From an uncultured Chitinophaga sp. (lineage in GTDB: Bacteria; Bacteroidota; Bacteroidia; Chitinophagales; LD1), in NCBI GenBank assembly GCA_964615305.1, contig CAZTNA010000011.1, forward strand, positions 13,023-77,022: DNA of 64,000 nt, written 5' to 3'. Shown here piece after piece: positions 1 to 64,000 of this stretch. The notes under the pieces are model-generated. The model was not told the DNA's origin. It did not search any database and saw nothing but the letters and a program-made list of their open reading frames with translations. Both the position numbers and the translations under genes were made by a program. The first letter of the stretch is position 1, and each line of letters starts with the position of its first letter.

Positions 1-160
1 TAATTGTTTTCACTTTTTCGTGTATTTGTTTGTAATAACGATGCTTGCCAATCGTAATGCCAGTACTTTAAGTCCCTCGATGTTTAGTTGCAAAAAGCCC
101 TACTACACAATGATTTACCCCCCAGAGAGATGAGGATTTAATTTTTTCAAACTAACCAAA

Positions 161-194
161 GTAAGGTTACAATTTTGAATTTGTAAGGTTACAA
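161..194. repeat. Direct 12-mer repeat GTAAGGTTACAA x2 (161-172 and 183-194, 22-bp register); partial third copy GTAAGGTTA at 434-442
   Basis: Read directly. The copies embed TTACAA/TTGTAA and GTTACA/TGTAAC dyads and lie in non-coding AT-rich context. Confidence 0.6.
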
Positions 195-807
195 GGATAT
201 GTAACTGCTTATTATGTAGGCAAAAGTTATATCGCAGGAACAAGTTATGAAGAAATGGAAGAACAAAACCACTCGAATGAGGGATCTGAATTAGAAACAA
301 TGAGCTTTAAAGTGTTCAAAATTTTTCTAGCCAGTACAATTATTTATAGAAGCTGGAAACTATTTACACACAAATTATCATCTGAGTTAAACTACAAATT
401 TCAATGAATTTATTTCAGCAAATTTGTGTCCAAGTAAGGTTAGGCTTAAAGAGATCTATAGGGGGGAGCTTATAAATAGTTATGGCTATTGAAATATTAC
501 TCAATACCTAAAAATGCAAAGAAAATACCTTCCGTGCATCAGGAGATATATTCTGGGCACTTGGGTATAGCCTTTTACTTAAATTTTACGGCACAAGGTG
601 GTATATTGGCAAGGAAACTTTGGGGCTTTGAATATATCCAAGTGACGCTTAAGAATCTTGTTTTAATTTGATTCCGGCCAAAACATCGTATGCGCTGATT
701 CTTTCTCTGGCCCAGGCGATAGTATTTTTTAATTCCTCTGAGATTTCACTTTCCGCTTGGGTGCTCTCCTCAAGGTAATCAAGGAATGAAGTTACAATGG
801 TGTTTTT

Positions 808-1029
808 ATGCCAAATTTGTGCGGCACTAACCAACCTGGAAAATTTATCTATGAGGGAAATGAATTTGATGCTCCTTCAACAATAGTGAAAGCCATAAAA
901 GGTTATGATGATGATGGTTGGAATTTCTTTAGGACTATCAACCCTGATACAGGAAAGGAGGTTCGGATTAAAGATTTGCGATGGGACGGTGTACGGAAAA
1001 AAAGAATAAGAAGCAACCTCAAAAAATGA
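808..1029 (+). CDS. Small stand-alone ORF resembling the C-terminal DUF4357-type domain of restriction/defence-associated proteins; possibly a gene remnant
   Basis: 73 aa. FDAPSTIVKAIKGYDDDGWNFFRT..GKEVRIKDL recalls the (S/A)PS..A....G...(N/D)GW..W motif. An in-frame stop lies 21 nt upstream of the ATG. It overlaps a convergent 61-aa ORF (649-834, TTG start). Confidence 0.3.
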   Translation: MPNLCGTNQPGKFIYEGNEFDAPSTIVKAIKGYDDDGWNFFRTINPDTGKEVRIKDLRWDGVRKKRIRSNLKK

Positions 1030-1057
1030 TTGTCAATTACATACCAAAATAAACCCA

Positions 1058-1405
1058 ATGGAAACTAAAACGGTCTGGCTTAATAATAGCAATAAATATA
1101 TTGCCATGACCGAAGATGAAATCTTTGAAATCAGGATGAATAAGTTCATCCAACGGTTAAGACCCGTAATTTATGAGGCAGTAAATGACTGTCTATCTAA
1201 AATTCAAATCGATAGCCGTATTCAAGAAGTAGAGGATAGTTTATGGAGTATCAAAGATGTGATGAAATATTTCGGCTGTGCTAAGACAACAGTTTTTAAA
1301 TGGAGAACTCTAGGCCTTATTAAGTCTCACAAGATTGGGAATAAAGTTTATTACAAAAAGGCTGATATTCTTAAGAGTTTGAAGAATCGTGAAAAAACAA
1401 AATAG
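1058..1405 (+). CDS. Helix-turn-helix DNA-binding protein, excisionase/MerR-like, of the kind found on Bacteroidota mobile elements
   Basis: 115 aa. The C-terminal half, WSIKDVMKYFGCAKTTVFKWRTLGLIKSHKIGNKVYYKKADILKSL, matches the excisionase-type HTH pattern (..ttv..W...G.i....ig....y.k.di...l). Confidence 0.7.
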   Translation: METKTVWLNNSNKYIAMTEDEIFEIRMNKFIQRLRPVIYEAVNDCLSKIQIDSRIQEVEDSLWSIKDVMKYFGCAKTTVFKWRTLGLIKSHKIGNKVYYKKADILKSLKNREKTK

Positions 1406-1425
1406 GCTGGTTAACTTTTGCCCTA

Positions 1426-4083
1426 TTAAACAGTTCCTATCCAATTTTGCCAATCCAACCATCCTTTCTCTTTATAAACCTCCGCGGGGTTTAATGGAAT
1501 AAATGCGGGACGCTTATTACTCATTTGCCATTCGTCCCATTCCTTTTTGGTTTCTAATTTCAACTTACGGACATAAAGCCGCGCTTGATCGAATGGTAAA
1601 AATCCAGGCAACACTTGTTGAGGGACATTTTCCCATAAGCCGATTTTATGTCTGAGGAAATCAAGGAAGGGAATATTTCTGTACCGACAGGTTTGTGCTA
1701 GGCTAAGCATTTGCAGATAAGAACTAATACCCTTTTCGCTCACTTGCCCATTTACACCACGCCGATGCTGAGCAAAAGCTTTCGCCGCAGCTTCTGCATT
1801 GTTATTATTCCATGGCACACCATCATGATAAAGAAATGTCCATAATTCATCCCAGTGTTTTGTTAGTCTTTTTGCGTACCTAATAGATAATCCACTTTTA
1901 TGAGTTTCATTAAGGAAGTTTCGCGAAAACATTTCAATGTCTTTAAGGTGCCTCCGTAAAAAATATTTTTTCAATCCGTGCCGGTCAACAGTTTCAATGA
2001 TCTTTCTTAAAATCTTACCAAAGGCAACTACCATTGCTTTATATTCTTCATCAAATGGATTTTTGAAAAGATCATCATTCAAATCACGTATTAGGTGGAC
2101 CAGGCATTTCTGTTGTTTAACCTTAAGGGTTTCATAACCAGGAAAAGAATCCGTAACAATAACCCCTTCATATCCTTTTAACCATTCTTCAAGAAAAGCT
2201 GTTTCACGTGTCAGCGTGAAATGATAAAAAACGGTGTGCGGTGTAGCAAAAATCCAAACATAACCCCGATCCTTGGAAAGTTTAATGGTTGTTTCATCAA
2301 TATGGATAACCGGACTTTGCCGTATAATTTCCCATAGATAATTTACCTCTGGCTCCCATTTATGCCACCACTTATGTTGGCGATCCACGAAATACTGTCT
2401 GAATGCCCAGATGCTAAATTGCTCTTCCAACAAACGGCTAATCATTTCATGACTGATATGATAGTTAACATATAGATTAGTTGTCCAGGCAAAAAGATTG
2501 TCACCAAACAGCATTCTGCGAACAACGCCATTATTAAAATGTCTCCAGCATTCAGCACATTTTACCTGTGTAGATTGATATTCTACTACCCACTGTTTTA
2601 TACCGGATGGAGTAAATTTTAAATCTGTTTGCCGCCATTTCTGTATTTGCTTCGTACAGTCATACAGTTTTGTGTGGCCACATTTGGGGCACTTTTTAAG
2701 TCGAGGCATTGTCACAACTTCATTTACTTTACTAGGTTGCCATCCATGTACACCCCTTCCCAAATGTCGCTTCTCATTTAACTTTTTAGGAGCAGAGGGT
2801 GACCGATTGATTCCTTGGTTCCTCCAATAGATTTTGGTTTGCTGATAATTGAAATAAGAGGCCTTAGTAATAACATTAAAGTCTTCTCCAAAATCTTTGT
2901 TACTCTGAAACTTGAACGGGCTTTGCCTTTTCATATCGGCAACACTCTGCACGTTCTCTCTGTTCGGATTGGCGGCAAGCTGTAAAAGCCAACGGCTAAC
3001 CTTTACCAAAGCAAAACAGTCATCCAGATTATATTGCTTCAGTTTTTCTTTTAGAGCAGTGTCTCCGGTGACTTCCCAGTTTTTTCGCCACTTCATACTT
3101 AATACACCATCTGCATCTTCATTCTGCCAGTGAAAGCCAAGAAATGCAGCGATCTCCTTAAGACCATTTCCATAAGTGGGCGGGTAGACATGGGTGCGGA
3201 AATAGCTAAGTGTATTAACTGTTCTTTTCTCGATTTCAGGAAACTCTTGTTTAAAGGTTCCCTGCCATTTCTTGACTGCTTGCTTCAGTGCCTGGATTTC
3301 ATAACTACCATAATGGTAAATGGGGGCGTCTGGATGACTGATAAGCAGCGCAAACAATTTTTGAAAGATTTCCTCTTCCCGATCTTTACTATCGGCCCAA
3401 AACGAATAACACTGATTCTTCTGGCCTTCTTCTTTGATAACTACGCCAATTAGATAAATTAAATTCTCTTCTGGTAGTCCTTCAAAATCAAGGTAGATTT
3501 CCTTTGAACTTTCCTCCAAATCGGGAGGATAAATCACATAGGTCTTTTGTTCCCTTATTGCAAGTGCCTTTAAATCCCATAGATAGGAGCCTCCAGGATT
3601 TTGAGGTCTTCTGCCGCGTCTTCTTGGACGAAAAGTGTGTGAAATTTGAGTGATAGAAAATAAACCTTTACTATGGTACTTGGTTAACACCGGAACAGAC
3701 ATACTTGGCAACAAACTGAGGCAATCCCTATCCTTTAGTTTTTGATAGCAGCTATCTCTAAACTGACATTCAGAACAATGAGTGTTACGATAAAATACCG
3801 GGGCCTCATCCTTGCTAAGTAGAAACTTTAATTCCGCTAACAACGACTGCGCCTTTTTGGCGTATTGTGTGACTCGAATTGAAGTCGTTTGATGGGGTAA
3901 TTGCGCTTCATAACCGGATATGCGATAGCCATATTTGATTTGAGCTTTTTCAATTAATTGCCCGGTTTCCTCTAATTTTCCATAACACCAAGCCGCGACA
4001 GCAAGTTTATCATTCGGAGTAATTTTAATGACCGGGATAACTATCCGCGTTTCTTTTTCGGATAACTTACCGAATTCGGGTAA
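1426..4083 (-). CDS. RecB-like/TM0106-type nuclease module (Cas4-type Cys cluster plus YprB-type RNase H-like domain) fused in frame to an IS66-family DDE transposase; C-terminal integrase-repeat-like motif
   Basis: The ORF-track start at 3843 is TTG, and the same frame stays open up to 4083. Residues 23-32 are CSECQFRDSC (C-x2-C-x5-C). Residues ~115-290 read IYLDFEGLP..YHYGSYE..DDCFAL. Residues 385-432 hold a CPKCG..CAEC zinc finger. Residues ~510-690 read HIDETT..VTDSFPGY..CLVHLIRD..NNNNAE (IS66 DDE pattern). Residues 749-805 read EWDEW..KRPAFIPLNP..VYKEKGWLDWQNWIG. Confidence 0.75.
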   Translation of the reverse strand, partial: LPEFGKLSEKETRIVIPVIKITPNDKLAVAAWCYGKLEETGQLIEKAQIKYGYRISGYEAQLPHQTTSIRVTQYAKKAQSLLAELKFLLSKDEAPVFYRNTHCSECQFRDSCYQKLKDRDCLSLLPSMSVPVLTKYHSKGLFSITQISHTFRPRRRGRRPQNPGGSYLWDLKALAIREQKTYVIYPPDLEESSKEIYLDFEGLPEENLIYLIGVVIKEEGQKNQCYSFWADSKDREEEIFQKLFALLISHPDAPIYHYGSYEIQALKQAVKKWQGTFKQEFPEIEKRTVNTLSYFRTHVYPPTYGNGLKEIAAFLGFHWQNEDADGVLSMKWRKNWEVTGDTALKEKLKQYNLDDCFALVKVSRWLLQLAANPNRENVQSVADMKRQSPFKFQSNKDFGEDFNVITKASYFNYQQTKIYWRNQGINRSPSAPKKLNEKRHLGRGVHGWQPSKVNEVVTMPRLKKCPKCGHTKLYDCTKQIQKWRQTDLKFTPSGIKQWVVEYQSTQVKCAECWRHFNNGVVRRMLFGDNLFAWTTNLYVNYHISHEMISRLLEEQFSIWAFRQYFVDRQHKWWHKWEPEVNYLWEIIRQSPVIHIDETTIKLSKDRGYVWIFATPHTVFYHFTLTRETAFLEEWLKGYEGVIVTDSFPGYETLKVKQQKCLVHLIRDLNDDLFKNPFDEEYKAMVVAFGKILRKIIETVDRHGLKKYFLRRHLKDIEMFSRNFLNETHKSGLSIRYAKRLTKHWDELWTFLYHDGVPWNNNNAEAAAKAFAQHRRGVNGQVSEKGISSYLQMLSLAQTCRYRNIPFLDFLRHKIGLWENVPQQVLPGFLPFDQARLYVRKLKLETKKEWDEWQMSNKRPAFIPLNPAEVYKEKGWLDWQNWIGTV

Positions 4084-4181
4084 TCATTTAGTGGCTGATA
4101 CTGCAATGTTTCCTTTGCAAGAAGCCATGCCTTATACGGACAGTGAAGCATCGCGCGCAATAGTTTCAGATCAGTTTCCAT
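4041..4181 (-). pseudogene. N-terminal piece of the same nuclease domain lying in a different frame (frameshifted 5' end of the 1426-4083 gene)
   Basis: ATG at 4181-4179. METDLKLLRAMLHCPYKAWLLAKE... carries the N-terminal Cys expected for Cas4/TM0106-type Fe-S nucleases. This frame stops at 4041, while the main frame is open from 4083 downward, so one indel in about 4041-4086 would join them. Confidence 0.5.
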
Positions 4182-4549
4182 TGCAGTATATTTTCGTTAG
4201 TTCAAAAATAAAGGCAGATCGGACGATTACTCAATTTATGCCGTAAATAAACTGAGGAAGCGGTCCTATCAACAAAAGCTCGTTGTCAATAACGTTCACG
4301 AGACGGGTTCAACTCAAATTTTAGTGCGTATTGCTTGTTATTCATTTAGATAACTTCTCTAAATAGTGACGTATAATCTCAAAAATTACTTTTAGTAAAT
4401 AATGTATAACGGGTTACCGGTATTTTAGATTACCGGCGTATGTATTACAGTTCCTGTCATAGAAAAATCAGAAAAGAATAATTAAATAGCCGCGGTTGTG
4501 ATTATTCCACACTGACTTTAATCCATACTTACACCATAATTAATAAGCT

Positions 4550-7500
4550 ATGAACACAAAGCCCCTTTATTCATTAGTTTGTCTCTTGCTGTTTTCTTTG
4601 TATTCTTTTGCCCAAAAGATAGACACTCTAAGTCTGCAATCACCGTCAGATTTTTATTATACACCAGGTGAAACCTTCCTGCTCTATTTAACCGATTTGG
4701 ACAGTTTGGAAATAAGTTTTGATCCTGAGGATTACCACCTGTTTAAATATGACAGCATGAATAAGGTAATATCATTTTCACCTTCTCTAACAGATAAAGA
4801 GGAGCATTTGTTTTATGTAACTAAACAAAAAGACACTATTAATATAATTGGTTTTTATCCCATAAACAAACTTGAAACAAGAAATGGATTTGGTCGCTAC
4901 AATACAAGCAAAATTTTAGATGAATCATCCTATGCTACTATTACTATCGATTCCTTAGCTGCAGGTTGGATTTTAAAAATGAACGGTAGAAAAATTACTT
5001 TCGAAAATAAAAAGGATAACCTATTTTATAATTATGTGTACAAGCCAGGTGATGTAGATTCCAGATTTAAAAGAGTTGAAATTGGGGCAGATACGCTTAT
5101 CATTAAAGACAGAATTTATTTCCCATTCGCAAAAATGCTGGTTAATGTAAAAGTACTAATCATAGATTATTCGGGAAACCTTCCAGTCATTGATATTACC
5201 CCATTAACCAATACGCGAAAAATAAATCTCCAATATAATTTAAAAGGAGAGGATGGAAAAAGTGCGGATACACTATTTGTATTCTTTGACAAGCTAATAA
5301 ATAATAGCAATGCGCAAATTTTGTTCGCTGCGTGTGGCGGTAATGGACAAAATCCACCGCCCGGCAAAAATGGGATTGATTATCCTCCTGTAAAACTAGC
5401 AACAAAAAATCTTATTGCAAGAAGGAGAGGATATGATCAGTACTGCCCTTCTTCGCGCCAAATGGTTGCAGTTGTAAATGAAACAGATCCTAGAGGAAAA
5501 GGACTTATACGTATTGACTGGCATCATACAATTAAAGCTAGAGGTGGGTCTGGCTACCACGGAACCGATTGGGAGTCCGTATGTATATATGATAGTTCTC
5601 AAAATAATTATGCCTCAGTATTTACTGCTAAAAATATTAAAAGAGCAATGCCTACGCCAGGTGGTAAACCAGGAGAACCTGGTAAGGGCGGGATTATCAT
5701 TTCGAATCACTTGATAAACGCCGTCGCTTCGGTGATTGGTGGAAAATCGGGAGTCCCTGATACGTTACGGTACAGCGGAAAAATATCAGGCCCGAAGAAT
5801 CCGTGGATGCTTAGTATCAAGAGTGGGGTATCATACGGTAGAGTAAGCCCTACAACCTACACTTTTAGTCCACTAAATTATCCAGCGGATTCTGTCCTTA
5901 GACCACAACTACCCATTTCTGCAAATGGCAAGGCGGGTGAAATCGTAACTTCCGCTGATTTTAAAAAATGGATGAACATTGATTATATCAAATATGTTGT
6001 GGATAATGCCAATGATCTTTTTAGATTCGGACAAGTTGAAAGTGCTCGAAATACGTTTTCTTACTACAAAGAGCATTTTTTTGACGACTCAATTGTGAGA
6101 ATGCAATTTTCAAAAAATATTATGTTTTGGGAGTTAGAAGGTGTGGTTAATACAGCCCTTATTAAAATGGCGGCGAATCTTGACTATTATGGTAATCCGT
6201 ATGGTTTTGTGCCCGGATTAGGGATCGTAGCTAATTCCGCCGCATACAAGGGGTCAATAAAAGAACTCGCAAACGCTTATGCAGCTTGTATTTACTTGGA
6301 AAAACAGATTTTTACCGATCAGAATGCTTACAATACCGCTGTTCAAAGACTTAATACCTATCTTGAGGAAAACTTAAATTTTGAAGAGGAGTTTCAGGAT
6401 ATTGAGTTAAATCATATGCCCTTAGTTGAAAGAAAAATAGATACAACCCTTCTTTTTTTGACTTCAGTATCGGCGCGTATTAATGAATTGGATGCTGAGT
6501 TCAAGAAAAAAGCCAAAAGAAAGATTGAACGGGATGAAAAAAGGAAAAAAGATAAGCAATTTATACGAAATCTTTGCACCATAGCCAAGGTTGTACCCTA
6601 CGGGCAGCCAGCCCTGGGTGTTGGCGTTAGTGTTTTTGAAGCTGTGGCTGCGGGTGAAGAAGGATCTACGTTTTTGGAGGGTTTGTCATCCGTTATTTCT
6701 GATTATAAAATGATACAATCGACATCGAAACAGTTTAGTGCTTTTAAAGAGGCTGTTAATTATTCTTTGACCTCCTCACCACCTGAACTGCCTATTTATA
6801 AAAAACTATACAATAACCGGGATACTCTTTTAAAAACTGCAGACCCATATTTTTCCAGCGTTGAAAAAGTACTGAAAGAATTGGATTTTAAAAAAGTTTC
6901 TAAGGAAAGCGTTGCTGCTGAAGTTGAAAGAATGAAGGCAAGTCACCCGGAATACAAGGATCTTATTGATAGCGTTCAAAAGCTTACGGAGTTGAACAAA
7001 GATTTACTCGAAGGATTACTAAGTCTGCAACTTAGATTACGAAATATAACAAAGACGATTGCATATAACGGCCAACTTATGGATGATGTAAAAGTTAAAT
7101 TATCCTCGCGTGTATTGCCAGGGGAAGAGAGAAAAAAAATACTCTCGATTCTTAAAAATGAAATCGTCGATAAACTAAATTACTATCAATACTTTTATGC
7201 CAAGGCGTACGAATACTTTACTTTAAAACAATACCCAGGGTATGAAAGGACGTTTTTTAATTTTAAAGGAAATAAGTTTGAGACCTACGATAACTATCAG
7301 GAGTTGGTAGAGAGAGTATCTAACATTTATTTGTTGGATGCCAGTGAGGCGGCTCGAGAAAGTTTTACTACTTTGAACGCAAATTCAACCTCCCCTTCTG
7401 TCACAACTTCAAAAATATTTTCTCTGAAAAAAGATGATGTGGAAAAGCTAAATCGAAAGGAGCAAGTATCCATAAATTTATTTAGAGACTTTGAATACAA

Positions 7501-8224
7501 TTTTTTGAAAAAAGAATTGTCAGATAATGAAGATATACTTATTGAGAACATAGAAGTTACACCATTTTATAATCCGGCTTCAGTTAATCAGTTCGTGTCG
7601 GGTTCCTATGCTTGGTCGAAAATCGAAACGGCGCATCTGGGAATGTCCAGACGGTACAAAGATGGAATGCAATATGATTTCATTAATGCTTCGGGAAGCA
7701 ATGCCCTCATGAACAAGTGGACTGTTGATATAAATTTTCAACCTTATGTTCTTACGCGGAGAAAATTGCATGGGACGTATGTAGAACTTATAAATGTTTT
7801 AACTGAAAGGAGCATCCCTGAAAATAGTATAAGGACAGTGGTTTCTTTTGATAGCGATTTAAAGATTAACAAAGAAGATCATCAGGAAGGCGGGAAGCAA
7901 GTATTGCTAGATTCTGTCAATGTAAGAGTTGATGTAGTTTTGATACCCAGAGATAAATTCTACGGCGTATATCTGTATGATAGTATTAACGAAGGAAGAA
8001 GGCCTCCTTTGCGGCTAATTGCTGGAAATAAGATATATGATGGAGAAAAGGTGCTGTATAAATCATTTGCTAAAAATGAAATTGTACGAGTTACAGTGCC
8101 CCAATATTGGAACGATAAGAAATTTGCGTATTGGGTAGTTGATGATAAGATAGTTGTTGCAAAAAATAGTTTTGATATAAAATTGGAAAAAAAAATATAC
8201 CGTGTTATTCCAATCTATAATTAA
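4550..8224 (+). CDS. 1224-aa secreted protein of unknown function (signal peptide, Gly-rich punctuated N-terminal region, long helical/coiled-coil middle, beta-rich C-terminus)
   Basis: The N-terminus MNTKPLYSLVCLLLFSLYSFAQ is a signal peptide. There is no T9SS CTD, lipobox or catalytic motif that I recognise. Lys/Glu-rich helical stretches occur, e.g. KKKAKRKIERDEKRKKDKQ. Confidence 0.7.
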   Translation: MNTKPLYSLVCLLLFSLYSFAQKIDTLSLQSPSDFYYTPGETFLLYLTDLDSLEISFDPEDYHLFKYDSMNKVISFSPSLTDKEEHLFYVTKQKDTINIIGFYPINKLETRNGFGRYNTSKILDESSYATITIDSLAAGWILKMNGRKITFENKKDNLFYNYVYKPGDVDSRFKRVEIGADTLIIKDRIYFPFAKMLVNVKVLIIDYSGNLPVIDITPLTNTRKINLQYNLKGEDGKSADTLFVFFDKLINNSNAQILFAACGGNGQNPPPGKNGIDYPPVKLATKNLIARRRGYDQYCPSSRQMVAVVNETDPRGKGLIRIDWHHTIKARGGSGYHGTDWESVCIYDSSQNNYASVFTAKNIKRAMPTPGGKPGEPGKGGIIISNHLINAVASVIGGKSGVPDTLRYSGKISGPKNPWMLSIKSGVSYGRVSPTTYTFSPLNYPADSVLRPQLPISANGKAGEIVTSADFKKWMNIDYIKYVVDNANDLFRFGQVESARNTFSYYKEHFFDDSIVRMQFSKNIMFWELEGVVNTALIKMAANLDYYGNPYGFVPGLGIVANSAAYKGSIKELANAYAACIYLEKQIFTDQNAYNTAVQRLNTYLEENLNFEEEFQDIELNHMPLVERKIDTTLLFLTSVSARINELDAEFKKKAKRKIERDEKRKKDKQFIRNLCTIAKVVPYGQPALGVGVSVFEAVAAGEEGSTFLEGLSSVISDYKMIQSTSKQFSAFKEAVNYSLTSSPPELPIYKKLYNNRDTLLKTADPYFSSVEKVLKELDFKKVSKESVAAEVERMKASHPEYKDLIDSVQKLTELNKDLLEGLLSLQLRLRNITKTIAYNGQLMDDVKVKLSSRVLPGEERKKILSILKNEIVDKLNYYQYFYAKAYEYFTLKQYPGYERTFFNFKGNKFETYDNYQELVERVSNIYLLDASEAARESFTTLNANSTSPSVTTSKIFSLKKDDVEKLNRKEQVSINLFRDFEYNFLKKELSDNEDILIENIEVTPFYNPASVNQFVSGSYAWSKIETAHLGMSRRYKDGMQYDFINASGSNALMNKWTVDINFQPYVLTRRKLHGTYVELINVLTERSIPENSIRTVVSFDSDLKINKEDHQEGGKQVLLDSVNVRVDVVLIPRDKFYGVYLYDSINEGRRPPLRLIAGNKIYDGEKVLYKSFAKNEIVRVTVPQYWNDKKFAYWVVDDKIVVAKNSFDIKLEKKIYRVIPIYN

Positions 8225-8661
8225 ATAATTCGCAACACCTTGTATCATTTTTTACGAAAGATTCTATTGATACTATAAATGTTCCCGTGTTCAAAACTGA
8301 TAATATACAGACGTCTTGGCACTAATGAGCTGATAAGGTATTAATGCGATTATGCAGAGAGTTTTTGATATCGGATTATGAAACTTTACAAAGGATTAAA
8401 CGGGAATTTCCGTAGAGTTTGATATTACCAAGAGTTTTCAAATTGATATAACTGGCTTTACCAACCTGAAGCTAAGCGTAGTGAGAGCGGAGGAAAATTG
8501 ACTATTAGAGCGTACTCAAATAAACTAGAGAAAACGTTAAGGCACGACTCATTACAATCCTCACCCGCTTGAAAAGCATTATGAAAATAAGCTCAAATAT
8601 TTTAAAAACATATCTAAATAATTTCAGGTCGGGGAGCAAGTGGTGAAAGCCAAAGACTGCA

Positions 8662-8696
8662 AAAGAGGTCGTCCGAAAGGCGACCTCTTTGTTTTT
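8662..8696 (+). terminator. Rho-independent terminator (10-12 bp perfect stem, GAAA-type loop, T-run)
   Basis: AAAGAGGTCG(8662-8671) tccgaaagg CGACCTCTTT(8681-8690) followed by GTTTTT. There is a T-run on the + strand only. Confidence 0.75.
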
Positions 8697-8801
8697 CAGC
8701 ACTTTAAGATTCTTGAAGCCCTCATTCTGCATCATTCGTATGCAAAATTTTTATCCCTATCTTATCCCCTTGTTTAATCGTGCAGAAGTATTAAATAAAT
8801 A

Positions 8802-8830
8802 TTGCAGGTTTGGGTAGTTGCGTATATTTG
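8802..8830 (+). promoter_or_regulatory. Bacteroidota sigma-A type promoter candidate (-33 TTG at 8802-8804, -7 TATATTTG at 8823-8830)
   Basis: Matches the TTG / TAnnTTTG consensus with an 18-nt spacer, 22 nt upstream of the ATG at 8852. Confidence 0.45.
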
Positions 8831-8851
8831 AATGTTAACAATAATTTTAGA

Positions 8852-9694
8852 ATGACAGCACGCGACATAGAAAAATACAAACAGGAATTGGTTCCATTGA
8901 CAAATAACGACTTTGAGAAAGAGTTGCTATCTGCAAGTTTAGAAAATCTACTTGACAAAGAAAATAAGCTGCGATTTAACAACTTTGCTTGTGGTATAAG
9001 GGAACTATCAAGACATATTCTACACAATCTTTCGCCAGATAAAGAAGTAATGAATTGCGTTTGGTATAAAAATGAGAGTAAAAAGCCAGGACAACTAACA
9101 AGGGCAGAGAGAGTTAAGTATGCTATTCAAAAAGGACTTCCTGACAAATTCGTTGAAACATTTTACGATACAGACGAACACATCTGTGACATAAGGGAAA
9201 CTTTGGAGACGCTAAATAAATACACACACGTAAACCCAGACACCTTTAATATTCCTGAGGCTGATGTAAACAAACTTACAAGAGAAGTATTAGAGACATT
9301 TAAACGATTTACCTTTGGTATTGGTAATTTTCACAAACTTTTCAAAACTGAATTAGAAGAGCATATTGACAAAGTGGTGATGGAACATACCATCGAAGAG
9401 ACCTTTGACGACATAGATATTTTAGCGACACATCACAACATTGAAGAACACGAAACTACATCATATACTATAACCGAAATAGATAGTAGAAATATTTTTA
9501 TTGAGGCAAATGGTAGTTTAAGCGTTCGGCTTCAATATGGGTCTGACGGTGACTTAGCCAAAGGTGATGGGATGGAAATGAACACTTCTTTCCCATTTGA
9601 TTGTCGGCTGCAGATAATAATCAACGAAGACTTTTCAAAAAGCAAATACAAGACCTTAACTTTTAACATCAACACCGATGAATGGTATGAATAG
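8852..9694 (+). CDS. 281-aa hypothetical protein with an all-helical N-terminal domain carrying an R-x4-H (HEPN-like) motif and an acidic beta-rich C-terminal domain
   Basis: The start was moved to ATG 8852, downstream of the promoter box. NFACGIRELSRHILHNL gives R50 at 8999-9001 and H55 at 9014-9016. A second conserved-looking block is LNKYTHVNPDTF. Confidence 0.55.
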   Translation: MTARDIEKYKQELVPLTNNDFEKELLSASLENLLDKENKLRFNNFACGIRELSRHILHNLSPDKEVMNCVWYKNESKKPGQLTRAERVKYAIQKGLPDKFVETFYDTDEHICDIRETLETLNKYTHVNPDTFNIPEADVNKLTREVLETFKRFTFGIGNFHKLFKTELEEHIDKVVMEHTIEETFDDIDILATHHNIEEHETTSYTITEIDSRNIFIEANGSLSVRLQYGSDGDLAKGDGMEMNTSFPFDCRLQIIINEDFSKSKYKTLTFNINTDEWYE

Positions 9695-9858
9695 AAAACT
9701 ACTAACTAATATCGTATTGACAATATTGAGGTTGCCGGCTTTAGGCTCAATATTTGCAATTCTATTGGGCATTTGTGCAAATGATGTGCTGGTGTTTTTT
9801 CTAATGCCCTATCGACAACACTTGAGCCGTTAAAAGGCATTAAAAAGATACCACAAGA

Positions 9859-10062
9859 ATGATGGACTACGAAATAAGTGAAATAAGAAAGGTTACAAAA
9901 ATGCTTTCACCGACAGCAGACTTTGAGAGTGAATTTACATTTTACTATGATGAAACGAATAACATTAAAAAATTCTATGTCAGAGAAACTGACTTTAACT
10001 ACACATACACGTCAAATTTTGTTTTAGGCGGCTTAGTTCACTTGGGGCAAGCGTACGCTTAA
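9859..10062 (+). pseudogene. N-terminal fragment of a DUF3800-family gene, truncated after about 60 codons
   Basis: FTFYYDETNNIKKFYV...FVLGGLV matches the DUF3800 N-terminal pattern (YxDETgn...fvlGG). The frame ends abruptly where sequence homologous to the XRE gene 5' end begins. Confidence 0.5.
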
Positions 10063-10137
10063 TTTGCCTAAATCTGTGACTTCCTGTGGAATACGTGCTG
10101 CTGCCGTCATTTTTCCAAAAAAGGCAACACCACGACA
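10063..10137. repeat. Left copy of a repeated segment; it is the 5' end plus upstream leader of an XRE-type gene (minus-strand remnant MTAAARIPQEV..)
   Basis: The core 10081-10137 aligns with 22494-22548 (57 vs 55 nt, about 6 mismatches plus two 1-nt homopolymer indels). Weaker similarity (12/18) continues over 10063-10080 vs 22476-22493. Confidence 0.8.
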
Positions 10138-10288
10138 AAATCAAGCAAATAATAAAAGCTACTCCTTACTATAGTAGTTAATCTTTGTAGATAGTATTGG
10201 GCTTTTTATTTAACAGTATTTCATCTTTTCGGCGAGTCCTTTCACAAATTAATATGACTTTCTTTATTCTCTTACCCCAATCCATAAT

Positions 10289-10903
10289 ATGAAGCAGCTC
10301 ACTTTTATCTTAGGAATATTTCTTCTTGTATCTAGCACGATTACTGGTCAAATCATCTTTAAGAATTCAACTTACAAGGTAAATTTCAGTAATACGCTTC
10401 ACCAGCCCAGATATGTAAGCTATTTCCTCTATAAAGGAGGCGGAGATTGCGACCGTACTCCTTTTAGATTTAAGAACGACAAACCAGAATTAGAGTGTGC
10501 CACGGATCAGGATTATGCAGGAACAAAATACGATAAAGGCCACCTTGCAAACGCAGAGGATTTTGCATTCGATTGTACTAAGGACGAGGAAACATTCCGT
10601 TATTACAACTGCTTGCCGCAAACTACAAAGCTTAATCGAGGTATTTGGAAGTCGAAAGAGACCGAAATACGAAAGTGGTCGCAAAAGGAAAAACTCTATA
10701 TCATTTGTGGGGGATATTTCCAAGGTGTCACCATGAATAATGTGTCAGTACCGAGCTATTGCTGGAAAATTGTACAATCCGTTAAGACAAATGAGGTGCT
10801 GTTCTGTGGCTGGTTTATTAATACTTCGACCGCTACCCTCGAAGAAATATCAGTTTCAGAATTAGAAAAACGCCTTCATTCAAGAATCATTCTTCTTAAA
10901 TAA
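10289..10903 (+). CDS. Exported DNA/RNA non-specific endonuclease (Endonuclease_NS, Serratia NucA/EndoG family)
   Basis: Signal peptide MKQLTFILGIFLLVSSTITGQ. YDKGHLANAEDF is the DRGH-type motif (His85 codon at 10541-10543). NCLPQTTKLNRGIWKSKETEIRKW is the N..PQ...N.G.W metal-site block. Confidence 0.85.
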   Translation: MKQLTFILGIFLLVSSTITGQIIFKNSTYKVNFSNTLHQPRYVSYFLYKGGGDCDRTPFRFKNDKPELECATDQDYAGTKYDKGHLANAEDFAFDCTKDEETFRYYNCLPQTTKLNRGIWKSKETEIRKWSQKEKLYIICGGYFQGVTMNNVSVPSYCWKIVQSVKTNEVLFCGWFINTSTATLEEISVSELEKRLHSRIILLK

Positions 10904-10918
10904 ATTACGGAAACTACT

Positions 10919-12838
10919 ATGGCAGATTCTGTTTCTTCAGACATCGTTAAATATCCATTTGAGAATATAGCATTATCGTTCTCTGGTGGAGGCTTTCGCG
11001 CTGCTTCCTTTGCCTTAGGAACACTTTCATATTTCGACCACCTCAAAGTCAAAGAGGCAGAAACAGAATCGTCCCTATTACGTCGAGTAACGTATATGTC
11101 ATCTGCATCAGGCGGTACAATAGCAACAGCGCTGTACGCTCTTATGAGTGTTGAAGAGACATTTACGTTTGGTGCTTTTTATAAAAAGCTTTTTACGGCC
11201 CTTGATGGCGATGCACTGCTGGCCCGTGTGCTCATAATTCTTGAGGATGAAGACAAACTTTGGGAAAGCCGCAAAGGAAAGCAGAGGAATTTCATCAATG
11301 CATTTGCCTTGGCTTATGATGAAATCTTGTTTGATGGACAAACACTTTCTGCGTTACAGAAACCCAATACCTCTTCGAATTTATACGAAGTTTGCTTTAA
11401 TACTACTGAGTTTTATCGCGGACTTCTCTTTCGCCAGGCAGTAAAGTTGCGCCCTTTTGAAGAAAAGGAGGGACAATTCTTATTTGGTAATTTTCTTTTC
11501 AATCTTGATCACAATGCTGCCGGTCACTTAAAATTATCGGATGTTCTTGCTGCTTCCTCTTGCTTTCCTGGTGGGTTTGAGCCAATTGCCTTCCCTTCGG
11601 ATTTTATTCATTCATCCAGCCCATCTGCCAAGGAATTTATAGGGGCACTACATTTTGAGCTACAGACTGGAGATATGGACGAGCTAAAGTTTCTCTTTGG
11701 CGATTTACCTGTAGATACATTAAAGGCAAACCGGGATATTCTCTTGGGTAAGGCCGAAGGCGAACTGAAATATGTAAAGTTGCCGAATATTGGTTTTATG
11801 GATGGTGGCATTTCTGACAACATTGGGATTGAAAGCATGATGAAAGCGAATGATCGCAGGTCTCGGAAGGAATCCGCTATCCCCCCTTTTGATTTCATGA
11901 TGACTAACGATGTGGGAAGCCAGTTCATGGATTCTTATCAGCTTCCAGAGAACAAAAGGAGTCGCTTCGGATTTCTCAATGTCAATTTTCTCATCGGTCT
12001 TTTTACCATGTTTCTATTAGTTGGTATACCGTTGCTTATATGGGGCTTCTTCCCCGAATCGATGGTACTAACCTATGTATGTGTTATGGTAGGATCTACA
12101 CTATCTTTTTCCAGTTTACTGTTTTTCTCGTTGCTGTTTTTCGCTCATTATAAAATTGTCGGGGCTACGGAGAAAAATGGCGGATTGAATTTAGATAAAA
12201 ACTTCTCGCCTGTCATCATTAAGAAACTCTCCAAGCACTTACGAAAAATAAACCTTGATACCCTCATTCAGATGGTAAAGGCCCGTAGTGCCTCACTCAT
12301 TATTCTGAACACTGATGTTTTTCTCAAAAGGGTTCGCCAGCTTTTATACAATGACTTTTTCGATTCCTCATTATGGAACTACAAAGTGAAAGGCAACCGG
12401 GCATATGACCTAGCATTGAGTAATGACGCTCACCGAAAACCAAAAGAAAACGTACAGGATGAACCAACGCCTGCTATGAGAAAGGTTGCAGAAATTGCAT
12501 TCACTATGGGCACTACCTTGTGGTTTGACCAGGGAGAAAGCAAAAACTCGCATAAGCAGGCCTGTATTATTGCTTCCGGCCAGTTTACCACCTGTTACAA
12601 CCTGCTGGAGTACGTGCAACGTGTTCTGCGCAATAAGAAACTATTTGATGGGCTGGAGAGCAAGTATCAAGAACGGCTTATTGACCTGGAAACCAAATTA
12701 AAGAAAGACTATCGAGCGTTTCAGAAAGACCCATTCTTTCTTTATAACCAGTTAGGTCATGACTTTAGTATTGAAAATTTTATGCCGGTAGACGAAACTG
12801 AAGTACCTTTTCCCGAAACGTTTAAAAACCTTATCTAG
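10919..12838 (+). CDS. cPLA2/patatin-like phospholipase with a central hydrophobic hairpin and an uncharacterised C-terminal domain
   Basis: SGGGFRAAS (10985-10999) is the oxyanion motif. SSASGGT is the nucleophile elbow (Ser64 codon at 11108-11110). FMDGGISDNIG has Asp295 at 11801-11803. Hydrophobic segments FLNVNFLIGLFTMFLLVGIPLLIWGFF and MVLTYVCVMVGSTLSFSSLLFFSLLFF span about 11966-12150. Confidence 0.85.
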   Translation: MADSVSSDIVKYPFENIALSFSGGGFRAASFALGTLSYFDHLKVKEAETESSLLRRVTYMSSASGGTIATALYALMSVEETFTFGAFYKKLFTALDGDALLARVLIILEDEDKLWESRKGKQRNFINAFALAYDEILFDGQTLSALQKPNTSSNLYEVCFNTTEFYRGLLFRQAVKLRPFEEKEGQFLFGNFLFNLDHNAAGHLKLSDVLAASSCFPGGFEPIAFPSDFIHSSSPSAKEFIGALHFELQTGDMDELKFLFGDLPVDTLKANRDILLGKAEGELKYVKLPNIGFMDGGISDNIGIESMMKANDRRSRKESAIPPFDFMMTNDVGSQFMDSYQLPENKRSRFGFLNVNFLIGLFTMFLLVGIPLLIWGFFPESMVLTYVCVMVGSTLSFSSLLFFSLLFFAHYKIVGATEKNGGLNLDKNFSPVIIKKLSKHLRKINLDTLIQMVKARSASLIILNTDVFLKRVRQLLYNDFFDSSLWNYKVKGNRAYDLALSNDAHRKPKENVQDEPTPAMRKVAEIAFTMGTTLWFDQGESKNSHKQACIIASGQFTTCYNLLEYVQRVLRNKKLFDGLESKYQERLIDLETKLKKDYRAFQKDPFFLYNQLGHDFSIENFMPVDETEVPFPETFKNLI

Positions 12839-12840
12839 TA

Positions 12841-13737
12841 ATGGCATTTTTACAAAGAACGGCTCCTTTCCGGCTCCTCGTTTTAGTTGCAATTCTTGGA
12901 ACATTGCTGAACCAGTCCTGTAGGACCTTGCCGGTAAGTGCTCCGAAGGAATTGGCTGAAGCAACCTATTCATTACACCTCAACCTTGATGAAAGCTTCT
13001 CGCATACTATTGCACTTATGGAAGAACGCAATTACTTGCGCCTTACAGACACTTTCATCTCACGGGCAAACTATTCGGATACCATATCAAGAAAACTGAG
13101 CCTCCAGTTCGACAAACGACTTAGATATATCAATGTTCTCAACGCGTATTTCAATGCTCTTGCGGCCCTAGCTGAAAAGAACAATACGAGTGAGGTACAT
13201 GATGCGGCGTGTAAGCTAAATAATGCTCTTACCGGGTTGAAGGAAAAAGTGCCAAGTTCCGAACAAGGATTTTATAAAGCAACTTCGCTAGGCTTTAGTG
13301 TTATCACGGATTTAATCATTCGGTCTATAAGCCAAAATATTCAGCGCAAAACCATCAAGCTGGCTATGGATACGGCCGGACCAAGCCTGGATACTATCTG
13401 CAAATTACTGATTGCGGATCTTAAAATAGCAGACATGGCTGCAACCAATAACGGCAATTCAGTAATCCAAAGACTTATCATCACAAGAAACTCAGATTCT
13501 TCGCTCACGAATCGGGTAGCTTGGGACAAGAATATTCATGACCGGATGAAAGAAATGAACAATCTTCATAACTCATATCAATGCGCAATAGCTCTGTTAC
13601 AGTCCTTACCCTCTGCACATGCACAAGCGAGAAAAACGTTAGATAAGAAAATCGAATTCCGTGATGCTATATCGTATGTTTCGTCACAAGGGTCCGAACT
13701 CGGTGCATTATATAGCAAAATAAAATCGTCTCAGTAA
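12841..13737 (+). CDS. 298-aa exported (possibly lipidated) all-helical protein, unknown function
   Basis: The N-terminus MAFLQRTAPFRLLVLVAILGTLLNQSC is a signal peptide ending in Cys, though not a canonical lipobox. The start lies 2 nt after the lipase stop. Confidence 0.6.
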   Translation: MAFLQRTAPFRLLVLVAILGTLLNQSCRTLPVSAPKELAEATYSLHLNLDESFSHTIALMEERNYLRLTDTFISRANYSDTISRKLSLQFDKRLRYINVLNAYFNALAALAEKNNTSEVHDAACKLNNALTGLKEKVPSSEQGFYKATSLGFSVITDLIIRSISQNIQRKTIKLAMDTAGPSLDTICKLLIADLKIADMAATNNGNSVIQRLIITRNSDSSLTNRVAWDKNIHDRMKEMNNLHNSYQCAIALLQSLPSAHAQARKTLDKKIEFRDAISYVSSQGSELGALYSKIKSSQ

Positions 13738-13748
13738 AACTCAACGCA

Positions 13749-14057
13749 ATGAACGAACTATCACAACAATTGACCGATTTAGCTAATGAATTGAATACGC
13801 TAGCTGCATCGTATAAAGATCAAGATGGTAAGCGACTTCTGGATTTACAGGATCAGTTGATTGACTCTGCAAATGCCGCCTCACTCAAACAATTACAAGT
13901 GAGCGATGAAAACTATAAAGACGCACTTGCCCAAATACAAAAAGCGATGGACATTATTGCTAAGGGTAGTAAGAAGATTGATACCATTACAAAAGTGATA
14001 GGTATCGCAGGTAAGGTTCTAGAATCTACGGCCAAAGCCATTGCTACCGTTTTGTGA
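13749..14057 (+). CDS. 102-aa helical protein with an amphipathic Gly/Ala-rich C-terminal tail, unknown function
   Basis: Starts 11 nt after the preceding stop. Heptad-like helical sequence. The tail is ITKVIGIAGKVLESTAKAIATVL. Confidence 0.55.
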   Translation: MNELSQQLTDLANELNTLAASYKDQDGKRLLDLQDQLIDSANAASLKQLQVSDENYKDALAQIQKAMDIIAKGSKKIDTITKVIGIAGKVLESTAKAIATVL

Positions 14058-14441
14058 ATTATCTAAATGGTTGTAAATATGTTTCCTACTATAATCTTAT
14101 TGCACACTACTCTTAGTTGTTGTTCCTTGAACTTTACATTATTCTAAAAGTGTTTTCATTACCCCCCATAGTTCTAAATCCCAAAGTTTTTCTTTCTCAA
14201 CAGTGCCTTTTGTTAATGAGAATGTTGTAACATCTTTGCTTGATGAAAAGCTCTATCCATTACTTTGTTGCCCATACTTCTTTTGCAATACTTATACCCA
14301 AAGGGCTACTCTTACCGCCTAACGCATTCTTGTACAATTATCTTTAGTGTGAAGAGTTAACAAAACCTCAGCTTTTCGGTGATTGTTTGTGTTAGATCAA
14401 AATTCAATTTTTATGGATTACTTATCCAAAAAAATTTGTTT

Positions 14442-15173
14442 ATGGAATACCAGAAGCTGACTGACCTCATTCCAGCGATTTCAATGCTCCTTTCTGCAAT
14501 GATAGTAACTCTGGTTATCGTGTTGAAGTTTGGCGACAAGATATTCGATAACGGATTGAAAAATGATAATACTTTGATTATCGTAGTCGTGTTCTTATTC
14601 ACATTCGTCCTGACAACCCATCTATTCAAAGAACAGGCCTGGACGGCAGACATACTCAAGATTCTGATAGGTGCGCTAATTGGGGCCGGCTCTGTAAAAT
14701 TAACCCAGTCAAAGGAAGCTGAGCAAGTCCGGATGGGAATGACGGGGAACGACATCAGAAATAGCGTTGTTAATCAAGCATTAGGGGATATAAGCCAAAA
14801 GATTGAGTCGTTCAAGTCGGAAATGAGTAATTTTGAAAACGCAGTTATTAATCAGTACCCTGCGATAGAGAAGAGGCTTGAGTCTATACAACAAGATCAA
14901 TCTAAGCCTCATATAAATATGCAATTTTCTATGCGCTTGGAAACGGGCGATGAAACTCTTTTGGAGCACCTTGAAGAGTTAAGAAAATCCGACGATTGGC
15001 AGGTCGCATGGCTTGAAGCCGTCCTCAACTATCCCGAATTCCGCCAAGTCATAAAGGAAAAGTTAAAGAAAATTGAAACAGAGGGATGGGAATTCACCTC
15101 CCTTAAGTTAATAGATAATGTTAATCGCGGGGTTATTATAGGCTTAGATGTGAGGAAGCCGTATGTCCATTAG
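14442..15173 (+). CDS. 243-aa membrane protein (about 3 TM segments) with a soluble C-terminal domain, unknown function
   Basis: Start taken at ATG 14442 (MEYQKL); the ORF-track start at 14379 is GTG. The TM stretches are IPAISMLLSAMIVTLVIVL, LIIVVVFLFTFVLTTHLF and ILKILIGALIGAGSV. Confidence 0.55.
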   Translation: MEYQKLTDLIPAISMLLSAMIVTLVIVLKFGDKIFDNGLKNDNTLIIVVVFLFTFVLTTHLFKEQAWTADILKILIGALIGAGSVKLTQSKEAEQVRMGMTGNDIRNSVVNQALGDISQKIESFKSEMSNFENAVINQYPAIEKRLESIQQDQSKPHINMQFSMRLETGDETLLEHLEELRKSDDWQVAWLEAVLNYPEFRQVIKEKLKKIETEGWEFTSLKLIDNVNRGVIIGLDVRKPYVH

Positions 15174-15346
15174 AAGGAACAATAGAGTCGTCCAATATAA
15201 CTGCCATCTTGCCTTCACTTAGAGGCAAAACCTAATAGCCCGAGCATTAGCGCTGTATCAACTTTCAGGGAGTTGACATATTCACCTAGTAAAGATTCTA
15301 CTTTTGCCCGGCTGACACATTAATTCCTATTTTTGGTTCACGTTCT

Positions 15347-16840
15347 TTACTCTTTAATGACTTTACCACTTTTCACAGTACGCCATTCTTCTGTAATACT
15401 CCAGATATACAAGCCTGTTGTCCAATTATCAGTATATACGGTTGTTACTTCTCCTTCAATTTTTTGAGCACTAATTTTTCTACCAAATAAATCGGCGATG
15501 ACTATTGATGCATTGTTTAGCTGGGCGCCGTTGATTTGAATTTGAAAAAAATCTTTCGCAGGATTAGGGAAAACTGTTACAGAAACTGAGGGGGGATAAT
15601 ACGTTATACTATTATAAAATATTGCCTCGCAAGTATCGTTGCTAAAGCAACCGTTGCTATCTATACGCATAATAAAAGCAACTTGACGGTTGATCGAGTC
15701 TACTGTGCTGCCGCTTAATACAAAACCGCCATTGGGTATAGTATCAATACCGGAAATGTAAAAGGAATGACCAGCAGGCCAATTGACCCCGGGTAAGTCT
15801 TTATAAGTCGCTTCCCAAACCATATCACCAGTATCATTAATTTTAAAAACCCAACCTTCAGAAGCAGATGTTTTATTACCACAAAAAACATGACCATCAG
15901 AAACGCGAACATTATTCCAAAGCCCGTATCGGTCAGTAGGGCCAAAAACGTCGTAGATTATCCATGATTTTTTCCATTGCAATTGAAGCCCTGTGTCAGT
16001 TTGTAGAACTTCCATAATTTGAGTTTGGTTGTTATTTGTATAATAGAATTTATTAAACAAATAGTAGTTTCTTTCATTGTTGTAATCCATTAAGTGCAAC
16101 TCGCCTAACCCTAACGAGAATGAATCATAACGATCAAAGGCTAAGTTGCCATCTTTATCCACTTTCATTATATGTCCCATCCATTGCCAAGCAGGGCCGG
16201 TGCTCACGGCAAAAACCACCCCGCTATCACTTGTGGGAAATATCCCTCTGCATAGATCTGATTCAGTAGTAATGAATTTGCGTTCCCAAATTTTATTGAG
16301 CCCCGTATCATATTTTGCAATCAGTAAATTACTACGGTCACTAAATGAGTCTACAATTTCGCCCACCACATATATGAAATCACCCTGCTTAGTAATGCCT
16401 TCATAGTAAACAGAAGAATCTTGTTTGTTTAATGCATAATTAAATGAACCTGTTGTGTCAAATGAGTACAAGCATCCTGCTGCCTTGTAAGGGGCATACG
16501 AATTACTTCCTGTTGCGTATATCTTACCTTCGGCTTCTAAATACATTGCATTGGGTAAAGCGGGGTAGTATGAAACACTGTCACCTAATGTATCAGCCTT
16601 TTGAAGAAAGAGTTGATTTCCTTCTAAATCATGCTTTGTAAGATAAACTTTATAACTACCTACAGTCGTCTCCCGTATAAAACCGCCAAATACATAAAAT
16701 TTACCTTCGAAGTATTTTACTTCCTTACCCCATGAATATTTAAGCGTATCAAAATTAGCTCGATGGAAAAAATTTACCTGTGCATAAGAAACACTTATGC
16801 ACAGGTAAAGAAAACATGATATGAAAAATAGGTTTTTCAC
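15347..16840 (-). CDS. T9SS type A sorting domain-containing secreted protein (beta-propeller-like body)
   Basis: Signal peptide MKNLFFISCFLYLCISVSYAQ. The C-terminus VTVFPNPAKDFFQIQING...GLYIWSI...GKVIKE matches the Por secretion tail. Confidence 0.85.
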   Translation of the reverse strand: MKNLFFISCFLYLCISVSYAQVNFFHRANFDTLKYSWGKEVKYFEGKFYVFGGFIRETTVGSYKVYLTKHDLEGNQLFLQKADTLGDSVSYYPALPNAMYLEAEGKIYATGSNSYAPYKAAGCLYSFDTTGSFNYALNKQDSSVYYEGITKQGDFIYVVGEIVDSFSDRSNLLIAKYDTGLNKIWERKFITTESDLCRGIFPTSDSGVVFAVSTGPAWQWMGHIMKVDKDGNLAFDRYDSFSLGLGELHLMDYNNERNYYLFNKFYYTNNNQTQIMEVLQTDTGLQLQWKKSWIIYDVFGPTDRYGLWNNVRVSDGHVFCGNKTSASEGWVFKINDTGDMVWEATYKDLPGVNWPAGHSFYISGIDTIPNGGFVLSGSTVDSINRQVAFIMRIDSNGCFSNDTCEAIFYNSITYYPPSVSVTVFPNPAKDFFQIQINGAQLNNASIVIADLFGRKISAQKIEGEVTTVYTDNWTTGLYIWSITEEWRTVKSGKVIKE

Positions 16841-16851
16841 GGTATGCGAGC

Positions 16852-19800
16852 TTAGTGCATTACATTAAACTTACAAAAGTATTTTTGCCCCAAGTCGTCG
16901 ACGCCACGAATAACATATACTCCGTTTTGCCAAGTCGACACATCAATTTCGGATTTATCTTGGCGAAGATCGTGGGTGTAAACAACATTACCAGAAATAT
17001 CGGAAACAACGACGTTGACTGACTTAGCCTCTTTCGATTGAAAAGAAACAAAAAGAGTGCGCGAAACAGGATTAGGCGAAACAGAAAATGCAGTGTTATT
17101 TACGGTCTTCATTAACTTCCATTTATTAACAGGAACTGACTCTGTTTTAAAACTTACACTTTCTTCATCAGGAATATAAGGAAGCAAAACCGTGTCGGCA
17201 ACCTCTGCTAATACAGAGGAAGAATAAATAGCCGCTCTACCCCCTTTGGCATAAATTTTCCACAGCTCATTTTTTACAGTTTCATCGGCTTGTTTCCAGT
17301 CCTTGCCCTGTGCTTTCATTTCTTCTAAAATCGTAACAAAGTCGACCATATTAGCATCACCTAATTTTTGCAAAGCGGCTTTGGCTTCGGAAATTTTACC
17401 GCTACGGAGACTGATTGCAGCAAGGTGGTTTAGCGTGCTTTGATTCTCGAAAATTTTGAGCATTAAAACAGCCGAGTCGGCATCGCCTTTTTCGAGATAC
17501 GTTTGCGACCATTCAAGCATTCTTTCGTTCATAGCCTCTTCCCGCACTGCTATGGCTTGCTTTATTTCATTTTCTGGTGAAATTTTGTTCTGAGCAGCCT
17601 CCATTTCGGCAATATCGGTAACAGAAAAAGGAAGCTCGGCTTCCACTAAAACATCTATATGCTTTTCTTCCAAACCGCTGTTTTTAATGATTAGTTCTTT
17701 TAGTTCTTCTAATCCGTATTCGGCCACTGGGCTTTCAATAGCCTTTTCCATTATTTCATCACTGATAGCTTCTTTTTCTTTTAGTGCTTGGTAAACATCT
17801 TCAATATTATATGCAGTCGCAGTATTCAACATGTCTTTCAATTCAGTAGTATTACCTCCATCAATATTGCTCTTCATCGCCATCATTTGCCCGTTCCATT
17901 GATTAATTAGAAGCGGAGAGTAATCTCCTCCATCAGATTCATCAGGACAAATAGCAGGAAAATTTGAGTAATTAAAACCACATGCAGTAACAGCAATAGT
18001 GTTTGTGGTTTGGGTACGAGCAGGATAAAAGCTATTATTAGAACTATTCGTTAGGGAGTAGTAGGTATATGAAAGCGTATTGGCATTACGTGCTAACTGA
18101 AAAGTAGGTACTGTTGCAGATTGCTGAAAAAAGAGATTGTTAGCAGGCGATTGTGTATTGGCGCAACTACCTTGGTTTAATTTCATGGAGCCTTGAGTTG
18201 TTCCATCTTCAGTAACCCAAGTATCATATGCCTTGCTTTGGTTAAGTGTGTTACAGCGAAACTCCAAGCCGTTTAATGAAGGTTGGTTGCTGTTTACGCC
18301 TACCGCTATAAGCCCGTAACGTAAGCCAGTAAAAGTATTGTTTCTTATTTTTTCGTCATTGGCGGCAGCATTGTTTACCAATACACCGTAGGTTTTGGCA
18401 AAAGACATAGTGTAACCTGAAATATTGAAGGTGTTTTCCTGTACCTTGTATGCTGTAGAAGCTGCAAGGTAGAGTCCATAACTTTTGCAATCACCACCGC
18501 CACCACCGTTAATGCAATCGTCTAAGCCTGGCACTGTGAATGTGTTGTTAGTAATACGCGCATAAGTGCCGCTCGCCATGTAGATGCCATACTTGTTGTT
18601 GGTAAAAACAGCATCGTTTATTTTAGTGCCTATGGTGTTTCCCGGAGGAAACGATAGACCGCCAACGTCTATTCTAATACCGTAAGTAAGATTTTTGAAA
18701 TTGTTTTTCCTGAGGCTTTGGACATTGGTTAATGCGATAAATTCACCTTGTAAAGCATGAATTCCATAACCACGATTGCTGTAGGGTTGTGTAGTCACTG
18801 GAACGTGGTTATCGAAGGTGCAGCCTTCTATACTAAAGCCGCGCACTCCTGAAAGGATAACATGCTTGAAGAGATTTATGGTTGTATTGTCGAAGTCGGT
18901 ATCCTTGATTTTTGATTTGTAAGCCCCCAGCGGATTTGCAGGGTCAGTGGGTGGCGTGTAAGCTGTGGTAGAAATAGATCGTACATTATTTTTGAATAAA
19001 CTACCATCAGTGATTAGTTGACCGCCTGCATCATTGTAATTACCGGGCCACACATGCTTACCTAATTTAAGACCATAATCCATAAACTCAAGCGTGGATG
19101 TTCTTATAACACAAGCGCCCTGTATGTTTGTATAAGGACTGCTTTCAAGTAGGTCAATTGCTATTTGAGCTTGAGTATTGTCGCCTAACACTTCGATTCC
19201 TGCCCATAACTCGCCGCATGAATTAGTGATTTTTGCGTTTGTAACTAAAAGACGAGCATTTTTCTCCACTACTATTTTGCAGTTCTTACACATATTCACT
19301 ATCGTTCCGTTTGTTGTTCCGTTTATCGTTAGGGTGTTACCTGATTTTACAATTACATTAGAACCGATGTCGTAATAACCACTATTCCAGGTAGTGTTGG
19401 AAGTAATGTCTAATGATTGAGCTGTATGGGGAACGTAGGCATTTAGATCAAGATAAAACACACCTCGGCCAAATGTGGCTACATACAGCCGCCTAGTACA
19501 GTAGTTAATTTCCAGCTTACTAATGGGAGTACGAGGAAAATTCACATCTACCTCCTGCCACAAAGAAAGTGCTGCGTTTTTGTAAAATATTCTCCCATTT
19601 GCAGTTGCACAAAACATAGCATCATTACTACCATCAACATAAACCAAACTAGTGATGCCGTAATCAGGCAGACCAGCATCATCGGCAACCCAATCTGTTG
19701 GATTAGCCCCGCCATTTGTAGTTTTCCGTATTTTGTAATGGGTTGTACCACAACTCACAGGATATTGCGATGCGGTTAAGTAACGCAATTGCCAATCAAT

Positions 19801-21933
19801 AGCAACCCACATTTTATTCTTATTGGAAGAACTAACCGCTACAGCTGTTGCCGGAAAAAAATTCCTGCATGCATCATCTAAGTACTTTAACTCGGAGAAA
19901 CAACCTGTTGGATTATTACAGGTCATTTCAGTGGCACAGTTAGCATCAGGAGCCAATGTAAACTCATTCAACCTAAACTTCAAAAGTTTCGCATCATTCC
20001 AAAATCCAAAAACATTTGAGGTGGTATACATAACACTAGGGTCTGATTTTGGAATGTTGAAATTCTTTATTGAGTGCACCGAGGGGTAATTAGTGTTTTC
20101 TAATAAATCGTACCCCGTAGAATGACTTGCAGAATTCGTGAAATATATTTTTTGGGTAGCGCCTTGCAATGCAAAAAACCAGTCGCCAAATTGGGGTAGC
20201 GGGTGCTGGTAAAGCTGACCAATCGCATACCCACAGCTATTAGTGTTATTTATAGTTGATTTTGTATTCGCAACAACATCACGAACTTTCAACACACCAT
20301 TGTAAGAGCCGTAGAACTTGGAATCCTGAGTTAAGTCCCACCATGCAGGAGCGTATCCATCACAATATTCCCCATCCTGCGTCCAAGTACTACCATCAAA
20401 CCAGTCATAATTTGTATCTTGCTTGCCGATGGCAAGAAAGTTTTTCTTTGAAGGAGATGAAGACAAATCAGTTATGGTGCTAACGCTCAATCCTATATTA
20501 ACTTCTTCTAATACCCCTGTAGCCTCAGTATACTTATATATACCGCCGTCGTTACCTATCAAGAGAAACGTTCCATTGGGCTCATACTTCAGTTCATGTA
20601 TATCTGGATGACCTGAACTATAGTATTGTGTTATTGCATTCCAATTAGCGCCAGAGTTTGTACTTCTTAAAACTTGAGTTGAGCCAGCTACAACAGTGCT
20701 AAAATTAGATGGCCTAACATCTAATTTTAGCCTATCAATAGTAGGGATATGATTTGTTTCGCTCCATTGGTTATTGTCGCTAGCGATAGTTGACCAAGTT
20801 GTATTATTATGTAGGTACATTCCAAAGTGGCTAACATTTCGAGAAAAGGTGACACTGCCCGAAACTGTACCAGAATTGACTTTGCTTAAAGTTATTACGT
20901 TTCCTAAGACGGATAATACAACGACATTATCTTCGATACCTGTCCCAGAAACATTCATACCACTAACCACACCGGTTGGGGTGGTTAGTGTTGTAATTGT
21001 ATTTTGACCTGTAACACCATTAGCTGTGTAAGTGTACGCTTCTCTGTAAATGGCAAAAGCGGTACAATATATGTTGTCAATGGCGTTATTATTTGCTACT
21101 TTAAAATTCATATTGCGCTGTTGCACAGTAAAGGCGGCGGTTGGGAAAAAGTTATCGAAAGTTGTATTGGTTAAAATGCTAAAGGTGCCATTATTCCCAC
21201 TTGATGTTGAACGGTAAACATTTTGACCAGAAGCATAAACAGTGTTTGGGTTGTTTGGGCTAAACTGAACTGCCCAAATACCAGGAACTTCTGGATCTAG
21301 CCAATTAGAACTCCAATTAGGTTGCGGTTCATTTTCAGTTAAAACTAGCTGCCACGAGGCAGAGGCAGAGGTTGCATTTGTTGATTTATACAAGCCATCT
21401 GAGGTTGCAACAAAAACGATGTCGGGATTGGTAGGGTGGACTGCAATTTTGGTGATTAACTTTCTCTTGTGAAATGAAAATCCAGTACCCAATGTATTGA
21501 AGTTTGGGACCGGCGTGAAGGTATTACCTAAATCTGTTGACTTGTACAAACCGCAAGATGGTATATACGGATTGTGGGTATTAGAACTCCCAGTTGCTAT
21601 ATAAATGGTCGTGGTAGTGCCTATGTATGAAATAGTAATTTCATTTACACTGTTTGTTTCCAAATGCTGAACAGCATCAACAACTGACCAAGTACTACCT
21701 CCATTTGTCGATTTCCAAAGACCGCCATACGGAGAACCAGCGAGAATAAAATTTGTAGTAGGATAGTTAGGATGAAAGGCAATGCAATGTATTTGACCGG
21801 TGCCGTTTGCGTGACTAGCATTTGCATTGTAGGTTGAACTGCCGGTGGGACCTAGTGAGACAAATTGAGAACATAAATGGGTTACTTGAATGATGAGAAC
21901 CAAGGTTAATAGATAGTTTTTCATAGGATTCAT
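16852..21933 (-). CDS. 1693-aa T9SS cargo with BNR/sortilin-type repeats, parallel beta-helix repeats, a helical region and a type A sorting domain
   Basis: The repeats are GGLWKSTNGGSTW, GLYKSTDLGNTF, LRSTNSGANW and IRKTTNGGANPTDW. Beta-helix-like N/G/T-rich repeats lie in the middle. The C-terminus is FSVSPNPVSRTLFVSF...NGVYVIRG...KFNVMH. Confidence 0.85.
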   Translation of the reverse strand: MNPMKNYLLTLVLIIQVTHLCSQFVSLGPTGSSTYNANASHANGTGQIHCIAFHPNYPTTNFILAGSPYGGLWKSTNGGSTWSVVDAVQHLETNSVNEITISYIGTTTTIYIATGSSNTHNPYIPSCGLYKSTDLGNTFTPVPNFNTLGTGFSFHKRKLITKIAVHPTNPDIVFVATSDGLYKSTNATSASASWQLVLTENEPQPNWSSNWLDPEVPGIWAVQFSPNNPNTVYASGQNVYRSTSSGNNGTFSILTNTTFDNFFPTAAFTVQQRNMNFKVANNNAIDNIYCTAFAIYREAYTYTANGVTGQNTITTLTTPTGVVSGMNVSGTGIEDNVVVLSVLGNVITLSKVNSGTVSGSVTFSRNVSHFGMYLHNNTTWSTIASDNNQWSETNHIPTIDRLKLDVRPSNFSTVVAGSTQVLRSTNSGANWNAITQYYSSGHPDIHELKYEPNGTFLLIGNDGGIYKYTEATGVLEEVNIGLSVSTITDLSSSPSKKNFLAIGKQDTNYDWFDGSTWTQDGEYCDGYAPAWWDLTQDSKFYGSYNGVLKVRDVVANTKSTINNTNSCGYAIGQLYQHPLPQFGDWFFALQGATQKIYFTNSASHSTGYDLLENTNYPSVHSIKNFNIPKSDPSVMYTTSNVFGFWNDAKLLKFRLNEFTLAPDANCATEMTCNNPTGCFSELKYLDDACRNFFPATAVAVSSSNKNKMWVAIDWQLRYLTASQYPVSCGTTHYKIRKTTNGGANPTDWVADDAGLPDYGITSLVYVDGSNDAMFCATANGRIFYKNAALSLWQEVDVNFPRTPISKLEINYCTRRLYVATFGRGVFYLDLNAYVPHTAQSLDITSNTTWNSGYYDIGSNVIVKSGNTLTINGTTNGTIVNMCKNCKIVVEKNARLLVTNAKITNSCGELWAGIEVLGDNTQAQIAIDLLESSPYTNIQGACVIRTSTLEFMDYGLKLGKHVWPGNYNDAGGQLITDGSLFKNNVRSISTTAYTPPTDPANPLGAYKSKIKDTDFDNTTINLFKHVILSGVRGFSIEGCTFDNHVPVTTQPYSNRGYGIHALQGEFIALTNVQSLRKNNFKNLTYGIRIDVGGLSFPPGNTIGTKINDAVFTNNKYGIYMASGTYARITNNTFTVPGLDDCINGGGGGDCKSYGLYLAASTAYKVQENTFNISGYTMSFAKTYGVLVNNAAANDEKIRNNTFTGLRYGLIAVGVNSNQPSLNGLEFRCNTLNQSKAYDTWVTEDGTTQGSMKLNQGSCANTQSPANNLFFQQSATVPTFQLARNANTLSYTYYSLTNSSNNSFYPARTQTTNTIAVTACGFNYSNFPAICPDESDGGDYSPLLINQWNGQMMAMKSNIDGGNTTELKDMLNTATAYNIEDVYQALKEKEAISDEIMEKAIESPVAEYGLEELKELIIKNSGLEEKHIDVLVEAELPFSVTDIAEMEAAQNKISPENEIKQAIAVREEAMNERMLEWSQTYLEKGDADSAVLMLKIFENQSTLNHLAAISLRSGKISEAKAALQKLGDANMVDFVTILEEMKAQGKDWKQADETVKNELWKIYAKGGRAAIYSSSVLAEVADTVLLPYIPDEESVSFKTESVPVNKWKLMKTVNNTAFSVSPNPVSRTLFVSFQSKEAKSVNVVVSDISGNVVYTHDLRQDKSEIDVSTWQNGVYVIRGVDDLGQKYFCKFNVMH

Positions 21934-22110
21934 TCTTAGATTAGTGAACTAATAGATTTAAAATTAGTCTATTATGTATTACCAAGCAAGAGAACCTAAT
22001 AAAAATCATGGATTATTTTAATCTAAAAATTTTAGTGGCAGGTCTAATTTTTACAATTATTGACCAGTTAACAAGAGTAAAAAGAGAACCTTTATGGGTC
22101 CTCTATGGTA

Positions 22111-22524
22111 TTACATATTTTCTAATATCTTATTCAGTTTTTCCATATTTTCAAGCTTAGGCGCATATTCATCCGCCTCCCAGCTAACCATAGTGTATTC
22201 TGTAACGCCAAAGATATCGCCTAGTTGCTTTAGGGTATAGCCGTGTTTGAAACGGTAGGCCCGTATCCTTTGCCCTAGGGTTTCTGTTTTGAAGTTATAG
22301 GGGTCGTAACCTAGGAAGCGAATGATTGTTCCTGCATTTAAATCTCGTGGGTTTGCTCTCCCGCTTTCCCATTTGCAGAGAGAACCAACACATACCTGGA
22401 GTTCGTTGCTTGCATCATCTAATGTTAGGTTCCGTTCAAGCCGCCGTTTTCGTATATGCAGGCCGATAGGTGTACTCTCGTCTAACTCTATGATTTCCTG
22501 TGGAATACGTGCTACCACTGTCAT
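22111..22524 (-). CDS. XRE-family transcriptional regulator with two tandem HTH domains
   Basis: Start taken at ATG 22524 (MTVVARIPQE). IGLHIRKRRLERNLTLDDASNELQVCVGSLCKWESGRANP and LGQRIRAYRFKHGYTLKQLGDIFGVTEYTMVSWEADEYAP are both XRE/Cro-type HTH units. Confidence 0.8.
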   Translation of the reverse strand: MTVVARIPQEIIELDESTPIGLHIRKRRLERNLTLDDASNELQVCVGSLCKWESGRANPRDLNAGTIIRFLGYDPYNFKTETLGQRIRAYRFKHGYTLKQLGDIFGVTEYTMVSWEADEYAPKLENMEKLNKILENM

Positions 22525-22548
22525 TTTCCAAAAAGGCAACGCAACGAC
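22476..22548. repeat. Right copy of the repeated XRE 5' segment (partner of 10063-10137)
   Basis: Hand alignment; see the left copy. Same orientation on the + strand. Confidence 0.8.
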
Positions 22549-22549
22549 A

Positions 22550-22860
22550 CAGTTGCATGGTATCTATATCCTGCACCTCCCAGGGGCGCTTGCCACCTAT
22601 GTTCAGTAGGTCGGGCAGGGGCAGCCATTGTATAAGCAACCGGCGGCAGATATATGGCAGATCGAACTCGCGGATGTTGTGCCCGCAGAAATGGTAGCGC
22701 TGCGGGTTAAAGTTCTTCGTTATCATATTCCAAAATGGGAACGCAGGGATGAGGATTCAGTCACTCTAAGTAGCATGAACAAAGATGTGCTCTTAATTTA
22801 TTTTACGTTCCTGAATGGAATTAATCAATTGAATATCACTCCAAAGGTTCGATAACTCGA
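22550..22860 (-). pseudogene. Decayed 3'-5' exonuclease (DnaQ/PolB-exo-like RNase H fold) gene, frameshifted and 3'-truncated
   Basis: FCGHNIREFDLPYICRRLLIQWLPLPDLLNIGGKRPWEVQDIDTMQL matches the GHNxKEFDxPY...GKKPWE..xDT pattern. The upstream block ILEYDNEEL is in another frame and ends in a stop. Recognisable homology ends at about 22550, exactly where the repeat begins. Confidence 0.55.
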
Positions 22861-22872
22861 TGCTTGAGGCTA

Positions 22873-24039
22873 CTACTCCTCCTCTTCAAAATCAGCTGAA
22901 TCGTTTTTCAGCCCGTATAAAATGTCGAAAACCGGCTGCACTCTATATACAGAACGATTGTATTTGTTAGAAAGAATAATAACTGCAGTAGTGTCGTTTG
23001 TGTTACGGTAAAAAACTGTGTTGTTGCCGTGCCACCATCCATTGTGATAAACCAAATAACTGCTATCCGGTTGTTGTAAAAGCCGCCAACCATAACCATA
23101 ATTTCTTTTTCCCGGCTTTTCGAAACTTCGAGGCGTATAAGCCTCTTCCATCATTTGCTGGGATAGTAACTTTCCGTCATAAAAAGCCATATCCCATTTA
23201 AACATATCGCCCACTGTGCTGTAAACACCTTTATCTCCCACCACTCCATCGAAACAATCGTTGTGTTGTATTTGCCATTTTGAATTGTAACTGGTGGTAA
23301 TTTTTCTGTCGGCTGAGTCAGTGACATCAAACACAAAACTGTGGCGCATATTCAATGGTGCAAAAAACGTTTGCTGCATAAATTGCTGAAATTTTTTGCC
23401 GGTAGTTCTTTCTATTATAGAAGCAAGAAGTAGATAGTTTGTATTACAGTACTCAAATTTCTTATCGGGTTGTGCGTATGTAGCGGGCTTTTCGCGCTGC
23501 ATAATTTCTACTACCTGTTCATTTGACAAGTATTCATTTGCCTTGCATTTACCCGAGCAGAAATAAATGTAGTTGGGTAAACCAGAACGGTGACACAACA
23601 AATCTTTTACGCGAACGTTTTTGTATGGTAGTAATGGAAAAAACTTTTGCAGGGTATCGTCCAACGAAAACATGCCATGCTCTACACACCACAAAACAGC
23701 CGTAGCCGTAAACGTTTTTGAAACCGATGCTAATTGAAAAGCGTTGGTGTCAGTCATTAAGTGCCGGCTATTGTAATCGCAATAGCCAAAACAATTTTGA
23801 TAAAGCAATTTTCCATTTTTAGAAATCAACACACTGCCGCTAAAACCGTTCTGCAAATTGCGGTTTGTAAAAAATGTGTCGAGGGAGAAATGAATTTGAG
23901 AATCTAAAGAGGAAGCAGACGGCAAGGCATTTTCTGCAAGTTGGCGGCTTACTTTTTTGGCCGTTTGTTTTTGTGTAAAGAAGAAAAAAGCTCCTCCGGC
24001 TATAAGCAATAACAAAGCAACACCCCCCCATTTTTTCAT
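22873..24039 (-). CDS. Serine hydrolase, beta-lactamase (class C / PBP4-like) fold
   Basis: SxxK motif in QLASVSKTFTATAV; N-terminal TM/signal segment; CHRSGLPNY block. Confidence 0.85.
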   Translation of the reverse strand: MKKWGGVALLLLIAGGAFFFFTQKQTAKKVSRQLAENALPSASSLDSQIHFSLDTFFTNRNLQNGFSGSVLISKNGKLLYQNCFGYCDYNSRHLMTDTNAFQLASVSKTFTATAVLWCVEHGMFSLDDTLQKFFPLLPYKNVRVKDLLCHRSGLPNYIYFCSGKCKANEYLSNEQVVEIMQREKPATYAQPDKKFEYCNTNYLLLASIIERTTGKKFQQFMQQTFFAPLNMRHSFVFDVTDSADRKITTSYNSKWQIQHNDCFDGVVGDKGVYSTVGDMFKWDMAFYDGKLLSQQMMEEAYTPRSFEKPGKRNYGYGWRLLQQPDSSYLVYHNGWWHGNNTVFYRNTNDTTAVIILSNKYNRSVYRVQPVFDILYGLKNDSADFEEEE

Positions 24040-24089
24040 GAGTGGAAAATAAAAATGAAGTTTAAAGAGGAAAGATGTACAGATAGACT

Positions 24090-25322
24090 CTATTGCACTT
24101 CTGCTTCAGCAACAGCTTCCAGGTTTTTCATTTGGCCGAGAGCGTTCCAAACCGGCTGTGTCCAATAGTTGGCATGGTTTGACTTGTTGCCCAACACAAT
24201 AATTGTAAATCCGTTTTGCAAGTCGCGGGCAAACACGTTGTTGCTGCCGTGCCAAAAACCATTGTGATAAACCAAATAGTTTTTATCCGCTTGTTTTGAT
24301 AAGCGCCATCCGTAGCCGTAATTTTTTGTTCTGTCTTTAGAAAACGAATAGCGGTCATTACTTTGTGGCTTATACGCTTCACGCAAAGTTTCATCACTTA
24401 AAAGCAGGCCTGTACGCAGAGCATTATCCCATTTCAACATGTCTTCTACCGATGAATATATTCCTTTGTCGCCCACCACACCATCTGCTGCACAATCTTT
24501 CCAGATTCTGCCACGCGAATCGTAACTGATAGTGCAACAAGTAGCACCATCTTCCGGAGCAAATACATAAGTGCTGCTCATGCCTAGAGGAGAAAACACA
24601 ATATCATGCATAAATTTTTTGAAACTCATGCCTGTTACATTCTCAACAATAGAAGCCAGTAAAGCATAGTTGGTGTTGCAATAGATAAACATGTGGTTGG
24701 GCTTGCAACGCACCGCAGGTTTCTTGGCTATCAGATAATCTACCAACTGCTGATTGCTGATATATGCCTCCGTAGTTCCATACACTTCCTTCGGAAAGTA
24801 CGTGTAATCCGGCAAGCCGGTACGGTGACTCAAAAGCAAACGAACGGTAATTCCTTTATAAGGAAACTCCGGAAAAAATTTCTGTATTGAATCATCTAAT
24901 GATAAAAAGCCCTGCTCGGCTAAAAGCAATATAGCTGTTGAGGTAAACGTTTTTGAAACAGATGCTAATTGAATAGATGACTGTGTAGTAAGCGTATCTT
25001 TAAATGTTAAGTTGCCATAACCAAACGCTGCCGAGTAAATGGGCTTACCATCTTTAGCTACCATAACACAGCCATTAAATCTATCGTTTTTTACCCGTTT
25101 TTTATAAAACGAATCTATTTGAGAAGCTACGCGCTGACTGAAAATTTCTTCAATAGTTAATGGAATTATCTGCTGCTCACAATTCTCTATTTCAGGATTG
25201 GTTACTGCATAAGCTACGGGCATGCCGGCAAGAAGAAAGCATAAAAGCCTAAGCAGGGGTACAATGCGCTTGTAAAAATTCACGAGGGTAAAGTTTTTCG
25301 ATTCTTGTTTGTTCTGCACCAT
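24090..25322 (-). CDS. Serine hydrolase, beta-lactamase fold (tandem paralogue of 22873-24039)
   Basis: QLASVSKTFTSTAI (SxxK) and SHRTGLPDY; collinear similarity with the neighbour. Confidence 0.85.
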   Translation of the reverse strand: MVQNKQESKNFTLVNFYKRIVPLLRLLCFLLAGMPVAYAVTNPEIENCEQQIIPLTIEEIFSQRVASQIDSFYKKRVKNDRFNGCVMVAKDGKPIYSAAFGYGNLTFKDTLTTQSSIQLASVSKTFTSTAILLLAEQGFLSLDDSIQKFFPEFPYKGITVRLLLSHRTGLPDYTYFPKEVYGTTEAYISNQQLVDYLIAKKPAVRCKPNHMFIYCNTNYALLASIVENVTGMSFKKFMHDIVFSPLGMSSTYVFAPEDGATCCTISYDSRGRIWKDCAADGVVGDKGIYSSVEDMLKWDNALRTGLLLSDETLREAYKPQSNDRYSFSKDRTKNYGYGWRLSKQADKNYLVYHNGFWHGSNNVFARDLQNGFTIIVLGNKSNHANYWTQPVWNALGQMKNLEAVAEAEVQ

Positions 25323-25373
25323 TTTACTGAAAAAGCGAATATATGTTTCACTTTAAGCGATGCAATACCCCAA

Positions 25374-26027
25374 TTAAGTTTTAATGGTTAATGGGATACT
25401 ATTATAGACAGCGAAAAAATGCGTAACCGTACCCGCCAAAACAAAGACGTGCCACACAGCATGGTGATAGCTCAGCTTTTTCCAGAGATAAAAAACAACA
25501 CCTATTGAATAAAACAGTCCGCTAACGAGTATAAACGTAATTATCTGAGTGGGCATGTTGGCTAATAGCGGCTTTATAATGAACACCGCCATCCAACCCA
25601 AAAGCAGATATATAATCACCTCGAGGATTTCATACTTTCCGGTAAAGAAAATTTTGAGAATGCTGCCCAGCAAAATTATTCCCCACATGGCGCTCAAAAA
25701 AACAGTTGCTGTTGAAGCACTTGTGTATTTAACAACCAGCGGAGTATAGCTGCCGCCTATCATCACAAAAATGCTGATGTGATCCCAAATCCGGAGTTTC
25801 TTTTTAAGTGGTGTGCCGAGTTTAACGGTATGGTAAATAGTAGAAGCGCTATAAACCATTAACATGGCAAAACAAAAAACCGATACTCCAAAAATGTTGG
25901 AGGCCGTACTTCTTTCCGCTGCGCAGTAAATGAGAATTGGAATTGAAACAAGGGCAAACACAATACCTACTGCATGTGTAAGTGCATTAATCTTTTCTTC
26001 TTCTATGGTTTGTTCGCGTCTGTTCAT
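25374..26027 (-). CDS. Hemolysin III / PAQR family membrane protein
   Basis: 217 aa, 7 TM. EEKINALTHAVGI near the N-terminus and HAVWHVFVLAG near the C-terminus are typical of the family. Confidence 0.85.
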   Translation of the reverse strand: MNRREQTIEEEKINALTHAVGIVFALVSIPILIYCAAERSTASNIFGVSVFCFAMLMVYSASTIYHTVKLGTPLKKKLRIWDHISIFVMIGGSYTPLVVKYTSASTATVFLSAMWGIILLGSILKIFFTGKYEILEVIIYLLLGWMAVFIIKPLLANMPTQIITFILVSGLFYSIGVVFYLWKKLSYHHAVWHVFVLAGTVTHFFAVYNSIPLTIKT

Positions 26028-26115
26028 TATTTATACGGGCGTGAAAATGTTCAATTCATTTTTATAACGCAAAAAGCAGTACATTGTTTTTATATTGATT
26101 CGAAATAAAATTTTT

Positions 26116-27663
26116 ATGCTGGTAAAAACTTTTGGCAGTGCGGTGTATGGTGTAGATGCTGCCACTATTACAATTGAAGTAAATGTAGCTGGTGAAGGCA
26201 AATTGAATTATGTCGTAGTTGGACTTCCCGACAATGCTATTAAAGAAGGATTGGCTCGAATGGAAACCGCCCTGAAACAAAGCAAATACAGAATGCCGCG
26301 TGCACGGTTAGTTATTAATCTTTCACCGGCTGACATTAAAAAAGAAGGTACTGCCTACGATCTGCCAATGACCATTGGTGTAATGGCGGCATCGAACCAA
26401 ATTGCAAAACATGACAAGCTGAAAGACTATATTATAATGGGTGAGCTGTCATTAGATGGAAGTATTCTTCCTATTAAAGGTGCTTTACCTATTGCCATAC
26501 AAGCCAGAAAAGAAAAGTTTAAGGGCATTATTCTGCCTAAGCAAAATGCGCGCGAAGCCGCCATTGTAAATAACCTGGTAATAATTGGTGCCGAAACGTT
26601 AACTGAGGTGGTAGAGTTTTTAGAAGACAAAATTTCAATAGCGCCTACTGTTGTAAACACACGCGATGAATTTGAAAACAATGTTCAGCACATTGATTTC
26701 GATTTTGCTGATGTAAAAGGTCAGGAAAACATTAAACGGGCATTAGAAATTGCTGCTGCGGGTGGGCACAATGTTATTTTGATAGGTCCACCGGGAGCCG
26801 GAAAAACTATGCTGGCCAAAAGATTTTCAACCATTTTACCGCCACTTAATTTAAACGAAGCTCTTGAAACAACTAAAATTTATTCAGTAGCCGGTAAGCT
26901 TTCAAAAAATTCATCTCTAATCTATCAGCGGCCCTTCCGCTCTCCACACCATACAGTAAGCGATGTGGCTTTAGTTGGTGGGGGCAGCAACCCGCACCCG
27001 GGTGAAATTTCGTTAGCACACAATGGTGTGCTTTTTTTAGATGAACTGCCTGAGTTTAAACGCACGGTACTAGAAGTAATGCGACAGCCAATGGAAGACA
27101 GAAGCGTAACAATTTCGCGATCTAAGTTTACGGTTTCGTATCCTTCATCATTTATGCTTATTGCTTCTATGAATCCTTGCCCGTGCGGATATTACAATCA
27201 CCCAACCAAAGAGTGTGTTTGTGCCCCGGGTGTTGTTCAAAAATATTTGAATAAAATTTCAGGGCCGCTGATGGATAGAATTGATTTGCACGTAGAGGTA
27301 ACTCCGGTTGACTACAGTGAACTTTCAAGCGAAAGAAAATCGGAAAAAAGCGAATTGATTCGTGAAAGAGTTATTAGAGCCAGAGAAATACAAGTGAAGC
27401 GCTTCGAGACAAAAAAGAATCTACATTGCAATGCACAAATGGAAGCACAAACGGTACAGGAAATTTGCATTATAAGCGAAGCCGGAAAAAATTTGTTGGG
27501 ACGTGCTATGCAAAAACTAAACTTAAGCGCACGTGCTTACGACCGTATAATAAAAGTTAGCCGCACCATTGCCGACTTGGCCGGTAGTGATGAAATAAAA
27601 AACGAACACCTGGCTGAAGCCATTCAGTTCAGAAGTTTAGATAGAGAAGACTGGGCAGTATAA
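26116..27663 (+). CDS. comM: YifB/ComM family Mg-chelatase-like AAA+ ATPase
   Basis: Start taken at ATG 26116 (MLVKTFGSAVYGVDA). Walker A is GPPGAGKTMLA. FLDELPEF and a C-terminal HLAEAIQFRSLDR are present. Confidence 0.9.
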   Translation: MLVKTFGSAVYGVDAATITIEVNVAGEGKLNYVVVGLPDNAIKEGLARMETALKQSKYRMPRARLVINLSPADIKKEGTAYDLPMTIGVMAASNQIAKHDKLKDYIIMGELSLDGSILPIKGALPIAIQARKEKFKGIILPKQNAREAAIVNNLVIIGAETLTEVVEFLEDKISIAPTVVNTRDEFENNVQHIDFDFADVKGQENIKRALEIAAAGGHNVILIGPPGAGKTMLAKRFSTILPPLNLNEALETTKIYSVAGKLSKNSSLIYQRPFRSPHHTVSDVALVGGGSNPHPGEISLAHNGVLFLDELPEFKRTVLEVMRQPMEDRSVTISRSKFTVSYPSSFMLIASMNPCPCGYYNHPTKECVCAPGVVQKYLNKISGPLMDRIDLHVEVTPVDYSELSSERKSEKSELIRERVIRAREIQVKRFETKKNLHCNAQMEAQTVQEICIISEAGKNLLGRAMQKLNLSARAYDRIIKVSRTIADLAGSDEIKNEHLAEAIQFRSLDREDWAV

Positions 27664-27676
27664 TTTTGTTTCCACA

Positions 27677-28372
27677 CTAAGGCACAACCTGTACTGTGCG
27701 GTTAAGTGCACGGTACTTTGACCTTATTCTTCCGCCTTCAGGTGTTCCTTCTGCTACAATTACATCGGTGCTTCTATCCATGTAGCAAACTGCCGGCCCC
27801 ACGGGCACACCAGATAATTGACCGGTACCCATCACCAGGTTAGTTGCTCCATCACCATCTTGCAAATAAAGTGCGTCTTGCCCCCAGGTCCAGCTACCCA
27901 CAAACAAACCAACATACTGGTTAGATGAAAGGTGTGAGCCGGCCCAAGTAAACGTGTTTGCTATGCTTTTTACAATAGTGTCGAAGTCAGCAGCAAACGC
28001 AATGGTGTCGCAAAGCGGAATAGTGTTGGTAAATGTTTGGTTGTTCTGATTGGTGTAAACAAACGTGCCGCTTGTAATTCTACCGGCAAACTCTTTAAAG
28101 TGACCAAAGAAAATTGCGTTGTAAGGCAATACTTCGTTATTGAATTTTACGTTGGCGCCTGAGTCAAGTTCAAGCAAAGTACCGGTAGCGCCTCCAAAAC
28201 GAAACCGGGCAACCACCCAGCTTTTGTCTGTATTGCGGTCGTAGAACACTTCATAATCACTGTAAATTTTATTCTGGTTTACGTCTGACGAATTTTCTTT
28301 GGCACAAGCAGCCAATAATAAGCAAACAGCAAAAAGCTGCATTAAGCGTTTAAAATGCGTTCTGTTTTTCAT
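27677..28372 (-). CDS. Lipoprotein, unknown function
   Basis: The signal peptide has a lipobox-like LLLAACAKE. No motif recognised. Confidence 0.6.
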   Translation of the reverse strand: MKNRTHFKRLMQLFAVCLLLAACAKENSSDVNQNKIYSDYEVFYDRNTDKSWVVARFRFGGATGTLLELDSGANVKFNNEVLPYNAIFFGHFKEFAGRITSGTFVYTNQNNQTFTNTIPLCDTIAFAADFDTIVKSIANTFTWAGSHLSSNQYVGLFVGSWTWGQDALYLQDGDGATNLVMGTGQLSGVPVGPAVCYMDRSTDVIVAEGTPEGGRIRSKYRALNRTVQVVP

Positions 28373-28480
28373 GATATTAGTTTGATGTGTAACGAATCTA
28401 CAAGAAATTTTACGCTTAAAAAACTCTTAGCCCAAAACCGATTGCAGATCGGCTTCGTAATTTCATTTTAAAAATATTGT

Positions 28481-28966
28481 ATGGTCAACTATAGCTTTCT
28501 TACCGTTTGGAAATTTGATGCCCCCATTGAAAAAGTTTACAATGCTATTCATGATTCAACTACTTACCACCTTTGGTGGAAAGGGCAAAGCCCCGTAAAA
28601 TCTGTAAAAAGCGGTGACACGCTAGGAGTAGGTGCCGTTCGTCAGTTTAAAACCCGCAGTGTCTTGCCTTACAATTTAACCTATACAGGAACTGTGTTAG
28701 AGGTGATGCCTCAACAAAAAATTGTAGGCACTACCGTGGGTGAGTTGATAGGCAGAGGCGAATGGACATTTGAAAACAAGAATGGTATTACTACAGTAAA
28801 CTACCTCTGGAACGTAAAAACCAATTCAGTTGTTATGAACTTGCTGGCTCCGGTTTTAAAACCACTTTTTGAGTGGAATCACGATGTGGTAATGAAATGG
28901 GGAGGCGAAGGTTTGGCAAAATATCTCGATTGCCAAATAATGGAGAATCGCTCTTCGGCTGTGTAG
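28481..28966 (+). CDS. SRPBCC (START/polyketide cyclase-like) family protein
   Basis: 161 aa. The pattern V.a....vw..i.d...y..WW.g......g...GvG resembles SRPBCC ligand-binding proteins. Confidence 0.6.
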   Translation: MVNYSFLTVWKFDAPIEKVYNAIHDSTTYHLWWKGQSPVKSVKSGDTLGVGAVRQFKTRSVLPYNLTYTGTVLEVMPQQKIVGTTVGELIGRGEWTFENKNGITTVNYLWNVKTNSVVMNLLAPVLKPLFEWNHDVVMKWGGEGLAKYLDCQIMENRSSAV

Positions 28967-28967
28967 A

Positions 28968-29675
28968 TTACTTCATGTTGTGAAATACCTGTTGCACATC
29001 TTCGTCTTCCTCCAGTTTTTCAATCAATTTTATTACTTCTTCTGCTTCTGCATCTGAAAGTTCTTTATAGAAGTCAGGAATTTTTTCGTAAGCACTTTCT
29101 GTAACCTCAATTCCTTTTGCTTCGAGTGCTTTTGCCAGATTTCCGAAATCGTTGAATTCTGCATAAGCAGTCAGCACACCTTCTTCATCGTGCAATTCGG
29201 TGAGTCCACCGTCTATCAGTTCCAATTCAAGTTCTTCGGGGTTCCAATTTGCTTTCGGAAACTTAAACAGTGCACGTTTCTTAAACATGTATTCCACAGA
29301 ACCACTCGTGCCAATAGTACCACCGTTTTTATTACATATAGTTCGAAGGTTGGCAATAGTTCTTGTAGGGTTATCGGTAGCTGTGTCAATAACAATAGCT
29401 ACACCGTGCGCGCCATAGCCTTCATACGTAACTTCTTCGTAAGCAGCTGTATCTTTTTGAGTAGCCCGTTTAATGGCAGCTTCCACACGGTCTTTGGGCA
29501 TGTTAACTGCTTTGGCATTTTGTATGCAAGTACGCAAGCGCGCATTGCTGTCAGGGTCGCCACCACCGGCTTTTACTGCTATGGCAATATCTTTCCCAAT
29601 GCGGGTAAAAGCTTTTGCCATAGCTCCCCACCTTTTCATTTTTCTTTCTTTGCGAAATTCAAACGCGCGTCCCAT
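28968..29675 (-). CDS. YebC/PmpR family DNA-binding transcriptional regulator
   Basis: The N-terminus MGRAFEFRKERKMKRWGAMAKAFTRIGKDIAIAVKAGGGDPDSNARLR is nearly diagnostic. Confidence 0.9.
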   Translation of the reverse strand: MGRAFEFRKERKMKRWGAMAKAFTRIGKDIAIAVKAGGGDPDSNARLRTCIQNAKAVNMPKDRVEAAIKRATQKDTAAYEEVTYEGYGAHGVAIVIDTATDNPTRTIANLRTICNKNGGTIGTSGSVEYMFKKRALFKFPKANWNPEELELELIDGGLTELHDEEGVLTAYAEFNDFGNLAKALEAKGIEVTESAYEKIPDFYKELSDAEAEEVIKLIEKLEEDEDVQQVFHNMK

Positions 29676-29769
29676 AAGTATTGTATTGAAGTTTAATTGT
29701 GCGGGCTAATGTAAAAAAGGGCGCTGAAAACGAATTCGAATATCTGTCTGCATTTTACAAATTCGTTGC

Positions 29770-30279
29770 ATGATAAAATTTAACGCCACCCTCGAAAAAT
29801 TTGCCGAACAAGGCGAAAAAACCGGCTGGACATTTTTTGTAGTGCCGGCCGAAATTGCCAGTAAGCTAAAGCCAAACACAAAAAAATCGTTTCGTGTAAA
29901 AGGAAAGTTAGATGGCTTTGCAATTAAGCAAGTAGCATTAGTGCCTATGGGCGGTGGTGATTTTATTTTGCCGGTAAATGCTGCTATACGTAAAGGAATA
30001 GGAAAACGAAAAGGAGCACAACTAAACGTGCTGTTAGAAGCTGATGATTCTGCCATTGCTATATCAGAAGATTTGCTGGCATGCTTAGAAAATGAGCCCA
30101 AGGCACAGGAACACTTTAATCAACTACACAAGGGCGAACAGAACTATTTTTCGAAATGGATTGACAGCGCCAAAACGGCAGCCACCAAAGAGAAACGAAT
30201 TTTGTTTGCGCTCAAAGCATTTTCACTCGGCCTGCGTTTTGGCCCGGCTATGCGGGCACTGAAAGATGAAACGAAATAG
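29770..30279 (+). CDS. DUF1905 / YdeI-like family protein
   Basis: GWTFFVVPAEIASKL...RVKGKLDG (DUF1905-like) is followed by a YdeI-like C-terminal helix region (FNQL..GEQNYFSKWIDSAKT..TKEKRI). Confidence 0.6.
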   Translation: MIKFNATLEKFAEQGEKTGWTFFVVPAEIASKLKPNTKKSFRVKGKLDGFAIKQVALVPMGGGDFILPVNAAIRKGIGKRKGAQLNVLLEADDSAIAISEDLLACLENEPKAQEHFNQLHKGEQNYFSKWIDSAKTAATKEKRILFALKAFSLGLRFGPAMRALKDETK

Positions 30280-30308
30280 CTATACGGCTATTAGTCTGTA
30301 ATGTACCG

Positions 30309-33300
30309 TTATCGGCCCACTACAATTTGTTGTACTCGCTTTCCACCGTGGCTTATTAGTTCTGCGTAATAAACGCCTGTTGCAAAACGCGATAAATCAA
30401 ATTCAGTTTTAAGCGAAGAGATTTTTTGTTGAAGCATTTCCTGACCAAGCACATTAGTAATGCGCAGCGTAGAGCTTTCTGCAACTGCACTTACTTCAAC
30501 TATTACATTATCTAAAACAGGGTTCGGATAAACACGAAAACCTAAACCAACATTCAATTGATTTATGCCCACGCTAACTACGGAAATAGAAGTAGCTGCC
30601 GTGCAGTTATTTGCATCTGTAACTGTTACCAAATATGTTCCTGATGCGAGCCCTGAAATGGTTTGTGTAGTAGCCCCATTGCTCCATACATAATTAACCG
30701 GTGATGCTGCTCCGTAAACTGTATCTACCGTAGCGGTTCCGTTAGTAGAAGAAGTAACCGGTTGTAACTGTTGTGGTTGCTGCACTAAAGCGGTAGCGCT
30801 TGCGCTGCATCCGTTTACATCGGTAACTGTTACAGTACAGTTGCCCGCGCTAAGGTTCGAAACTGATGGTGTGGTGTCGCTATTGCACCATAAATAAGTA
30901 AATGCACCTGTGCCACCGGCAGCCACTGCATTTGCTGCTCCATTACTTTCACCAAAACAAATTGTTGGTGTAGAGCCGGTGGTAACAGAAACACTGTCCG
31001 GTTCAGAAACAACAACGCTTGAGCTTGCTGTGCAATTTTGCGTATCTGTAATAGTAACCGAGTATATGCCTGCAGCTATGTTCGAAATTGAATTGGCTGT
31101 TTGAGTGTTACTCCATTCGTAACTAAAATTACCATTTCCTCCTGTAGCAATCACTTGTACTGTTCCGTTGGCATCACCAAAACAAAGCGCATTAGTGACT
31201 GATATCGAAGAAACAATTTCTGCGGGTTCTGAAACCGTAAAAGAATCAATGCGCATACACCCATTGCCGTCTGTAATGGTAACCGTGTATTGGTTAGCTG
31301 TTACATTTTGAATGGAAGATCCGGTTTCTGTGTTACTCCACAAATAGGTGTAAGCCGGTGTGCCGTTAGTTACTGTAACCGAAGCCGTGCCGTCTGACAA
31401 TCCAAAGCATGTTACGTTAGAAAATGACTTGGTTGTAGTAAGGTCTGATGTTGCAATTACTTGAACACCGGTAGTAACTGTACAGTTATTAGCATCGGTA
31501 ACTGTAACATCGTAACCAGCGGGTGCCAGATTCAGGATGGAAGAAGTTGTTTGCGAGTTACTCCACAAATAACGGTAACCGCTTGTACCGCCTGTAACAT
31601 ACAATGATGCTTCGCCATTGTTTTGCCCACAGGCAGCATTGACAACAACTACTGAAATTTCTAATGAGTCAGGTTGTGAAACTATTGCGGCAGCTGTTGA
31701 AGTGCAGTTGTTTGCATCAGTGATTGTTACAAAATAATTTCCCGCCAGCAGATTGCTTATGTCTTTAGTAGTGGCGCCTCCGTCCCAGCTATAAGTGTAA
31801 CCGGATATGCCACCACCCACATTTAAGTTGATGGCTCCCGTGTTTTCTCCGTTACATAAAACATTTGTTTGCGTTGTTGAAGAAGTAATAGCTGTTGGCT
31901 GAGAAATGGTTGCGGTTGTACTCGAAGTGCAGCTGTTAGCATCTGTAATAGTTACCGAATAACTGCCTGCGGCCATGTTGTTTCGGTCTTCGGTAGTAAC
32001 TCCGCCACCCCAGTTGTAGGTGTAACCCGAAGTGCCCCCACTTACCGTAAGATTGATAGCACCCGTGTTTTCGCCATTACACAACACATCTGTAACCGCA
32101 GTAAATTTTAAAATAGCCGTGGGTTGTGTAACTGTTGCAGATGCCGTAGTAGTGCAATTATTTGCATCAGTAATGGTTACCAAATAGCTGCCTGCGGCAA
32201 TATTGTTTCTGTCTTCAGTAGTAACTCCACCAGCCCAGTTGTAGGTGTAACCCGAAGTACCCCCACCTACCGTAAGATTGATAGCGCCTGTGTTTTCGCC
32301 ATTACACAACACATTTGTAACCGCAGTAGATTTTGAAATAGCCGTAGGTTGTGTAACCGTAGCAGCTGCTGTTGCCGAGCAGGATTTTATATCAGTAACG
32401 GTTACCGTGTAGTTACCTGCTGCAAGGTTGGTTCGGTTCTGTGTAGTAACTCCACCTCCCCAGTTGAAAGTATAGCCGGGCGTTCCGCTGCTTACATTCA
32501 ACGTTATAGCTCCTGTGTTTTCTCCGTTGCATAACACATGAGTAGGTGTTGCCGATGCAAGAACCGCAGGGTTAACGGTAGCTGTTACCGGCACGCGCTC
32601 CGAAATGCAATCTTGCTCTTTTACTTCCCAATCATAGAAGAAGTAATAGTAAGTGCTGCTACCGGGGGCATTGTTTCCGAAAATGCTGACAATACCGTTG
32701 GCATCGTTGTAAGGATAAGCCGCTCCGGTGCTGTTACGATACAAATTCATGGTATCACGCAGGCCGAGTTCATAAGGCCCACCCGGAATTAAGTCAATGT
32801 TGAGCGTAACGCGGCTGGTGCCGTTAGGAATAAAAACTGTTTTGTTGGTAATAACACCACCCAGCGAATCGCGATATTGAATGGTACGGTATGCATCGCC
32901 TTGTGCGTACACCAACACACTCACCAACTTCGAATTTTTGAAAACACGGAATTTGAGTGCGCGAGTTTGGGTGGTGTTGTAGTTGCTTCCGTTGCCAATT
33001 GCGTTGCTCAATGGCCCAACATGGTAAATGGGCTGCACCTGGGTATCCTGCACAAAATATGTAGTGGTGGTATTTAACACCGGTGTAGTAAACGGGTTGG
33101 TGTTGCTCACCACATTGCCCAGAGAATCGAACCAGGCAACAGGGTCGGTATCGTTTGCAAGAAGCGAGAAAGATTTCGGCCCACAGTTTTGCTGATTGGT
33201 AACCGAAGGCCCCGCAGGTTTCGCTACGTTTATGTAATTAGTTCTTGTAAATGTGTTGTTGCCAAAACCGTTAGTGGCCTTCAGCGAAACTGTGTAAGTG

Positions 33301-35768
33301 CCGTTGTTGATATAAGTATGCGTAGGATGCTGAAGTGTAGAAGTGTTTCCATCGCCAAAAGTCCAGAGCCATGAGCTGGGGCCGCCTATACTCATGTCGG
33401 TAAATTTTACGGTACCGCTGCATGTTTGTGTTACATCTGCTTTAAAATTTGCAGTGGGCGGTGAATTAGGGTTAATACAAGTCCACTGAATAGTAAAGCC
33501 CGCTGCTACCACACCCGGGTCGGTGTATTGGCGGATGGTGATAGAAGAACCGGTAGATACAATATCGGCAGGAATGGTGGTGCCTGTGTAGCTGCCAATT
33601 ACCGGGCTGGCGGTAGTGGGGCCATCATATACATACAGATAATCGTAGTTGGCTTCCATATTAAACTGCGTGAAGTGCAACTGCACCTGCGATGCACCTG
33701 TAGGTGCTATGGTTACTGTGCTGTTGGTATTGTCGGTATAGTTTCCCGTTGGGCCTCCGCTATCATAGATAGTGCCGGTGCAAGCAGTTTGTGTTTGGTA
33801 AGTGCCGGTAGTGGGCAATATTACTTCGCAGGCATTAGCGGCATTTATGTTTACATAATTGGTGCGGATTAAACTATCTACTCCGCAGTTTCCGGTGCCA
33901 ATAAGTTTAACGGTGTAAACTCCGAAAGCAGCATACGTGTGTGAAGGGTTTAATGATGTACTCGCACCTCCATCGCCAAAGTTCCATGTGAAGTTGCTTA
34001 CGTTGGTGCTGCTGTTGGTGAAGTTTACAGTAAACGGCACAGAGCAACCTGTAACAGGAGTAGCTACAAACTGGGCATCGGCCCCGGCAACAAATGGGGC
34101 GCCTACCCCTACTGCATGCCATGCGTTGGTGGTTGAAATAGCTTCTGGCGAACACACACCAAACAAATCGTTGGCAGATTGAATGGCATAGAAACGCGCA
34201 TCGGCATAATCGCTGGTGCTGGTAAGATAGTTTACATCATTGCGCCAGGCAATTTGTACGGCTTTGTTTCTGCCTATAGCTGTAACGTTGTATGCATTTC
34301 CTAAATCATTGGTGCCTGAGCCTCCAACGCTGAGGCGGTAATACCAGTGGTTTTGCACGCCACTGTTGGTGTGCACGCCACCGTTGTCGCCAGTGCCGGT
34401 GTACCAGTTGGTGCCGTTGTAGGTGTCGGGGTCGCCATAGGTGTTGGGGCTGCTCATAGAGCGGAAAGGGGTACCAATGTCTTCGGCCAGTAACCAGTTA
34501 GCGAGTGTAGAGTCGGCATACCATTCGGTGGCAGCACCAAAAATATCGCTGAAAGATTCATTGAGTGCGCCTGATTCGTCTTGATAGTCTAAGTTAGATG
34601 TGCGCTCTGTTAAGCCATGAGAAATTTCGTGGCCGGTAATGTCGAGCGAAACGAGGGGTTCGTAGTTGCTGTTGCCATCACCAAAGGTCATGCGGGTACC
34701 GTCCCAAAAGGCGTTTACGTAGTTTTCATCGTAGTGCATATACAGGTTGAGTGCGTAACCTGCGTTGTCAATAGAGTTTCTGCCCATGGTGGTATAAAAA
34801 TCGTAGGTCATTTCGGCACCCCAGTGTGCGTCACCGGCATATTGGTCGAGCGCTGTGTTTATGTTGTTCCAAACGTTGTTGGCATCTAAAAAATCTACCG
34901 CGTTGCCGTAACTTGTGCCGGTTTGCATATTGTAAGTTCTAATACCCAAGCCGCGAGGCGCTTCTCTTAAGCGATACTGCCCGTTGTAACTATCGGCAGT
35001 AATGGTTCGGTTGCCGCGGTAAACCGTTGTGGCTGTGCCGGTAGTATTGGCGTGATGAATGCGATCGGCTTTTTTGAGTACTGTGCCCGTTTGCGCATCT
35101 ACATAAACGTAGTGGCGGCTCATGGGTTGGTGTGCGTAAATGTCGAACTTCCACGCCAGGCGGAAGTTGTTTGATTCATTGTTACCGATTTGTAGAATTT
35201 CTAATTCGCCTTTCGGAAAATACGTAGCCAGCGGATTGCCGCTTTCTTGTTTCAGGAAATTTTCCTCTTCAGGTAATTGCCATTTGTATATGTTGGCGTG
35301 GATGCTGTGTATGGCTTTGTTCAGCGCCATAGATTCTGAAAGCGAAGCAGAAGTTGTTACTGTGATATTTCTAAAAAGGTAGCCGTTGAATTTTTTCACT
35401 GCTCCGTTTTGCATGTGCAACAGAAAAATGCCATTGCGCACGGGCACGTTGTTTACCAGCACCTGAAAGCGCTTATGCTCCCAACCTATTAAATCGGTTT
35501 CGGTGGCCAGTAATTTGAAACTGTATGAAGCAGGAAGTTGAAATGCTTTTTTGAGTATGAAGAAAAAATCTTCTTCAGCGGGTTGTTGTCCATTGCGGAA
35601 CTGAATAAAAGCAGGCACGGTGTTTTGCTGCTTGAGCCATATATGTTCGGCACCGGGCCAAATAGCGTTAGCTTCGGCACCAAAAACTTCTTTAGCCGCA
35701 AAACGCTCTTGCGAATAACAAAAAGCTGCGGTAAAGAGAAGTAGAGAGAGAAAGCAGAACTTCTTCAT
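30309..35768 (-). CDS. M4 (thermolysin-like) metallopeptidase fused to PKD, CUB-like and about 11 SprB-type repeats, with a T9SS type A sorting domain
   Basis: HEISHG (HExxH, 34617-34631) and GALNESFSDIFG. PKD blocks are FGDGGAS..NPSHTY and FGDGNTS..HPTHTY. CUB-like block: GTIYDSGGPTGNY..YDYLYVYDG. Repeated CNGENTGAI/CFG..NG units are present. C-terminus: FRVYPNPVLDNVIVEV...GVYYAEL. Confidence 0.9.
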   Translation of the reverse strand: MKKFCFLSLLLFTAAFCYSQERFAAKEVFGAEANAIWPGAEHIWLKQQNTVPAFIQFRNGQQPAEEDFFFILKKAFQLPASYSFKLLATETDLIGWEHKRFQVLVNNVPVRNGIFLLHMQNGAVKKFNGYLFRNITVTTSASLSESMALNKAIHSIHANIYKWQLPEEENFLKQESGNPLATYFPKGELEILQIGNNESNNFRLAWKFDIYAHQPMSRHYVYVDAQTGTVLKKADRIHHANTTGTATTVYRGNRTITADSYNGQYRLREAPRGLGIRTYNMQTGTSYGNAVDFLDANNVWNNINTALDQYAGDAHWGAEMTYDFYTTMGRNSIDNAGYALNLYMHYDENYVNAFWDGTRMTFGDGNSNYEPLVSLDITGHEISHGLTERTSNLDYQDESGALNESFSDIFGAATEWYADSTLANWLLAEDIGTPFRSMSSPNTYGDPDTYNGTNWYTGTGDNGGVHTNSGVQNHWYYRLSVGGSGTNDLGNAYNVTAIGRNKAVQIAWRNDVNYLTSTSDYADARFYAIQSANDLFGVCSPEAISTTNAWHAVGVGAPFVAGADAQFVATPVTGCSVPFTVNFTNSSTNVSNFTWNFGDGGASTSLNPSHTYAAFGVYTVKLIGTGNCGVDSLIRTNYVNINAANACEVILPTTGTYQTQTACTGTIYDSGGPTGNYTDNTNSTVTIAPTGASQVQLHFTQFNMEANYDYLYVYDGPTTASPVIGSYTGTTIPADIVSTGSSITIRQYTDPGVVAAGFTIQWTCINPNSPPTANFKADVTQTCSGTVKFTDMSIGGPSSWLWTFGDGNTSTLQHPTHTYINNGTYTVSLKATNGFGNNTFTRTNYINVAKPAGPSVTNQQNCGPKSFSLLANDTDPVAWFDSLGNVVSNTNPFTTPVLNTTTTYFVQDTQVQPIYHVGPLSNAIGNGSNYNTTQTRALKFRVFKNSKLVSVLVYAQGDAYRTIQYRDSLGGVITNKTVFIPNGTSRVTLNIDLIPGGPYELGLRDTMNLYRNSTGAAYPYNDANGIVSIFGNNAPGSSTYYYFFYDWEVKEQDCISERVPVTATVNPAVLASATPTHVLCNGENTGAITLNVSSGTPGYTFNWGGGVTTQNRTNLAAGNYTVTVTDIKSCSATAAATVTQPTAISKSTAVTNVLCNGENTGAINLTVGGGTSGYTYNWAGGVTTEDRNNIAAGSYLVTITDANNCTTTASATVTQPTAILKFTAVTDVLCNGENTGAINLTVSGGTSGYTYNWGGGVTTEDRNNMAAGSYSVTITDANSCTSSTTATISQPTAITSSTTQTNVLCNGENTGAINLNVGGGISGYTYSWDGGATTKDISNLLAGNYFVTITDANNCTSTAAAIVSQPDSLEISVVVVNAACGQNNGEASLYVTGGTSGYRYLWSNSQTTSSILNLAPAGYDVTVTDANNCTVTTGVQVIATSDLTTTKSFSNVTCFGLSDGTASVTVTNGTPAYTYLWSNTETGSSIQNVTANQYTVTITDGNGCMRIDSFTVSEPAEIVSSISVTNALCFGDANGTVQVIATGGNGNFSYEWSNTQTANSISNIAAGIYSVTITDTQNCTASSSVVVSEPDSVSVTTGSTPTICFGESNGAANAVAAGGTGAFTYLWCNSDTTPSVSNLSAGNCTVTVTDVNGCSASATALVQQPQQLQPVTSSTNGTATVDTVYGAASPVNYVWSNGATTQTISGLASGTYLVTVTDANNCTAATSISVVSVGINQLNVGLGFRVYPNPVLDNVIVEVSAVAESSTLRITNVLGQEMLQQKISSLKTEFDLSRFATGVYYAELISHGGKRVQQIVVGR
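31690..32560. repeat. Exact 225-bp (75-codon) tandem repeats inside the M4 protease gene, the most similar 4 units of the SprB-type array
   Basis: The anchor string GTGTTTTC recurs at 31840, 32065, 32290 and 32515, spaced exactly 225 bp. Units such as TQPTAISKSTAVTNVLCNGENTGAINLTVGGGTSGYTYNW and TQPTAILKFTAVTDVLCNGENTGAINLTVSGGTSGYTYNW are nearly identical. Confidence 0.85.
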
Positions 35769-36101
35769 AGTTATGATTGAAGATTAAAGAAAAGAATGTT
35801 TTTGCTTTTTTGTGCCTCAACCCCACGCCCAACCCGGCTCGCACACACCACAACTTAAACGGCAAAAATTGGCTTGACCCAAACAGCACTACTTTTTTTG
35901 TGTTTGAAATTAATTTTCAAACTAACTCATGAATGCTAATGCGCCTGACTAAAAAAATATTGCGTAAAAAAGCCTTAAAACTACAGGTTGGGGAAGGCAA
36001 TTTATGTCGCCCGTGCTGTAAAAGCTAACGGATGTGCTGAAATGGTGGGAAACCAGAGTGGCGTTTGCCCTAGGTACAGAAACTTGCTACACTCGAGCTA
36101 A

Positions 36102-36995
36102 CTAGTGAACTTCTTGAAGATAATTGTGTAGTAACTCAAAAATCAGTTCCATACCCTTGTAGTTTATTTTGTCTTCGGTGTCGCTAATACGGTGGTAGTC
36201 GTCATGTATGCCGGTGGTAATGTGCAGCACCGGAATGCCTTTTTCAGCAAAAGGTTTTAAGTCACCGAGTTGAATATTTTCATCATCAAAGCGAAAATGC
36301 AAGTGTTTGTTTTGTTGCTTGCGGTAAAACGAAAGGAAAAGCGAATCGGTTGTTGCTCCGCCTACGCGCAGTGTTTTAGAGGTGGCATCTAAACGGCCAA
36401 CCATATCCATATTAATTACAGCCCGCACTTTAAGTAAATTGAAGAAATGACTTTGGGCAAAATAACCGGAACCATAAAGCCCTTCTTCATGCCCGCTGTA
36501 AGCGGCAAACAAAAAATTATACTTCAGTTTTTTGTTTTTGGAAAGGTTCTTTGCCAATTCAAGAAGCATAGCTACACCACTGGCGTTGTCATCAGCACCG
36601 TGGTGAATTCCTTTTTTTAGAATTTCTTTCGACTTGCCGTTTCCGTAGCCCAGATGGTCGTAATGAGCCGAAATAATAACGGTGCTGTCTTTTTTAAAAT
36701 CAAGAAAGCCAAAAACATTGAGTGCTGAATCTTTTTCGAACGGAAATTTTTGAAAAGTGATGGTGCAGTTAGCCGCGCTTAATTTTTGTGCTATGTAAGC
36801 AGCCGCTTTTTTTTCGTCATCGGTGGCGGGTGCGCGCCCATGTAGCGTATCGGAAGCCAGGAAAAGAATGTGTGGCTTAAAGTGCTGTGACTGTACATGG
36901 CATACACAACACAACGCGTACAAGACACAGAAAGTAAATCGTACAAAAAGATGACGAGGATGTTTCACGGTGTGAAAGGATAAAAACCCTGCCAT
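36102..36995 (-). CDS. M28 family metallopeptidase (aminopeptidase-like)
   Basis: AHYDHLG, HHGADDNASGVAMLLELA, GHEEGLYGS and a late DDYHRISD block. The true start may be GTG 36968, because ATG 36995 sits in a terminator loop. Confidence 0.8.
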   Translation of the reverse strand: MAGFLSFHTVKHPRHLFVRFTFCVLYALCCVCHVQSQHFKPHILFLASDTLHGRAPATDDEKKAAAYIAQKLSAANCTITFQKFPFEKDSALNVFGFLDFKKDSTVIISAHYDHLGYGNGKSKEILKKGIHHGADDNASGVAMLLELAKNLSKNKKLKYNFLFAAYSGHEEGLYGSGYFAQSHFFNLLKVRAVINMDMVGRLDATSKTLRVGGATTDSLFLSFYRKQQNKHLHFRFDDENIQLGDLKPFAEKGIPVLHITTGIHDDYHRISDTEDKINYKGMELIFELLHNYLQEVH

Positions 36996-37010
36996 GTTTT
37001 GGCAGGGTTT
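36984..37010 (-). terminator. Rho-independent terminator for the 1297-aa gene (minus strand)
   Basis: AAACCCTGCCA / TGGCAGGGTTT arms with a short loop. On the minus strand the hairpin is followed by TTTTTAT. Confidence 0.6.
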
Positions 37011-37029
37011 TTAAATGTGCTGCACCTAC

Positions 37030-40000
37030 TTATTTCTTTTGAAGATTTTCACCTTCCAGCGAAATTGATTTTTCAACCGGTGGCGGGCCTTGCGGACCAA
37101 CCGGGTGAATTTCAGGATGAGTTACCGAATTAGCTTTCATAGCCGCAGCGGCTTTTTCCTGTGCACCATCTGACTTTAATTTTTCTACAGATTCTTTTGC
37201 CAGGCGGGTTACTTCCGCTGCACTGGCTTTTGCCTTAGCTTGTTCAGTTTCCATGCGAGCCATTTCAGCAGCCTTTTCCGCAGAGCGGTCTTTTTCAGGT
37301 GCCTTATCAAAACGTACTTCTGTACCATCCCACCAAATTGGTGTGGCTGAATGTTCTTTATCGTTTTCGTTAAACAATACACCTTTCATATTCTTGTCGA
37401 AGTCTTTGCCGGCAATTGAAGCAGGTAACTTAGCTTGCTCAGTTGCATCGGTACGCTTGCCTACCGCAATCCAGCTAAACCCTACCTGCGCAGCATTATC
37501 GCTGGCTACAGTAAAACCTTCGCGGCTTACATTCTTAATGTAAATATTTGCTGATGCACCTACCGGTGATACAGTAACACGCGGCTTAGCACCCAGCAGT
37601 TTAGCATAGCTACTTTCAAAAGGCACAAATACACTTGTTCCTTTTAACGCACCTTCGCCATCAGCGTATACTTTCAAGTCGGTTGAAGTAAGATTGTAGG
37701 CCGGCATGCGCTCTTCGCCAACCGTAACTATATCGGCTGAATAACCACTGGTATACTGATTGCCCAGATTGTAATTAGCAAACAGTTCACCGCAGCTAAC
37801 TGTTCCCATCACCTCACCGCGACTCCATGAGCCAATCATACCGCCAAAGAAAGCACCACCTGTACCTTGCAGTTCGTTGTTCTGTGCAAATCCTCCACCT
37901 GAAGCATAACCTGAGCTACCATATACTCCATTAAAACCTGAACCACTGTTTTTATAACCCAAGCTACCCCATGCACTAGTGCCTGAAACACTTCCTAAAA
38001 CCCCTCCTGTTCTGTTAAAGTCCCCAAAACTGGCTCCATGAACTCCAAAAGTGTATATATCACCCCAATAGTTGTATCCAATCATAGCATTATTGGTCGC
38101 ATAGATTCCGTATCCGGTACCATTATTTTGGTTATCGCGGGTTCTAAATGCCCATATACTACCCTGCCCATCGCCATTAGCAGTAAGTTGGTTTTGATAT
38201 GCATACAGCATAGATATAGTTGTTGGACCAGTTCCAATACCGGTATTACCGTTTGCCCAAATCTGGAATACATCTGCACCGCCACCATTACCAACACGAA
38301 CTGTGGAAGTATTGCCCGTAGTTCCATTATCCCAGTTAAATATGTTAGCATAACCGGCATTAGAGTTCAAATGAAGGTTAGGTGTATGGCGAATAACATT
38401 ATTAGGGGCGCAGTTACCTTGTATGCAAGGAACAACTCCGGAAATACGGAGGTTATCATTCACTTGTAAATCTCCCCCAAAGTTACCCCCGTCATTGCTG
38501 GTTCCTCCACGCAGTTTCATGTCCGCTTCGGCATACACAGTACCGCCATTGAAATAGGCACCGCCCGGACATATGTAATAAGAAGATGCGGTAATGTAAG
38601 GGTTAGCTGCATCAAAACGTATATTGCCGGCACTGGTTGAGCCACTGGTAACCTGTAGTGACGAACTATTGTAAAGAGTCATCAGATTAGCACTCGGTGA
38701 ATAAATACCCGAACCGGTGGCTTCATTATACAAGCCGTTACCAGCTGCAGTATTTCTAAACCAACCGGTGGTGTATGTTTCTCTGGCTATTAAGTTTTCG
38801 TAGCCACTACCCGGGTTATCGCGTATGGCTATTCTTCCGCTTGACTCAATGGCAATGTTAGATGCTACTACACCGCCCCAGTGAAAACCTAAGTGCGGAG
38901 GGGTGGCTGAACCATTTCCCGTCCAGTTAGATTCGCGAAGTTCTAAAGATGCTGCGGTATATGCCGTAGAAGTAGAAGAGGATGCTATTTGCCAATCACC
39001 AATACCGTTGTTTGGTATCCATGTTCCAGTAGCGTTTAGAAAAGTAGCTATGGCTGCCGCAGTGGCTGTGCGGTGGAAGTTGTCGCCCGCTTTTACCATT
39101 ATGCCGGTAACACCGCTTGTTACTGCATTGTCAGTAGTATAGATATAATCGGTACCTATATAACCTGAAGGTACGTGTAATGAGAACCCTGGGTTAACGG
39201 TTCCTATACCTACTCGGCCATTGTCATCAAACCAAACGGATGGTCCGGCATTGTTGCCATTGGCATAATACCGCCAAAATGCAAGACCGTTACCATATCC
39301 GGCAGTCATATTCCATAAGCGCCAGTCTAATGTGGTGGCCCCTGTTTTGGTGGGGTTTACTAAGGCTAAATTTCCGCCTTCGGGGGTTGCGCCTTCGGCA
39401 ATAATAGTTCCGCCTACACTGCGTATGGTGCCTCCTACATCTAATTTATAGCTTGGGTTTGTGTTGTTAATGCCGGTGTTGCCGTTTGGCAATATTACCA
39501 TACCAAAATTACCGGTAGCATCTCCTGTTCCGTTAACGCTAAACCAAAGACTGCCATCACCATTGTTGCCAATCATAGAAGTTTTGTTTGGTGTGGTGGC
39601 AAAGAACCTTAGTGACGGATAATCCGTGCTGGTAAGGCGTAGGTTATTTCTCCACCCGCCATACCAGTTTACACTGGTATTAACATCAAGTACCGCTCCG
39701 GGTCCTGTGGTTCCAATGCCTACATTCCCACTGCCCGAAAAAGAAAGATTCTGTGAGTTGAGGGCAACATCGGTATTGGTGCTGAGTGTTCCGCCCAATT
39801 TAATATCGGGGGTATTGCCTCCGGTGCTGTTAAGTCCGTTGCTGGCGGTAACGGCTGTTACGGTGCCTCCGCTGTTATTGTCGGTTGAGTTGATGGTAAA
39901 CGTATTACCGCTGCGGCTGACCGTAGTGGCTCCTGTGCCTTGTAAGGTGATGGTGCCGCCTCCCGCTCCTCCGGCTTGGGTTAGGTTGATGTCGCTAGTG

Positions 40001-40923
40001 CCGCTACCGGCTAAGGTTTGGGCTTCGTTCGTTACGCTGCCATCCACCTCGGTGCCGGTTACTGTAAAGTTAGGGTAGGTGCCGCTTACCGAGTTGATGC
40101 CTGCGCCTGTTATGCTCACTGTTTGGTCGGGGGCGGTGTTTACTAAGTTAAGGGTGCCTCCTAAAGCTACGTTTCCCCCACCGCTTAAGCCCGTGCCTGT
40201 GTTAATAGTTACGCTGCTGTTTTGCAGGTTGGCATTGGGTAGTTGTGCCCATGCCGGGTTGCCGGATCCGTCTGTTACCCACGCCTGGTTGGCGTTTAAG
40301 CCCGTAGGGCCGGGTACTATCCCTTTTTGATTAAGGGCATTGGTGGTTACATCTAACACTACATTGCCTCCGCCTATTACCTGGTTAGCTCCGTTTACTA
40401 CTGTAACTGCCGAGCCTGTGCCGGGTACTATATCTTTGGTTACTAAGTTGGCTGCCGATACTTTGTAGTTTTGGTTGGCTGTAACAAACCACCGTTGGGC
40501 CGTTTTGTTATACTGCAGGGTAATGCTCGAATTGCCCGCTATGCTTTCAAAATCTCCGCCCGTTAATGTGGATATAGAGTTAGCCGGTGTGCCCGATGCG
40601 TTGTTTTTTATGGTCATTACCTGGCTGGTGGTGTTTACCAAAGTGAGCATTTGACCATCGGCTCCGCTGGGTGGCACTAAGCCCAAAATGCTGAATGCGG
40701 CAGTAGGGCCCGATATGCGGTAGAAACTGTAGTTGCCGGTAAGGGCTATGTTGTCGTTATTGCCGTTTACCAGCGCAAGGGCAGCGCCTTCTCTAAGCGA
40801 AATGCTGCCGTCTATGTCTAATTTGCTCTTAGGGTCGTTGGTGCCTATACCTACATTGCTTTGCGCTATAAGCGAAGCTGAAAAAAGGATAGTGGCAGTG
40901 GTGGAGAGGAGAAGTTTTTTCAT
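37030..40923 (-). CDS. 1297-aa secreted tail-fibre-like surface protein (Gly/Asn/Thr-rich beta repeats, C-terminal Ala/Lys/Glu helical tail)
   Basis: Signal peptide MKKLLLSTTATILFSASLIAQ. The motif (N)VGIGT..P...L(D/H)V recurs 5 times (NVGIGTNDPKSKLDIDG, NVGIGTTGPGAVLDVN, RVGIGTVNPGFSLHV and others). There is no T9SS CTD. Confidence 0.7.
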   Translation of the reverse strand: MKKLLLSTTATILFSASLIAQSNVGIGTNDPKSKLDIDGSISLREGAALALVNGNNDNIALTGNYSFYRISGPTAAFSILGLVPPSGADGQMLTLVNTTSQVMTIKNNASGTPANSISTLTGGDFESIAGNSSITLQYNKTAQRWFVTANQNYKVSAANLVTKDIVPGTGSAVTVVNGANQVIGGGNVVLDVTTNALNQKGIVPGPTGLNANQAWVTDGSGNPAWAQLPNANLQNSSVTINTGTGLSGGGNVALGGTLNLVNTAPDQTVSITGAGINSVSGTYPNFTVTGTEVDGSVTNEAQTLAGSGTSDINLTQAGGAGGGTITLQGTGATTVSRSGNTFTINSTDNNSGGTVTAVTASNGLNSTGGNTPDIKLGGTLSTNTDVALNSQNLSFSGSGNVGIGTTGPGAVLDVNTSVNWYGGWRNNLRLTSTDYPSLRFFATTPNKTSMIGNNGDGSLWFSVNGTGDATGNFGMVILPNGNTGINNTNPSYKLDVGGTIRSVGGTIIAEGATPEGGNLALVNPTKTGATTLDWRLWNMTAGYGNGLAFWRYYANGNNAGPSVWFDDNGRVGIGTVNPGFSLHVPSGYIGTDYIYTTDNAVTSGVTGIMVKAGDNFHRTATAAAIATFLNATGTWIPNNGIGDWQIASSSTSTAYTAASLELRESNWTGNGSATPPHLGFHWGGVVASNIAIESSGRIAIRDNPGSGYENLIARETYTTGWFRNTAAGNGLYNEATGSGIYSPSANLMTLYNSSSLQVTSGSTSAGNIRFDAANPYITASSYYICPGGAYFNGGTVYAEADMKLRGGTSNDGGNFGGDLQVNDNLRISGVVPCIQGNCAPNNVIRHTPNLHLNSNAGYANIFNWDNGTTGNTSTVRVGNGGGADVFQIWANGNTGIGTGPTTISMLYAYQNQLTANGDGQGSIWAFRTRDNQNNGTGYGIYATNNAMIGYNYWGDIYTFGVHGASFGDFNRTGGVLGSVSGTSAWGSLGYKNSGSGFNGVYGSSGYASGGGFAQNNELQGTGGAFFGGMIGSWSRGEVMGTVSCGELFANYNLGNQYTSGYSADIVTVGEERMPAYNLTSTDLKVYADGEGALKGTSVFVPFESSYAKLLGAKPRVTVSPVGASANIYIKNVSREGFTVASDNAAQVGFSWIAVGKRTDATEQAKLPASIAGKDFDKNMKGVLFNENDKEHSATPIWWDGTEVRFDKAPEKDRSAEKAAEMARMETEQAKAKASAAEVTRLAKESVEKLKSDGAQEKAAAAMKANSVTHPEIHPVGPQGPPPVEKSISLEGENLQKK

Positions 40924-41359
40924 GCGTTACAGATATTTGGGGGACAATGATACAAAGATTGAACCAAGCAGCAATTATGGTTTCGCTCTCCTCGTAACTT
41001 ACACAACAAGGCAGTAAGCCGATGCCTGAAAACGTGCAGCAAATAGTACGGGTGGTGTATTTTAATTAGACGGTTGCACTTTTTAAAGCAGAAGTTGTAT
41101 GGTTATAGAAGCGTTGGGATTCTTTTTTTGTGTTGTAGTCTTTGAGGTTGCTGAAAAAAAATGAAATAAGGATATGGGTATGCCTTCGTTAATCGTTTCC
41201 AAACATTAATCCCGAATAGCGAATGAAGAAGATAATACTCGATGAACGAACCCGAAACTTCATACATAACCATAGAATGCCTTCTATACAACCATTTACC
41301 GCCAATCCTCGTTTATATTCAGCGACTTTTGTTTTTTGAGTTACATTCGCTGCCCGTTT

Positions 41360-44300
41360 ATGAAAACGCGACTAACAAAGTATTTTTTTCTTTTAGTGCT
41401 TCTGATATATGGTGCCGAAGCTAACGCATCGCACATAGTAGGGGGCGAACTGTACTACGACTGCCTGGGCGGCAACCAGTACCGCATAACGCTTAAACTA
41501 TACCGCGATTGTTACTGCACCAACTGCGCTGCTTTTGGTGACCCCGAATACCTCACTATTTTTAACGGCAACGGGGGGTTGTACACGCAACCCGGCATGT
41601 CGTTTCCGGGGGCGGTGCAGCTCACGTCAAGCGTTGCTAACCCCTGCCTGATAGAGCCCGATATTTGTGTAGAGCGCGCTGTTTATACTGCCACGGTTAC
41701 GCTGCCTACTTCTTTTAGCGGTTACAACATTGTGTACCAGCGCTGCTGCCGTAATAATGGCACGGCCAATGTACTGGTTGACCAGGGCGCTACCTATCAG
41801 GTGCATATACCCGGTAGTGGCGATGCCAACTGTAACAGCAGCCCGCGATTCAATAATTTTCCTCCGCTGTTTTTGTGCAACAATGCCCCTTTTGTGTTTG
41901 ACCACTCTGCCAGTGACCCCAATGGCGACCAGTTAGTGTACAGCCTGTGCGACCCTTACGATGGTGCTACCGCCACCTGCCCCGACCCCTCGCCCGCTGC
42001 CGCAGGTATAGGTTGCTCTACTTCGCCACCACCGCCCCCTTACAATGCCCTGCAATACAATTTTCCTTACAGCGCCTCTAACTTTTTAAATAACCCAAGC
42101 AGCGTTAACAACCTAAAGATAGATGCCAACACGGGTGTATTAACCGGCACTCCCAACAACATAGGTATGTTTGTGGTGGCGGTATGCGTAAGCGAATACC
42201 GCAACGGTGTTTTTTTAGGGCAAATGCGAAGAGACTTTCAATTCAATGTTGCGCCTTGTAATATACCTGTGGCGGGCATACCCAGCACCAATATTAATCC
42301 GCAAACAGGCGTAGGTACTTATTTGCTTACCTGCAAAAATTATACGGTAAACTTTACCAATACCAGTTACAATCCGCCACCTTCTTCGTTTCCTATTGCC
42401 TGGCATTGGGATTTTGGGGTAGCTGGTGCAAGCAACGACACCTCCAACGTATATGAACCCACCTTTACATACCCTGACACAGGAGCGTATCTGGTAACAC
42501 TCATAGCCAATAAAGATGCCGGTGGCGGCACCACCTGTATAGATACTACGTATGCTTATGTTTACATCTACCCTACTTTTGAAACAGATTTTGCAACAGC
42601 CGATGTTTGCGAAAATATAGCGGCTCAATTTACCGATCAAACCAATTCTACCCTCGACCCTTCGAATATGTGGCAGTGGAACTTTGGTGACGGCAATACT
42701 TCTACATCTCAAAATCCCACGCATCAGTATTCCGCACCCGGCACATACACCGTTGCTTTAATTGGCGGAAATGATTTGGGTTGCCGCGATACTGCCGTAA
42801 AAACCGTAACCATTTTCGATACCCCTACGGCCGATTTCAGCTTTGGCAATATTTGCTTAAACGAAAATTTCGGGTTTACCAATAACAGCACGGGCGATAT
42901 ACTTACCTATCACTGGAACTTAGGCGATGGCAACAATAGCACGCAGCAAACACCCTCGCATACCTACACCAGCACCGGCAGTTTTGACGTTACTCTTGTG
43001 CTCAACTCGCCCAACAACTGTGCTGATACAGTAACCAAAAGTGTAACCGTTCACCCTGTTCCCCTGGTTGCCAATAACGACACGGCCATTTGTCCGGGCA
43101 ATTCGGTGCAGCTGTATGCCAGCGGAGGTACCATCTACACCTGGAGCCCCGGCAACTATCTTAGCGACTCTACCATAGCCAATCCGATTTCAACACCTGT
43201 TGCTCCCAATGCTGTTACTTACAATGTTACTGCCACCAATCAGTTTAATTGCAGCGCTACCGATGTGGTTACTATTTCGTTTTTACCACCGCCCGCCATG
43301 TTTGTAAGCCCAGATACCTCGGTGTGTTTGAACGGTGCAAATTTTCGCGACAGTGTTCAACTAACCGCTTTAGGTGTAGCAAATTATTTATGGTCGCCTT
43401 CTTCTACTTTAAATGCCAACAATGTTTCAAACCCGGTGGCAAGGCCTGTAGCTAACACTACTTACACCGTTACGGGAACCGATGTAAACGGATGCCGTGC
43501 CGTTGATTCCGTAACTGTTTTTGTGCTTGACCCTAACCTGAACATTGTGTTAGATGATTTCAAAAACGTTTGCCTGAACGACACCACGTATGTAAACGTT
43601 ATTAATCAGGGGGCTTCGAATTATACATGGTCACCGCTGCAATATTTACTGAACCCTAACACTTACAGCCCGGGTTTTTACCCACCTGTAAATACTACCT
43701 ACACACTCACCGTTTCTAATTACTGTTATTCGAAGTCTGACTCGGTGCAAATTATCGTGTTGCCATTACCGGTGCTTTCGTTTACTCATCTCGACTCGAT
43801 TTGCTATGGCGATTCGCTGCAAATTGGGGTAAGCGGTGCTTTAACCTATGTGTGGGATTCCGACCCCACTCTTTCTGTTTTAAATATTCCGAACCCTTAT
43901 GCTTCACCTCTTACATCGCAGTATTACTACGCCACCGGCACAGATGTAAATGGATGCAAGGGCTACGATTCTACTTTTGTAAATGTGATTGCCCTGCCTT
44001 ATGTAAATGCCGGAAACGACACATTGATTTGGCGCGACACTCCGGCTTTTTTAGACGGCAGCACCAATGCAGATATTTACTACTGGGCCCCCGCCACCTA
44101 CCTGACTGACTACCGTCTGTTGCAAAACACAGCTGTAATACCCAAAACTCAAGCGTATGTTTTGTTGGCACAAAATGATTTTGGCTGCATTAACCGTGAT
44201 ACCATTTTAATAACCGTTGAGCCTATAACTTTGGTTATGTTACCCACCGCTTTTTCGCCCAATGGCGATGGAGTAAATGATGTATTTCGGATTGTGCGCC

Positions 44301-44506
44301 ACCTCAACATTTATTCTTTAAAAGAGTTTTCGGTTTACAACCGATGGGGCGAAAAAATATTTGCCACTACCAACCTGAACGAAGGTTGGGACGGCACCTA
44401 CAAAGGCAAAGAGCAAGAGATAAGCACCTACGTTTGGCAAGTGGTGGCCGTAAGCAAAGACAACGAAGAGATAGTGCGCAAAGGCAATGTAACTTTAGTG
44501 CGGTAG
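41360..44506 (+). CDS. T9SS type B sorting domain (gliding motility-associated C-terminal domain) protein with PKD domains
   Basis: Start taken at MKTRLTKYFFLL (41360). SHIVGGELYYDC..YRITLKLYRDC is the N-terminal domain. PKD blocks: FGDGNTSTSQNPTHQY and LGDGNNSTQQTPSHTY. C-terminus: PTAFSPNGDGVNDVFRI..YNRWGEKIF..GWDGTYKGK. Confidence 0.9.
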   Translation: MKTRLTKYFFLLVLLIYGAEANASHIVGGELYYDCLGGNQYRITLKLYRDCYCTNCAAFGDPEYLTIFNGNGGLYTQPGMSFPGAVQLTSSVANPCLIEPDICVERAVYTATVTLPTSFSGYNIVYQRCCRNNGTANVLVDQGATYQVHIPGSGDANCNSSPRFNNFPPLFLCNNAPFVFDHSASDPNGDQLVYSLCDPYDGATATCPDPSPAAAGIGCSTSPPPPPYNALQYNFPYSASNFLNNPSSVNNLKIDANTGVLTGTPNNIGMFVVAVCVSEYRNGVFLGQMRRDFQFNVAPCNIPVAGIPSTNINPQTGVGTYLLTCKNYTVNFTNTSYNPPPSSFPIAWHWDFGVAGASNDTSNVYEPTFTYPDTGAYLVTLIANKDAGGGTTCIDTTYAYVYIYPTFETDFATADVCENIAAQFTDQTNSTLDPSNMWQWNFGDGNTSTSQNPTHQYSAPGTYTVALIGGNDLGCRDTAVKTVTIFDTPTADFSFGNICLNENFGFTNNSTGDILTYHWNLGDGNNSTQQTPSHTYTSTGSFDVTLVLNSPNNCADTVTKSVTVHPVPLVANNDTAICPGNSVQLYASGGTIYTWSPGNYLSDSTIANPISTPVAPNAVTYNVTATNQFNCSATDVVTISFLPPPAMFVSPDTSVCLNGANFRDSVQLTALGVANYLWSPSSTLNANNVSNPVARPVANTTYTVTGTDVNGCRAVDSVTVFVLDPNLNIVLDDFKNVCLNDTTYVNVINQGASNYTWSPLQYLLNPNTYSPGFYPPVNTTYTLTVSNYCYSKSDSVQIIVLPLPVLSFTHLDSICYGDSLQIGVSGALTYVWDSDPTLSVLNIPNPYASPLTSQYYYATGTDVNGCKGYDSTFVNVIALPYVNAGNDTLIWRDTPAFLDGSTNADIYYWAPATYLTDYRLLQNTAVIPKTQAYVLLAQNDFGCINRDTILITVEPITLVMLPTAFSPNGDGVNDVFRIVRHLNIYSLKEFSVYNRWGEKIFATTNLNEGWDGTYKGKEQEISTYVWQVVAVSKDNEEIVRKGNVTLVR

Positions 44507-44612
44507 GCCATTTTGTTTAACCGGCAAACAACTTGTGGTAAACAGTATTTCATTTACCTGTCGTTTATCAATTGTTAGTAATTTTTACTTTTGAATACAA
44601 ACCTATTTTGTA

Positions 44613-47588
44613 ATGAATAATTTTTGCTACCGGCTGTTAGTACTCCTTACAGCAGCACTGTTTTCTACTTCTGTATTTTCGCAAACTTTTAATGATGGTC
44701 CTGTGCAGCTACAGGTTCGCCTGCGCGATTATCAATACACCAATCAAACCCTTTCTGATTTTACGTTAAGCGTAGGTAACTTCGGCCTGCCCGGCTCACT
44801 CAGCAGCGATGAAGTTACGCTGCGGGTTTGGGCACGCGATAATGCCGATGTAGATGGTATAGCGTGGGGGCCGCTGGGCGGCACACCTCACAATGCAACT
44901 TTTGCTGCTGCCGGTGTTTCGCCCGATTTTAATGATGTTATATACAACTATACTTTCCCCGGTGCTACCGTGCCGCAGTTTTTTGATGTTCGCTTAGATG
45001 CGTTTGAAAACGATATACCCGATGATTTTACACCGGTGAGTGGCTTAACACCGTGCGGCTCATCAGGCAGCAGTACCGGTTTCGATGGCAGCATGTGTTG
45101 CGTTAACCTGTTTGGTTGTTTGTTTTCGGAAGCCGATGATATACGCTGCGATGCACAGCCGTTTGTTACCAATCTAAATTACCGCTTAGGTCCGCCATGC
45201 AGTTGGTACGACCACGGCTTTATAAACAATACCACTGCTTGTTCAGATAATTACTACCGGCCACATATTGAATCTTATTGGCGATACACAGGAGGCACAT
45301 CGTGCGCTACAGCTATTAATTTAGGCACCCTTACCACTGGCAATACTTTTACGCATTTCAACAGCAACGAGTGCTCGTCAAATAACTACTCTGCTTCACC
45401 GGGCAATGACGTGTACTATAAATTTACAGTCAACGGTCCCATAGGTATTACCGCTTCGCTTTGCGGTGTAAGCGGTGCGCAGTTCGACAGCTACCTGTAT
45501 TTGTTGAACTCTGCCTGCACACCAATAGCCAGCAATGATGATGGTTGCGGCAATCAGTCAACCATTGCCTATTCAATTTGCGCTGCGGGTGATTATTACT
45601 TAGTGGTAGATGCAAAAACCGCAGGTGATGTAGGAACCTTTACACTCACCCTGCAAGACAATCCGAATTTCGTTTATGCCGTTACTCTTGCTAAAACCGA
45701 TGTGTCGTGTTTTGGTGGCAGTAACGGAACGCTCAAAGCAAATGTAACCGGTGGTGTGGCGCCATATACTTACACATGGAATCCGGCAGCCGGAAACGTT
45801 GATTCGCTATCGGGGTTAACAGGTGGCTCATACAACCTTACTGTGTCAGACGGTAACAGTTGCAACGTAACCGCTTCTGCTACTATCAGCGTGCCGCCTC
45901 AAATTGGCGCTTCGGCTACCGCTACACCTGTAACATGCGGTGGTGCCTGCGATGGCACAGCCACAGTAACTGCCAATGGTGGCAGCACACCTTATTCGTA
46001 CTCATGGAACTCAATACCTCCACAACAGTTACAAACTGCTACCGTGCTTTGCGTGGGCAACTACATAGTTACAGTTACCGACAATGAGGGCTGCACGGTA
46101 ACTGCCGGTGCTACAGTAAACAACACTACCACTATAGTAATAACCACTGATAGTGTAGCTGATGTGCAATGTTTTGGCGCTGCCAATGGCGATATTTCTA
46201 TTACTACTTCGGGCGGGCAAACGCCTTATAATTTTATCTGGAGCAACGGGCCTGCTACTGAAGACAACCCGAACTTAGGTCCCGGTACCTATACTATTAC
46301 TATTACCGATAACAGTGGTTGTTTTGAAACCGAAACGTACACCATCACCGAACCTGCGTTGCTTACTTCATCAGTTAGTTTCAGTTTCAATCCGCGTTGC
46401 AATGCAGGGCAGGATGGAATAGTAAACATTACTGTTGGCGGAGGTGTTCAACCTTACGGCTATAGTTGGTCCCCTACTTCAGCAACCACTCAAAACCTGA
46501 ACAATGTTGGCGCAGGCACGCATACCGTTACTGTTACCGATGCTAACGGATGCACTGTTACTTCTTCCTCTACACTTACAGAACCAACTCCGTTTACTGT
46601 TTCGCTTAGCACTACCAATCTGCAATGCTATGGCGGCAGCGATGGCACTGCCTCTGTAAATGTGAGCGGACAAACTTCGCCTTACACTTATTTCTGGAGC
46701 AACTTTGCAACTACTTCAAGTGTAATAGGTTTAGATGGTGGTCCTTTTTCAGTTGTAATTGAAGATGTAAACGGCTGCGACACCATTGTAGTGAGCACTA
46801 TTACCGAGCCGGGCGAAATAGATATTCAACTTACACCTAACGAACCTTTGTGTGCGGATAGCGGTAACGGTTCTATTACTACCGTAGTAATTGGCGGCAC
46901 TGCTCCGTTTGCATATAGCTGGACAGGCAGCAACGGGTTTACTTCTACCCAACAAAATCCACAGGTTGCTTCGGGTTCTTACAACGTAACAGTTACCGAC
47001 TTAAACAACTGCACTGCTGATGCATCGGTTGGAGTTAACGCTCCTTCTGCATTTACAGTTACAGTTATCGGCATTGACCCTAATTGCATTGGCGATAGCA
47101 CAGGTGCTGTGGCTGCCAGCACGAGTGGTGGTTCTTCGCCTTATACTTATACATGGAGTACTTCACCAACCGATATCGATGCCTTTGTTGAACATCTTCC
47201 TCGCGGAGCTTACAGCGTAACAGTTACTGATGTAAACGGCTGCCAGAGTATTGGTCAGGCAAGCATTGCTGACCCTAGTGTTGACCCACAAAGTTGCCGC
47301 CCTGATAAATTTGTGGTGTTGATTCCAACAGCTTTTTCACCTAACGGTGATAACGTGAACGACCGCCTGGTGGCTATTATGCGCAACGTTCAGAAATTGG
47401 AGCTTCATGTTTACAATCGCTGGGGCGAGCAGGTTTATCAAAACAACAACATGCTACCTGGAGATGGATGGGATGGAACCTTTAAAGGTAAAGAGCAGCC
47501 CGTTGGCACCTATGTTTACGCTTATCACGTTACCTATGTAAATGGTGTAATAGCTGATGAGAAAGGCAGTGCTACTTTAGTTCGGTAG
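44613..47588 (+). CDS. T9SS type B sorting domain protein with a pre-peptidase C-terminal-like domain and about 8 SprB-type repeats
   Basis: Signal peptide. The repeats are CFGGSNGTL, CGGACDGTA, CFGAANGDI, CYGGSDGTA and similar. C-terminus: PTAFSPNGDNVNDRL..YNRWGEQVY..GWDGTFKGK. Confidence 0.9.
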   Translation: MNNFCYRLLVLLTAALFSTSVFSQTFNDGPVQLQVRLRDYQYTNQTLSDFTLSVGNFGLPGSLSSDEVTLRVWARDNADVDGIAWGPLGGTPHNATFAAAGVSPDFNDVIYNYTFPGATVPQFFDVRLDAFENDIPDDFTPVSGLTPCGSSGSSTGFDGSMCCVNLFGCLFSEADDIRCDAQPFVTNLNYRLGPPCSWYDHGFINNTTACSDNYYRPHIESYWRYTGGTSCATAINLGTLTTGNTFTHFNSNECSSNNYSASPGNDVYYKFTVNGPIGITASLCGVSGAQFDSYLYLLNSACTPIASNDDGCGNQSTIAYSICAAGDYYLVVDAKTAGDVGTFTLTLQDNPNFVYAVTLAKTDVSCFGGSNGTLKANVTGGVAPYTYTWNPAAGNVDSLSGLTGGSYNLTVSDGNSCNVTASATISVPPQIGASATATPVTCGGACDGTATVTANGGSTPYSYSWNSIPPQQLQTATVLCVGNYIVTVTDNEGCTVTAGATVNNTTTIVITTDSVADVQCFGAANGDISITTSGGQTPYNFIWSNGPATEDNPNLGPGTYTITITDNSGCFETETYTITEPALLTSSVSFSFNPRCNAGQDGIVNITVGGGVQPYGYSWSPTSATTQNLNNVGAGTHTVTVTDANGCTVTSSSTLTEPTPFTVSLSTTNLQCYGGSDGTASVNVSGQTSPYTYFWSNFATTSSVIGLDGGPFSVVIEDVNGCDTIVVSTITEPGEIDIQLTPNEPLCADSGNGSITTVVIGGTAPFAYSWTGSNGFTSTQQNPQVASGSYNVTVTDLNNCTADASVGVNAPSAFTVTVIGIDPNCIGDSTGAVAASTSGGSSPYTYTWSTSPTDIDAFVEHLPRGAYSVTVTDVNGCQSIGQASIADPSVDPQSCRPDKFVVLIPTAFSPNGDNVNDRLVAIMRNVQKLELHVYNRWGEQVYQNNNMLPGDGWDGTFKGKEQPVGTYVYAYHVTYVNGVIADEKGSATLVR

Positions 47589-47610
47589 TTAAAGCATCGG
47601 AAAACTTCTG

Positions 47611-47644
47611 AAAATCCTCTGCAAACAGGCAGGGGATTTTCTTT
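47611..47644 (+). terminator. Rho-independent terminator after the 991-aa gene
   Basis: AAAATCCTCTGC aaaca GCAGGGGATTTT forms a 12-bp stem with one G-U pair, followed by CTTT. Confidence 0.65.
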
Positions 47645-47688
47645 GCGGTAGATAGGTATTGCATGATTTTTATTTTCGCTATGCACTT

Positions 47689-48921
47689 ATGGAGCCGAAA
47701 AAAGATGCATACGCAGCGTTAAAGATCCCCACCTTCTTCAACTTTCAACTTTCGCGGTTTCTGCTCACCTTTTCGGTGCAAATGCTCGAAACCATTATTG
47801 CCTGGCGGGTGTACGAGTTAACCCACGATAAGCTTGCGCTGGGCTTGATTGGTTTAAGTGAAGCGCTTCCTTCAATTGCTACCTCCCTTTTGGGCGGCCA
47901 TGCGGCTGATCTATTTAACCGTTACAAAATAGCACGAAGAACAATAGTTGGCATTACACTTTGTTTTACAGCCATTGGATTTATGATGGCCGGCCACGCA
48001 CCCTTACTGAAAGAGTATGGTGTTTACCCTATTTATTTTGTAATAGCCGTTAGCGGTTTGATTCGTGGTTTCATGGGGCCTGCTTTCCAAAGCATATTTC
48101 CGCAACTGGTGCCTCGAGAATTATATTCTAATGCCGCAACGTGGGGAAGCAATGCCTGGCAAACAGCTGCAGTAATGGGTCCGGCTTTGGGTGGTATAGT
48201 TTACGGGTTTACCAGCCTCGAGTTTTCATTTGTTCTGGCTATTACTTTAATGTTGGTTTCGTTTATTGTTTTTTTACAGATACCAGTAAAAGAAACTCCG
48301 CCTAAAGAAAAAACCGAAACGCTCTACCAATCTCTTACGGCCGGTTTGCGTTTTGTTTTTAGTACACAAGAAATGCTGGCCGCAATATCGCTGGATTTGT
48401 TTGCTGTACTTTTTGGTGGTGCCGTAGCTTTATTACCGGTATTTGCCAGCGATATTTTACATGTTGGGCCACAAGGGTTAGGTGTGTTGCGCGCCTCCCC
48501 ATTTTTGGGAAGTGTGGTTATGGGATTTTTTTTGGCACATAATCCACCTACTCAAAAAGCAGGAAGAAATCTTTTTGTAGCCGTAACAGGTTTTGGTCTG
48601 GCAACCATTGGTTTTGCCTTGTCTGAAACTTTCTTGCTATCGCTTATGTTGCTTTTTCTTACAGGCGCGTTTGACAATATAAGCGTAGTAATACGCCAAA
48701 CTATTCTGCAAAGTATGACCCCCGATCACATGCGTGGGCGGGTTAGTTCGGTGTACCAGATTTTTGTTTCATCGAGCAACGAAATAGGTGCCTTTGAAAG
48801 TGGGCTTGCTGCCAAACTATTGGGCACCGTGCCGTCAGTAATTTTTGGCGGGTGTATGACACTGGTTGTGGTGGCAGGCACATACGTGTTAGCTCCTAAG
48901 GTGCGTAAACTGAAACTTTAA
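47689..48921 (+). CDS. MFS transporter
   Basis: Start taken at ATG 47689 (MEPKKDAY); the ORF-track start is TTG. About 12 TM segments with typical MFS loop patterns. Confidence 0.8.
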   Translation: MEPKKDAYAALKIPTFFNFQLSRFLLTFSVQMLETIIAWRVYELTHDKLALGLIGLSEALPSIATSLLGGHAADLFNRYKIARRTIVGITLCFTAIGFMMAGHAPLLKEYGVYPIYFVIAVSGLIRGFMGPAFQSIFPQLVPRELYSNAATWGSNAWQTAAVMGPALGGIVYGFTSLEFSFVLAITLMLVSFIVFLQIPVKETPPKEKTETLYQSLTAGLRFVFSTQEMLAAISLDLFAVLFGGAVALLPVFASDILHVGPQGLGVLRASPFLGSVVMGFFLAHNPPTQKAGRNLFVAVTGFGLATIGFALSETFLLSLMLLFLTGAFDNISVVIRQTILQSMTPDHMRGRVSSVYQIFVSSSNEIGAFESGLAAKLLGTVPSVIFGGCMTLVVVAGTYVLAPKVRKLKL

Positions 48922-50303
48922 TGTTTAAGAGCTTTCTCAAGCAAATCGCCATACAATTTTCTTATACCAAACTGCATATCGCTTAGGCGTTCATGAAAAT
49001 TTCTACTCGGCTTTTTACCGCTTTTAATTCGTATGATATCCCCTATGATAGTAAACATTCTGCTGTACTCTTCCACCATTTGATCTTGTTGTTTCGAGGC
49101 CAGAAATTTTTTGTTTCTGCGAAGCATAGCTTCCGCTCCAGCGTAATCTTTTGCAAGTAAAAAGTAAATGTTATGAACCACTCGCTGCAAAATATCGCCA
49201 AGCAGCGTGAATTGTTTCTTGTACCAAAGCTGCCCTCGTTGTAAGTAAAGCGATGCCTGTTCTAAATTGCCGCGGTGCATGTAAAGTATGGCACAGGTTC
49301 GTTCAATATCAAAATTTAAACTCTCTTCCGGAAATTTATGTAACCGGGGAATCAGGTGCTTTTGAAGCATTTCTTCTGCTTCATTAAACTCATGATTGAT
49401 AATGGAAATAATTGAAAACATGAGTGGGTGAAACAGATTCCTTAGCAATTGGCGTTCATATTTCATAAACGCTTCCCGGTACATTTGCAGGGATTCTTTA
49501 AAAAAACTGCCTTGGCAATAGGCGCCTGCCAGTTTAGTGATTACATAAATGCGGTAGTTTTCTCCCAAGTCTCTCGTGCTGCTGTCAAACTCATGGAGTG
49601 CGTGGCGTAAACTCTCTGACCAGCCGGCAAAATTATGGGTATAAAATTCGTAGTATGTTGACCAGCTTAGCCAATAAAAAAACCTGCATCCATGATAATT
49701 TTTCTTCTCCAGCTTTTTATCCCAACTCTTTAATGTTTCAAGCACAACGGGCTCATATTTTTTCATATTGCCTTTAACCGACTCATAAAAAATAGTGTTC
49801 CAAAACTGCATGATATGTATCTCATAAGTTTCTTCCTGAGTGGGGTTTGTAAGTGACTTGAGATATTTTTTCGCGTACAGGTCTGCCATTTCTGTTTTCT
49901 GTTCGGTAACCGGCAACCGAAGCGAAACGCCAAATACTAATCTGTAAAATGCCGGAAGTTTACTGTGCTGTGCTGTCTTTACATATTTGCGTTCACGCAT
50001 TCTAGCTTCATGAAACAAATGACTGTAAAGTCCTTTCTCCCAAAGCATGTAAAGCACCTTTTGATCGTCATTTCCTGTATGAAAAGAATAAACCTTATCA
50101 AGCAGCACTGAGTTCACCTTGTCGAAATGAGCTTTGGTCATGCCTAATTCTTTTTGCAGTGCGGCATCTTCAAAGTTTTTGCTATTTACAAAAGTTACTG
50201 TTTTTGTAAATGCTTCGTGCTCGCGATCTGAAAACTGAATACGCTTGAGTGAAGCCACTTCATCATCTTTCAGGGTACGTAAAAAATCAGAGAGTAAACT
50301 CAT
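48918..50303 (-). CDS. 461-aa all-helical hypothetical protein (TPR-like repeats possible)
   Basis: Clean ATG ORF with no recognisable motif. Its stop overlaps the MFS stop (TTAA). Confidence 0.5.
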   Translation of the reverse strand: MSLLSDFLRTLKDDEVASLKRIQFSDREHEAFTKTVTFVNSKNFEDAALQKELGMTKAHFDKVNSVLLDKVYSFHTGNDDQKVLYMLWEKGLYSHLFHEARMRERKYVKTAQHSKLPAFYRLVFGVSLRLPVTEQKTEMADLYAKKYLKSLTNPTQEETYEIHIMQFWNTIFYESVKGNMKKYEPVVLETLKSWDKKLEKKNYHGCRFFYWLSWSTYYEFYTHNFAGWSESLRHALHEFDSSTRDLGENYRIYVITKLAGAYCQGSFFKESLQMYREAFMKYERQLLRNLFHPLMFSIISIINHEFNEAEEMLQKHLIPRLHKFPEESLNFDIERTCAILYMHRGNLEQASLYLQRGQLWYKKQFTLLGDILQRVVHNIYFLLAKDYAGAEAMLRRNKKFLASKQQDQMVEEYSRMFTIIGDIIRIKSGKKPSRNFHERLSDMQFGIRKLYGDLLEKALKH

Positions 50304-50353
50304 GTGGCTAATGTAAATTGTAAAGCACTATTACAAAATTGTTTACTTATATT

Positions 50354-50382
50354 TTGTCTTTGTTTAAGGAAATTTATATTTG
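50354..50382 (+). promoter_or_regulatory. Promoter candidate for the tetR-paa operon (-33 TTG at 50354-50356, -7 TATATTTG at 50375-50382)
   Basis: Matches the Bacteroidota TTG / TAnnTTTG consensus with an 18-nt spacer, 18 nt upstream of the GTG start at 50400. Confidence 0.4.
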
Positions 50383-50399
50383 CTAACAATCGTTAGTTT

Positions 50400-50981
50400 G
50401 TGGCAAAAGTAAAAAGCAATACTACAAAACAGAAAGTAAAAGAAACTGCACAAAAGCTATTTCGAGAACGGGGATATGCGGCAGTTGGTTTGCGCGAAAT
50501 TGCCAAAGTAGTAGGCATACAAGCGCCTAGTTTATACAATCACTATAAAAGCAAAGACGATATACTTCGTGAAATATGTTTCGATCTGGCAAAACAGTTT
50601 TTTGATGCCTTTAGTAAAGCCGAAACCGGTGAAGAAAAAGCGGCACGTAAGTTAAAGGCGGCAGTTAAAGCCCACATAAATGTAATAGCCGGCAATATTG
50701 ATTCAGCAGAAATTTTTTTCCATGAATGGATTTTTCTTGAGCAGCCACACTTAAATAAATTTAAAAAGCAACGGCACGAGTATGAAATGCTGTTTCGCGA
50801 TATTATTGAACGCGGCATTCGCAAAAAGGAGTTCAAGAAAATAAACTCTAAACTTGCTGCATTTACTATTTTTTCGGCACTCAACGCCACTTATGATTTT
50901 ATGCGGAGTCGTGAAAATGTATCGCAGGAACAGATGGCAGAAGATGTTGCCGGTTTACTTTTAAAAGGACTAAAAACATAA
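50400..50981 (+). CDS. TetR/AcrR family transcriptional regulator
   Basis: The N-terminal HTH is AQKLFRERGYAAVGLREIAKVVGIQAPSLYNHYKSKDDIL. Confidence 0.9.
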   Translation: MAKVKSNTTKQKVKETAQKLFRERGYAAVGLREIAKVVGIQAPSLYNHYKSKDDILREICFDLAKQFFDAFSKAETGEEKAARKLKAAVKAHINVIAGNIDSAEIFFHEWIFLEQPHLNKFKKQRHEYEMLFRDIIERGIRKKEFKKINSKLAAFTIFSALNATYDFMRSRENVSQEQMAEDVAGLLLKGLKT

Positions 50982-50984
50982 ACT

Positions 50985-51974
50985 ATGTACGGTAGCACCA
51001 ATCTTTCAGAGCAAGATGCAAAGCGAATGAACGACACCTCATCGGAAGACGCTGAAAAGCTCGAAATTTTTGAAGCACGAATTGCCCGTGGCGAAAAAAT
51101 TGAACCGCACGACTGGATGCCCTCTGAATACAGAAGGCAACTTATAAGAATGATTGAGCAACATGCACATAGCGAAATTGTTGGTGCATTACCTGAAGGC
51201 ACCTGGATAACACGCGCCCCCAATTTCAGAAGAAAACTGGCACTCATTGCAAAAGTGCAAGACGAAATAGGCCATGGTCAGCTTTTGTATTCAGCTGCCG
51301 AAACACTCGGCAAAACCCGCGAGCAAATGCTTAATGATTTAATGAACGGCAAAAGCAAGTACTCAAATATATTCAACTACCCTGCCGAAACATGGGCCGA
51401 TATTGCTGTTATTGGTTTTTTGGTAGATGGCGCTGCTATTGTAAATCAGGTGATCAATTCAAAAGGAAGCTATGGGCCTTATTGCAGAGCGCTGGAAAGA
51501 ATCTGCTACGAAGAGAGTTTCCACCTAAAGCAAGGGCATGATAATGTGGTATATCTGGCTACCGGTTCAAAAGTTCAGCGCAATATGCTGCAAGGTGCTA
51601 TTAACCGCTGGTACCGCCCGCTGCTACATTTTTTTGGCCCGCCTGATAAAATGAGCGCACATAGTGAAAAGCTAATGAAGTGGAAGGTGAAACTCGCAAG
51701 CAATGATGATATGCGCAATCAATTCTTGGATCAATATGTTCCAAAAATTCTGGAGTTAGGCTTAACATTTCCTGACCCTAATTTGAAAAAGAATAACGAT
51801 GGCATTTGGGAGTTCAGCGACCCTGATTGGGAAGATTTTAAACGTGTAATTAATGGCGGAGGTCCTTGTAATGCAGAACGAATTGCTGTGCGCAGGTACG
51901 TAGAAATGGCAGGGCGATGGGTGCGCGAAGCACTAATGAATCCGGAAGAAAAATATCAAGTTCCTTTAGCTTAA
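50985..51974 (+). CDS. paaA: 1,2-phenylacetyl-CoA epoxidase subunit A
   Basis: Di-iron carboxylate motifs HAHSEIVGA and [10 protein letters not shown]; family-typical length of 329 aa. Confidence 0.9.
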
Positions 51975-51985
51975 AACTTTAAATT

Positions 51986-52357
51986 ATGAGTTCCTTAGAT
52001 CCGAGAGTAAACCGGCTTGATTTAGCGAAACAAAACAGTGGCGAATTGCATACCAACACCCACCTGATTACTTGGGAGGTATTTCATCAGGAAAAGCGGG
52101 GCAAGCAAGTAGTGCATGTTGGTATTGTGCACGCCCCGTCACCCGAAATGGCGCTTATACTAGCAAAAGAACAGTTTGCCCGCAGAGGAAAAACAACCAA
52201 TTTGTGGGTAGCAAAAACCAGCGATGTGTTCACGTTTAGCAGCGAAGATGAAGACATGTTTGAAACAACACCTGAAAAAACATTTCGCGATCCGGGCTAC
52301 TATAAAGTACGAGATCGAATTGAAAAATTTCAACAACAAAACAAAGTGACACTATGA
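51986..52357 (+). CDS. paaB: 1,2-phenylacetyl-CoA epoxidase subunit B
   Basis: WEVFHQEKRGKQVVHVGIVHAPSPEMALILAKEQFARR is typical of PaaB. Confidence 0.85.
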   Translation: MSSLDPRVNRLDLAKQNSGELHTNTHLITWEVFHQEKRGKQVVHVGIVHAPSPEMALILAKEQFARRGKTTNLWVAKTSDVFTFSSEDEDMFETTPEKTFRDPGYYKVRDRIEKFQQQNKVTL

Positions 52358-53109
52358 GCAACGCAATCAAAAACCTGCTTTATAAAATGGCTGACGATGC
52401 ATTAATTATCGGCCACCGAAACTCAGAATGGACCGGCATAGGTCCTATGCTCGAAGAAGACCTTGCCTTTTCCAGCATGGCGCAAGACAAGATTGGTCAT
52501 GCATTGGCACTCTATAGTATACTCCACGAAACCTTAGGTGAAGCTAAGCCCGACAAACTTGGGTTTATGCGTAGCGAGAAAGAGTTTAAATGCTGTCAGT
52601 TTGTTGAGTTGCCAATAGGCGAATATGACTTTAGCATTATGCGTCAGTTTTTATTTGACCATGCCGAGTTGCTTCGCTATGAAATGTTGACATCAAGCAC
52701 CTTTGTTCCTTTAGCACAACTCGCTAAAAAAGTGAAGGGCGAAATTAAGTATCATGTGCTGCATGGAGATACTTTTGTAAAACAACTTGCCAAGGGTACA
52801 GAAGAAAGTAAGGCACGCATGCAGTCATCACTCAATTATGCCTGGCATTTTGCTTTAGGTATTTTTGAAACAGGCGATACCGAAAACGAACTAATAGCAG
52901 AAGGTGTTTTTGCCGGTGAAAGTGCGCTAAAAAAACGCTGGCTTGAAAAAGTTTCATCTGTAATAGCCAATGCCGGATTACAACTTCCTGCAACTGATGA
53001 AAGCAAAATAGTTTATGGAGGTAGAAAAGGATTTCACTCTGAATATCTGGCACCACTGCTTAAAGAAATGACAGAAGTGGTTAGTTTAGATATAAATGCA
53101 GAATGGTAA
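52354..53109 (+). CDS. paaC: 1,2-phenylacetyl-CoA epoxidase subunit C
   Basis: ADDALIIGHRNSEWTGIGPMLEEDLAFSSMAQDKIGHA; 4-nt overlap with paaB. Confidence 0.85.
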   Translation: MSNAIKNLLYKMADDALIIGHRNSEWTGIGPMLEEDLAFSSMAQDKIGHALALYSILHETLGEAKPDKLGFMRSEKEFKCCQFVELPIGEYDFSIMRQFLFDHAELLRYEMLTSSTFVPLAQLAKKVKGEIKYHVLHGDTFVKQLAKGTEESKARMQSSLNYAWHFALGIFETGDTENELIAEGVFAGESALKKRWLEKVSSVIANAGLQLPATDESKIVYGGRKGFHSEYLAPLLKEMTEVVSLDINAEW

Positions 53110-53144
53110 ACAATGAGTTAAAATTCTACTTGCCAAGTTAACGA

Positions 53145-53645
53145 ATGAAAACTGCAGAGATTACCAAAAAAAACATTCTTGAATTACTTCACGAAGTTAA
53201 AGACCCCGAGATTCCTGTATTGTCTGTTGTTGACATGGGAATTGTTACAGGCATTGAAATTCCCAATCCGGAATCTTTAATAAGAATTGTAATAACACCA
53301 ACTTTTGTTGGATGCCCTGCGTTACACATTATTCAACAAAACATTATTAACGAACTGCAGAAGCAAGGTATAGCAGCCGAAGTTATTGTTGATTTTGAAA
53401 CAAAGTGGACAAGCAACCGAATGACTGCGGAAGCCAAAGAAAAACTTGAAAAATTCGGATTGGCACCACCTCCTGTATTAAAAGACGAAGAGTTAACCGA
53501 GGAGCAGTTAAACAATGTGCGATGCCCTCAATGTCACAGCAGTGACACTACTCTTCGCTCCGCGTTTGGCTCAACACTTTGTCGAGCCATTCGTTTTTGT
53601 TTTAATTGCAAACAAGGATTCGAACAATTTAAACCCGTAGTATGA
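53145..53645 (+). CDS. paaD: Phenylacetate-CoA oxygenase subunit PaaD (PaaJ), SUF-like domain plus C-terminal zinc ribbon
   Basis: VKDPEIPVLSVVDMGIV, ITPTFVGCPA and CPQCHS...CFNCKQGFEQFK. Confidence 0.85.
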   Translation: MKTAEITKKNILELLHEVKDPEIPVLSVVDMGIVTGIEIPNPESLIRIVITPTFVGCPALHIIQQNIINELQKQGIAAEVIVDFETKWTSNRMTAEAKEKLEKFGLAPPPVLKDEELTEEQLNNVRCPQCHSSDTTLRSAFGSTLCRAIRFCFNCKQGFEQFKPVV

Positions 53646-54103
53646 GATGCTTTTTATTATCAGCATTAATTTTTTGCAGCGCAGTTGTGTCTGCACAAAC
53701 AAATCACATGTCGAAGTTCAGTTGGTTGGTGGGCGGCTGGCAAATGGGTAGCGAAAATGTTTATGAAAAGTGGCTGCTTGTAAACGACACATCCATGGGC
53801 GCTGTAAGTTATCACTTAGACGATGATGGTGAACAGATTATTGATGAGATGATTCGCATAGTTTACAAAAAGGGCAAATACTATTATATACCTGCACTTA
53901 ACTACCCCGAAAAGTCAAAGCCTGTAGAATTTGAAATTGTAACATTGGGCGATAAAAAATTTGTGGCTGAAAACTTGTCGCATGACTTTCCACAGCGAAT
54001 TGGCTATGCCTGGGTAGACTCCACACATGTTTCTGCTTACATAGAAGGTGTAGAAAAGGGCGAGAAAAAGAGGTTTAATTTCCCTTTCGTTCAAAAAAAA
54101 TAG
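53642..54103 (+). CDS. Small exported protein (DUF6265-like), translationally coupled to paaD
   Basis: Signal peptide MRCFLLSALIFCSAVVSAQ. WLVGGWQ...EKW...HDFPQRIGY recalls DUF6265. ATGA overlap with the paaD stop. Confidence 0.5.
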   Translation: MRCFLLSALIFCSAVVSAQTNHMSKFSWLVGGWQMGSENVYEKWLLVNDTSMGAVSYHLDDDGEQIIDEMIRIVYKKGKYYYIPALNYPEKSKPVEFEIVTLGDKKFVAENLSHDFPQRIGYAWVDSTHVSAYIEGVEKGEKKRFNFPFVQKK

Positions 54104-54170
54104 TTTCCACCGTCACAATTTCTTTTGCTGCTCTGTTTTTGTTTCTATATTGAAACTGAAATAGACGTTC

Positions 54171-56069
54171 ATGAAAAAAACCTTTACCTTTCTTATCATC
54201 TTAGTTATTGGTGTGATCTTTGTCTTTGCTCAAGCTGTTTCATCTGCTGATGAGCAAAACAACCAAGCCGAAACTATGCTGAATCAAAATCCAGCTGAAA
54301 GCTATAAACTGGCCGAAGCGTCAAAAAATACAGCTGAGTCTGAAGGAAACAAAAAAGCACAGGCACGATCATTAGCATTAATGGGTGTGGCTAAATATAA
54401 AGTAGATGATTATACCAAAGCGAAAATACTCATCAATCAGGCGGTAGCACTAAGCGAACAATCGGCAGATTCATCAAATTTAGCTTTTGCCAAGTACTGG
54501 CTGGCTAATGTAGAGCTAAACCAAGGGCAATATACCAAGGCACTAGAACTATATCAGGCGGCTTACTCAACTGCCACCAGAATAAATGACAAGAAAAATA
54601 TTGCCCGTGCATTAGATGGCAAAGCCACCATTTACGAATCGTTAGGTGAAAACGAAAAAGCCCGCGAGTTTTATGAGCAATCTTTACAGGCCGCTAAAGA
54701 TGTTGACTTTAAAGAGTGGTATGGCGGCATTACCTTTTCGTTAGGAAACTACGCCTACAGAAAAGGAAACCTTGATGGTGCTATTGCCAAATACCATGAA
54801 GCCATTCAACAGAGTGAAATCACTAATAATTTAAACAACAAAGCAAACTGCTACCAGCAATTGGCTTCTGTGTATTACGACAAAAAAGATTCGCGAGAGG
54901 CTATGAAATATGTTCAACAAGCCATGGATTTGTTTCAGCAAACCGGCTCTATGTCATCATTTAGTCACAGCCGCCTGCTGATGAGTACCATCTTACTGAG
55001 CGATCGTGAATATGATTTAAGTATTGATTTAGCCCGCATGAGTTTAGATGAAGGGAAAGCCAATGGCGAAACCGGTTTGCAAAAAAATTCAGCTTATGTA
55101 TTGTACTACGCCTATGTAGGCAAGGGCGACAAAGCCAAAGCACTACAATATCATGAAATGTACCATGAACTTTCAGAGGCAGAACACAATCAGGACTTAG
55201 GAAAGAAGTTGACACAAATGGAACTGCAGGCTAACTTTGAAAAAGAAAGGGCCATTGCCAAAGCAGTTCAGGAAAAAGAAAAAGCAGAAATAAACGCTCA
55301 ACTAGAGCAGCAAAAACTGGTAAAGAAAGCATCATTTATAGGCATTGGTTTGCTGGCAGTAATTGCCGGGCTTGCCATTTTTGCTTTTGTTCAAAAAAGG
55401 AAAGACAACCAACTGATAGCCGCAGAAAAAAGAAAATCTGACGATTTGCTTTTGAACATTTTGCCTGCTGAGGTAGCGCATGAGTTAAAAGAAAGCGGAC
55501 ATTCAAAAGCTAAAAACTATGACCGCGCTACAGTGCTTTTTGCCGATATAAAAAACTTTACCGGTGCTGCAGAACGCCTTACGCCAGATCAGTTAGTAGC
55601 GGAGATTGATTTTTATTTCAAAAATTTTGACGAAATAACATCGAAGTATAAAATAGAGAAAATAAAGACTATTGGCGATGCGTACCTCTGCGTTGGCGGG
55701 CTACCTATAGCTGATCACGACAATGCATTTTATGTAGTAAGCGCTGCCCTAGAGATTCAGCAATTTATGTTGAAGGTGAAAGAAGAGAAAACACGTAAGG
55801 GCGAAATATTTTTTGAATTGCGCATAGGCATACATACCGGCCCGTTGATAGCGGGTATAGTAGGTTTGCGAAAATTTGCCTACGACATTTGGGGCGATAC
55901 GGTAAACGTAGCTGCCCGCATGGAGCAACATGGCGAAGAGGGAAAGATCAACATCTCGGGATCAACACATGATTTAATACAAGAAAGGTTCCGTTGTACT
56001 TACAGAGGAAAAATTGAAGCTAAAAACAAAGGGCAGATTGATATGTACTTCGTAGAGGGAGTGGCTTAA
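54171..56069 (+). CDS. Class III adenylate/guanylate cyclase with signal peptide, TPR repeats and a single TM
   Basis: ATVLFADIKNFTGAAE, KIKTIGDAYLCVGGLP and RIGIHTGPLIAGIVG..KFAYDIWGDTVNVAARME. TM segment: ASFIGIGLLAVIAGLAIFAFV. Confidence 0.9.
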   Translation: MKKTFTFLIILVIGVIFVFAQAVSSADEQNNQAETMLNQNPAESYKLAEASKNTAESEGNKKAQARSLALMGVAKYKVDDYTKAKILINQAVALSEQSADSSNLAFAKYWLANVELNQGQYTKALELYQAAYSTATRINDKKNIARALDGKATIYESLGENEKAREFYEQSLQAAKDVDFKEWYGGITFSLGNYAYRKGNLDGAIAKYHEAIQQSEITNNLNNKANCYQQLASVYYDKKDSREAMKYVQQAMDLFQQTGSMSSFSHSRLLMSTILLSDREYDLSIDLARMSLDEGKANGETGLQKNSAYVLYYAYVGKGDKAKALQYHEMYHELSEAEHNQDLGKKLTQMELQANFEKERAIAKAVQEKEKAEINAQLEQQKLVKKASFIGIGLLAVIAGLAIFAFVQKRKDNQLIAAEKRKSDDLLLNILPAEVAHELKESGHSKAKNYDRATVLFADIKNFTGAAERLTPDQLVAEIDFYFKNFDEITSKYKIEKIKTIGDAYLCVGGLPIADHDNAFYVVSAALEIQQFMLKVKEEKTRKGEIFFELRIGIHTGPLIAGIVGLRKFAYDIWGDTVNVAARMEQHGEEGKINISGSTHDLIQERFRCTYRGKIEAKNKGQIDMYFVEGVA

Positions 56070-56137
56070 AAAAGGCAGATTAATGATTTCGTTTTTCGCT
56101 ACTGATAATTTTTAAATTTGGTTTAACAGCAATAATA

Positions 56138-57427
56138 ATGCGTAGCTCATACTTGCTTTTTTTCTTACTGTTTTGGGGTGTGGCACTAGCTAATGCACAG
56201 TCGGCTTCTGATGCAAAATCTAAGCAACTGGAAGAAATGCGAAAGCTGAAACAGCAAATGATAGAAGAGCAAAAAAGCATTCAACAACAGAGTGAGTGGA
56301 ACAACCAAAGTTCGCAACAGGAGATTAAAAAGCTGAATCAGGAAAACCAACAAAAGAATTTTGAAATAGCTGCCAGCCGACAGGAGGCAACCAAAGCAAA
56401 ATCAGAATCAGCAAGGGCAAAAGCCGAATTGGAACAAAAACAACGTGAACTGAACGAAACGCAAATTAAAATTGACAGCGCCAAGCAACTGCTTCTGCAA
56501 ACCGAAGAAATGCTGATGACCAGCGAAATGCAGAAACGAAGAATTCAGGAACGCCTGCAATTTCAGGAAGACAGTGTAAAAATTTTACGAAAAGAACAAC
56601 AAGTGCAGGAACTGGAGTTAAAAGCTTCAGAGTTAGAATTAGATGCACAAAAAGCCAAAAACAACTTGTACATAGTAGTGGCTGCTATTTCTCTTAGTCT
56701 GCTTTCTGTTATTGGGGTTTTGTTTATAGCGCGACAGAAAACATTGCGTGAGTTGGCTGATAAAAACAAAATAATACATGAAGAGAAAAAGAAAAGCGAT
56801 GATCTGCTGTTGAATATTTTGCCAGAGGAAGTAATGCATGAATTAAAGGCACATGGCAAAACTCAGGCACGAAACTATTCTAAAGCAACTGTCTTGTTTG
56901 CCGATATCCGCGACTTTACAAGCATAAGCGAACGACTAACTCCAGATGATCTGATAGAGGGCCTTGATGCTTACTTTGAATGTTTTGACACGGTGATTGA
57001 AAAATACGACATAGAAAAGATTAAAACAATTGGTGATGCATACGTGTGTGCCGGGGGAGTACCCACCAAAAGCGAAGGCAACCCCCATTTAGTGGTACAG
57101 GCAGCATTAGATTTTATAAAAGAAATAGAACGGTTACGGGTAGTTCGTTTGGCTGCTGGTAAGGTTCCTTTTGATTTCCGTATCGGAATACATACCGGAC
57201 AACTGGTGGCTGGCGTAATAGGAGTTCGTAAATTTGCGTATGATATTTGGGGCGATACCGTTAACATGGCGGCCCGAATGCAACAGGCGGGTGAAGCAGG
57301 AAAAATTAATATATCGGGTACTACGTATGAATTGGTAAAAGATAAATTTGCGTGCGTACACCGTGGAAAAATTGAAGCTAAAAACAAAGGTGAACTGGAT
57401 ATGTATTTTGTGGAGAAGGCCATCTAA
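56138..57427 (+). CDS. Class III adenylate/guanylate cyclase with signal peptide, Gln/Glu-rich coiled coil and a single TM
   Basis: ATVLFADIRDFTSISE, KIKTIGDAYVCAGGVP and RIGIHTGQLVAGVIG..KFAYDIWGDTVNMAARMQ. TM segment: LYIVVAAISLSLLSVIGVLFIA. Confidence 0.9.
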   Translation: MRSSYLLFFLLFWGVALANAQSASDAKSKQLEEMRKLKQQMIEEQKSIQQQSEWNNQSSQQEIKKLNQENQQKNFEIAASRQEATKAKSESARAKAELEQKQRELNETQIKIDSAKQLLLQTEEMLMTSEMQKRRIQERLQFQEDSVKILRKEQQVQELELKASELELDAQKAKNNLYIVVAAISLSLLSVIGVLFIARQKTLRELADKNKIIHEEKKKSDDLLLNILPEEVMHELKAHGKTQARNYSKATVLFADIRDFTSISERLTPDDLIEGLDAYFECFDTVIEKYDIEKIKTIGDAYVCAGGVPTKSEGNPHLVVQAALDFIKEIERLRVVRLAAGKVPFDFRIGIHTGQLVAGVIGVRKFAYDIWGDTVNMAARMQQAGEAGKINISGTTYELVKDKFACVHRGKIEAKNKGELDMYFVEKAI

Positions 57428-57458
57428 TAAGAAGTGATATAGGAAACCCGGAAGCATA

Positions 57459-58049
57459 ATGAAGAATTTTAAAGAAGTAGAACAACATATTATCGGCACA
57501 TTAAAACGTGATTTGCCGAACAATCTTTACTATCATGGTTTGCACCACACTATGGATGTGTTGCGTTCAGCCGAAATGATAGGTGCCGATGAAAAAATCA
57601 ACGCTGAAGAAATGTTGTTGCTTAAAGTTGCAGTTCTATATCACGATGCAGGGTTTACGAAAGTATATAGAAATCACGAAGAGGTAGGCTGCGATATGGC
57701 GCGGAAAGACTTGCCTGGCTTTGGCTTTAGCACCAAAGAGATTGAAATTATATGTGGCATGATAATGGCCACTAAAATTCCGCAAACACCTACAACAAAA
57801 CTGGAGGAGATTATTGCCGATGCTGACTTAGAATATTTGGGCACCGATGATTTTGAAAGAATTGGCAACACTTTGTTTGAGGAAATAAAGCTTTACCTGA
57901 ATGTAGAAAGTGAACGACAGTGGAATATTATTCAGCTTAACTTTTTGAAAACCCACCGCTACTTCACTAATTTTTGTATCAAAAACCGTGTAGCAAAAAA
58001 GAAACAAAACATGGAAGCGGTACGCAAGGTAGTAGAAGCGTACAATTAA
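57459..58049 (+). CDS. HD-domain metal-dependent phosphohydrolase
   Basis: YHGLHHTMDVL...VAVLYHDAGF (H..HD pattern). Confidence 0.75.
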   Translation: MKNFKEVEQHIIGTLKRDLPNNLYYHGLHHTMDVLRSAEMIGADEKINAEEMLLLKVAVLYHDAGFTKVYRNHEEVGCDMARKDLPGFGFSTKEIEIICGMIMATKIPQTPTTKLEEIIADADLEYLGTDDFERIGNTLFEEIKLYLNVESERQWNIIQLNFLKTHRYFTNFCIKNRVAKKKQNMEAVRKVVEAYN

Positions 58050-58519
58050 TCTTCTCTCTTCTTTATTGATTTTTCGTTTTGTGCTTTAAGCCGTCTGCAA
58101 AGTGTTTTAATAATTCCTTTGGCTACTTCTATTCGGCTTTCCATTAGCTCGTAAAAGGGTTCCTGATCAATTTTTAGTAAAAGAGTTTCTGTGTTAGCGG
58201 TGGCACTTGCTGAACGGGTGTCAGTATCTAAAAGAGACAGCTCACCAAAAAAATCATTCTCTTTTAGCACAGCAAAGGTGTGTTCGCCTTTGTGAATTTT
58301 TACCTCGCCTTTAAAAATAATATACATGCAGTGCCCTTCATCGCCTGTCTTAAAAACATTCTGTTCTTTTTCAAACTCTTGTTCTACGAGGATTTCGGCT
58401 AGCTCAGCCAAAATGGTTTCGGGGGTTTCTTCAAAAAGCGATAGCGACTTAAGGAGAAGCACTTTCTCTATGAGAAGTAATCGTTGTTCGTGGATGTGGT
58501 GGGTGGTGGACATAATCAA
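58046..58519 (-). CDS. Stand-alone cyclic nucleotide-binding (CAP effector-domain) protein
   Basis: GDEGHCMYIIFKGEVKI...FFGELSLLDTDTRSASATA is the cNMP-binding cassette. There is no output domain. Confidence 0.85.
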   Translation of the reverse strand: MIMSTTHHIHEQRLLLIEKVLLLKSLSLFEETPETILAELAEILVEQEFEKEQNVFKTGDEGHCMYIIFKGEVKIHKGEHTFAVLKENDFFGELSLLDTDTRSASATANTETLLLKIDQEPFYELMESRIEVAKGIIKTLCRRLKAQNEKSIKKRED

Positions 58520-61278
58520 CTCATTTCGGCTAAAATTTTTTCCGCTGTTTCTTTCAGCAATATATCATTTTCAGCTACGGCTTTTTGGAGCCATGTTCTT
58601 TTATGTACTCCTGTATAAAAAATGGATGAGTGAAGCGCGGCTGCTTTAGTCCAGCGGTGGTAGTGATGGTGGTGATCGTTTAATACATTATCCATAACTT
58701 TTTCGTAAGTAAGGGTTTCTTTCTGTTGTGCCTGTAGCGTCATACATTTATCAGACACTAATCCCGGCTCAAAAATACGATTGAACTTTAATGAAATTTC
58801 TTTGGGCACTTCAATTTCAATTACTTCAAGCGCATTGGCAATGCCTTCTCTTTTTTTCATGTTAAATGCGTTTTTGGCTTTAAGCATTTTTTCGCGGTCG
58901 TAAACAAATGAAAACAACAGAAGCAATGAGTCGCGAATTTCAGTCAGCTCTAAATGGAGTGCGTCCACCAAAATTTTGGCGGTGGCAATTTTTTCGGTTT
59001 CGCGTATCATGAAAAGAATTTTGGCAGACGCTGCCAGATAATGGTTCATTAAGTCAACGTGCTGGGCTTTGTTGTGTGGCTTAAGTTTAAACTGACATAA
59101 ATGCAAAGCATGAAAAATATCATATCGAAGATCTCGTGTTTTCCAAACCAGTTCATCGAGAATCTGCGCTGCATTTTCGGTTCCAATGCGGCCGCAAAGC
59201 AAAACAAGTTTAGTTTGTTGTTGCCGCGATAGCTTTACGTGGGTAAGCGTAAGTTTGATTTCCCGGAGAGACACATCGCCAGCTTCGTAAAAAGTATCGA
59301 GCACCAGTTTCTCGTTTTTTTTCTGCAAAAACATTTGCATGAGTGCCGGCATAAGTTTTTCATTTCGCACTTTACCGGCCGCAATTATAGATGCATTTAC
59401 TACCTCCCTATGAGGGTCTTTTAATAAATCAAGAAGTGGTTTGTAAAACGATTGTACCCCCAACTCACCTATTATTTCGGCAGCCATTTTTCTTTCCTGT
59501 GCTTCTACTGAGTTAATTAACTGCAACAAACGCTGCCCTGCTGTAACCACAGCGCTTATTCCACCACTTGTCATAAGGCCGGTAATGGCTGATTTCATCA
59601 GCCGGTGGTCGGTATCAGCCACAAATGCGTCTAAGTTTTCTAACTCATCGGGCTGCAGCATGCACTTAGCTTTTACAGCCTCGGGTAATATTACTGTATC
59701 GGTACGCTCTCGAATTATCTGTTCTATGTACGGCAGAGCAGCAACAATTTTTTTTCGCTCTGAAAGTTTAATGGCTTCCATTCTCACTTCAGGCTTAGCA
59801 TGACTGAGCGCCCGCAATACTATCTCTTCTTTGTCATCAGCATATTGTTTTTCAATTAGGTTTAGAATGTAAATAGCTTCGCCCCGTTCGCCCGAAGAAA
59901 TCTTATCGAGCAACACCTGTTGTGTTTTTCCGTTGGTTAAATCTATCTCGTTGCCTACCGAATAGCGTTTGTTCAGCGCTGTAACTAATGTGTTTACATA
60001 TTCTTTATCTACCCAAAAAACAATAACCACCCATACAATGAGCAATGTAAAAATGAGGTAGCTAAGCATGAACAAATCAACCTTACCCGATAGTTTGAGT
60101 ACCGTAAAAAGTAAAAAACCGCTAAACACTAATGCAAATGGATCCATTACACCTTTTACAATGGTATGCCCGCGTAATCGCAGGTGAGTTGACAAGGGCT
60201 GCATGAGCGAGAGAAAGATGGGGTCCTGCAAACTTGTTTTTAAAACTTCTGTTATGATGGCCATTAAGCCAAATACATAAACTACAGTGTGGTGATTGTG
60301 ACTAAATAACGAAAGCAGAATAATGCTTATGAGAAAAACAAAAAGAATAACAGGGCTGATAAGCAGTGAGCCTTTGGTGCCTAAAACATTGGCAAGGCGA
60401 CCGGCTAAAACTATACGAACAAAAATAGCAAACACCCTTCCGCTGGCATAAAAAATGGAAATGAAGCTTGCCAGTTGCTTATCGCTGTGCATTTCATGCT
60501 TTATTTCGGCATAAAACGAAAAGCTGATAATAGTAACACATGTAACCACTATAAAGGAGAGAATAGCCACAAAAGCAATCATTCGATTGCCGAAAAAACT
60601 CTTTACAATATCTGACAAATTTTCTGTAGCGTGTGTGGTGTGTGCATGGTGTGTGTTTTCGTGTTCAACTTTTACATCCATATCACCAGCTTTGCGCAAC
60701 CGCATGTAAAACACCAGAGAAATTAAAATGGAAACAGCCGAAACCACCAACATGTTTTGGCTCGAAAAAATTTTAACCAAAAATGGAACTGCCGAATAAC
60801 CAATCAATTTAGCAGGTATATCGCCCGCGCCAATCATGCCAAAGAGGCGTTTGCTTTGACGTATATCAAATTGTAAAGCTGCTAACCCCCAAAACTCAAG
60901 ATTGGTTAAAAGATAAATAACATAATACCAGGCCAGCAATCCGAAAAGATAATACGATTGATTGCTTTCGGTATAAAGCCCTCTAAATACCAATACACTA
61001 GCCGCAACAAAACTGATGATGAGCGGCACCAGTTTTTTCATGGGTAAGGCATGCTCTACTTTGCTGTAAACGAAACCTGTTACCCAAAGTAATACACCGG
61101 CAAACAGATATACTTTGGGTAGGGCTAGTGCATCGAAATACTGTATAAAAAGTGCAAGTGCAACTGAGTTAAAAATTGCTACTCCCACACCCTGAAAAAA
61201 CTGTAGCCAAAAAAGGTTGGTTACCAACCATGCTTCATTTGTGCGGATATTAAATAGCTGAAGCAGGCGGTTTTTCAT
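58516..61278 (-). CDS. TLC (ATP/ADP translocase, Npt)-like polytopic permease fused to a C-terminal HEAT-repeat domain
   Basis: About 11-12 TM segments. LEFWGLAALQFDIRQSKRLFGMIGAGDIPAKLIGY resembles the TLC-family FW.fan.i....AKRfY.l.g.g block. The C-terminal ~480 aa are helical repeats (e.g. HAKPEVRMEAIKL, DPHREVVNASIIAAG). 4-nt overlap with the downstream cNMP-binding gene. Confidence 0.7.
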   Translation of the reverse strand: MKNRLLQLFNIRTNEAWLVTNLFWLQFFQGVGVAIFNSVALALFIQYFDALALPKVYLFAGVLLWVTGFVYSKVEHALPMKKLVPLIISFVAASVLVFRGLYTESNQSYYLFGLLAWYYVIYLLTNLEFWGLAALQFDIRQSKRLFGMIGAGDIPAKLIGYSAVPFLVKIFSSQNMLVVSAVSILISLVFYMRLRKAGDMDVKVEHENTHHAHTTHATENLSDIVKSFFGNRMIAFVAILSFIVVTCVTIISFSFYAEIKHEMHSDKQLASFISIFYASGRVFAIFVRIVLAGRLANVLGTKGSLLISPVILFVFLISIILLSLFSHNHHTVVYVFGLMAIITEVLKTSLQDPIFLSLMQPLSTHLRLRGHTIVKGVMDPFALVFSGFLLFTVLKLSGKVDLFMLSYLIFTLLIVWVVIVFWVDKEYVNTLVTALNKRYSVGNEIDLTNGKTQQVLLDKISSGERGEAIYILNLIEKQYADDKEEIVLRALSHAKPEVRMEAIKLSERKKIVAALPYIEQIIRERTDTVILPEAVKAKCMLQPDELENLDAFVADTDHRLMKSAITGLMTSGGISAVVTAGQRLLQLINSVEAQERKMAAEIIGELGVQSFYKPLLDLLKDPHREVVNASIIAAGKVRNEKLMPALMQMFLQKKNEKLVLDTFYEAGDVSLREIKLTLTHVKLSRQQQTKLVLLCGRIGTENAAQILDELVWKTRDLRYDIFHALHLCQFKLKPHNKAQHVDLMNHYLAASAKILFMIRETEKIATAKILVDALHLELTEIRDSLLLLFSFVYDREKMLKAKNAFNMKKREGIANALEVIEIEVPKEISLKFNRIFEPGLVSDKCMTLQAQQKETLTYEKVMDNVLNDHHHHYHRWTKAAALHSSIFYTGVHKRTWLQKAVAENDILLKETAEKILAEMS

Positions 61279-61327
61279 GTAGTGCTGTGATAGCTAATAT
61301 AATTTTTTTGTAAGTAGCATAAAAGCA

Positions 61328-61359
61328 AAAGCCGCTCAGCTAATTTGCAGAACGGCTTT
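61328..61359 (-). terminator. Possible terminator of the 77-aa gene (minus strand)
   Basis: AAAGCCG / CGGCTTT arms with an 18-nt loop, followed by TGCTTTT on the minus strand. The stem is weak. Confidence 0.35.
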
Positions 61360-61384
61360 CTAATTTATACCAACAAAAACAATC

Positions 61385-61618
61385 TTAGCCTTTAATATGC
61401 GGATTGCTTTCTTTAGCTAAAAAGAAAAAAGCCAAACCAACAGTAAGCAACAATATGCCTGCCACTAAAGGTATCATGTGACCTGTCTGAAACATACTCA
61501 TTTGCAGTTTGGGGTCATTATACTCTAAATTGTAAGATGAGTTTTGTAGTACAAAAACATAGTAGAAAGTCATTAAACCGCCTACAATGGTGCAAATACC
61601 TGCTATAACCTTGCTCAT
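61385..61618 (-). CDS. 77-aa small membrane protein (2 TM)
   Basis: VIAGICTIVGGLMTFYYVFVL and IPLVAGILLLTVGLAFFFLA. Confidence 0.5.
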   Translation of the reverse strand: MSKVIAGICTIVGGLMTFYYVFVLQNSSYNLEYNDPKLQMSMFQTGHMIPLVAGILLLTVGLAFFFLAKESNPHIKG

Positions 61619-61727
61619 AATTACTTATTTAATTTTTTGTTGGGGCGAATGTAACTGAAAATGAGAAAGTGCAAAATGAGTTTTGCTGCAAGTAAAGCTG
61701 TGTAGCTTCTTTCCCAGATTGTTGTTT

Positions 61728-62963
61728 CTATGATTTTCTGAAAACCACAATTCTGTTTGTATTGGTGCCTGAATGATTGTTGTTTACTCCCCAAATATTG
61801 GCGGTTTTGGTAAACTGTTGTTGATTAATAACTACTGCCTCGCACTTAAACCCGGCAGCTAAACCCAACGGCACTACCGCTCCTTCAAGTTTTACTTTCC
61901 CATGTTTCACTTCGCCCACCTCAAATGCAACAATACCGTTTGGTTTGGTAATACGGTAAAGTTCATAAAACACCTGCTGCATTTTTGCTGACCATTCTGC
62001 AACGGTTCTGCTCATGGTAATATTTGCGGCAACACGTTTAACGTCAATATCATTGAACCAGCAGCGCAACCAATTGTCATCGGCATATTGCACAACATCT
62101 AAAAATGGTGGCGATGTTACAGTAAGTGAAACTGCACCGGACTTAATTGCTTTGGTATGAGCAGCATCGTCATTCAAAAACTGAACATCTGGTGTAAATC
62201 CGTTGTTCTCAATGTCTCTAAACAATGCCACCGACTTTTTGAGAATCAGTTTTTTCACGTCCCGATACTTCGGTTGTTGTTTTCTCTGCGCATTTATTTT
62301 TTGCTGGCGTGCTGCACTCACAGCTTGGTTTGGTGGCATGGTATATACTGAAAAAAAACCTTTCGAATGACCTGTTAGCCGATTTGTGGCAACCATTCTT
62401 ATCCATTGATCAACCCTATCCAGTGTTCCTGACTTGTGTTTTTGAATAAAGTAATTTCTCAGCGAAACAATTTCACCTAGTGTTTGTTCTTGAAAAAACA
62501 TATCTAGGTTAATATCTGATATGAGGTTCTGCTTAAACTCAATTTGATTAAGCCGGGCGCTCACTTGGTTCAAATCTGGTGGAGCTATTCGCGGAAGTGT
62601 GAGTATTGCACTTAGGGGGTTTACGTCATTGGCAATAACGTTTCGTTTGTTTAGTGCTGCTTCTACCGCTGTGGTTCCCCTACCGTTAAACGGGTCGTAA
62701 ACAACATCGCCCTGCTTTGTAAAAAGCTGAATAAAAAAATTTGGCAACTGGGGCTTAAAACAAGCTCTGTACGAAACTTCGTGAATTGAGTTTGCCTGCC
62801 TTTGTTGTGCTGTCCAGTATTCATTAATAAAAACGGGATACAAAACGCCATTTATTTCTATGTTTTCGCACAGCGTGCTATCGCTATCTGCGTGTAACCG
62901 GAAACCTCTTAGGTATTTATGAAAGTCTGTGGGTGTCAACCTGATTATACTTTGGGTGTGCAA
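61728..62963 (-). CDS. Site-specific DNA methyltransferase (N4-cytosine or N6-adenine), motif order I ... IV, with no adjacent restriction gene
   Basis: Motif I is VYDPFNGRGTTAVEA (aa ~90). Motif IV is VTSPPFLDV (aa ~285). About 195 aa between them could hold a target-recognition domain. Confidence 0.8.
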   Translation of the reverse strand: MHTQSIIRLTPTDFHKYLRGFRLHADSDSTLCENIEINGVLYPVFINEYWTAQQRQANSIHEVSYRACFKPQLPNFFIQLFTKQGDVVYDPFNGRGTTAVEAALNKRNVIANDVNPLSAILTLPRIAPPDLNQVSARLNQIEFKQNLISDINLDMFFQEQTLGEIVSLRNYFIQKHKSGTLDRVDQWIRMVATNRLTGHSKGFFSVYTMPPNQAVSAARQQKINAQRKQQPKYRDVKKLILKKSVALFRDIENNGFTPDVQFLNDDAAHTKAIKSGAVSLTVTSPPFLDVVQYADDNWLRCWFNDIDVKRVAANITMSRTVAEWSAKMQQVFYELYRITKPNGIVAFEVGEVKHGKVKLEGAVVPLGLAAGFKCEAVVINQQQFTKTANIWGVNNNHSGTNTNRIVVFRKS

Positions 62964-63115
62964 TATGAGAAAACTGATAAAAAATCAAGCGGCTTGATTG
63001 TAGGTCTTTCACTGCTTTCACCTCTCAACTGCTTTGCTACTTTTGCCGCCTCAAAAAATTTTACCCAATGGCTACAATAAAGAATTTGGTTAAGTTTGCC
63101 GCCAAATTTTTAAAC

Positions 63116-64000
63116 ATGGCAAAGTCAAAGTCGAAGAATAAGAAGACGGTTGCAAAGCCTAAAAAGGCAAAAGTAGCACCTAAGGCAAAAAGCAAGCCGG
63201 TGGCTAAAAAAACCACTAAACAGGTTAAAAAAGCAACCGTTAAAGCAAAAAAAGTATCTCCAAAAAAAGCCAAGCCTATAGCTAAGAAAAAGACAACAGC
63301 CAAGTCGGCATTGAAGAAAAAGATAGTAGTAAAAGGCAAAGCAAAGCCTGTAAAAAAGGTGTTGAAAAAAACAGCTGGGTCTAAGAAACCTTTGACTAAA
63401 AAAGTAGTAAAACCCGCCAAGGCTGTAAGCAAAAAGAAAGCGGTTAAAAAAGCGGTGGTGCAAAAACAACCCAAACCGGTAAAAGAGAAGCCCATAAAAG
63501 AGGTAGTTGTAAAAGTTCCGGGCAAAAAAGGAAGGCCGGCAAAGCCCGTTGAAAAACGCGTGGTAGTTCAAGCCGTAAAGCCCGAAGCTAAAACTTACTA
63601 TCACCCTATTGCAAAACCACAGCCTGCACCAAAGCCTGAACCTAAAAAAACAAAGAAACCAGTGATAGATTTGAACCTGCGCTACAGTGACGAAGAGCTA
63701 AAAGAATTTAAAGATCTGATAGACAAAAAACTTTCGGCTGCCCGTGAGGAGTTGAAGTACTTGAAAGATGCCTTGGATAATCACAACGATAGCCAGGCTG
63801 GAAACAAAGCATGGAACATGGAAGAAGGTACAGATACCTCTGAAATGGAAACTCTCATGAACCAGATTTCGCGTCAGCATCAATATATCCGCAATCTGGA
63901 ATTGGCACTGGTTCGTGTAGAAAATAAAACTTACGGTATCTGCCGTGTTACAGGAAAATTGATCCCTAAAGAGCGTTTACGCGTTGTTCCTCATGCTACA
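63116..64000 (+). CDS. DksA/TraR-family zinc-finger protein with a ~190-aa lysine/alanine/proline-rich histone-H1-like N-terminal extension (3' partial, runs off the window)
   Basis: My own translation; it is absent from the ORF track because there is no stop in the window. MAKSKSKNKKTVAKPKKAKVAPKAKSKPVAKK...KKTKKPVIDLNLRYSDEELKEFKDLIDKKLSAAREELKYLKDAL...NKTYGICRVTGKLIPKERLRVVPHAT. 885 nt are in frame from ATG 63116. Confidence 0.8.
   Translation, partial: MAKSKSKNKKTVAKPKKAKVAPKAKSKPVAKKTTKQVKKATVKAKKVSPKKAKPIAKKKTTAKSALKKKIVVKGKAKPVKKVLKKTAGSKKPLTKKVVKPAKAVSKKKAVKKAVVQKQPKPVKEKPIKEVVVKVPGKKGRPAKPVEKRVVVQAVKPEAKTYYHPIAKPQPAPKPEPKKTKKPVIDLNLRYSDEELKEFKDLIDKKLSAAREELKYLKDALDNHNDSQAGNKAWNMEEGTDTSEMETLMNQISRQHQYIRNLELALVRVENKTYGICRVTGKLIPKERLRVVPHAT

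Follow-up and report, generated by a model that had tools for sequence, protein, structure and literature searches.

The gene at positions 1426-4181 (minus strand) of the window, i.e. the whole 64,000-nucleotide stretch of DNA analyzed here, is read, at slightly better than even odds, as a probably inactivated member of a DDE transposase lineage that is related to IS66, carries a TM0106/COG2251 module and has so far gone undescribed; the gene sits alone in a defence-like island. In this lineage the N-terminal module would be a permanent part of the protein, comprising a Cas4-like Fe-S domain devoid of nuclease residues and an intact-looking DEDD 3'-5' exonuclease. In the Bacteroidota subclade of the window, the dead Cas4-like domain appears to have been reduced to a four-cysteine remnant, with one to four INT_rpt-like units seemingly gained at the C-terminus. 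We surmise that DNA is bound through the zinc finger and the INT_rpt tail, and that cleavage and joining of DNA ends fall to the DDE core, as they do in other transposases of the IS66 and IS256-like kinds; the exonuclease tethered to it may trim a 3' strand or a flap at the donor or the joint, and the Fe-S remnant could serve as a structural or DNA-end-binding piece.

The features of the gene are collected in Table 1. Within the exonuclease domain, the motifs IYLDFEG, YHYGSYE and YNLDDC are intact in the window gene, and the D and E of DFEG as well as the D of NxDDC are invariant in alignments A1 and A5, as is the D/D/E triad of the transposase core; invariance of the DEDD, zinc-finger and DDE residues was judged among 24 and 39 relatives with 33-85% identity. 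The core matched PF03050 (DDE_Tnp_IS66) with 97 bits vs. a cutoff of 23 (E 1.4e-27) and NCBIfam NF033517 (transpos_IS66) with 185 bits vs. a cutoff of 180, the latter over profile positions 18-383 of 387. The domains proposed in the initial annotation, namely a YprB/TM0106-type RNase H-like domain at about 2973-3501, an IS66 zinc finger at about 2547-2691 and an IS66 DDE core with HIDETT, VTDSF and NNNNAE, were thus all recovered, at or close to the positions given. The RNase_H_2 family has been placed in the 3'-5' exonuclease clade, with COG2251 as cluster F.13 (PMC3985635).

Table 1. Features of the transposase gene and its upstream region (positions in the window)
Feature	Position	Strand	Evidence
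Promoter-like -7 element TATTTTTG, 22-29 nt upstream of the ATG	4203..4210	-	fits TAnnTTTG
5' part of the gene in the original frame (M1..Y34)	4081..4181	-	alignment with the P0001 and P0002 N-termini
First Fe-S cysteine (CPYKAW), Cys codon 4140-4142	within 4081..4181	-	upstream of the frameshift
Frameshift, one base missing (GATTA[T]CCC), downstream frame = -1	4080..4081	-	DNA alignment and stops in both frames
Remainder of the gene, 885-codon frame with no further disruption; stop codon 1426-1428	1426..4080	-	
Vestigial Cas4/TM0106-type PD-(D/E)XK domain, ending in C-x2-C-x5-C	3748..4065	-	alignment vs. a stand-alone TM0106 protein
RNase_H_2 (PF13482; COG2251/YprB-type) DEDD-like 3'-5' exonuclease domain	2986..3498	-	E 4.5e-29, profile 1-164/165
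Zinc finger CPKC...CAEC, preceding the DDE core	2548..2691	-	four Cys invariant in 24 and in 39 sequences
IS66-type DDE catalytic core (HIDETT, VTDSF, NNNNAE)	1729..2511	-	Pfam and NCBIfam profiles
C-terminal tryptophan-rich repeat unit, INT_rpt (PF14882)-related	1429..1611	-	alignment and retrieval with the P0007 repeats

A sequence search of the PDB found no relative. In the AF2 model (mean pLDDT 82) of P0001, an intact relative of 917 aa with 85% amino acid identity to the window gene, the DDE half found its best match in the ISCth4 transposase of the IS256 family (PDB 6xg8, 6xgx; Foldseek E 2.6e-7). The two align over ~390 columns, but with 12% sequence identity, and ISCth4 belongs to another IS family and has no N-terminal exonuclease module. 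When the entire model was used for the fold search, matches to its DDE half prevailed, and the outcome does not bear on the N-terminal remnant. As for the C-terminus, the tryptophan-rich repeat occurs as one copy in the window gene and as up to four in relatives. Neither the single unit of the window nor the four units of P0007 had a direct Pfam match; the P0007 repeat region retrieved 197 repeat proteins (E down to 1e-116), most of which carry PF14882 ('Integrase repeat unit').

The N-terminal region had been described as ending in a Cas4-style C-x2-C-x5-C cluster and as a possibly degenerate nuclease whose PD-(D/E)XK acidic residues are not obvious, and both descriptions proved apt. The cluster reads HCSECQFRDSC (3748-3777), and comparison with the stand-alone TM0106 protein L003 revealed that the catalytic motifs are gone: (D/E)xK and QxxxY are absent from all fusions aligned, with PILVS, PIIIS or PIFFW in place of the FPD...PIDIK...QLQGY of L003. 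In the Bacteroidota clade of the window, the whole first PD-(D/E)XK motif region is missing as well, the Cas4-like domain being ~80 aa shorter than in other fusions, with only the four cysteines kept. TIGR03491 (TM0106 family) was matched with 183 bits vs. a cutoff of 97 over profile positions 156-462 only; positions 1-155 are unmatched in the window gene, and long-N fusion relatives match 1-462. The four-cysteine arrangement of the Cas4 type is present, with C14 and C-x2-C-x5-C conserved in alignments A5 and A6, and is predicted to bind an Fe-S cluster. The domain does not belong to Cas4 proper, the Cas4 profiles TIGR00372 and PF01930 matching the Cys cluster alone at E ~0.06, with no nuclease motifs in the domain and none of the window's genes close by being a cas gene. 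Judging from its motifs, the Cas4-like domain is catalytically dead in every fusion aligned, and an active Cas4-like nuclease was ruled out by this alignment. Since (D/E)xK is missing from all aligned fusions, the Cas4-like part cannot cut as Cas4 does in Cas4-Cas1, contrary to the nuclease coupling envisaged in the initial annotation; end-processing could be coupled to transposition only via the exonuclease.

All domains had been assigned to one reading frame, and here the domain order stands but the single frame does not. The gene comprises two frames: the ATG at 4181 is off-frame with respect to the stop-to-stop frame of 885 codons (1426-4083, minus strand), the frame that it opens runs to a TAG at 4041-4043, and a TGA at 4084-4086 is the upstream stop of the downstream frame. 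In a DNA alignment with P0001, one base is absent between 4081 and 4080 (GATTA[T]CCCGAATTC), at a site outside any homopolymer (TTA[T]CCC), which as assembled reads GATTACCCG and in the intact version would read GATTATCCCG. Because of this one-base deletion at codon 35, we consider that the window copy has probably lost its function very recently, or that at best it yields an N-terminally truncated product; it is probably dead, and ordinary among family members. The upstream TATTTTTG element is also kept in L085, an 81%-identical relative, and TAnnTTTG is the consensus of the Bacteroidota -7 promoter element as known from Bacteroides promoters.

We weighed two other accounts of the frameshift. 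The remaining 885 codons are open with all catalytic motifs (DEDD, DDE) intact, the close relatives P0001 and P0002 (919 aa) are unbroken and the genome assembly is a draft of 56 contigs, all of which would suit a sequencing or assembly error, with the gene in the organism intact and encoding a protein of 918 aa. We hold this to be possible but rather unlikely, given that such errors usually arise in homopolymers and the missing base lies outside one, and that mobile-element genes commonly suffer recent single-base inactivation. That ribosomes slip by -1 in a programmed manner at G AAA AAG (4053-4059) and so join both frames is, in our view, very improbable: every relative examined reads through in a single frame, the heptamer starts with G instead of A, and a one-base deletion is the simplest reading, even though the site resembles A AAA AAG, the slippage motif of IS3-family elements and dnaX, lies within the 40-nt frame overlap between the two stops and would leave only 8 residues of variable linker altered.

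That a TM0106-type module is fused to an IS66 DDE transposase, as first proposed, is borne out by the same architecture at no fewer than 544 loci of species-representative genomes (1931 protein matches), the best 80 of these at least 544 loci having been collected for comparison. Since the loci are independent, the fusion is not an assembly chimera, a concern raised at the outset; nor are residues 1-380 the usual N-terminal region of an IS66 transposase. Instead of a peculiarity, as the initial annotation had implied, the N-terminal nuclease/exonuclease fusion defines a large multi-phylum family, with members in Bacteroidota, Cyanobacteria, Planctomycetota, Proteobacteria, Verrucomicrobiota, Nitrospirota, Acidobacteriota and archaeal MAGs. 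Its spread is patchy: none of 40 congeners has the gene, and in a sample of 401 genomes from the phylum it occurs in 1-2. The window's genome has one copy, as do 19 of 20 carrier genomes, and only 2 of 72,556 plasmids carry it. Databases list members under two names, 'IS66 family transposase' and 'TM0106 family RecB-like putative nuclease'. A literature search over 8.4 million texts found no paper on the fusion, and the lineage is widespread yet apparently unstudied.

Several observations speak against the reading of the gene as a transposase copy. No tnpA/tnpB-like ORFs were found beside the window gene or in the clade neighbourhoods, and nothing convincing in the way of terminal inverted repeats (TIRs) or target-site duplications was seen within 1-5200 of the window, in agreement with the earlier observation that neither tnpA/tnpB-like ORFs nor TIRs flank the gene. 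Among 26 loci of the window's clade, searches with 9-mer seeds over 500 nt upstream and 300 nt downstream, together with inspection by eye, showed no conserved ends or flanks. The TIR consensus of the sister clade had one match in the window, 39 kb away (fewer than expected by chance), and none near the gene. In four close pairs, similarity ends at or within ~50 nt of the 3' end of the ORF, and in one of them it also ends at the start codon. Such ORF-limited similarity would not be the mark of an ordinary IS and, along with the single copy per genome and the near absence from plasmids, counts against our preferred explanation. We also entertained, at long odds, that the window's clade moves, or is moved, as a bare gene without terminal repeats, which would explain both the similarity ending at ORF boundaries and the one copy per genome. 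If so, the DDE core, 3'-5' exonuclease and INT_rpt tail would form a self-contained DNA-insertion machine whose recognition sites fall within its coding sequence or right at the borders of that sequence; no IS family has been described as moving in this way.

In the sister clade (37-40% identical), the units are bounded by 15-bp TIRs, with conserved ends GTTACCTGCAAGCCT / GTTACCTGCTGGCCT, next to which several genomes have flanks that are unrelated to one another. Identity reaches 94-98% between copies whose source MAGs and isolates bear the names of different genera. AbiEi/AbiEii toxin-antitoxin genes are cargo of some units, and one TIR-bounded element (L045 7244-12032) resides in the type strain Pedobacter glucosidilyticus DSM 23534. 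No target-site duplication was identified for these elements in a comparison of filled sites. In the window's own clade, the identical protein P0007 has the same context on all 21 contigs, so that the edges of a unit are not defined by it. The initial annotation had suggested a domesticated or non-canonical element; because the sister clade has proper TIRs, 'domesticated' is not established.

With regard to genomic setting, the gene has a promoter-like element of its own and is the only one of its kind in an island that is specific to the species and contains defence-like genes: its neighbours in the window include patatin, Endonuclease_NS and domains of pPIWI-associated nucleases. Neither flanking gene occurs in any of 40 congeners, so that a comparison with these congeners yielded no empty site. 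A convergent HTH_17 gene (1058-1405) does end 20 nt from the stop codon, as had been noted, but it was rejected as a partner gene: its position and orientation vary, the corresponding gene in L085 is unrelated, and a homologous one occurs only in L016, ~4 kb away. Clade neighbourhoods harbor integrases (tyrosine integrases in 5 of 26 loci), HTH_17, conjugation genes including T4SS coupling proteins, type I restriction-modification, OLD/Gabija-like and SIR2 genes; these are therefore variable mobile and defence regions. A type II-C CRISPR array was found 260 nt away from one relative. As no conserved partner gene or fixed position was found in the clade neighbourhoods, there is no recognisable system.

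This setting bears on a rival explanation, to which we accord roughly a one-in-four weight, that the gene is a recruited (domesticated) enzyme rather than the transposase of its own element, with an IS66-derived DDE recombinase and an exonuclease carried as cargo on integrative/conjugative and defence islands. Its DNA processing there would serve defence, counter-defence or the upkeep of the island. The neighbours listed above, both in the window and in the clade, would fit such a role, as would the lack of ends in the window's clade, the one copy per genome, the near absence from plasmids, and long intact ORFs with 55% mean column identity in the alignment of relatives. We surmise otherwise on four grounds: 1) neither partner gene nor position is conserved; 2) the TIR-bounded units of the sister clade have moved between genera; 3) insertion sequences accumulate in such islands too; and 4) the extreme patchiness suits a selfish element at least equally well.

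Compared with known systems, a transposase lineage of this kind stands closest to IS66, whose ISBst12 subgroup consists of single-ORF, tnpC-only elements without tnpA/tnpB. The window family shares with them the IS66-type DDE core above curated cutoffs, the D/D/E residues, the preceding CxxC...CxxC finger and the lack of tnpA/tnpB, but there are differences as evidenced by: 1) ~480 extra N-terminal residues, comprising the dead Fe-S domain and the DEDD exonuclease; 2) the C-terminal INT_rpt-like repeat of the window gene; 3) the absence of TIRs or 8-bp duplications from the window copy and its clade, with one copy per genome; and 4) sister-clade ends of GTTACC..., as opposed to the GTAA... of IS66. 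With TM0106/COG2251 proteins (TIGR03491) the family shares the domain order of a four-Cys Cas4-like domain followed by a PF13482 exonuclease-like domain; the stand-alone L003 keeps D...D-x-K and QxxxY and the fusions do not, the window's clade is without profile positions 1-155, and the stand-alone proteins are without a transposase domain. In Tn7 TnsA-TnsB, Cas4-Cas1 fusions and casposon-associated nucleases, an integrase or transposase has as its partner another module of nuclease fold, which deals with the other strand or trims ends. The likeness to these is by analogy only, for their PD-(D/E)XK module is active whereas that of the window family is dead, leaving a 3'-5' exonuclease as the sole plausible extra activity, and the window has no CRISPR or Tn7 gene context.

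To our knowledge, IS66 is among the least understood of the large IS families, with its mechanism barely studied, and we found no IS66 structure. As to annotation, each of the names currently in use covers only one half of the fusion, and what 'nuclease' denotes is a domain whose catalytic residues are lost. A 3'-5' exonuclease and an Fe-S domain are hard-wired to a transposase in hundreds of species across bacterial phyla and in some archaeal MAGs, which points to an end-processing step that in canonical IS66 is maybe supplied in trans or absent. The fusion offers a single polypeptide in which such a step could be dissected, and the TIR-bounded sister elements provide a concrete starting point for transposition assays.

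The gene at window positions 1426-4181 (minus strand) is that of an IS66-family transposase whose domain architecture, undescribed although very widespread, joins a Cas4-like domain and an RNase H-like exonuclease domain of the TM0106 type to the DDE core. A domain scan of the conceptual join of its two reading frames recovered both parts (Table), with Cas4 models reaching at best an E value of only about 0.06, over the cysteine cluster; the coordinates initially annotated for this cluster, the RNase H-like domain, the zinc finger and the DDE motifs proved right to within a few bases. Two alignments of fusion members (n = 24 and n = 39) showed no variation at the acidic residues of the exonuclease (D and E of DFEG, D of NxDDC), at any of the four zinc-finger cysteines or at the transposase residues D (HIDET), D (TDSF) and E (NNNNAE). 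For an AlphaFold2 model (mean pLDDT 82.4) of P0001, the closest relative, the best Foldseek match was the IS256-family transposase ISCth4 (~390 columns, E 2.6e-7), which supports a true transposase fold for the C-terminal half.

Table. Features of the window gene, its surroundings and related loci
Feature	Position	Strand	Score or identity	Remark
RNase_H_2	residues 229-399 of 918-aa join		E 4.5e-29	
DDE_Tnp_IS66	residues 558-818 of 918-aa join		E 1.4e-27	
transpos_IS66 (NCBIfam)	918-aa join		185 bits	cutoff 180
TIGR03491, 'TM0106 family RecB-like putative nuclease'	918-aa join		183 bits	cutoff 97; only profile positions 156-462 of 462
Tryptophan-rich repeat, single copy	window 1429-1611	-		alignment
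HTH_17 gene	window 1058-1405			flank
Secreted-looking 1224-aa protein	window 4550-8224			other flank; signal-peptide-like start
Four-gene row, defence-like content	window 8810-13737	+		
Sister-clade unit, 4-4.8 kb	L045 7244-12032			15-bp TIRs GTTACCTGCAAGCCT / GTTACCTGCTGGCCT
Close pair window / L085			81%	about -50 (possibly -100) nt before ATG to ~10 nt before stop
Close pair L026 / L053			90%	ATG to ~19 nt before stop
Close pair L012 / L040			92%	3' limit at ORF end, within ~50 nt
Close pair L017 / L018			91%	3' limit at ORF end, within ~50 nt
P0007 gene	L090 6001-9255			
Type II-C CRISPR array	L090 5234-5742			47-nt repeats, at least 7 copies
Palindrome	L089 about 3211-3227; L005 about 1235-1251			
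Collagen-like protein	L086 224-1564			window's own contig, ~13 kb left of window
Its close homologue	L085 8514-8813			2.5 kb from P0001's fusion gene

The domains described in the initial annotation are thus present, but the single frame that it placed them in, starting at ATG 4181, is not: the ATG frame, reading METDLKLLRAMLHCPYKAWLL...NDYPNSVSYPKKKRG, ends at a TAG at 4043-4041, and an 885-codon frame (stop-to-stop), open from 4083 to 1426 on the minus strand, is a different one. P0001 is intact at 917 aa, with 85% amino acid and 81% nucleotide identity to the window gene. Its DNA reads AAT GAT TAT CCC GAA TTC (NDYPEF), against AATGATTA-CCCGAATTC in the window, and therefore one base, outside any homopolymer, is missing from the window gene between 4081 and 4080; the gene is otherwise undisrupted. 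That this frameshift is an assembly error is possible, if doubtful. A -1 slippage at G AAA AAG (4053-4059, minus strand), which lies inside the 40-nt overlap of both frames and resembles the -1 slippery heptamer A AAA AAG, could partly join the two frames, but we judge this unlikely because every relative reads through in a single frame.

At the N-terminus, a stand-alone TM0106-type protein (L003) retains FPD...PIDIK...QLQGY, whereas in fusions with a long N-terminal domain (D/E)xK is replaced by PILVS, PIIIS, PIFFW, PILHH or the like, and QxxxY is missing. In the alignment, the window's clade, a Bacteroidota subclade including P0001 and a second fusion protein, P0007, lacks ~80 further residues, the first motif region among them, and conserves in this domain only the N-terminal cysteine (CPYKAW) and C-x2-C-x5-C; the first Fe-S cysteine of the window gene is encoded upstream of the frameshift. 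Because (D/E)xK, QxxxY and these ~80 residues are gone while the cysteines are kept, the 'nuclease' of this clade is, judging by its sequence, a nuclease-dead, shortened Fe-S remnant, in line with the initial suspicion of a degenerate nuclease. At the other end, the clade's proteins finish in 1-4 tryptophan-rich repeats (W..W...GKRP.FIP..P...Y...GW..W.DW.G in the alignment). Neither the window's single unit nor the four units of P0007 gave a direct Pfam or NCBIfam match; the repeat region of P0007, used as query, retrieved 197 repeat proteins (E down to 1e-116), most with PF14882, confirmed as 'INT_rpt, integrase repeat unit', and one of three tested had an additional NUMOD1 match. The tail thus appears to be an INT_rpt-like module, which presumably binds DNA.

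A protein search with the fusion returned 1931 matches, the best 120 of which (700-1105 aa) all combine PF03050 with PF13482 under the names 'IS66 family transposase', 'TM0106 family RecB-like putative nuclease' or 'predicted RecB family nuclease'. Scanning one genome per species, we found at least 544 fusion loci; among those listed, matches span both protein halves (34-68% identity) and come from Bacteroidota, Cyanobacteria (e.g. Acaryochloris marina MBIC11017), Planctomycetota, Proteobacteria, Verrucomicrobiota, Nitrospirota and Acidobacteriota, as well as archaeal MAGs. While the reading as a fusion with a degenerate nuclease holds, the fusion is therefore no oddity of one genome but a large family, yet rare and patchy: it occurs in none of 40 congeners, in 1-2 genomes of a phylum-wide sample of 401 and on only 2 of 72,556 plasmids, and the window's genome, like 19 of 20 carrier genomes, has a single copy. 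We found no paper on the TM0106-IS66 fusion; a survey of the RNase H-like superfamily (PMC3985635) describes COG2251/PF13482 as predicted 3'-5' exonucleases co-occurring with DUF83 and leaves the IS66 fusion unmentioned.

In a sister clade, 37-40% identical and with a full-length N-terminal domain, loci labelled Pedobacter glucosidilyticus, Flavobacterium and Chitinophaga share 94-98% identical DNA that reaches past the fusion gene, taking in a pair of genes (~200 aa and 340 aa) that look AbiEi/AbiEii-like from sequence features. At its two ends this DNA has conserved sequences in inverted orientation (left GTTACCTGCAAGCCT, right, as reverse complement, GTTACCTGCTGGCCT; 13 of 15 identical), and the same ends occur at L033, L035, L060 and L073 beside unrelated flanks, with further units at L044, L046, L047, L034, L036 and L042. 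Target duplications sought at these units were not identified. These observations give good grounds for placing at least some of the family in classical TIR-bounded transposons, a number of them with cargo.

Close to the window gene there is no copy of the sister-clade end, and no conserved ends were found in the window's clade, the sequences up- and downstream of 26 loci sharing only promoter-like elements, which agrees with the initial remark that terminal inverted repeats were not obvious. In four close pairs, similarity halts at the ORF edges (Table). Different loci have unrelated neighbours, of types typical of variable regions, namely tyrosine integrases (5 of 26 loci), HTH_17, T4SS coupling proteins, YWFCY, type I RM, OLD-like/AAA_15 and SIR2. 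The gene for P0007, which shares 60% identity with the protein of the window gene, begins 260 nt past the last repeat of a CRISPR array downstream of cas9-cas1-cas2 and is followed by a Schlafen/AlbA_2-type gene, a context identical in all 21 contigs read. Separately, a palindrome, GTTACAAyTTTTGTAAC, lies ~20-35 nt upstream of the ATG in two members of the clade and could be either an operator or a portion of the promoter; it is not present in the window.

Both genes flanking the window gene, including the 1224-aa protein, which has no Pfam match, are missing from all 40 congeners. The row beyond encodes a predicted pPIWI-associating nuclease (294 aa, pP_pnuc_1 and pP_pnuc_2), a 204-aa Endonuclease_NS protein, a patatin-like phospholipase of 639 aa and a 298-aa protein that matches no family significantly; an Argonaute/PIWI gene was not observed beside the row. 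Given these missing flanks and the defence-like genes that come next, the window gene sits in a species-specific island, and none of the 40 congeners offers an empty site to define the unit. On the same contig, a secreted protein with long GxT/GPTG collagen-like repeats has a close homologue near P0001's gene, which hints at a possible relationship between the two organisms or between their islands.

The main alternative is that proteins of the window's clade no longer serve as transposases of their own element but are recruited enzymes that islands carry as cargo. The absent ends, single-copy state and defence or ICE neighbourhoods speak for this, but we consider it rather improbable, as a conserved partner gene is absent and the distribution is extremely patchy. 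We lean slightly towards placing the window gene in an IS66-related transposase lineage that carries its own exonuclease, as a copy that was probably inactivated only recently. In such a lineage the DDE core would perform cutting and joining, the exonuclease would trim a 3' strand or flap, and the Fe-S remnant and INT_rpt tail would provide DNA binding or structural support, a mechanism that we infer beyond the observed domain content, residue conservation, distribution and sister-clade ends. The window copy is an ordinary, though probably dead, member of this family.
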